DNA of 20,000 nt from an uncultured virus (IMG/VR IMGVR_UViG_3300024314_000003). Taxonomy: Duplodnaviria > Heunggongvirae > Uroviricota > Caudoviricetes. Shown here in pieces: positions 1 to 20,000 of the stretch. The notes under the pieces were generated by a model, which worked only from the letters and a program-made list of their open reading frames with translations, did no database searches and had not been told where the DNA came from. The first letter of the stretch is position 1. Every line of letters starts with the position of its first letter. The DNA lies in the IMG/VR virus record IMGVR_UViG_3300024314_000003; one strand, written 5' to 3'. The translations under genes were made by a program, and so were the position numbers.

Positions 1-2
1 CA

Positions 3-722
3 GCATATAGTGGTATTGTTTCTAAAATGATTCCAGGTGGAGGATATATTGTTCAAGTTCAAGGAATTGATTGCTTTATGCCAGGTTCTTTAGCTGGTGT
101 AAATAAATTGCATGACTTTGAATCAATCATCGACACGGAAATGTATGTAGTACCTGTAAGTTATTCGGAAGAAAAAGGAACTGTGGTAGTTTCACATAGA
201 GCATATTTAAGAGCTCTTATTCCTAATACACTCAAAACAATACAAGAAGATATTACAGTTGAAAGAACAGGTCACGTTACTGGTTCTGCAAAATACGGCG
301 TATTCGTTGAGTTTGAAGGATGTTTAACTGGTATGATTCACGTTAACGACTTAGATACTGAAACTTCAAAGGCACATAGAGATAGATCTTTAGAGCCAGG
401 AACAGAGATTAAATTCTATGTTAAAGAAGTTATTAATGAAAGAAAAATTACACTTGTTCAAGGTTCTCCTGCTGAAAAGAAAGTAGATCCATGGGAAGGT
501 ATTTCTTCAAGATATACTAAGAAAACTGAAGTGGTAGGAAAGGTAAAATCTACTAAAGACTATGGTTTATTTGTAGAAATAGAAGAAGGTGTAGTAGGAC
601 TCTTACATGTATCTGAATTCCCTGAAAACATAGATATTAAAGACATATCAAAAGGTGCAGATATTACTGTTCAAGTGATCAGAGTTGAAGAAGACACTAG
701 AAAAGTATTCCTTAAACTATAA
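3..722 (+). CDS. rpsA: Ribosomal protein S1-like multi-S1-domain RNA-binding protein (probably 5'-truncated by the window edge)
   Basis: The frame is open from position 3 ([14 protein letters not shown]...), so the true start is probably upstream of the window. Three S1/OB repeats: [18 protein letters not shown]...[11 protein letters not shown] resembles bS1 D2 (GG..V...G.RAFLPGS...NVVVSRRA). [28 protein letters not shown] resembles D3. [10 protein letters not shown]...[28 protein letters not shown] resembles E. coli D4 (DPW..IAKRY...[28 protein letters not shown]). Stops at TAA directly after the D4-like domain. Confidence 0.88.
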   Translation, partial: [239 protein letters not shown]

Positions 723-740
723 TCAAATCTATAATTTAGT

Positions 741-770
741 TGAAAGAGCCCGATCACTCGGGCTTTTTCA
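741..770 (+). terminator. Rho-independent terminator after the S1-like gene
   Basis: TGAAAGAGCCCGA-TCAC-TCGGGCTTTTTCA: core stem AGCCCGA/TCGGGCT (747-753/758-764), 4-nt loop, T-tract at 764-768; extends to 13 bp with one G-U pair. Confidence 0.88.
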
Positions 771-790
771 CGTTATAGTGTATCTAACAG

Positions 791-799
791 AGATATATA
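791..799 (+). promoter_or_regulatory. Candidate phage late-promoter motif AGATATATA
   Basis: Lies between the terminator and the ATG at 828, where a new promoter is needed. An identical 9-mer occurs in the 14632-14688 intergenic gap and a variant at 2976-2984. Confidence 0.5.
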
Positions 800-827
800 A
801 ACCAACTTAAGTTATATAATTACGTAA

Positions 828-2123
828 ATGAATAATATTAATAATTCAGACATATTAAAGAATGCACTGGTAGGTGTTGAATTTGAATTTTATTCTAACA
901 AGGATATCGATACGACTGCTAAAGAGTTAGCGGGTCTTTTAGGTAAAAAGATTAGAGTAGAAGCAAAGGCGCATAGTGATTTTGAAGTTACAAGAGATGA
1001 GTTTAAAATTGAACCTGATATGTCAGGTGGTGAAAAACTAATGGAACTCGTAACAGGCGCACAGCCGTATTATGCTGCAAGGATGATGATTATTAAAGTA
1101 TGTAAATGGATAGAAGAAAATGGATATACGAATGATAGAAGTTCTATTCACTTAAACCTTTCTTTCGATACAGATAAAATAGAAAATAAACATAGAATAT
1201 CTAAGATGAATGTTCTTAAATTTATTTTAGATTTTAAAGAAAGTCAAGTCTTTAAGTTTTTTCCTGAAAGAAAAGATTCTGCATACGCAAAATCAATTAA
1301 ATTCGTTTTACCTAAGTCAGATACTTATTTCTATGATGGATTAAATATTACTCCTAGTAATTTCATATATCCTGATTCTAAATATTACGGAATTAACTTT
1401 GAAAAAAGACATAAGAATTATTTAGAATTTAGATATCTCGGTGGAAAAGATTGGGAAAAGAAAACTTCTAAGATTCTACAAATGCTAGATCTTTTTATAA
1501 CTCAACTATGGAATAGCACGGGTAATGTTCAATTTAACAATCTTAATTCAATAGAGCTTAGAAAAATTCTTGCTAAGAATGAAAGAGTTATAAAGGCTAG
1601 AAAAGATTGGAAAACCATTAATACAGGTTGGAATCAAGATGTTAAATTAACGGTTGATTTAAATGACAATGAAAAGATAATAGATTTACACTGGCCTAAT
1701 ATTAGAGAAAGAGTTCTTAGATTATTTACACATGGTGAATTAACAAAAGGGCATATTAACTATGATGCCGACAATGGTGTAATTCAAGTTGATCATGGTA
1801 ACTTATCATATTGTGTAGAATTAGAAGGATATGAATTTGTAAGATGTTCTTTGAGAGGAGAATTCACAAATTGTGATTTCTTCGGATGTGACATAAATGG
1901 ATCTGACATACATACGTGTAATTTCTATCAATCTACACAGGTTAATTCATCTAAATTAGAAAGTTCATACGTTCACCAGTCTTGTGTATTAAAAGACTGT
2001 TACATATACGGAAATGGAATAATGAAAGGGACGATGCAAGGAGGTATATTTAGAGACGGTAAATACGATAAAAGAACTGCAAAGTTTGACAACACTGAAA
2101 AAATACTTTATACGGAAGTTTAA
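828..2123 (+). CDS. Putative amidoligase (Amidoligase_2-like COOH-NH2 ligase, glutamine synthetase/GCS fold) with C-terminal pentapeptide/beta-helix-like repeats
   Basis: Ordered motifs typical of the family: VGVEFEF (ExE), FKIEPDMSGG, MELVT, TNDRSSIHLNLSF (H-x-H/N), KYYGINF, YLEFRYLGG. The C-terminal ~90 aa show ~5-residue periodicity (FVRCS/FTNCD/FFGCD/INGSD/IHTCN/VNSSK/LESSY/LKDCY). Confidence 0.72.
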   Translation: MNNINNSDILKNALVGVEFEFYSNKDIDTTAKELAGLLGKKIRVEAKAHSDFEVTRDEFKIEPDMSGGEKLMELVTGAQPYYAARMMIIKVCKWIEENGYTNDRSSIHLNLSFDTDKIENKHRISKMNVLKFILDFKESQVFKFFPERKDSAYAKSIKFVLPKSDTYFYDGLNITPSNFIYPDSKYYGINFEKRHKNYLEFRYLGGKDWEKKTSKILQMLDLFITQLWNSTGNVQFNNLNSIELRKILAKNERVIKARKDWKTINTGWNQDVKLTVDLNDNEKIIDLHWPNIRERVLRLFTHGELTKGHINYDADNGVIQVDHGNLSYCVELEGYEFVRCSLRGEFTNCDFFGCDINGSDIHTCNFYQSTQVNSSKLESSYVHQSCVLKDCYIYGNGIMKGTMQGGIFRDGKYDKRTAKFDNTEKILYTEV

Positions 2124-2139
2124 AAATAACTAAAACAAA

Positions 2140-2973
2140 ATGAGTGATAATATAATAGGTAATAATAGCCACTTAGATAAACCTACATGGGATGATAATA
2201 AATGCTTTAACGACTTTGTAAATGAGTTGGCATCGGAAGTAACAGGGTCTTGTATGATTCCTATGAATCTTCCAAAATCAGAAGTAGAGAATATTGTCAA
2301 GAGAGCAAAGAAATGGTTCTATAAAAATTACGAGTATTCGATGAAAGAAAACTTTATGGTTTTACCTAAAGAACTTTTTAAGTCTAATCTTTTTAAATCT
2401 AGAAGATGCTTTACTCTTCCAAAGATGGATCCAGTTACAGGTGGTGGAGAAGTTTATTCAGTATATGGATGTTTTGAAACTGGATCAAAGTATGCAGGTG
2501 GAACAGATATTAGATTTTCACAAGGTGATTTTGCTATCGAAAGAATGATGTATACTGGAATGTTCAGTGGAGATGGTGTAGTAGATGCCGCAGAGAACCT
2601 TCAATATTATGTGGTTAATGAAAGTTTCTTTGATATGGCTAGACAAATTCTAGAAAACCCCATTGGCTATCACTATAACCAACTAACACATGAGATTAAA
2701 TTTACTGGAGAAACCCCTAACAGAGATATTATATTAGAAGTATATGAAACAATTCCAGAGTGTGCATTATTTGAAGATGAAGCATTCTTTAGATATTGTG
2801 CTGCAAAGATTAAAATTTCATTAGGACAAAAGTTAAGTATATTTGGTTTTGCTTTACCTGGAAATATTGAAGTCAATGCAGACGCAATTCAGGGTTTAGG
2901 TGAAGGAGAACTGGAAGCAGTGATTGAAGAAATAAAAACAGATGAAGGCACCGATTGGATGATGCATTCTTAA
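2140..2973 (+). CDS. Neck / head-tail adaptor protein, T4 gp13-like
   Basis: N-terminal LPKSEVENIVKRAKKWFYKNY and C-terminal FFRYCAAKIKISLGQKLSIFGFALPGNIEVNADAIQGLGEGELEAVIEEI match the gp13 pattern (Y..A..K...G..L.......LPGG+.++G..+..EA..E.E.L.EEL). Size (277 aa) and context fit. Confidence 0.72.
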   Translation: MSDNIIGNNSHLDKPTWDDNKCFNDFVNELASEVTGSCMIPMNLPKSEVENIVKRAKKWFYKNYEYSMKENFMVLPKELFKSNLFKSRRCFTLPKMDPVTGGGEVYSVYGCFETGSKYAGGTDIRFSQGDFAIERMMYTGMFSGDGVVDAAENLQYYVVNESFFDMARQILENPIGYHYNQLTHEIKFTGETPNRDIILEVYETIPECALFEDEAFFRYCAAKIKISLGQKLSIFGFALPGNIEVNADAIQGLGEGELEAVIEEIKTDEGTDWMMHS

Positions 2974-2975
2974 TA

Positions 2976-2984
2976 GAATATATA
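2976..2984 (+). promoter_or_regulatory. Candidate late-promoter motif variant GAATATATA
   Basis: Occupies the 16-nt gap between the gp13-like stop and the gp25-like ATG at 2990; shares the RATATATA core with 792-799 and 14653-14660. Confidence 0.4.
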
Positions 2985-2989
2985 GTTAA

Positions 2990-3343
2990 ATGGAGTTTTA
3001 TATAAAAGCAAAAGGAGATCCTGGATTCGATCCAAGCAAATTAGAAATTAGTTCTGAATTAGCTAGGTTGATGACGCAGATAGAAACTGTTCTTTTTACG
3101 AGAAGAGGAGATGTTTTAGGTGATCCTGAATTCGGAGCTAATTTAGAAGACTATGTATATTCATTAAGTTATAATGACTATTTATTAAAAAAAGTAGTTG
3201 CAGAACAGATTTATAAATATGTTCCTTTAGCTAGAAAATTTAACGTAACTGTTGATGTTGATTTCACAAAAGAAGTTGACAGACATGCAGTGTTTGTAGA
3301 TATAAGAATTGATAATAGATATCAACTTGGAGTTTACGTATAA
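2990..3343 (+). CDS. Baseplate wedge / sheath-initiator protein, gp25 (GPW_gp25)-like
   Basis: QIETVLFTRRGDVLGDPEFGANLEDYVY matches the gp25 signature (I..IL.T..GER...PeFG..L...+F). 117 aa, directly upstream of a gp6-like gene. Confidence 0.85.
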   Translation: MEFYIKAKGDPGFDPSKLEISSELARLMTQIETVLFTRRGDVLGDPEFGANLEDYVYSLSYNDYLLKKVVAEQIYKYVPLARKFNVTVDVDFTKEVDRHAVFVDIRIDNRYQLGVYV

Positions 3344-3360
3344 TAAAACTAAAAATAAAA

Positions 3361-5181
3361 ATGGCAGATAATAAATTTTTATCAACTTCCAGAATAAAAG
3401 CTGGAGAAATGATTGACGACATTAGATCCTATATTACTAGGATATATGGCGAGGTAGAAGGTGCATTTACAACAGCCTCTCCGTTTTCACAAATCCTAGA
3501 CGTTATTTCAGAAATAGGAAGATTAATATTCTTCTACATTGAAGATTCTACAGTAGAGCAAAATATTCTTACAGCTCAAAACCCAGAATCAATATATGGA
3601 CTCTCAAGATTAGCAGGACATGATTCATTTAGAGGAGCTGCCGCTTCAGGTGAATTAAAGCTTAGATTAGGAGTGCAGGGTTTAGATGATATTGCTGGTG
3701 ATGCTTTAAACATTCCATCCAATGCTATTATAGAATGCAAAGACAACGGTCTTAAATACACCCTGAGAACAAGTAATGATCAATTTAGATTAGAAAAATC
3801 AAACGCAAATTATATTTATATTCCTGTAATTCAGGGAGAATATGAATCTCAAACATTAACCTCAACTGGAGAATCTTTTCAATCCTTTAATGTAATAACT
3901 AAAAGCATGATAGACCATGGACAGATTAGAGTAAAGGTTAATTCTAATTTATGGACTAAATATGATTCTTTATATGATATGAAAAAGGGAACTGAAGGTT
4001 ATTTAGTAAAAACAGGAATTACAGGTGGATTAGATCTTTATTTCGGTAATGGTTCATTTGGTGACATTCCTCCAACAGGTGCATCGATTGAAATCGAATA
4101 TTTAAAAATAGGAGGTGCTATGGGTAATTTAAACGGTAGAGCTGATTTATCGTTTGAATTCAAAACTGAAGGAACAGATTCATTAGGAAATACGCATGAT
4201 CTAAATGAATTATTAGAATCTGAATTTACAGTTGCACCTAAAATGGGAGCAAATCCAGAAGATATTGAATTAACAAAGTTAATTGCCCCATTACAGTCAC
4301 ATTCATTTGTATTAGCAACTCCTGATAACTATGAGCACTTTCTTTCAAGATATGGTATGTTTTCTTATTTAGATGCATATAACACTACAGATGATGGATA
4401 TTTAGACGATGATAATGTTATCTATCTGTTCATGTTGCCTAATACTCTTAAAAAATTACAAAACAATAAAGATTATTTTAGCTTAGATAATTCTGAATTC
4501 TTTTTTACTGAAATAGAAAAAGAAGGAATTATGGGATTATTAGAAAAATCAGGAAGACAGATGGTAACAACTGAAATTAAAATAGTAGATCCTTCCCCAC
4601 AATATTTTAGAATGGATATTAAAGTAAGATACTTTGAAGGATATACAAAGGCTAATCTTGCTACTGAAATTAGATCTAAAATAGCAGAATACCTAATTAA
4701 CATTACAAGAAGAGATAGATTACCAAAATCTGATATTGTCGCTATTGTTGAATCAATTGAAGGTATTGATTCCGTTAACGTTAAATTCACTTCTGAAAAA
4801 GAAGAAACGGCTAGAAGATTAGGATATTATACTTCTAAAACAGTAACGGTAACTCCTTCTACCCCAATCTTAGAAGATATAGGTAATGGAAAACAAAAAA
4901 TGGTTTTCTTTAAAAGAACAGTAACTGAAAGGCAAATTAATTTTGAACCCAATGCACCTCTTCCAGAGAATGTAATTAATTTAGATTCATTTGGAGATAT
5001 AATTTTAGAAAAAGAAGAAGTTGCATTATTTAGAGGTGGCTGGTTAGATCAAAATGGAAACATGGTGGATGATTCAGTAAAGACTGGAGAAAAAGCAGCT
5101 CTTTCAATTTACTTTGATGAACCAGCTGTGAAAAATAGCATATTCGCTAAAGTTCAGGCTAAAAATAGAAAAGCTATATAA
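3361..5181 (+). CDS. Baseplate wedge protein, T4 gp6 / baseplate J-like
   Basis: Motifs ILTAQNPESIYGLSRLAGH (A....S+..LA...GY), LYFGNGSFGDIPPTGASIEIEYLKIGGAMGN (+.FGDG..G..P..G..I.+.Y....G..GN), GANPEDIELTK...VLATPDNYEHF (GG.+.E.+...+....R.VT..DY), and IVESIEGIDSVNV. 606 aa, follows the gp25-like gene. Confidence 0.82.
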   Translation: MADNKFLSTSRIKAGEMIDDIRSYITRIYGEVEGAFTTASPFSQILDVISEIGRLIFFYIEDSTVEQNILTAQNPESIYGLSRLAGHDSFRGAAASGELKLRLGVQGLDDIAGDALNIPSNAIIECKDNGLKYTLRTSNDQFRLEKSNANYIYIPVIQGEYESQTLTSTGESFQSFNVITKSMIDHGQIRVKVNSNLWTKYDSLYDMKKGTEGYLVKTGITGGLDLYFGNGSFGDIPPTGASIEIEYLKIGGAMGNLNGRADLSFEFKTEGTDSLGNTHDLNELLESEFTVAPKMGANPEDIELTKLIAPLQSHSFVLATPDNYEHFLSRYGMFSYLDAYNTTDDGYLDDDNVIYLFMLPNTLKKLQNNKDYFSLDNSEFFFTEIEKEGIMGLLEKSGRQMVTTEIKIVDPSPQYFRMDIKVRYFEGYTKANLATEIRSKIAEYLINITRRDRLPKSDIVAIVESIEGIDSVNVKFTSEKEETARRLGYYTSKTVTVTPSTPILEDIGNGKQKMVFFKRTVTERQINFEPNAPLPENVINLDSFGDIILEKEEVALFRGGWLDQNGNMVDDSVKTGEKAALSIYFDEPAVKNSIFAKVQAKNRKAI

Positions 5182-5450
5182 TGAGTATTTTTAGTAACCT
5201 TTTTAAAAGTAGAAAAAAGAGATTATATTCTATCAGGGAAAATGCATTTGACGATAGAAAAAATTTAGGTAATGATTATAGAAGTAATATTTTGAAAAAC
5301 TCAATTTCTTCTCATATTTGGAGAAATAATCAAATGAACGACTTTGTTAATCTTATTCAAGATACAATCGCCGATTGGGTAGATTCTGTAAACTATTTAA
5401 AAATTTACAAATCTTACACCATGAAAAAAGATGATAAAAAAATTAGATAA
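5181..5450 (+). CDS. Small hypothetical protein, probably baseplate-associated
   Basis: 89-aa ORF whose ATG overlaps the gp6-like stop (TAATG) and whose stop lies 2 nt before the next ATG; it fills the gap exactly. Confidence 0.7.
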   Translation: MSIFSNLFKSRKKRLYSIRENAFDDRKNLGNDYRSNILKNSISSHIWRNNQMNDFVNLIQDTIADWVDSVNYLKIYKSYTMKKDDKKIR

Positions 5451-5452
5451 TA

Positions 5453-8242
5453 ATGCCATATCAAAATCTTAGATTCTTTGATAATAGTTCTAACGAATTA
5501 AATTTAACGTATGATTCTACTTTAGAATATTCTACGGGTACTATATTTCTACCTGAAATATCGACAGGCCTATATGAAACGATAAATTTATATGTTCTAG
5601 AAGAAGTAAGGGATGAATTAGATAATCAAAGATTTGTACATCCTATATCAGTCGATGCTAATACTAATACTTTAAGATTTGAATTTGTTTCAGGCTATGG
5701 AGATAGTAATGATATTTTTCTTTATAGTGGAACAATGAAGAACGGAGACTACGAAGTAGTTGTAGATTCTTCTCAGGTTTCTAAAATGAGAGACAACAGT
5801 CACTACACTTCAATTGACTCTGATGGTTTTAAAATAGTTCCTTTAAACGCAGCGGCATTGAATGTACAAGCATGCATCGCCAATATAGCATTAAGTTCAG
5901 ATAAAGAAGGTTTTCATATTAGAACATTAAATGTATATGCGACCGAAGATGGTAATGAAGTAAAGGTTGCAGAAATTAAAGTTTATGGTGAAGTAGTTGC
6001 TGAAGATGAAAGACTAAAAAGTCTTTTAACTAACATGGCATTAAATCTAGACGAAATGGATTATTTGATATTTAGAGATTCTGATATTAAAGACCTTGGT
6101 GTAGATTATAAACTATTAAATAGAAAAAGAAAAGAACTTTTATTACAGGCTTCTACTATTAAACCCTTTATAGGAACATATAAAGCCCTATTAGGTGTTA
6201 TTGATTTCTTTGGATATAGTAATGTAAGTCTTAGAGAGTATTGGTTAAACATAAACGAACAATCTGAAGGATTTGGAAAAATGATGGTGGTTCCTGTTGC
6301 TAATCAAACTGAAGTAGGTTTCTTAGCAAAAAAGAGTAGAAATAAGAACCTTCCTAATTCTAATCAAAAGAAAACTTCTAGATTTTCATTAGCATACCGA
6401 TTAAACGTTCCTACTGGAAAATTAAATGAATTTGATTTACCAGAAGTAGAGGAAATTACAGATTTTTCGCCGGATGAAATCTTAATAAAATTATATGCTT
6501 TAAAGCGTAAACTACAGAAAGAATATTTACCGCTTAACGCAAAGATCGTAGATATCACAGCAGAGGGTGATTACTTTGACGGAGTAAATCAGAGAGTTTG
6601 GAATAATCAACACCAAATACACGCACAGTATGCTGGACAAGACGTACATTATGATATATTTCCAGATGCTAAATCAATTTATATAGAAGATCTTAGGAAA
6701 GTAGATTATAGACTAGAAGGTCGTAATCAAAAGATAGAAGTTTTTAATAAAACAGAAAGAAATGAATTAGAAGATTCTATTAGATCTTTCTATACAGATT
6801 GGCACGATGAAGATATGTCTTCACATAATACCATTGCAGGAATTCCAATAGGAGCTCCTATTATTTTAACTGGAACTTCACTTAAAGATACATGGGATGA
6901 TGCAGACTTTACTTTCATAGATGCAAACGATACTGACGATGATGCTAATATTTTACATTCTCCACCCGGACAACCTCCATATACCACTTTACAAGATCCT
7001 TATTTAACATGGGATGATTGGTGGAAAAGAAGTGTATATGAAATTGAATGGATAATTAAAGGTCCTAGAGGCTACTTTAAAACTATCAGAGGATCTATTG
7101 ACAATTGGTATACACTACCAATAATACTTCCATACATCGGTGAGTACACTATTGATGTTGCTTTTTGGGATTTATATAACATAAGAAGTATTAGTCACAA
7201 TGAAAAGATAACAGTTAAATCTAAGAATGTTGAAGTATATGGAATGTATCAGAAACTCACGCCTGAATTAGATTGGGCTAATTATAAATATCAATGGGAT
7301 GAAGCAGGTTCTTCATGGGAATGGGGTAGAGAAAACCTAAACACTGTTGAAGAAAGTATTGCTACATATTATCTAACTCTCGATAGAGCTAATTATTTAC
7401 ACGAAGATGAAGATGGTAAAGAATTCTCAATGGTAAGAAGATTTGCAGATTCTACAACTCCAACTGGATTTAATGAAACGACAGGGCCTTATCAATGGAA
7501 ATCATTAAGAAAACATGTATGGAATGATGGTCCCGAAATATGCTGGGATCAAACTAGGGTTGGACCAGATTTAAATTCTTCTTTTAAATTAGAATTAAAC
7601 GGCGCTAATAATGGAACTATTTCTGTTTCACAATTAGATCCTTTTACAGATTTAGAAATAATAGAAGAATATACACCTGTTGCAACATATCCTACGTCTA
7701 ATACTGATTTTGCGGCTTGGGAAAGCTTAAAGGATGAATTGAATAATTTGAATCCTAACCAATGGCCTATTTTTACTAAATTCAATTGGAATCCGATATA
7801 TAAAGATACTGATGGAAATATAGTAAATAATTTTGATGGAGCAGATGTATGTAATTATATGCTCGTAGTTTCTAAACAACCCAATCAAGTATATGATTTT
7901 TACAATGCTACGACTAGCACTGGAATCATAGATCCAGATAGTTTTGTTAAATACCAAGCATACAATCCTAGCTTCAATGATTCTTATATAATAGACGATC
8001 ACGGTACTATTAATCTATTAAATCACATGACATTTTCATATGACCTGACTAAAATGCCGGGCATAATAAAACAGAAATGGAGATTGATAAATAATAGTGT
8101 AAAAAAAGAAGATATATATTATGATAATCAGTGGCTGACATACTTATTTGACACTAAGGGAGAGTACAGTATTGAGCTTGAATTAACTGATTTGAACGGA
8201 AATAAAAACATAACAAGAAAAAACATCTTAACAATTAAATAA
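5453..8242 (+). CDS. Large baseplate protein, gp7 / P2 gpI-like core with two PKD/Ig-like segments
   Basis: IKPFIGTYKALLGVIDFFGYSNVSLREYW resembles the gpI/gp7-type motif (.KGT..A+..++...G......+.EWW), followed by LKRKLQKEYLPLNAKI. PKD-like strands LPYIGEYTIDVAFWDLYN and YLFDTKGEYSIELELTDLNGNKN. Located after the gp25-gp6 pair. Confidence 0.55.
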   Translation: MPYQNLRFFDNSSNELNLTYDSTLEYSTGTIFLPEISTGLYETINLYVLEEVRDELDNQRFVHPISVDANTNTLRFEFVSGYGDSNDIFLYSGTMKNGDYEVVVDSSQVSKMRDNSHYTSIDSDGFKIVPLNAAALNVQACIANIALSSDKEGFHIRTLNVYATEDGNEVKVAEIKVYGEVVAEDERLKSLLTNMALNLDEMDYLIFRDSDIKDLGVDYKLLNRKRKELLLQASTIKPFIGTYKALLGVIDFFGYSNVSLREYWLNINEQSEGFGKMMVVPVANQTEVGFLAKKSRNKNLPNSNQKKTSRFSLAYRLNVPTGKLNEFDLPEVEEITDFSPDEILIKLYALKRKLQKEYLPLNAKIVDITAEGDYFDGVNQRVWNNQHQIHAQYAGQDVHYDIFPDAKSIYIEDLRKVDYRLEGRNQKIEVFNKTERNELEDSIRSFYTDWHDEDMSSHNTIAGIPIGAPIILTGTSLKDTWDDADFTFIDANDTDDDANILHSPPGQPPYTTLQDPYLTWDDWWKRSVYEIEWIIKGPRGYFKTIRGSIDNWYTLPIILPYIGEYTIDVAFWDLYNIRSISHNEKITVKSKNVEVYGMYQKLTPELDWANYKYQWDEAGSSWEWGRENLNTVEESIATYYLTLDRANYLHEDEDGKEFSMVRRFADSTTPTGFNETTGPYQWKSLRKHVWNDGPEICWDQTRVGPDLNSSFKLELNGANNGTISVSQLDPFTDLEIIEEYTPVATYPTSNTDFAAWESLKDELNNLNPNQWPIFTKFNWNPIYKDTDGNIVNNFDGADVCNYMLVVSKQPNQVYDFYNATTSTGIIDPDSFVKYQAYNPSFNDSYIIDDHGTINLLNHMTFSYDLTKMPGIIKQKWRLINNSVKKEDIYYDNQWLTYLFDTKGEYSIELELTDLNGNKNITRKNILTIK

Positions 8243-8243
8243 A

Positions 8244-8804
8244 ATGGCAAGTATTACAACAATTTTAGGAACGCATTCTCTTTCTTCTTCGAGACTTACT
8301 ATCAATAATAATTTTGATAACGTAAATGAAGAATTAGGATTAATCGCAAATGTTCTAGACACGACAAGTTCTACGTTATCTTTAACTGGAGCTATTACGG
8401 CAGGCACACTGTCCTTAAACACAGGTACTTTAAATACTTTTAACGTAACTGCATCTTCATTAGAGGCAGGCGTTGAAGCTACGTTTAAAGAAAATGTAAT
8501 TTTAGAAAAAGCACTCCAGTTTACAGTGGCTCCTACTGCTACTTTTCCAGCAGGAACAGTTACTCCTACACTAGGAGCTTATATTTACACTGGTTCAGCT
8601 GATGTAGAATTAGGACCTTCAGCAGATGGACAAATTTTAACTATTATTGCATCGACTGCATTTCAAATGCAAGGTACAGGTTTAGACAATATAAATGGCG
8701 CTGATACCTCAATAGATGTTTTACAGAACGGTAGTATCAGTTTTATAGGAAGTACGGACGGCACTTGGTGGATTACAGGTTCACATAAAGCCACAATTTC
8801 ATAA
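8244..8804 (+). CDS. Virion structural protein (baseplate/fibre-associated), Thr/Ser/Gly-rich
   Basis: N-terminus ...SRLTINNNFDNVNEEL resembles the gp9/gp10-type KINENFDEL trimer motif. The rest is small-residue, beta-rich sequence ending in FIGSTDGTWWITG. Confidence 0.55.
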   Translation: MASITTILGTHSLSSSRLTINNNFDNVNEELGLIANVLDTTSSTLSLTGAITAGTLSLNTGTLNTFNVTASSLEAGVEATFKENVILEKALQFTVAPTATFPAGTVTPTLGAYIYTGSADVELGPSADGQILTIIASTAFQMQGTGLDNINGADTSIDVLQNGSISFIGSTDGTWWITGSHKATIS

Positions 8805-8828
8805 TATAAAAATAAAACAGTTAATTAG

Positions 8829-10814
8829 ATGGCTACACCATTAATAAGGATTCCACAAGAACAAGGAGGTACGATGTATGCATTTGCTAATGCAGCAAGG
8901 GATTTGACACGCGCTTATTATAATCCGGATATTAACTTTGAATTTTCTAAATTTGCATTACTAGACTTGCCAGTATATGCTGATTTTATTCAAAGTGATC
9001 CGACTGATCTATCAGAGGGTCCTAATTATATCAAGTATGATAGACTATTTGAAGGAGGTGGCGGTTCTAATGCTAGTTCTTATAATGATTCGTTACATGA
9101 TGGTAATGGTAACGTACATTTTGCACAAACTTTTCAAAGTTATGCTCTTAATTTAGAGAACATGCTTCTTAACCCAGAGGTTAATGATGATTTTGATGAT
9201 GTTTTATTTCAAAGTGATGCTGAAAAAATATTCTTTAAATACTTATATCACATCAATGCGATAAGAGTAAGAACTGCAACTTCACAAGAAGTTTCAACAG
9301 GATATTCTAGAATGATAGAGCTAGATGATTCTACTCAAGCCGGTTCTGAATATAGTCAAGTTATAAAATACATTGGAAATATTGATGTAACTAACGATAA
9401 AAATTATAAAGGGCAACAGTACAACGAAATATTTGTTAACGTTCCTTCTTCTGTAGGATATACTCCTGAAGTTTTATTAGAAACATCTAAGTTTAATACT
9501 AATAATATTAAGTTTGTACCTGGTGCTGAAATTGAAGGAAGAACAAATGATGATACTCACCCAGATCCTTTTTTAAATGTAGAATCTTATGCTGATCAAG
9601 CTGACGGAACTTATAATACTGACGAAAATGAAGTTCCAACATTTGGAATTGATTTTAATTCAAGCGCCTACTCTAAAATAATAAATGATCCTAAATTAGA
9701 TTCAATATTAGATTATTCTAAAAGAGGTGGAGATTTTAGATTCAATGCTATCCTAGTGTATTATGACATATATTCAAAGTCTAACATTGGAAATAAAGCA
9801 ACAAACCTATACGGTATAATATTATTAGATAACTGGAAAGAAGATACTTCAAATGATGGATGGTATATTCCAGAATTAACTAAGTATAAGCCGAATGAAG
9901 TTACCGGTCTTAATGGTAATGCATTTGCACTTAAATTAAATCTTAAATTTAATTCAGCGCTAGATAATGTTGGGATAGAAAAGAATGTTAATGATTATTC
10001 TACTTTCTCAATGGACATTTTCTTAGACACAACAAGTGCCTTAGAAAACGCGGTTCAATTATTAAGAGATGCTAATACTAGATACAATGATATTTCTAAG
10101 AAAGTTGAAATGTTAGAAAGTTTCTTTTTAAGTTCTGAAAACTTACAAGGAATATCTAAGAGACTAGACCATATAGAACAGGATGTTGAAAATGCTACTA
10201 TTAATTTTCAAGATGAAAGAAGTCTTTTAGATCTAATAACAAATACCAACTCTAGATTAAATCAGGTTATTTCTGGTGTAATTCCAACAGAGATACAATA
10301 TAATACAGATGTTTTAGAGTCAGGTAACCCAGGAGTGTCTATTGATAAATCAAACAATGGTAAAGTTAAAATCAGTTGTGTTAATTATGGCTATTCTTTA
10401 GGACAAGCTTATGTATATGATACTGTAACTTCTACTAATGAAAGAGAATTATCTGCTGATTCTATGTTTTTACCAGATGAAGCTGGAACAAAGGCGGTAT
10501 GGCAAAGACTTAAAGAATTTGACAACTTAGTTATGGTCTATACAGATCAGGCACAGGACTTTGATTCTAATCTAAATATATACTTAGATGATACAATAAC
10601 AAGTTGGAAAAAAGGCCAAGTAGTTAGAGTAACTTTTAAAAATAAAATAAAAAACTTATCAACACATTACATAACACTGTGGACTGATAAGAGTAATGGA
10701 TGGTCGCAAAAACTTTCTATTTCTTTATCGGACTTATTATCTAATAAACCATATATCGAAATAGTATGTGTAGATCCAGTAAATAAAACGTTTGAATACG
10801 ATATCTTAAGATAA
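8829..10814 (+). CDS. Hypothetical virion structural protein with internal coiled coil
   Basis: 661-aa ORF in the operon, acidic and Asn-rich, with a heptad-like segment ALENAVQLLRDANTRYNDISKKVEMLES...ISKRLDHIEQDVEN. No family recognised; structural role inferred from context. Confidence 0.6.
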   Translation: MATPLIRIPQEQGGTMYAFANAARDLTRAYYNPDINFEFSKFALLDLPVYADFIQSDPTDLSEGPNYIKYDRLFEGGGGSNASSYNDSLHDGNGNVHFAQTFQSYALNLENMLLNPEVNDDFDDVLFQSDAEKIFFKYLYHINAIRVRTATSQEVSTGYSRMIELDDSTQAGSEYSQVIKYIGNIDVTNDKNYKGQQYNEIFVNVPSSVGYTPEVLLETSKFNTNNIKFVPGAEIEGRTNDDTHPDPFLNVESYADQADGTYNTDENEVPTFGIDFNSSAYSKIINDPKLDSILDYSKRGGDFRFNAILVYYDIYSKSNIGNKATNLYGIILLDNWKEDTSNDGWYIPELTKYKPNEVTGLNGNAFALKLNLKFNSALDNVGIEKNVNDYSTFSMDIFLDTTSALENAVQLLRDANTRYNDISKKVEMLESFFLSSENLQGISKRLDHIEQDVENATINFQDERSLLDLITNTNSRLNQVISGVIPTEIQYNTDVLESGNPGVSIDKSNNGKVKISCVNYGYSLGQAYVYDTVTSTNERELSADSMFLPDEAGTKAVWQRLKEFDNLVMVYTDQAQDFDSNLNIYLDDTITSWKKGQVVRVTFKNKIKNLSTHYITLWTDKSNGWSQKLSISLSDLLSNKPYIEIVCVDPVNKTFEYDILR

Positions 10815-10815
10815 T

Positions 10816-13800
10816 ATGAGCGCTAGCAATTCTATATCACATTTACTCGAACAGTTTCTAGAATTAAACACTAATTCACTAGAAACTTTCGAACGTATCA
10901 ATGAGGCTATTTCAACCGATAAAGAAACGGTTACAATAGATTTATTCGATAATCGCACAGGAGAAATGACTGCAATTCAAATTCCAGCATTTGGATTTTT
11001 GAAAAGAGAAATTGAAAGAATTGATAAGAACATAACTGCGATTAGTGGTTTAGATACTTCCAGTGCAAATGTAAAACTTAAAGATGGTTCTTATAGAAGA
11101 ATACATACTTCTAAATTAAAAGGTCCTTCTTTACCTATAAAGTCGTTAGCAACTCCAAAAGAATTTAATACACAACTAAACGATTTCTTTGAAGATTTCT
11201 TAAATCCTTTATTAACTATTAGTTTAGATGTTAAAGGACAAATTCCAGTAGATACTGAAAGAGTTTATACTGAAAGAGTTATATTTGATCATGAAGACTT
11301 GTCTTCCACTGAATCCTTTGATGAAATTTTTAAAGGTCAGAATGATGTCAATTATTCTAAATTTATTTCTAAAATAAAAGAAGATGGTTTAAAATATAGA
11401 ATAGATGCAGAGACGGTAGATATGCCAGTAAGATCTATTCAGTATAATGGCCAGTTAGACGTATTAAAAGTAGAAAATGTTCAGAAAACATCTCTAATAG
11501 ACGGGACTAGTCAAACTAAAACCGTAAAAGTATATACTCTAAATAAATTAACATATTCGGACTCTAATAAAGACATGAAAGATACTGAAACTCTAAAAAT
11601 TGGAGATTCATTGGTAGTAAACACGTCTGAATATAACACAAGATATAGAGTAACCTCTATTGATTCTTCAACAACACAAGTTGAATTGTCACTTTTAGAA
11701 GGTTATTCACCGATTAAAATAGGAGCGAATGCTCTCGCTATTTATAAAGATATTGATGCTTCTGTTTCTATAGAAGTTAAAGTTGGATTTAATGAAAGAC
11801 AAGTAGTTTTTGTTAAACCAATAGATCCTATCTCTAAACTACCAGCTACTGATTTCTCACCAGGTGTTGCATTCTTTTCGAATGAACTTACTATTCAAAA
11901 TGAAGATGGTATAGTTACTACACTTGCTAAATACTATAAAGAAGAAGTTGCTGATTTTGGTCAATTTATTAAAGCACTTAAGGTTGATTACATTCCACCT
12001 GCATCAGAAGGTCTTATCCCAGATGCACCAATCGTAGAAGTAGATAACTTTAAAGTAACACAAATTAATAAACACCTTACTCAAAACGCTAGCGTTGAAC
12101 AAGTAAAAAAGATCAAATCTGATAAAGTTAAAGCTAAAGAAGTTATTAAAAAGCTTGACACTACAATTAGAAAGAAAAGAAAATTAATTGCTACTAAAAA
12201 GTTCTCATCTAAAATAGAAAGAAATAGAGAGAAAAATGAATTAGCTTCTATCATTAGAGAAAAGGCTGCTGAAACTAAAGTATTCTCTTCAAGCGTTGGA
12301 CAGATTAAAGCGATTGCTGAATCAAATGAATTACCTAAAGTTAATCCTAAATATAGGGTAAGAGGCTTTTGGTCTATTCCGGAGCCAAAGAAAGTTGGTG
12401 ATGAAATTTCACAAGAAGTAGTTCAGTTTATTGCTAGATATAGATACGTTTCCTCAACGGGTAAAACATCTGTAATAGAGCAAATCAAATTTAATAAAAA
12501 AACTGCTGCATTTTCAAACTGGGTCGAAGTTAAAGGTCCTATTAGAAAAAGAGAAAAGCAAGCAGATGGTGGATATAGATGGATTCTAGAATCTGAAGAA
12601 GATTCACAGGCTATTAATTTTAACTCAATAGATTTATCTATTCAGCCTGGTGAAAAAATAGAAATGATGATTAAATCTGTTTCTGAAGCAGGTTTCCCAC
12701 AAACCCCAGTAGAGTCAGAATGGTCAGATATTATTACTATTCCTTTTCCTGAAGGAGAAATATCTACAGACGGAGCAAATAGCCTAGTAAACCAAAATGA
12801 TTTAGATAATGTTAAGGTTGAAATAAATGATGATTTAGAATCACAAGGATTATTTACACACCTTGATAGTGGATTTACGGCAGGAGATACTTATTATGCC
12901 CATGCCGCAGAATCACTAGCATCTGGTTTTTTAACAGGAGAACAGAATCCTATTAGCGTATATGATAAATTATTGGAATTACAGAATCAATTAGAAAGAC
13001 TACAAGCTAAGGTTGAAGGTGCCGTTGGAGAATTACAAATTAAAATTATTGACGAAGAAGGTGAAGTAACGCTAGTTAAAAATAATTCAACTGCTAAAAT
13101 ATTCGCAGGATATTATGTAGATGAAAAACCAGATGATGAAACTAAAGGATATATTGTTACTAAAAATTATAGAGTAGAACTTCATAATACTAAGGCATCT
13201 GATCTAGAATTATGTGCAAGAATTAATGGAAATCTTAAACAACCTGCTTATGTTTCTTCATCACAACAAGAATATGGCCTAGGTATTATTAATTTAGAAA
13301 CTGGTAATAAACAACCAACTGGAACTACAACACCTGATGTTAAAATAGCAAATGATACATATTATATGACAGAGGCTCAGTATGATTTAGTCCCTGTTGT
13401 TTATCAAAATCTTACAGGTGATGGAAATTCATACAATCATTTTTCTGTTGCGCCAGACCAATCATCTCAATTAAATGGACAGTTTATTTATTCTAGATTT
13501 AGAAATATAGCTAATAACGCTGATCTTTATTCGATTATAGATCCTGATACTGACTTGTCTAGGGATTCAAACTTAACAGGAGTAAGTAGCGCAGAATATG
13601 GATTAACATTTGCAACAGTCACGAATTCTGGAATTGGATCAATTTCTGATAGAACTCATTTAAGAGATTTTACAGACTTTAAAATACAACCACATCAAGA
13701 TTTACCTAGTAATTTAAACGGAGCTGGTGATTTTATATGGAATGGAACATGGAATAATAATGGACAGGGTGTGCAGAATGAAGATGAAAACGGATTCCAA

Positions 13801-14631
13801 TCTGATCCGAACGTTCCTGAAGCTATTCTTCCGAACTCAGCTGATACAGTTTCTGTTTCTCAAATAACGGCTGCTAAGTATGATTCAGGTCTTTTTCTTC
13901 ATAAATCACACCCGCTACTTCAGTCTGACATAGGTTTAAATACAAAGGATATAGTTTCAACGGGAATTGTATCGATGCCGAAATATGCTATTAAAAGATC
14001 TAACGATAAGAATGGAAAAATTCAAACAGCATATCAACCGCTGACAATTACATTTAGAAGTGACGGTGAATCTGGACCAATAGATGAACAAGGTAATGTA
14101 ATTGGTAAAAAGTCTTTAAAAAACTCATTTACGGAAGATGATCAATTTTTATTAGGTGGTCTTTCATGTGGTTCTTTCTTATACCTTTCACCTATAAACC
14201 AAACTAGTCTATCGGTAGATGGACCTAACAAGTATGGTAAAAAATTAATTGAAGGTGGAAGTCAAAATGCAGTGTCAGTTGATATGGTATTCCAATATAG
14301 AATGACAGATTATTTTGGAGAGAGTGAAACCGGTAAAGGTAGAGTTGCTGGAATATATGGAAATGCATTTACCAATTTAACATATTCAAAGAAAATAGGG
14401 CTAGACATCATAGATTCTTATAAAACTGAATTTAGCTTCGATGTAGAAGTTTACGCTAAATATAGAGCAGTTGGAACAAATAAAAATAGTATCAACAAAG
14501 TGATGCTGAGTAATTATAGAAACTCCCTTGGTTCCGGAAACTGGTGGTGGAATAGAAGAAGATTCTTCAGTGGATATAATGATTTTAGTTCATCTAGATT
14601 ATACGATTTCGATGCTCGTCCATATAGGTAA
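10816..14631 (+). CDS. Large hypothetical structural protein with coiled coils and an FN3-like domain
   Basis: 1271-aa ORF starting 1 nt after the previous stop. Contains a Lys/Arg-rich helix, an FN3-like ending (IEMMIKSVSEAGFPQTPVESEWSDIITI) and a coiled coil (DKLLELQNQLERLQAKVEG). Confidence 0.6.
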   Translation: MSASNSISHLLEQFLELNTNSLETFERINEAISTDKETVTIDLFDNRTGEMTAIQIPAFGFLKREIERIDKNITAISGLDTSSANVKLKDGSYRRIHTSKLKGPSLPIKSLATPKEFNTQLNDFFEDFLNPLLTISLDVKGQIPVDTERVYTERVIFDHEDLSSTESFDEIFKGQNDVNYSKFISKIKEDGLKYRIDAETVDMPVRSIQYNGQLDVLKVENVQKTSLIDGTSQTKTVKVYTLNKLTYSDSNKDMKDTETLKIGDSLVVNTSEYNTRYRVTSIDSSTTQVELSLLEGYSPIKIGANALAIYKDIDASVSIEVKVGFNERQVVFVKPIDPISKLPATDFSPGVAFFSNELTIQNEDGIVTTLAKYYKEEVADFGQFIKALKVDYIPPASEGLIPDAPIVEVDNFKVTQINKHLTQNASVEQVKKIKSDKVKAKEVIKKLDTTIRKKRKLIATKKFSSKIERNREKNELASIIREKAAETKVFSSSVGQIKAIAESNELPKVNPKYRVRGFWSIPEPKKVGDEISQEVVQFIARYRYVSSTGKTSVIEQIKFNKKTAAFSNWVEVKGPIRKREKQADGGYRWILESEEDSQAINFNSIDLSIQPGEKIEMMIKSVSEAGFPQTPVESEWSDIITIPFPEGEISTDGANSLVNQNDLDNVKVEINDDLESQGLFTHLDSGFTAGDTYYAHAAESLASGFLTGEQNPISVYDKLLELQNQLERLQAKVEGAVGELQIKIIDEEGEVTLVKNNSTAKIFAGYYVDEKPDDETKGYIVTKNYRVELHNTKASDLELCARINGNLKQPAYVSSSQQEYGLGIINLETGNKQPTGTTTPDVKIANDTYYMTEAQYDLVPVVYQNLTGDGNSYNHFSVAPDQSSQLNGQFIYSRFRNIANNADLYSIIDPDTDLSRDSNLTGVSSAEYGLTFATVTNSGIGSISDRTHLRDFTDFKIQPHQDLPSNLNGAGDFIWNGTWNNNGQGVQNEDENGFQSDPNVPEAILPNSADTVSVSQITAAKYDSGLFLHKSHPLLQSDIGLNTKDIVSTGIVSMPKYAIKRSNDKNGKIQTAYQPLTITFRSDGESGPIDEQGNVIGKKSLKNSFTEDDQFLLGGLSCGSFLYLSPINQTSLSVDGPNKYGKKLIEGGSQNAVSVDMVFQYRMTDYFGESETGKGRVAGIYGNAFTNLTYSKKIGLDIIDSYKTEFSFDVEVYAKYRAVGTNKNSINKVMLSNYRNSLGSGNWWWNRRRFFSGYNDFSSSRLYDFDARPYR

Positions 14632-14651
14632 TATCTCGCTGTAACTAAGCA

Positions 14652-14660
14652 AGATATATA
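14652..14660 (+). promoter_or_regulatory. Candidate late-promoter motif AGATATATA
   Basis: Exact copy of 791-799. In both copies exactly 28 nt separate the end of the motif from the ATG (799 to 828; 14660 to 14689). Confidence 0.5.
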
Positions 14661-14688
14661 CTCTAACAAAAATAGAGTCTATTTATAA

Positions 14689-17600
14689 ATGGCGATAACG
14701 ATTAACACACAAGCAGAAGGTATTTCGTATAAGGATAAGTCCTTTGCCCTATTAAGAACTAACCCCAAGTTAACTTCTAATGTCAAATTAATTACTGACG
14801 AAGAGGGAGATATCTATTTAAGCTCAATCAAGGCAAATAGAACTCTATCGCAGTATGAATATCAGAAATATCCTATTTCTAGTTCAGGTGAATATTGTAG
14901 GGACGTTGCTCAGTTTTACGGAAGATTAAGTAAAGATGAAAGATATCAGGTCGGTAGGGAATTTACAGATCTAAGTGTTTCTAAAGACTATTCTACACAA
15001 TATGAAAACCTATATAATTACGGAGCTTCATTCAATTATACAAAGGCCTATGACGAGCAATATAGAATATTTGCTCCAATATGGTTAGAAGAAAGTGTTC
15101 CTGAAAAATTTATAATTTATAGAATTAAAGATGTAGATTTTAAAGAAAAATCTTTAGAAGATGATCCTAGTCAAAATTCTAGAATTCAAGAAATGTTATC
15201 TAATGCGACTTTAATAAAATCGTATGATATGACTAATAACTCTAAGCTAGGGAGATATCTAAATAGTCACGTATCTAATCCCTTAATTCCTAAGTCGCAT
15301 ATTGATTTTAATTTTGAACTGGATGATCCTACTTCCTTTAACGGAATAGACGTAATGTTAGGTGGCTTTGTTGAAAAGTCAGATTATATAGATGATGATT
15401 ACGTTAAAGAAGACCTTCCCGAAATTTTAGCTAATAATACATTAACAACTAGCTTTGAAAGAAACGGAATTGTTTCTCACAATATAATTAATTTAGAATT
15501 TTTATTTGACGATAATGAAGCCGACGACTATAATGTTTATAGATATTTTGGAATTTTCGTAGATGAACATCAAGAAGGAACTGTAGTTGTCAATTCTGTA
15601 AATTCAATAGGACACTTAAATTTAGATATAAGCAATTCATCGTCTGACGAATTAGATAAATTACCATCTATAAAGGATTACACCCAGCCGATTCTTGGAT
15701 GGGTAAAAGATATTAATAATAAATATCATAACGTTTTAAATAGATTTAGAAAGACTAGAATAGAAAAAAACCAAATACTAACATCATATAATGGAGACTC
15801 TTCTATTTTTGTAAATAAAAAACAAACAGAGTTTAACACCCCCGTAATAAACAAAACACCATTTAATGGTTTTATAGAATTAAATATAATAGACCAGCCT
15901 TCTGATAATGATAAAGTATTTTTAGGAGACTTGCTCGAGATAAGTATTGAAAACTTTAATTTGGGTGATTTTGTTTTAATCGCAGACACTTCTCTTCCAA
16001 TTGGAACATTTCAAGAAAATAGATATTCTGCAATAGGTAATACTTCTCAAATAGCAGCAGCACTTGCAGCGGCGATTAGAAATGCAGAAGTTATACCGTA
16101 TAATGCTAGCTCTATAAAGAACAGGGTGATCATAGATGACTACTCACAGGGAAGGAATAAGAATACAACTGTATTTGGTATTAGTTCATCTAATCCGAAC
16201 CCCTTTATCGATATGCAAAGTTCAACCGACGCAAATCTTGCATTTTCAAATAAGTATAACGACTTTATAAGTGAAGGTGGAACTGTTACGGGTGGATTGC
16301 AATTAGGAGACTATGAAATTTACACTATGATTGGTGGATGTTCTGTTAATCAGGGTGTATTAATATCCCCTAACGAAATAGGAAACCTACAGGTAGGGTA
16401 TTTTATTAAAGAACTTAATAAGGATAACTATGTTAGGATTATAGAAATAATAAAAGATCCTTATTCAGAAAACTTTAGAGTTATTTTTCAAAAACCGGTG
16501 GTTTTTTCAATGGACAATGTGATTACAAGTTATGAAACCTATGATACTCCCTTTGGAAAGTTTTCAGCGTATGATTTCAAGGATTTTAATTTTGATTTCT
16601 ACGATACTTCAAATTCTAAAATAGACTTTTTAGTTTTAGAGAGCATGCAATATAAGAATGATGAAGCTTCGTTTGGAGTAGCAAATGTTTCTTCCATTTA
16701 CGTCCTCGAAGCCAATGACCAACCTTTTCCTGGAGCAGATCCTTATATATTAATACATGATATAGACGTTAGTGAATTTATTAAAAAAGGAGACTTTGTA
16801 AAGGTCGATACGGTAGGTAATCCTGGTGAACAGGAATGGACAGAGGTAAAAGATGTAATCTATACATCAATGGGTACGATGTTCTTTACTAAAATAATCA
16901 CGAAGGATTTAGCATCTGCTAATTATTTTTTCAACCAGTCTAACGTTGCTGATATCTATGAAGATTTTATATTTAAACCGGGTCCTGGTAATAGTCAATT
17001 ATTTAAGTTTAAATCTTTATCTAGTATTATTAGAGATGATATAGTTGAAAGTGATTTTATAGATACAGAAATCATTAATGAATATGATAGGTTAAAGGAG
17101 AACTCATTAAAGGAGACGAGTGTTAATTCAAGAGTCGTACCCACTATATGTAAATTTAATTTAAAAGATTCTACTAACTCTAGAAATTTATCATACATCC
17201 TAAACACCAATGAAGCATTCGGTGTAAATAATTTATCAGCTGATATTACTAAACTTTCAGAAAGATCAGCTGAAAAACTAAATATGGAACACTTCTATAT
17301 ACATAATATTCCTACATATTTATTAGAACCTAGCAGTATTCCATTACTTATGGATTATGTCTATGAAGGGTACGAAAAGCCTTATTCAGAATTAGTCGCA
17401 AATTTAAAAAGCACTGACTTTGATTATTTTTCAACTATATTAAACTATACAGGTGCTCATCAAAATGATAGCTCAGGTCTAGCGACAATTGAACCCGGTG
17501 AATGGGTTAATTCAACCCCACTTAAAATGTACACTAAAATGCAAGGTGGAGATTCTGTTAATTTTTCATCTACAGTTTTTAAAGGATTAAGATATATTTA

Positions 17601-19518
17601 TAAAGATAGAACTGAATTTTTATCGACTAGCCCGATATCTTTTAAATCTTCGTCTGATGTAAATGATTTTAAAGTTGCAACAATACTTAACTATACTTCT
17701 AACGACGAAATAAACAACACGGGAGTAGATATAGAGGTTGTAAGAAATAATAAATTTAAAACTATTAGCATTCTTATAAATTTACAAGTTCCTACAAATG
17801 ATATATCACAATTAGACAGATATTTGTTATATAATTTAAATGACCTTTTAAATGAAGGAGAAATACTTGATAGTAATATTAGAGGTTTCTTAGAGTTTGG
17901 AGGTAGCTCAGTAACAGTATGGAATACTGAAGATCCTGAAATTACAACGATAGTGGAAGCTTCGGTGCAATCAGTTGGCGAAAATACACCTAAATTTACA
18001 CAAGACATTTTTAAAATAGATGAGCAATATTCATATATATTATTTGAAAGTGGAAATGAAACTTATTCTTTACAGGTTGTTTCGGTGATAGACGATTCAC
18101 AAATAATAGTTAAAGGTCTTCCTTACCTATGGGTATTAAATCAGCAGACTGGAGAATATTATCAGGATTTAGATGTACCCTATGACGATCCAACTACGAT
18201 TCCTAACATTATACCTCTTAAATATTATAACGGTGGTAAAAAGGCATGGGATAATGCATTACAAGACGTTTCTTCATTTGGATTTGCAGATAGAATTAAT
18301 ACACATAGAGATATAACGTATACTACTATTCTAGAGAATGGAGATATAGAGTCAGGTCAGTTTTGTTTAGAAATACAAAGCGGTGTTGAGTTTGTAAAAA
18401 CCTCAATTTTAGACATAGAAATAGATGATGATAAACCTAAGGCATTTAAATTAAATAATGATAATATAGGTTATAATCTGGTTGCAAGAGAAGATGGTGG
18501 ATATTACACTACTCTTAAAAGAATGAACGGTAGCTATGATCCTTTATTTAAAGATGTTGTAACTTTTTCATCTCCCTATGGCAATTATAAATTTAGAAAT
18601 ACCTTAGATTCTTTTAATGAAGAGCAAGAGAACAGGTTGAAAAAATACAACAGACTGATAGGAGTAAATTGTATGTTTAATTCTAATTTAGGAGTTGATG
18701 AAAATTACGGAATTATCAATAACTTTTTCTTTCATAAAGTAAATGAATTACAGCCGAAGGTTATTAAACTAAGTCAAGAATCAGATAAACTACCCCTATA
18801 TCCATTAATTGGAGAAATAGCAATAGATAAAAAAGATTTAAACCTATTTAAGAGTAAATATGCTAAAGACTATTATACAAGGTCCTTTGGTGGAACAAAT
18901 AGATCAAAGGAAGTCCATGGAACATTAAGCCCTATAGAAGAAAGATCTTTCTTTGCATCTACAATAATGAAAGTTAAAAATGAATATGATATAACTTCAT
19001 ACAATTTAAAAAGAGTAAGATCTCTTCAAGCGTTAGATGTAATTAGATATGATGAAAGAGAAGATGATGGTGCTTATATTTTTGAAGATTCTCAAAAAAT
19101 TCACATTGACTTCTACATCGCTAATTCTATTGTAAGAAAATTAAAAGAAGAAAATATAACTGCGTATTATTCAAGGTACGCTACTTCTGAATATTCGTAT
19201 GGAGATAAAACAACATTGGAAGATGATTCAACAATATACATTGAAGAAAACATTATACCTAGATTTATAATAGATCAAATAAAGGTATATGGAACTGAAA
19301 TAGCAGGGTATCTTCCAAGTGATGATATAAATCAATCTAAATATAGTGAATTGGAAAGCGTAACTAATATAGAAGATATTACATCTGATGGGTTTTTTGA
19401 ACTTACTAATTTTGAAATCAGAAGTTTCGCTGAAAAGCCTTTAAATTTCAGATTAATATATAATAAAAAACCAGGGTATCGATATAATTTGAGGGTCCAT
19501 TCTAAAATAATTGCATAA
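14689..19518 (+). CDS. Very large hypothetical structural protein (tail/baseplate-associated)
   Basis: Uninterrupted 1609-aa ORF, acidic and Asn/Asp/Ser-rich. Contains GNTSQIAAALAAAIRNA, a helix type I associate with sheath/structural accessory domains. Sits between structural genes and a collagen fibre gene. Confidence 0.6.
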   Translation: MAITINTQAEGISYKDKSFALLRTNPKLTSNVKLITDEEGDIYLSSIKANRTLSQYEYQKYPISSSGEYCRDVAQFYGRLSKDERYQVGREFTDLSVSKDYSTQYENLYNYGASFNYTKAYDEQYRIFAPIWLEESVPEKFIIYRIKDVDFKEKSLEDDPSQNSRIQEMLSNATLIKSYDMTNNSKLGRYLNSHVSNPLIPKSHIDFNFELDDPTSFNGIDVMLGGFVEKSDYIDDDYVKEDLPEILANNTLTTSFERNGIVSHNIINLEFLFDDNEADDYNVYRYFGIFVDEHQEGTVVVNSVNSIGHLNLDISNSSSDELDKLPSIKDYTQPILGWVKDINNKYHNVLNRFRKTRIEKNQILTSYNGDSSIFVNKKQTEFNTPVINKTPFNGFIELNIIDQPSDNDKVFLGDLLEISIENFNLGDFVLIADTSLPIGTFQENRYSAIGNTSQIAAALAAAIRNAEVIPYNASSIKNRVIIDDYSQGRNKNTTVFGISSSNPNPFIDMQSSTDANLAFSNKYNDFISEGGTVTGGLQLGDYEIYTMIGGCSVNQGVLISPNEIGNLQVGYFIKELNKDNYVRIIEIIKDPYSENFRVIFQKPVVFSMDNVITSYETYDTPFGKFSAYDFKDFNFDFYDTSNSKIDFLVLESMQYKNDEASFGVANVSSIYVLEANDQPFPGADPYILIHDIDVSEFIKKGDFVKVDTVGNPGEQEWTEVKDVIYTSMGTMFFTKIITKDLASANYFFNQSNVADIYEDFIFKPGPGNSQLFKFKSLSSIIRDDIVESDFIDTEIINEYDRLKENSLKETSVNSRVVPTICKFNLKDSTNSRNLSYILNTNEAFGVNNLSADITKLSERSAEKLNMEHFYIHNIPTYLLEPSSIPLLMDYVYEGYEKPYSELVANLKSTDFDYFSTILNYTGAHQNDSSGLATIEPGEWVNSTPLKMYTKMQGGDSVNFSSTVFKGLRYIYKDRTEFLSTSPISFKSSSDVNDFKVATILNYTSNDEINNTGVDIEVVRNNKFKTISILINLQVPTNDISQLDRYLLYNLNDLLNEGEILDSNIRGFLEFGGSSVTVWNTEDPEITTIVEASVQSVGENTPKFTQDIFKIDEQYSYILFESGNETYSLQVVSVIDDSQIIVKGLPYLWVLNQQTGEYYQDLDVPYDDPTTIPNIIPLKYYNGGKKAWDNALQDVSSFGFADRINTHRDITYTTILENGDIESGQFCLEIQSGVEFVKTSILDIEIDDDKPKAFKLNNDNIGYNLVAREDGGYYTTLKRMNGSYDPLFKDVVTFSSPYGNYKFRNTLDSFNEEQENRLKKYNRLIGVNCMFNSNLGVDENYGIINNFFFHKVNELQPKVIKLSQESDKLPLYPLIGEIAIDKKDLNLFKSKYAKDYYTRSFGGTNRSKEVHGTLSPIEERSFFASTIMKVKNEYDITSYNLKRVRSLQALDVIRYDEREDDGAYIFEDSQKIHIDFYIANSIVRKLKEENITAYYSRYATSEYSYGDKTTLEDDSTIYIEENIIPRFIIDQIKVYGTEIAGYLPSDDINQSKYSELESVTNIEDITSDGFFELTNFEIRSFAEKPLNFRLIYNKKPGYRYNLRVHSKIIA

Positions 19519-19520
19519 AA

Positions 19521-20000
19521 ATGAACATAAGAATCAAAGAACTTTTTAAGAGTGATCTAGATCCTAACAGTAGTGAATGGTGGTCAAAGGATAAAATTGA
19601 TAAAATTAATTTTAATTTTAGACTAATGAAAAACGGAGGGCCAAGTGGCCCTGTAGGAATTGAAGGACCAAATGGTGAAGATGGTGATAAGGGTGAAGAC
19701 GGTCTACAAGGAACTGAGGGACCACGTGGAACACAGGGTATGATAGGACCAGAGTCAAGTGGAACTTGGAAATCACAAGAGATAACAGATGATAATAATC
19801 CAACACAAAGGGTAATATATCCTTCCGTTGCTGTTAATCAGAGTGGAACGGTTACATTAGCAATTGGTGCATCTGCTCATTTAGATAGCAATGGGGAATT
19901 AATAAGTCCTTATTATGGTGAATTATCAACAGAGCCTGTCAGTGCTTCGAAGAGCGGAACATTAAATATTATAACAGAAGCTTCAACCGGTTCAAGCCCC
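19521..20000 (+). CDS. Collagen-repeat tail fibre / whisker-like protein (3'-truncated; not in the supplied ORF track)
   Basis: Manual translation from ATG 19521 gives MNIRIKELFKSDLDPNSSEWWSKDKIDKINFNFRLMKNG-GPSGPVGIEGPNGEDGDKGEDGLQGTEGPRGTQGMIGPE-SSGTWKSQEIT..., open for 160 codons to the window end. Starts 2 nt after the previous TAA. Confidence 0.85.
   Translation, partial: MNIRIKELFKSDLDPNSSEWWSKDKIDKINFNFRLMKNGGPSGPVGIEGPNGEDGDKGEDGLQGTEGPRGTQGMIGPESSGTWKSQEITDDNNPTQRVIYPSVAVNQSGTVTLAIGASAHLDSNGELISPYYGELSTEPVSASKSGTLNIITEASTGSSP
19638..19754 (+). repeat. Collagen-like (Gly-X-Y)13 coding repeat
   Basis: GPS GPV GIE GPN GED GDK GED GLQ GTE GPR GTQ GMI GPE: GGN codons recur every 9 nt. 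Confidence 0.92.

Follow-up and report, generated by a model that had tools for sequence, protein, structure and literature searches.

A phage-encoded, four-domain homologue of ribosomal protein S1 that retains small-subunit docking elements

The first gene of a 20,000-nucleotide stretch of uncultured phage DNA (IMG/VR record IMGVR_UViG_3300024314_000003; this whole stretch is called the window here) encodes the C-terminal part of a ribosomal protein S1 homologue that belongs to an old, phage-only S1 lineage. We favor, with a probability of roughly 0.6, the reading that the protein is a phage paralogue of bS1 that is made late in infection, docks at the normal S1 site of a Flavobacteriia-type 30S subunit and captures phage leaders. 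It is a new member of a kind already known, phage rpS1 having been published in 2020.

The open frame at the start of the window runs off its 5' end and stops at a TAA (720-722). The full gene, which starts 609 nt upstream of the window, encodes 442 amino acids, of which the window holds the last 239 codons plus the stop. Recovery of the upstream sequence and a domain count, both proposed with the original prediction, added D1 and the docking elements, giving four S1 domains in total. The contig is an 86.7-kb phage record, estimated to be 26% complete, from a large uncultured marine phage. The features discussed below are collected in Table 1.

Table 1. Positions of the S1 gene, its domains and neighboring features (window coordinates unless marked otherwise)
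Feature	Position	Strand	Basis or remark
Phage S1 gene, 3' part	3..722	+	open frame; phmmer against PDB chains, E 5e-38 to E. coli bS1
S1 gene start	-606 relative to the window (G000:C1:37380; L001:3107, minus strand)		
S1 domain D2, residues 205-267, degenerate ribosome-side type	6..194	+	AF2 strands; alignment with E. coli D2
S1 domain D3, residues 291-355, RNA-binding type	264..458	+	AF2 model; alignment with E. coli bS1
DPW linker D3/D4, D365-P366-W367	486..494	+	aligned with E. coli 'EDPW'
S1 domain D4, residues 379-441, RNA-binding type	528..716	+	Pfam S1 376-440; AF2; alignment
Hairpin 3' of the stop	742..769	+	12-bp stem, 4-nt loop; the 3' arm continues into a stretch of T
GATATATA promoter-like motif	792..799	+	followed after 29 nt by the next gene
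GATATATA promoter-like motif, upstream of the S1 gene	L001:3156-3149	minus	outside the window
Amidoligase-like protein, 431 aa, downstream neighbor	828..2123	+	Pfam Amidoligase_2, 27.8 bits (cut-off 22)
Head-tail adaptor-like gene	2140..2973	+	phrog_211, E 1.2e-9
Baseplate wedge subunit gene	3361..5181	+	phrog_219, E 5.5e-34

From its N terminus the protein consists of a disordered tail (residues 1-42), an FxW helix, an insert of about 20 residues, a uS2-type helix and S1 domains D1 to D4. Residues 116-440 are collinear with residues 21-344 of E. coli bS1, which correspond to D1-D4, and this alignment together with the position of the DPW linker, whose W367 is invariant in the family alignment, places D2, D3 and D4 within the window. 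The AF2 model (pLDDT 86, pTM 0.67) has four OB domains, with helices at 60-66, 68-71 and 93-106, and the chain stops at residue 442, a single residue past the last D4 strand. The reading of the window as three S1 repeats in the order D2-D3-D4, with the DPW linker and a stop after D4, is thus upheld by both the PDB alignment and the model. The possibility that the full protein lacks a D1-like uS2-binding region, as a non-ribosomal S1-domain protein could, is contradicted by the presence of a D1-like domain and the uS2-type helix.

The resemblance to bS1 is well beyond chance. A search with 12 rpsA-type NCBIfam models reached an E value of 2e-41 over residues 88-440, and the top Foldseek match was bS1 on the 30S subunit (9gut_B, E 2e-26). 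The protein is nevertheless diverged: identity to any cellular bS1 is only 25-33%, the best NCBIfam score was 141.8 bits (NF004952, equivalog cut-off 524; cut-offs of the 12 models range from 368 to 918 bits), and no PHROGs family was matched by it. Pfam S1 (PF00575) recognized two stretches only (E 1.7e-21), the better of them in D4, which fits degenerate D1 and D2 domains; a weak RRP5-S1 match lay within D3 at residues 300-348 (E 0.05, below the cut-off). The six-domain bS1 with D5 and D6 is the form found in Proteobacteria and Bacteroidota. D5-D6 were absent from 13 of 13 rows of the phage family and from 61 of 62 short forms examined, and the protein ended within 6 aa of D4 in all 13 family rows vs none of 58 Bacteroidota rows.

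Relatives were encoded in 592 of 599 candidate IMG/VR stretches, and the lineage spans at least 592 IMG/VR contigs. Among 185,579 species genomes only two carried the gene, both on phage-syntenic contigs, one such contig being binned in a Flavobacteriaceae MAG; the phage-DNA setting was read from these IMG/VR and genome contigs rather than from the 62 'short' representatives. A scan of viral contigs with distant short forms, based on generic patterns, returned relatives of up to 44% identity, and does not place the DNA source of those representatives. The proposed phylogeny against bacterial RpsA separated 43 short forms, five of them published huge-phage proteins, from 55 cellular bS1 sequences with an SH-aLRT of 100. 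The phage four-domain lineage is therefore one clade off cellular bS1, with proteins of about 345-450 aa that end after D4, and an HMM of the phage family scored the short forms at 165-711 bits vs 142 bits or less for cellular bS1, the Flavobacteriales proteins reaching 92-139 bits. The dividing branch is long (0.71 + 1.18 substitutions per site), and since the phage S1 lies beyond it, function may have drifted. An affinity with Bacteroidota was not rejected (p-AU 0.73 in an AU test of a group named after the tree was seen), a result that fails to reject such an origin and does not demonstrate it. The dN/dS ratio was 0.05-0.09 in seven of eight comparisons, the most distant comparison giving 0.21. 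These values show purifying selection and argue for retained function; over residues 53-115, the docking region, the ratio was 0.04-0.12.

The surroundings of the gene bear on the least probable explanation, that it is host chromosome bordering a prophage, the product of a chimeric assembly or a cellular contaminant. Some public 'phage' records do carry cellular rpsA, one of them in a cmk-rpsA-himD context. Here, however, same-strand phage genes extend for 50 kb upstream and 36 kb downstream, which contradicts a host chromosome upstream; a baseplate hub/OB protein lies upstream and the head-tail adaptor-like and baseplate wedge genes lie downstream, and neither cmk nor ihfB adjoins the gene. 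The same synteny recurs on 80 independent viral contigs, where 69-77 of the 80 loci have the flanking genes in common (77 for the amidoligase-like neighbor), with S1 at a constant place between the baseplate and the neck genes. Together with the near absence from species genomes, this context refutes an artefact as far as we can judge, and the original description of a compact, diverged, phage-encoded S1 next to the virion module, with phage rather than housekeeping neighbors, agrees with what was found. The same contig encodes a bS21 of Bacteroidia type, which was not found in two of five related long records. No tRNAs were found in four loci spanning C1:1-17000 and 36001-86689, a scan that lies outside the window.

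The most telling conserved parts of the protein lie in front of and within D1. BLAST aligned phage E90-S-Y-A-Q with E3-S-F-A-A of Acinetobacter bS1, which makes Y92 the counterpart of F5. Across 29 family members Y92, A93, F58 and W60 do not vary, and D134 hardly does. In the PDB alignment D134 pairs with D39 of E. coli bS1 and R138, a position that is R or K across the family, pairs with K43; both E. coli residues are named as uS2 contacts in excerpts of PMC10123108. In E. coli bS1 the aromatic side chains F5/F9 of the N-terminal helix stack on uS2, and K43 is the basic D1 loop-2 residue that enters the zinc pocket of uS2. The phage protein has the motif FDW(D/E)A(Y/F)E in common with all eight Flavobacteriales bS1 rows shown vs none of eight other Bacteroidota rows, and the corresponding F. 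johnsoniae helix, FLANFNWHNF, which matches the FxW helix, contacts uS8 (PMC13000457, in part). Between the two docking helices lies the insert CPxxxRKPNPHIKxPxGxKVYS, which has no counterpart in cellular bS1 and could alter the docking geometry. The top PDB sequence match for residues 58-96 was the RNA-binding domain of the histone-mRNA stem-loop-binding protein (SLBP), 4l8r_C (E 0.14 for the single sequence, 0.017 for a 27-member profile). We read this likeness as a chance match; not one of the 27 members had an SLBP model among its Pfam matches up to an E value of 10, and Foldseek with the N-terminal module alone (pLDDT 77) gave no matches at E <=0.001 and no SLBP among 10 rows.

A complex of the phage S1 with uS2, whose prediction had been suggested, was modeled using our own alignments and a stand-in uS2 from a Flavobacteriales genome rather than that of the host. 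The predicted interface scored an ipSAE of 0.71 (0.72, 0.69 and 0.71 in three runs), as against 0.00 for the best of three controls, and passed a mark that 116 of 157 solved complexes attain, as do 2 of 215 mismatched pairs. Contact agreement was at least 86% and the partner pLDDT at least 76. The modeled interface includes residues 92-103 and reproduces known E. coli contacts, matching the one given for E. coli bS1 in the excerpted text of PMC10123108; R138 is predicted to lie against uS2 204/206, in an invariant N204-D205-D206 pocket, and insert residues 83-88 are predicted to make an extra uS2 contact, the one with the smallest model error. The scores support a uS2 interface, although they may reflect a memory of solved bS1-uS2 structures.

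The S1 gene appears to form its own transcription unit, since a (G/A)ATATA(T/A)A motif precedes it and a stable fold follows it, each in 44 of 46 related loci (the fold being <=-12 kcal/mol within 70 nt after the gene). In the window the downstream hairpin is probably an intrinsic terminator (RNAfold of 723-790, -23.3 kcal/mol); a consensus terminator scan missed it, and a consensus promoter scan found one weak sigma-70-like site upstream. The upstream motif is common to structural genes. GATATATA was not enriched across the window (4 matches vs 2.8 expected; 57 of 200 shuffles were equal or better), and it stands out solely by its location in front of genes. Gene leaders are A-rich, and a Shine-Dalgarno (SD) core was present in three of 86 vs 13% at random positions. 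These SD-poor, A-rich leaders, the Bacteroidia-type bS21 and the phage contig in the Flavobacteriaceae MAG point to a host of Flavobacteriia type.

The locus was present in 19 seawater RNA-library runs. Among four runs examined, three had a contig over the S1 gene alone (L001 1773 to 3091-3137), all four had lower depth in contigs over the upstream gene, and one had S1 joined to the downstream genes in a single contig; being assembled contigs, these are silent on starts, strand and level, and RNA libraries can contain DNA. The contig ends and the uncovered L001 1687-1772 in three runs were rejected as evidence of transcript ends.

Several known systems are related to this one. The 'possible rpS1' genes of huge phages were proposed in 2020 as a substitute for host S1 and were linked to missing SD motifs (Al-Shayeb et al., PMC7162821); that paper also notes the difficulty of confirming a true rpS1 and mentions 'up to six' S1 domains. 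These huge-phage proteins (LR756500-LR756504, LR745206) fall in the same clade, five of them being 357-389 aa long and likewise ending after D4, but they are only 29-40% identical to the protein described here. Relative to those statements of 2020, the docking helix, the K43 equivalent, the Flavobacteriales-type FxW helix and the four-domain stop are documented here. Flavobacteriales and F. johnsoniae bS1 (sections of PMC13000457; PDB 7JIL-derived models) resemble the phage S1 in an N-terminal helix-loop-helix, of which, in the cellular protein, the aromatic FxW helix touches uS8 and the other helix lies on uS2, and also in collinear D1-D4 and SD-less, A-rich leaders; the cellular Flavobacteriales proteins differ in their length of 580-720 aa, in having D5-D6 and in lacking the phage insert. 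E. coli bS1 shares the D1-D4 order, the DPW linker and the pairs F5/Y92, K43/R138 and D39/D134, and is 33% identical over D2-D4, but has six domains, 557 aa, a cmk-rpsA-ihfB context and no FxW helix. The Microcystis jumbo phage PhiMa05 also encodes a bS1, which clusters with that of Vampirovibrio and has been interpreted as captured from a bacterium resembling the host (extracts of PMC13157829), in contrast to the old phage-only lineage of our tree, which does not include PhiMa05. Bacteroidetes-phage bS21 (Chen et al. 2022, PMC9723584) is a different protein, although this contig encodes one too, and offers a parallel as a small-subunit initiation protein of large phages with late structural-gene expression and a proposed substitution on host ribosomes. 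The main text of that paper has no occurrence of S1 in three spellings.

Because the small-subunit docking parts are kept, the phage S1 is probably bound to host ribosomes in late infection, as indicated by sequence, the fold model and one complex model. Gene anatomy, homology, the restriction to phages, purifying selection and the presence in RNA libraries are established here; we infer ribosome docking, competition with host S1 and any preference for phage mRNA, and treat the originally suggested replacement of host S1 as likewise putative. The protein would be made from its own late-type promoter inside the virion-gene block. Its N-terminal FxW helix would rest on uS8, by analogy with F. 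johnsoniae, while the model would put the second helix and the D1 loop-2 arginine R138 on uS2, with the phage-specific insert adding uS2 contacts. D3-D4 would then capture A-rich phage leaders that lack SD sequences, D5-D6 being absent. A more elaborate version, which we consider doubtful, is that S1 and bS21, as a phage pair, would take the place of the mRNA-exit/platform module on the SD-blind ribosomes of Bacteroidia, in which the insert would be a second uS2 grip displacing host bS1 late in infection and UUAACCYUU, specific to the S1 leader, would be the gene's own translational operator.

An unlikely alternative is that the protein works off the ribosome. Its four OB domains would then be free in the cytoplasm, where they could chaperone RNA, protect mRNA or assist a phage enzyme as cofactor. 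T4 RegB and Q-beta replicase make use of host S1 in that manner. Extraribosomal roles of host S1 are also listed in passages of PMC13157829, and both the RNA-binding S1 signature kept in D3-D4 and the scores far under the NCBIfam rpsA cut-offs would suit such a protein. Why it should then carry a uS8 helix of Flavobacteriales type is not obvious, however, and the invariant or nearly invariant residues, the low dN/dS over the docking region and the match of the modeled uS2 interface to known contacts all speak against it.

Two further readings we consider improbable. The protein could be a dominant-negative blocker that occupies the S1 site on uS2, recruits host mRNA poorly for want of D5-D6 and so shuts off host translation, which would agree with the retained docking elements, the consistent loss of D5-D6 and the predicted extra contact of the insert. 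Yet E. coli S1 cut to D1-D3 is sufficient for 30S binding and for docking and unfolding mRNA, as is D1-D4, with D4 being stimulatory (PMC3858243, in excerpt), and late structural-gene timing suits mass translation better than shut-off. Alternatively, S1 could be packaged in the virion and enter the next cell by injection, to act as that infection begins. The fixed place between baseplate and neck genes and the promoter motif shared with structural genes are in its favor, and packaging has been considered possible for phage bS21 (PMC9723584), but position alone is weak evidence, the protein has no structural-protein signature and no PHROGs match, and packaging is in any case compatible with ribosome docking rather than exclusive of it.

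In the class Bacteroidia translation starts without SD pairing, and bS1 and bS21, which touch on the platform, are thought to compensate (parts of PMC13000457). Having its own S1, here together with S21, and Bacteroidia-specific docking pieces, the widespread phage lineage is a natural experiment on the re-tuning of initiation. The question is directly testable, since purified 30S and bS1, toeprinting and cryo-EM assays are in use for F. johnsoniae, and with the phage S1 the idea put forward in 2020, of host ribosomes being taken over by ribosomal proteins of phages, could be tested concretely.

The frame at window 3-722 has an open 5' end and a stop codon at 720-722. The window corresponds to positions 16774-36773, minus strand, of an 86,689-bp IMG/VR record (26% complete by CheckV estimate), where the frame gained 609 nt upstream, up to an ATG, giving a full protein, P0002, of 442 amino acids. 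A T in place of G at window 19874 is the sole mismatch to the record in 20,000 bases. Using phmmer against all PDB chains, P0002 116-440 aligned collinearly in a single stretch with E. coli bS1 21-344 (E value 5e-38), including the DPW linker at the D3/D4 junction. Thus the three repeats in the window are D2, D3 and D4, as originally predicted, D1 lies in the 609 nt upstream, and the complete D1-D4 protein does end directly after D4. NCBIfam rpsA models matched residues 88-440 (E value 2e-41) at 142 bits, below their cut-offs of 368-918, and Pfam found only two S1 stretches, best in D4, as expected from degenerate D1 and D2.

Of the 86 ORFs called on the record, 84 share one strand. PHROGs matches included a DNA helicase, a primase, an SSB, tail tube-like, sheath-like, baseplate hub/lysozyme-like and baseplate wedge proteins, a head-tail adaptor, a head maturation protease and collagen-like fibres. 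The immediate 5' neighbours of the S1 gene are a 572-amino acid ORF and a gp5-like OB protein (Pfam Phage_base_V), and amidoligase-like, adaptor-like and baseplate wedge genes follow it; neither cmk nor ihfB adjoins it. The cellular cmk-rpsA-ihfB/himD order was seen at the E. coli K-12 locus and in a mislabelled 'Acinetobacter phage' record. The contig is phage and not host, so that the virion-gene setting proposed from the window stands and the possibility that the upstream contig was host chromosome falls away.

The amidoligase-like gene (Pfam Amidoligase_2) keeps its synteny with S1 at 77 of the 80 loci and could form a peptide-ligase set jointly with glutamine amidotransferase-like and ATP-grasp-like genes on the same contig. 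The contig also encodes a collagen-like repeat protein matching 50 PHROG tail-fibre families and an ATP-dependent protease homologue.

Features of the S1 protein, its gene and its contig (G000:C1, the 86,689-bp record; L001, L004-L006 and L190, loci from it)
Feature	Position	Strand	Detail
Four OB domains of P0002	118-181, 205-267, 291-355, 379-441		AF2 model
Predicted interface, helix	P0002 92-103		uS2 11-12, 32-45; complex model
Predicted interface, Y137-L140	P0002 137-140		uS2 16-19, 204-209, beside invariant N204-D205-D206; complex model
Predicted interface, insert	P0002 83-88		uS2 32-36, lowest expected error; complex model
S1 leader element	L001:3127-3132 region	minus	20-25 nt 5' of S1 ATG; outside window
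12-bp hairpin 3' of S1	window 742-769		inside -23.3 kcal/mol fold of 723-790
Amidoligase-like gene	window 828-2123		adjoins S1
Glutamine amidotransferase-like; ATP-grasp-like genes	L004:16968-17561; L005:5592-6542
Collagen-like repeat protein	L005:10140-15695	minus	1852 aa
Last window ORF	window 19521-20000		collagen repeat
ATP-dependent protease homologue	L006:10889-12889	minus	667 aa; phrog_4871, 811 bits
bS21 homologue	G000:C1:57003-57200 (L190:1462-1659)	minus	65 aa; Pfam 37.5 bits vs cut-off 27
ORFs with intergenic repeats 5'	G000:C1:58450-58734, 52635-52859, 52007-52420	minus	three near-identical repeats

A word-indexed protein search returned 1622 proteins at E value ≤0.001, the best 120 of which are all 303-442 amino acids long, while an exhaustive search of 50% clusters returned 5879 (190 at ≤1e-30). 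Within IMG/VR a relative is encoded in at least 592 of 599 candidate stretches, on contigs of up to 236 kb, and each of the six nearest neighbour genes has homologues in 69-77 of the 80 loci kept. Across 185,579 species, with one genome per species, a relative was encoded in only two of 49 candidate stretches, both in the same phage gene order; of these, a 57.8-kb contig had been binned into a Flavobacteriaceae MAG, which has its own 633-amino acid bS1 elsewhere. Among deposited phage genomes there were 38 matching records, none at ≥60% identity, the best being LR756500.1 (36%). Several records filed as phages (CAKLQH020000011.1 and the short OR845856, OR847547 and OR844988) carry cellular rpsA, one in a cmk-rpsA-himD context, and seem to be host sequence submitted as phage.

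Scored over 186 proteins, a family HMM gave 633-711 bits for 13 family members, 165-606 for 62 unnamed short forms (344-449 amino acids), 167-335 for six published huge-phage and Lak records, 92-139 for 58 Bacteroidota bS1, 49-142 for 44 unnamed long forms and 74-119 for the bS1 of E. coli, Acinetobacter and Staphylococcus. All 13 family members and 49 of the 62 short forms end within six residues past D4, whereas all 105 cellular or long forms run on for more than 25. From the 169 proteins spanning D1-D4, 98 were chosen for a quick IQ-TREE tree (LG+C20+F+G4, 347 columns, with a long-branch warning), leaving out the L089 protein (ambiguous residues) and the Lak protein (partial match). In the comparison with bacterial RpsA proposed earlier, a branch with SH-aLRT 100 set 43 short forms (eight family members, 30 unnamed, and five from LR756500, LR756501, LR756502, LR756504 and LR745206) apart from 55 cellular forms (29 Bacteroidota, E. 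coli, Acinetobacter, Staphylococcus and 23 unnamed long forms). Forcing the short forms together with Bacteroidota, a grouping named after the tree was inspected, gave a log-likelihood 13.6 above that of the free search; at p-AU 0.73 this affinity is allowed but not established.

After a variable low-complexity start, the 29 aligned family members share the consensus EFDWDAYEAxCPxxxRKPNPHIKxPxGxKVYSREPYAQELxDLME, with F58, W60, C67, N75, Y92 and A93 invariant. The FDW aligned with an FDW in all eight Flavobacteriales bS1 shown, but in none of eight from a wider Bacteroidota sample nor in the E. coli and Acinetobacter N-termini; more distant short forms have kept it or let it decay. CP...KVYS is an insert for which the aligned cellular N-termini have no counterpart. 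According to a 2026 cryo-EM study of the F. johnsoniae 30S subunit (PMC13000457), bS1 1-42 forms a helix-loop-helix on uS2 and uS8, and FLANFNWHNF is carried on the helix contacting uS8, which the phage FxW helix matches. The second phage helix (AF2 93-106) corresponds to the uS2 helix. Reported uS2 anchors in bS1 are F5/F9 and K43 (PMC10123108). Aligning phage 90-442 to Acinetobacter bS1 3-346 by BLAST placed Y92 on F5 and A93 on A6, and phmmer placed, within D1, R138 on E. coli K43 and D134 on D39, so that P0002 has a D1 and putative equivalents of F5 and K43, contrary to the concern that a D1-like uS2-binding region might be lacking.

An AF2 model built from 77 sequences (pLDDT 86, pTM 0.67; residues 1-42 disordered) had as its best Foldseek matches bS1 chains on 30S complexes (9gut_B, E value 2e-26), with a TM of 0.72 to 9guq_B over D1-D2. 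The uS2 complex prediction suggested earlier was modeled in a single job from P0002 50-200 (family alignment) and Flavobacteriales uS2 1-240 (26-row alignment), the latter a stand-in for the host protein. It scored 0.71 (runs 0.72, 0.69 and 0.71), and the best of three controls 0.00, with at least 86% of contacts in common between runs and partner pLDDT of at least 76; of 157 solved complexes 116 attain the mark for this score, as do 2 of 215 mismatched pairs. The score expresses likeness to bS1-uS2 complexes, which are already solved and may have been memorised by the predictor, and the binding is thus a predicted one.

Constraint on the gene was assessed by Nei-Gojobori dN/dS against eight relatives: seven gave 0.05-0.09 and the most distant one 0.21. 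Where dS was unsaturated, values for structured regions, residues 53-115 among them, stayed at ≤0.12; disordered residues 1-52 gave 0.12-0.97. Nineteen RNA runs, all seawater or marine metatranscriptomes, contain 40-95% of the sampled words of the S1 locus. Contigs compared in detail from four runs of four studies had 0-2 differences to the locus. Three runs each had a 1335-1365-nt contig, over L001 1773 to 3091-3137, that held the S1 gene alone (ORF 1779-3107), and in the fourth a single contig joined S1 to downstream genes; upstream-gene contigs were shallower in all four (depth 2-7 versus 12-32). Since contigs are blind to starts, strand and level, and RNA libraries may contain DNA, these data are only a hint of separate S1 expression.

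A (G/A)ATATA(T/A)A motif 35-54 nt 5' of the S1 start and a stable fold (≤-12 kcal/mol) 3' of the gene each occur at 44 of the 46 distinct loci; this sequence pattern supports a self-contained transcription unit. The GATATATA motif also lies 5' of the amidoligase-like gene and several fibre or structural genes on the contig, which suggests co-regulation of S1 with late genes. Three near-identical intergenic repeats (…TTTTTTTATCTCAG…TTTTGCTTATATTAGTATAGTAAT…) differ from the GATATATA of the structural genes and probably belong to a promoter class of their own, early or middle. The S1 leader element, TAAC[CTA][CTA]TT (UUAACCYUUUAAAAA), was found in 42 of 46 S1 leaders (relatives at 53-100% protein identity) versus 5 of the contig's 86 leaders, and may act on S1 mRNA specifically, as a translational operator or enhancer.

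Only three of 86 gene leaders carry an AGGA/GGAG/GAGG core between -22 and -4, compared with 13% of random positions, and leader A content is 45-65%. Few SD cores with A-rich leaders are the pattern described for Bacteroidia (PMC13000457; PMC6847099), and Al-Shayeb et al. (PMC7162821) noted the same correlation with missing SD in rpS1-bearing huge phages. About 20 kb upstream of the window the contig encodes a bS21 homologue, 39-52% identical to 11 Flavobacteriales bS21, which retains the tyrosine in KA(I/A/V)Y aligned with the F. johnsoniae position called Tyr54 (cf. PMC9723584). It is present in three of five S1-bearing records searched; these three have an S1 100% identical to that of the window and are probably the same phage. 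It was not found in the other two, which are 74-77% complete. The Flavobacteriaceae MAG holding the syntenic S1 phage contig has a 64.6% identical copy on a different contig, L284.

E. coli S1 D1-D3 retain 30S binding, mRNA docking and RNA melting, to which D4 adds (Duval et al., PMC3858243); a protein that has D1-D4 and intact docking elements should thus be capable of S1 function. We favor, with a probability of roughly 0.6, a ribosome-docked phage S1 that would supplement or displace host bS1 during late gene expression. An RNA-binding role off the ribosome, to which the OB domains would lend themselves, is unlikely given the retained anchors. Docking might instead serve to block, which we regard as quite improbable, and as little probability attaches to a protein packaged in the virion, a role that would be compatible with ribosome docking. 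That the gene is an assembly artefact is scarcely credible with the same neighbours recurring across IMG/VR.

Viromes free of contamination had already yielded S1 and S21 in 2013 (PMC3877843), a 2019 survey of viral ribosomal proteins set the S1 domain aside as ambiguous (PMC6375957), possible rpS1 genes of huge phages were reported by Al-Shayeb et al., who proposed that they substitute for host S1 (PMC7162821), and a cyanophage bS1 was described in 2026 (PMC13157829). Of two full-text matches on phage- or virus-encoded bS1 or rpS1, the one listed is an unrelated Grad-seq preprint, and among seven papers on S1, S21, phage and marine together no title or abstract describes this lineage; supplements of PMC7162821 and PMC9723584 may list its genes. 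The phage S1 is thus a well-documented further case of the already known phage rpS1. Added here for P0002 are a uS2 complex model run against controls, the correspondence between the FxW helix and a published uS8 contact, the predicted extra uS2 contact of the insert, the co-encoded bS21, the RNA-library contigs and the conserved leader element.
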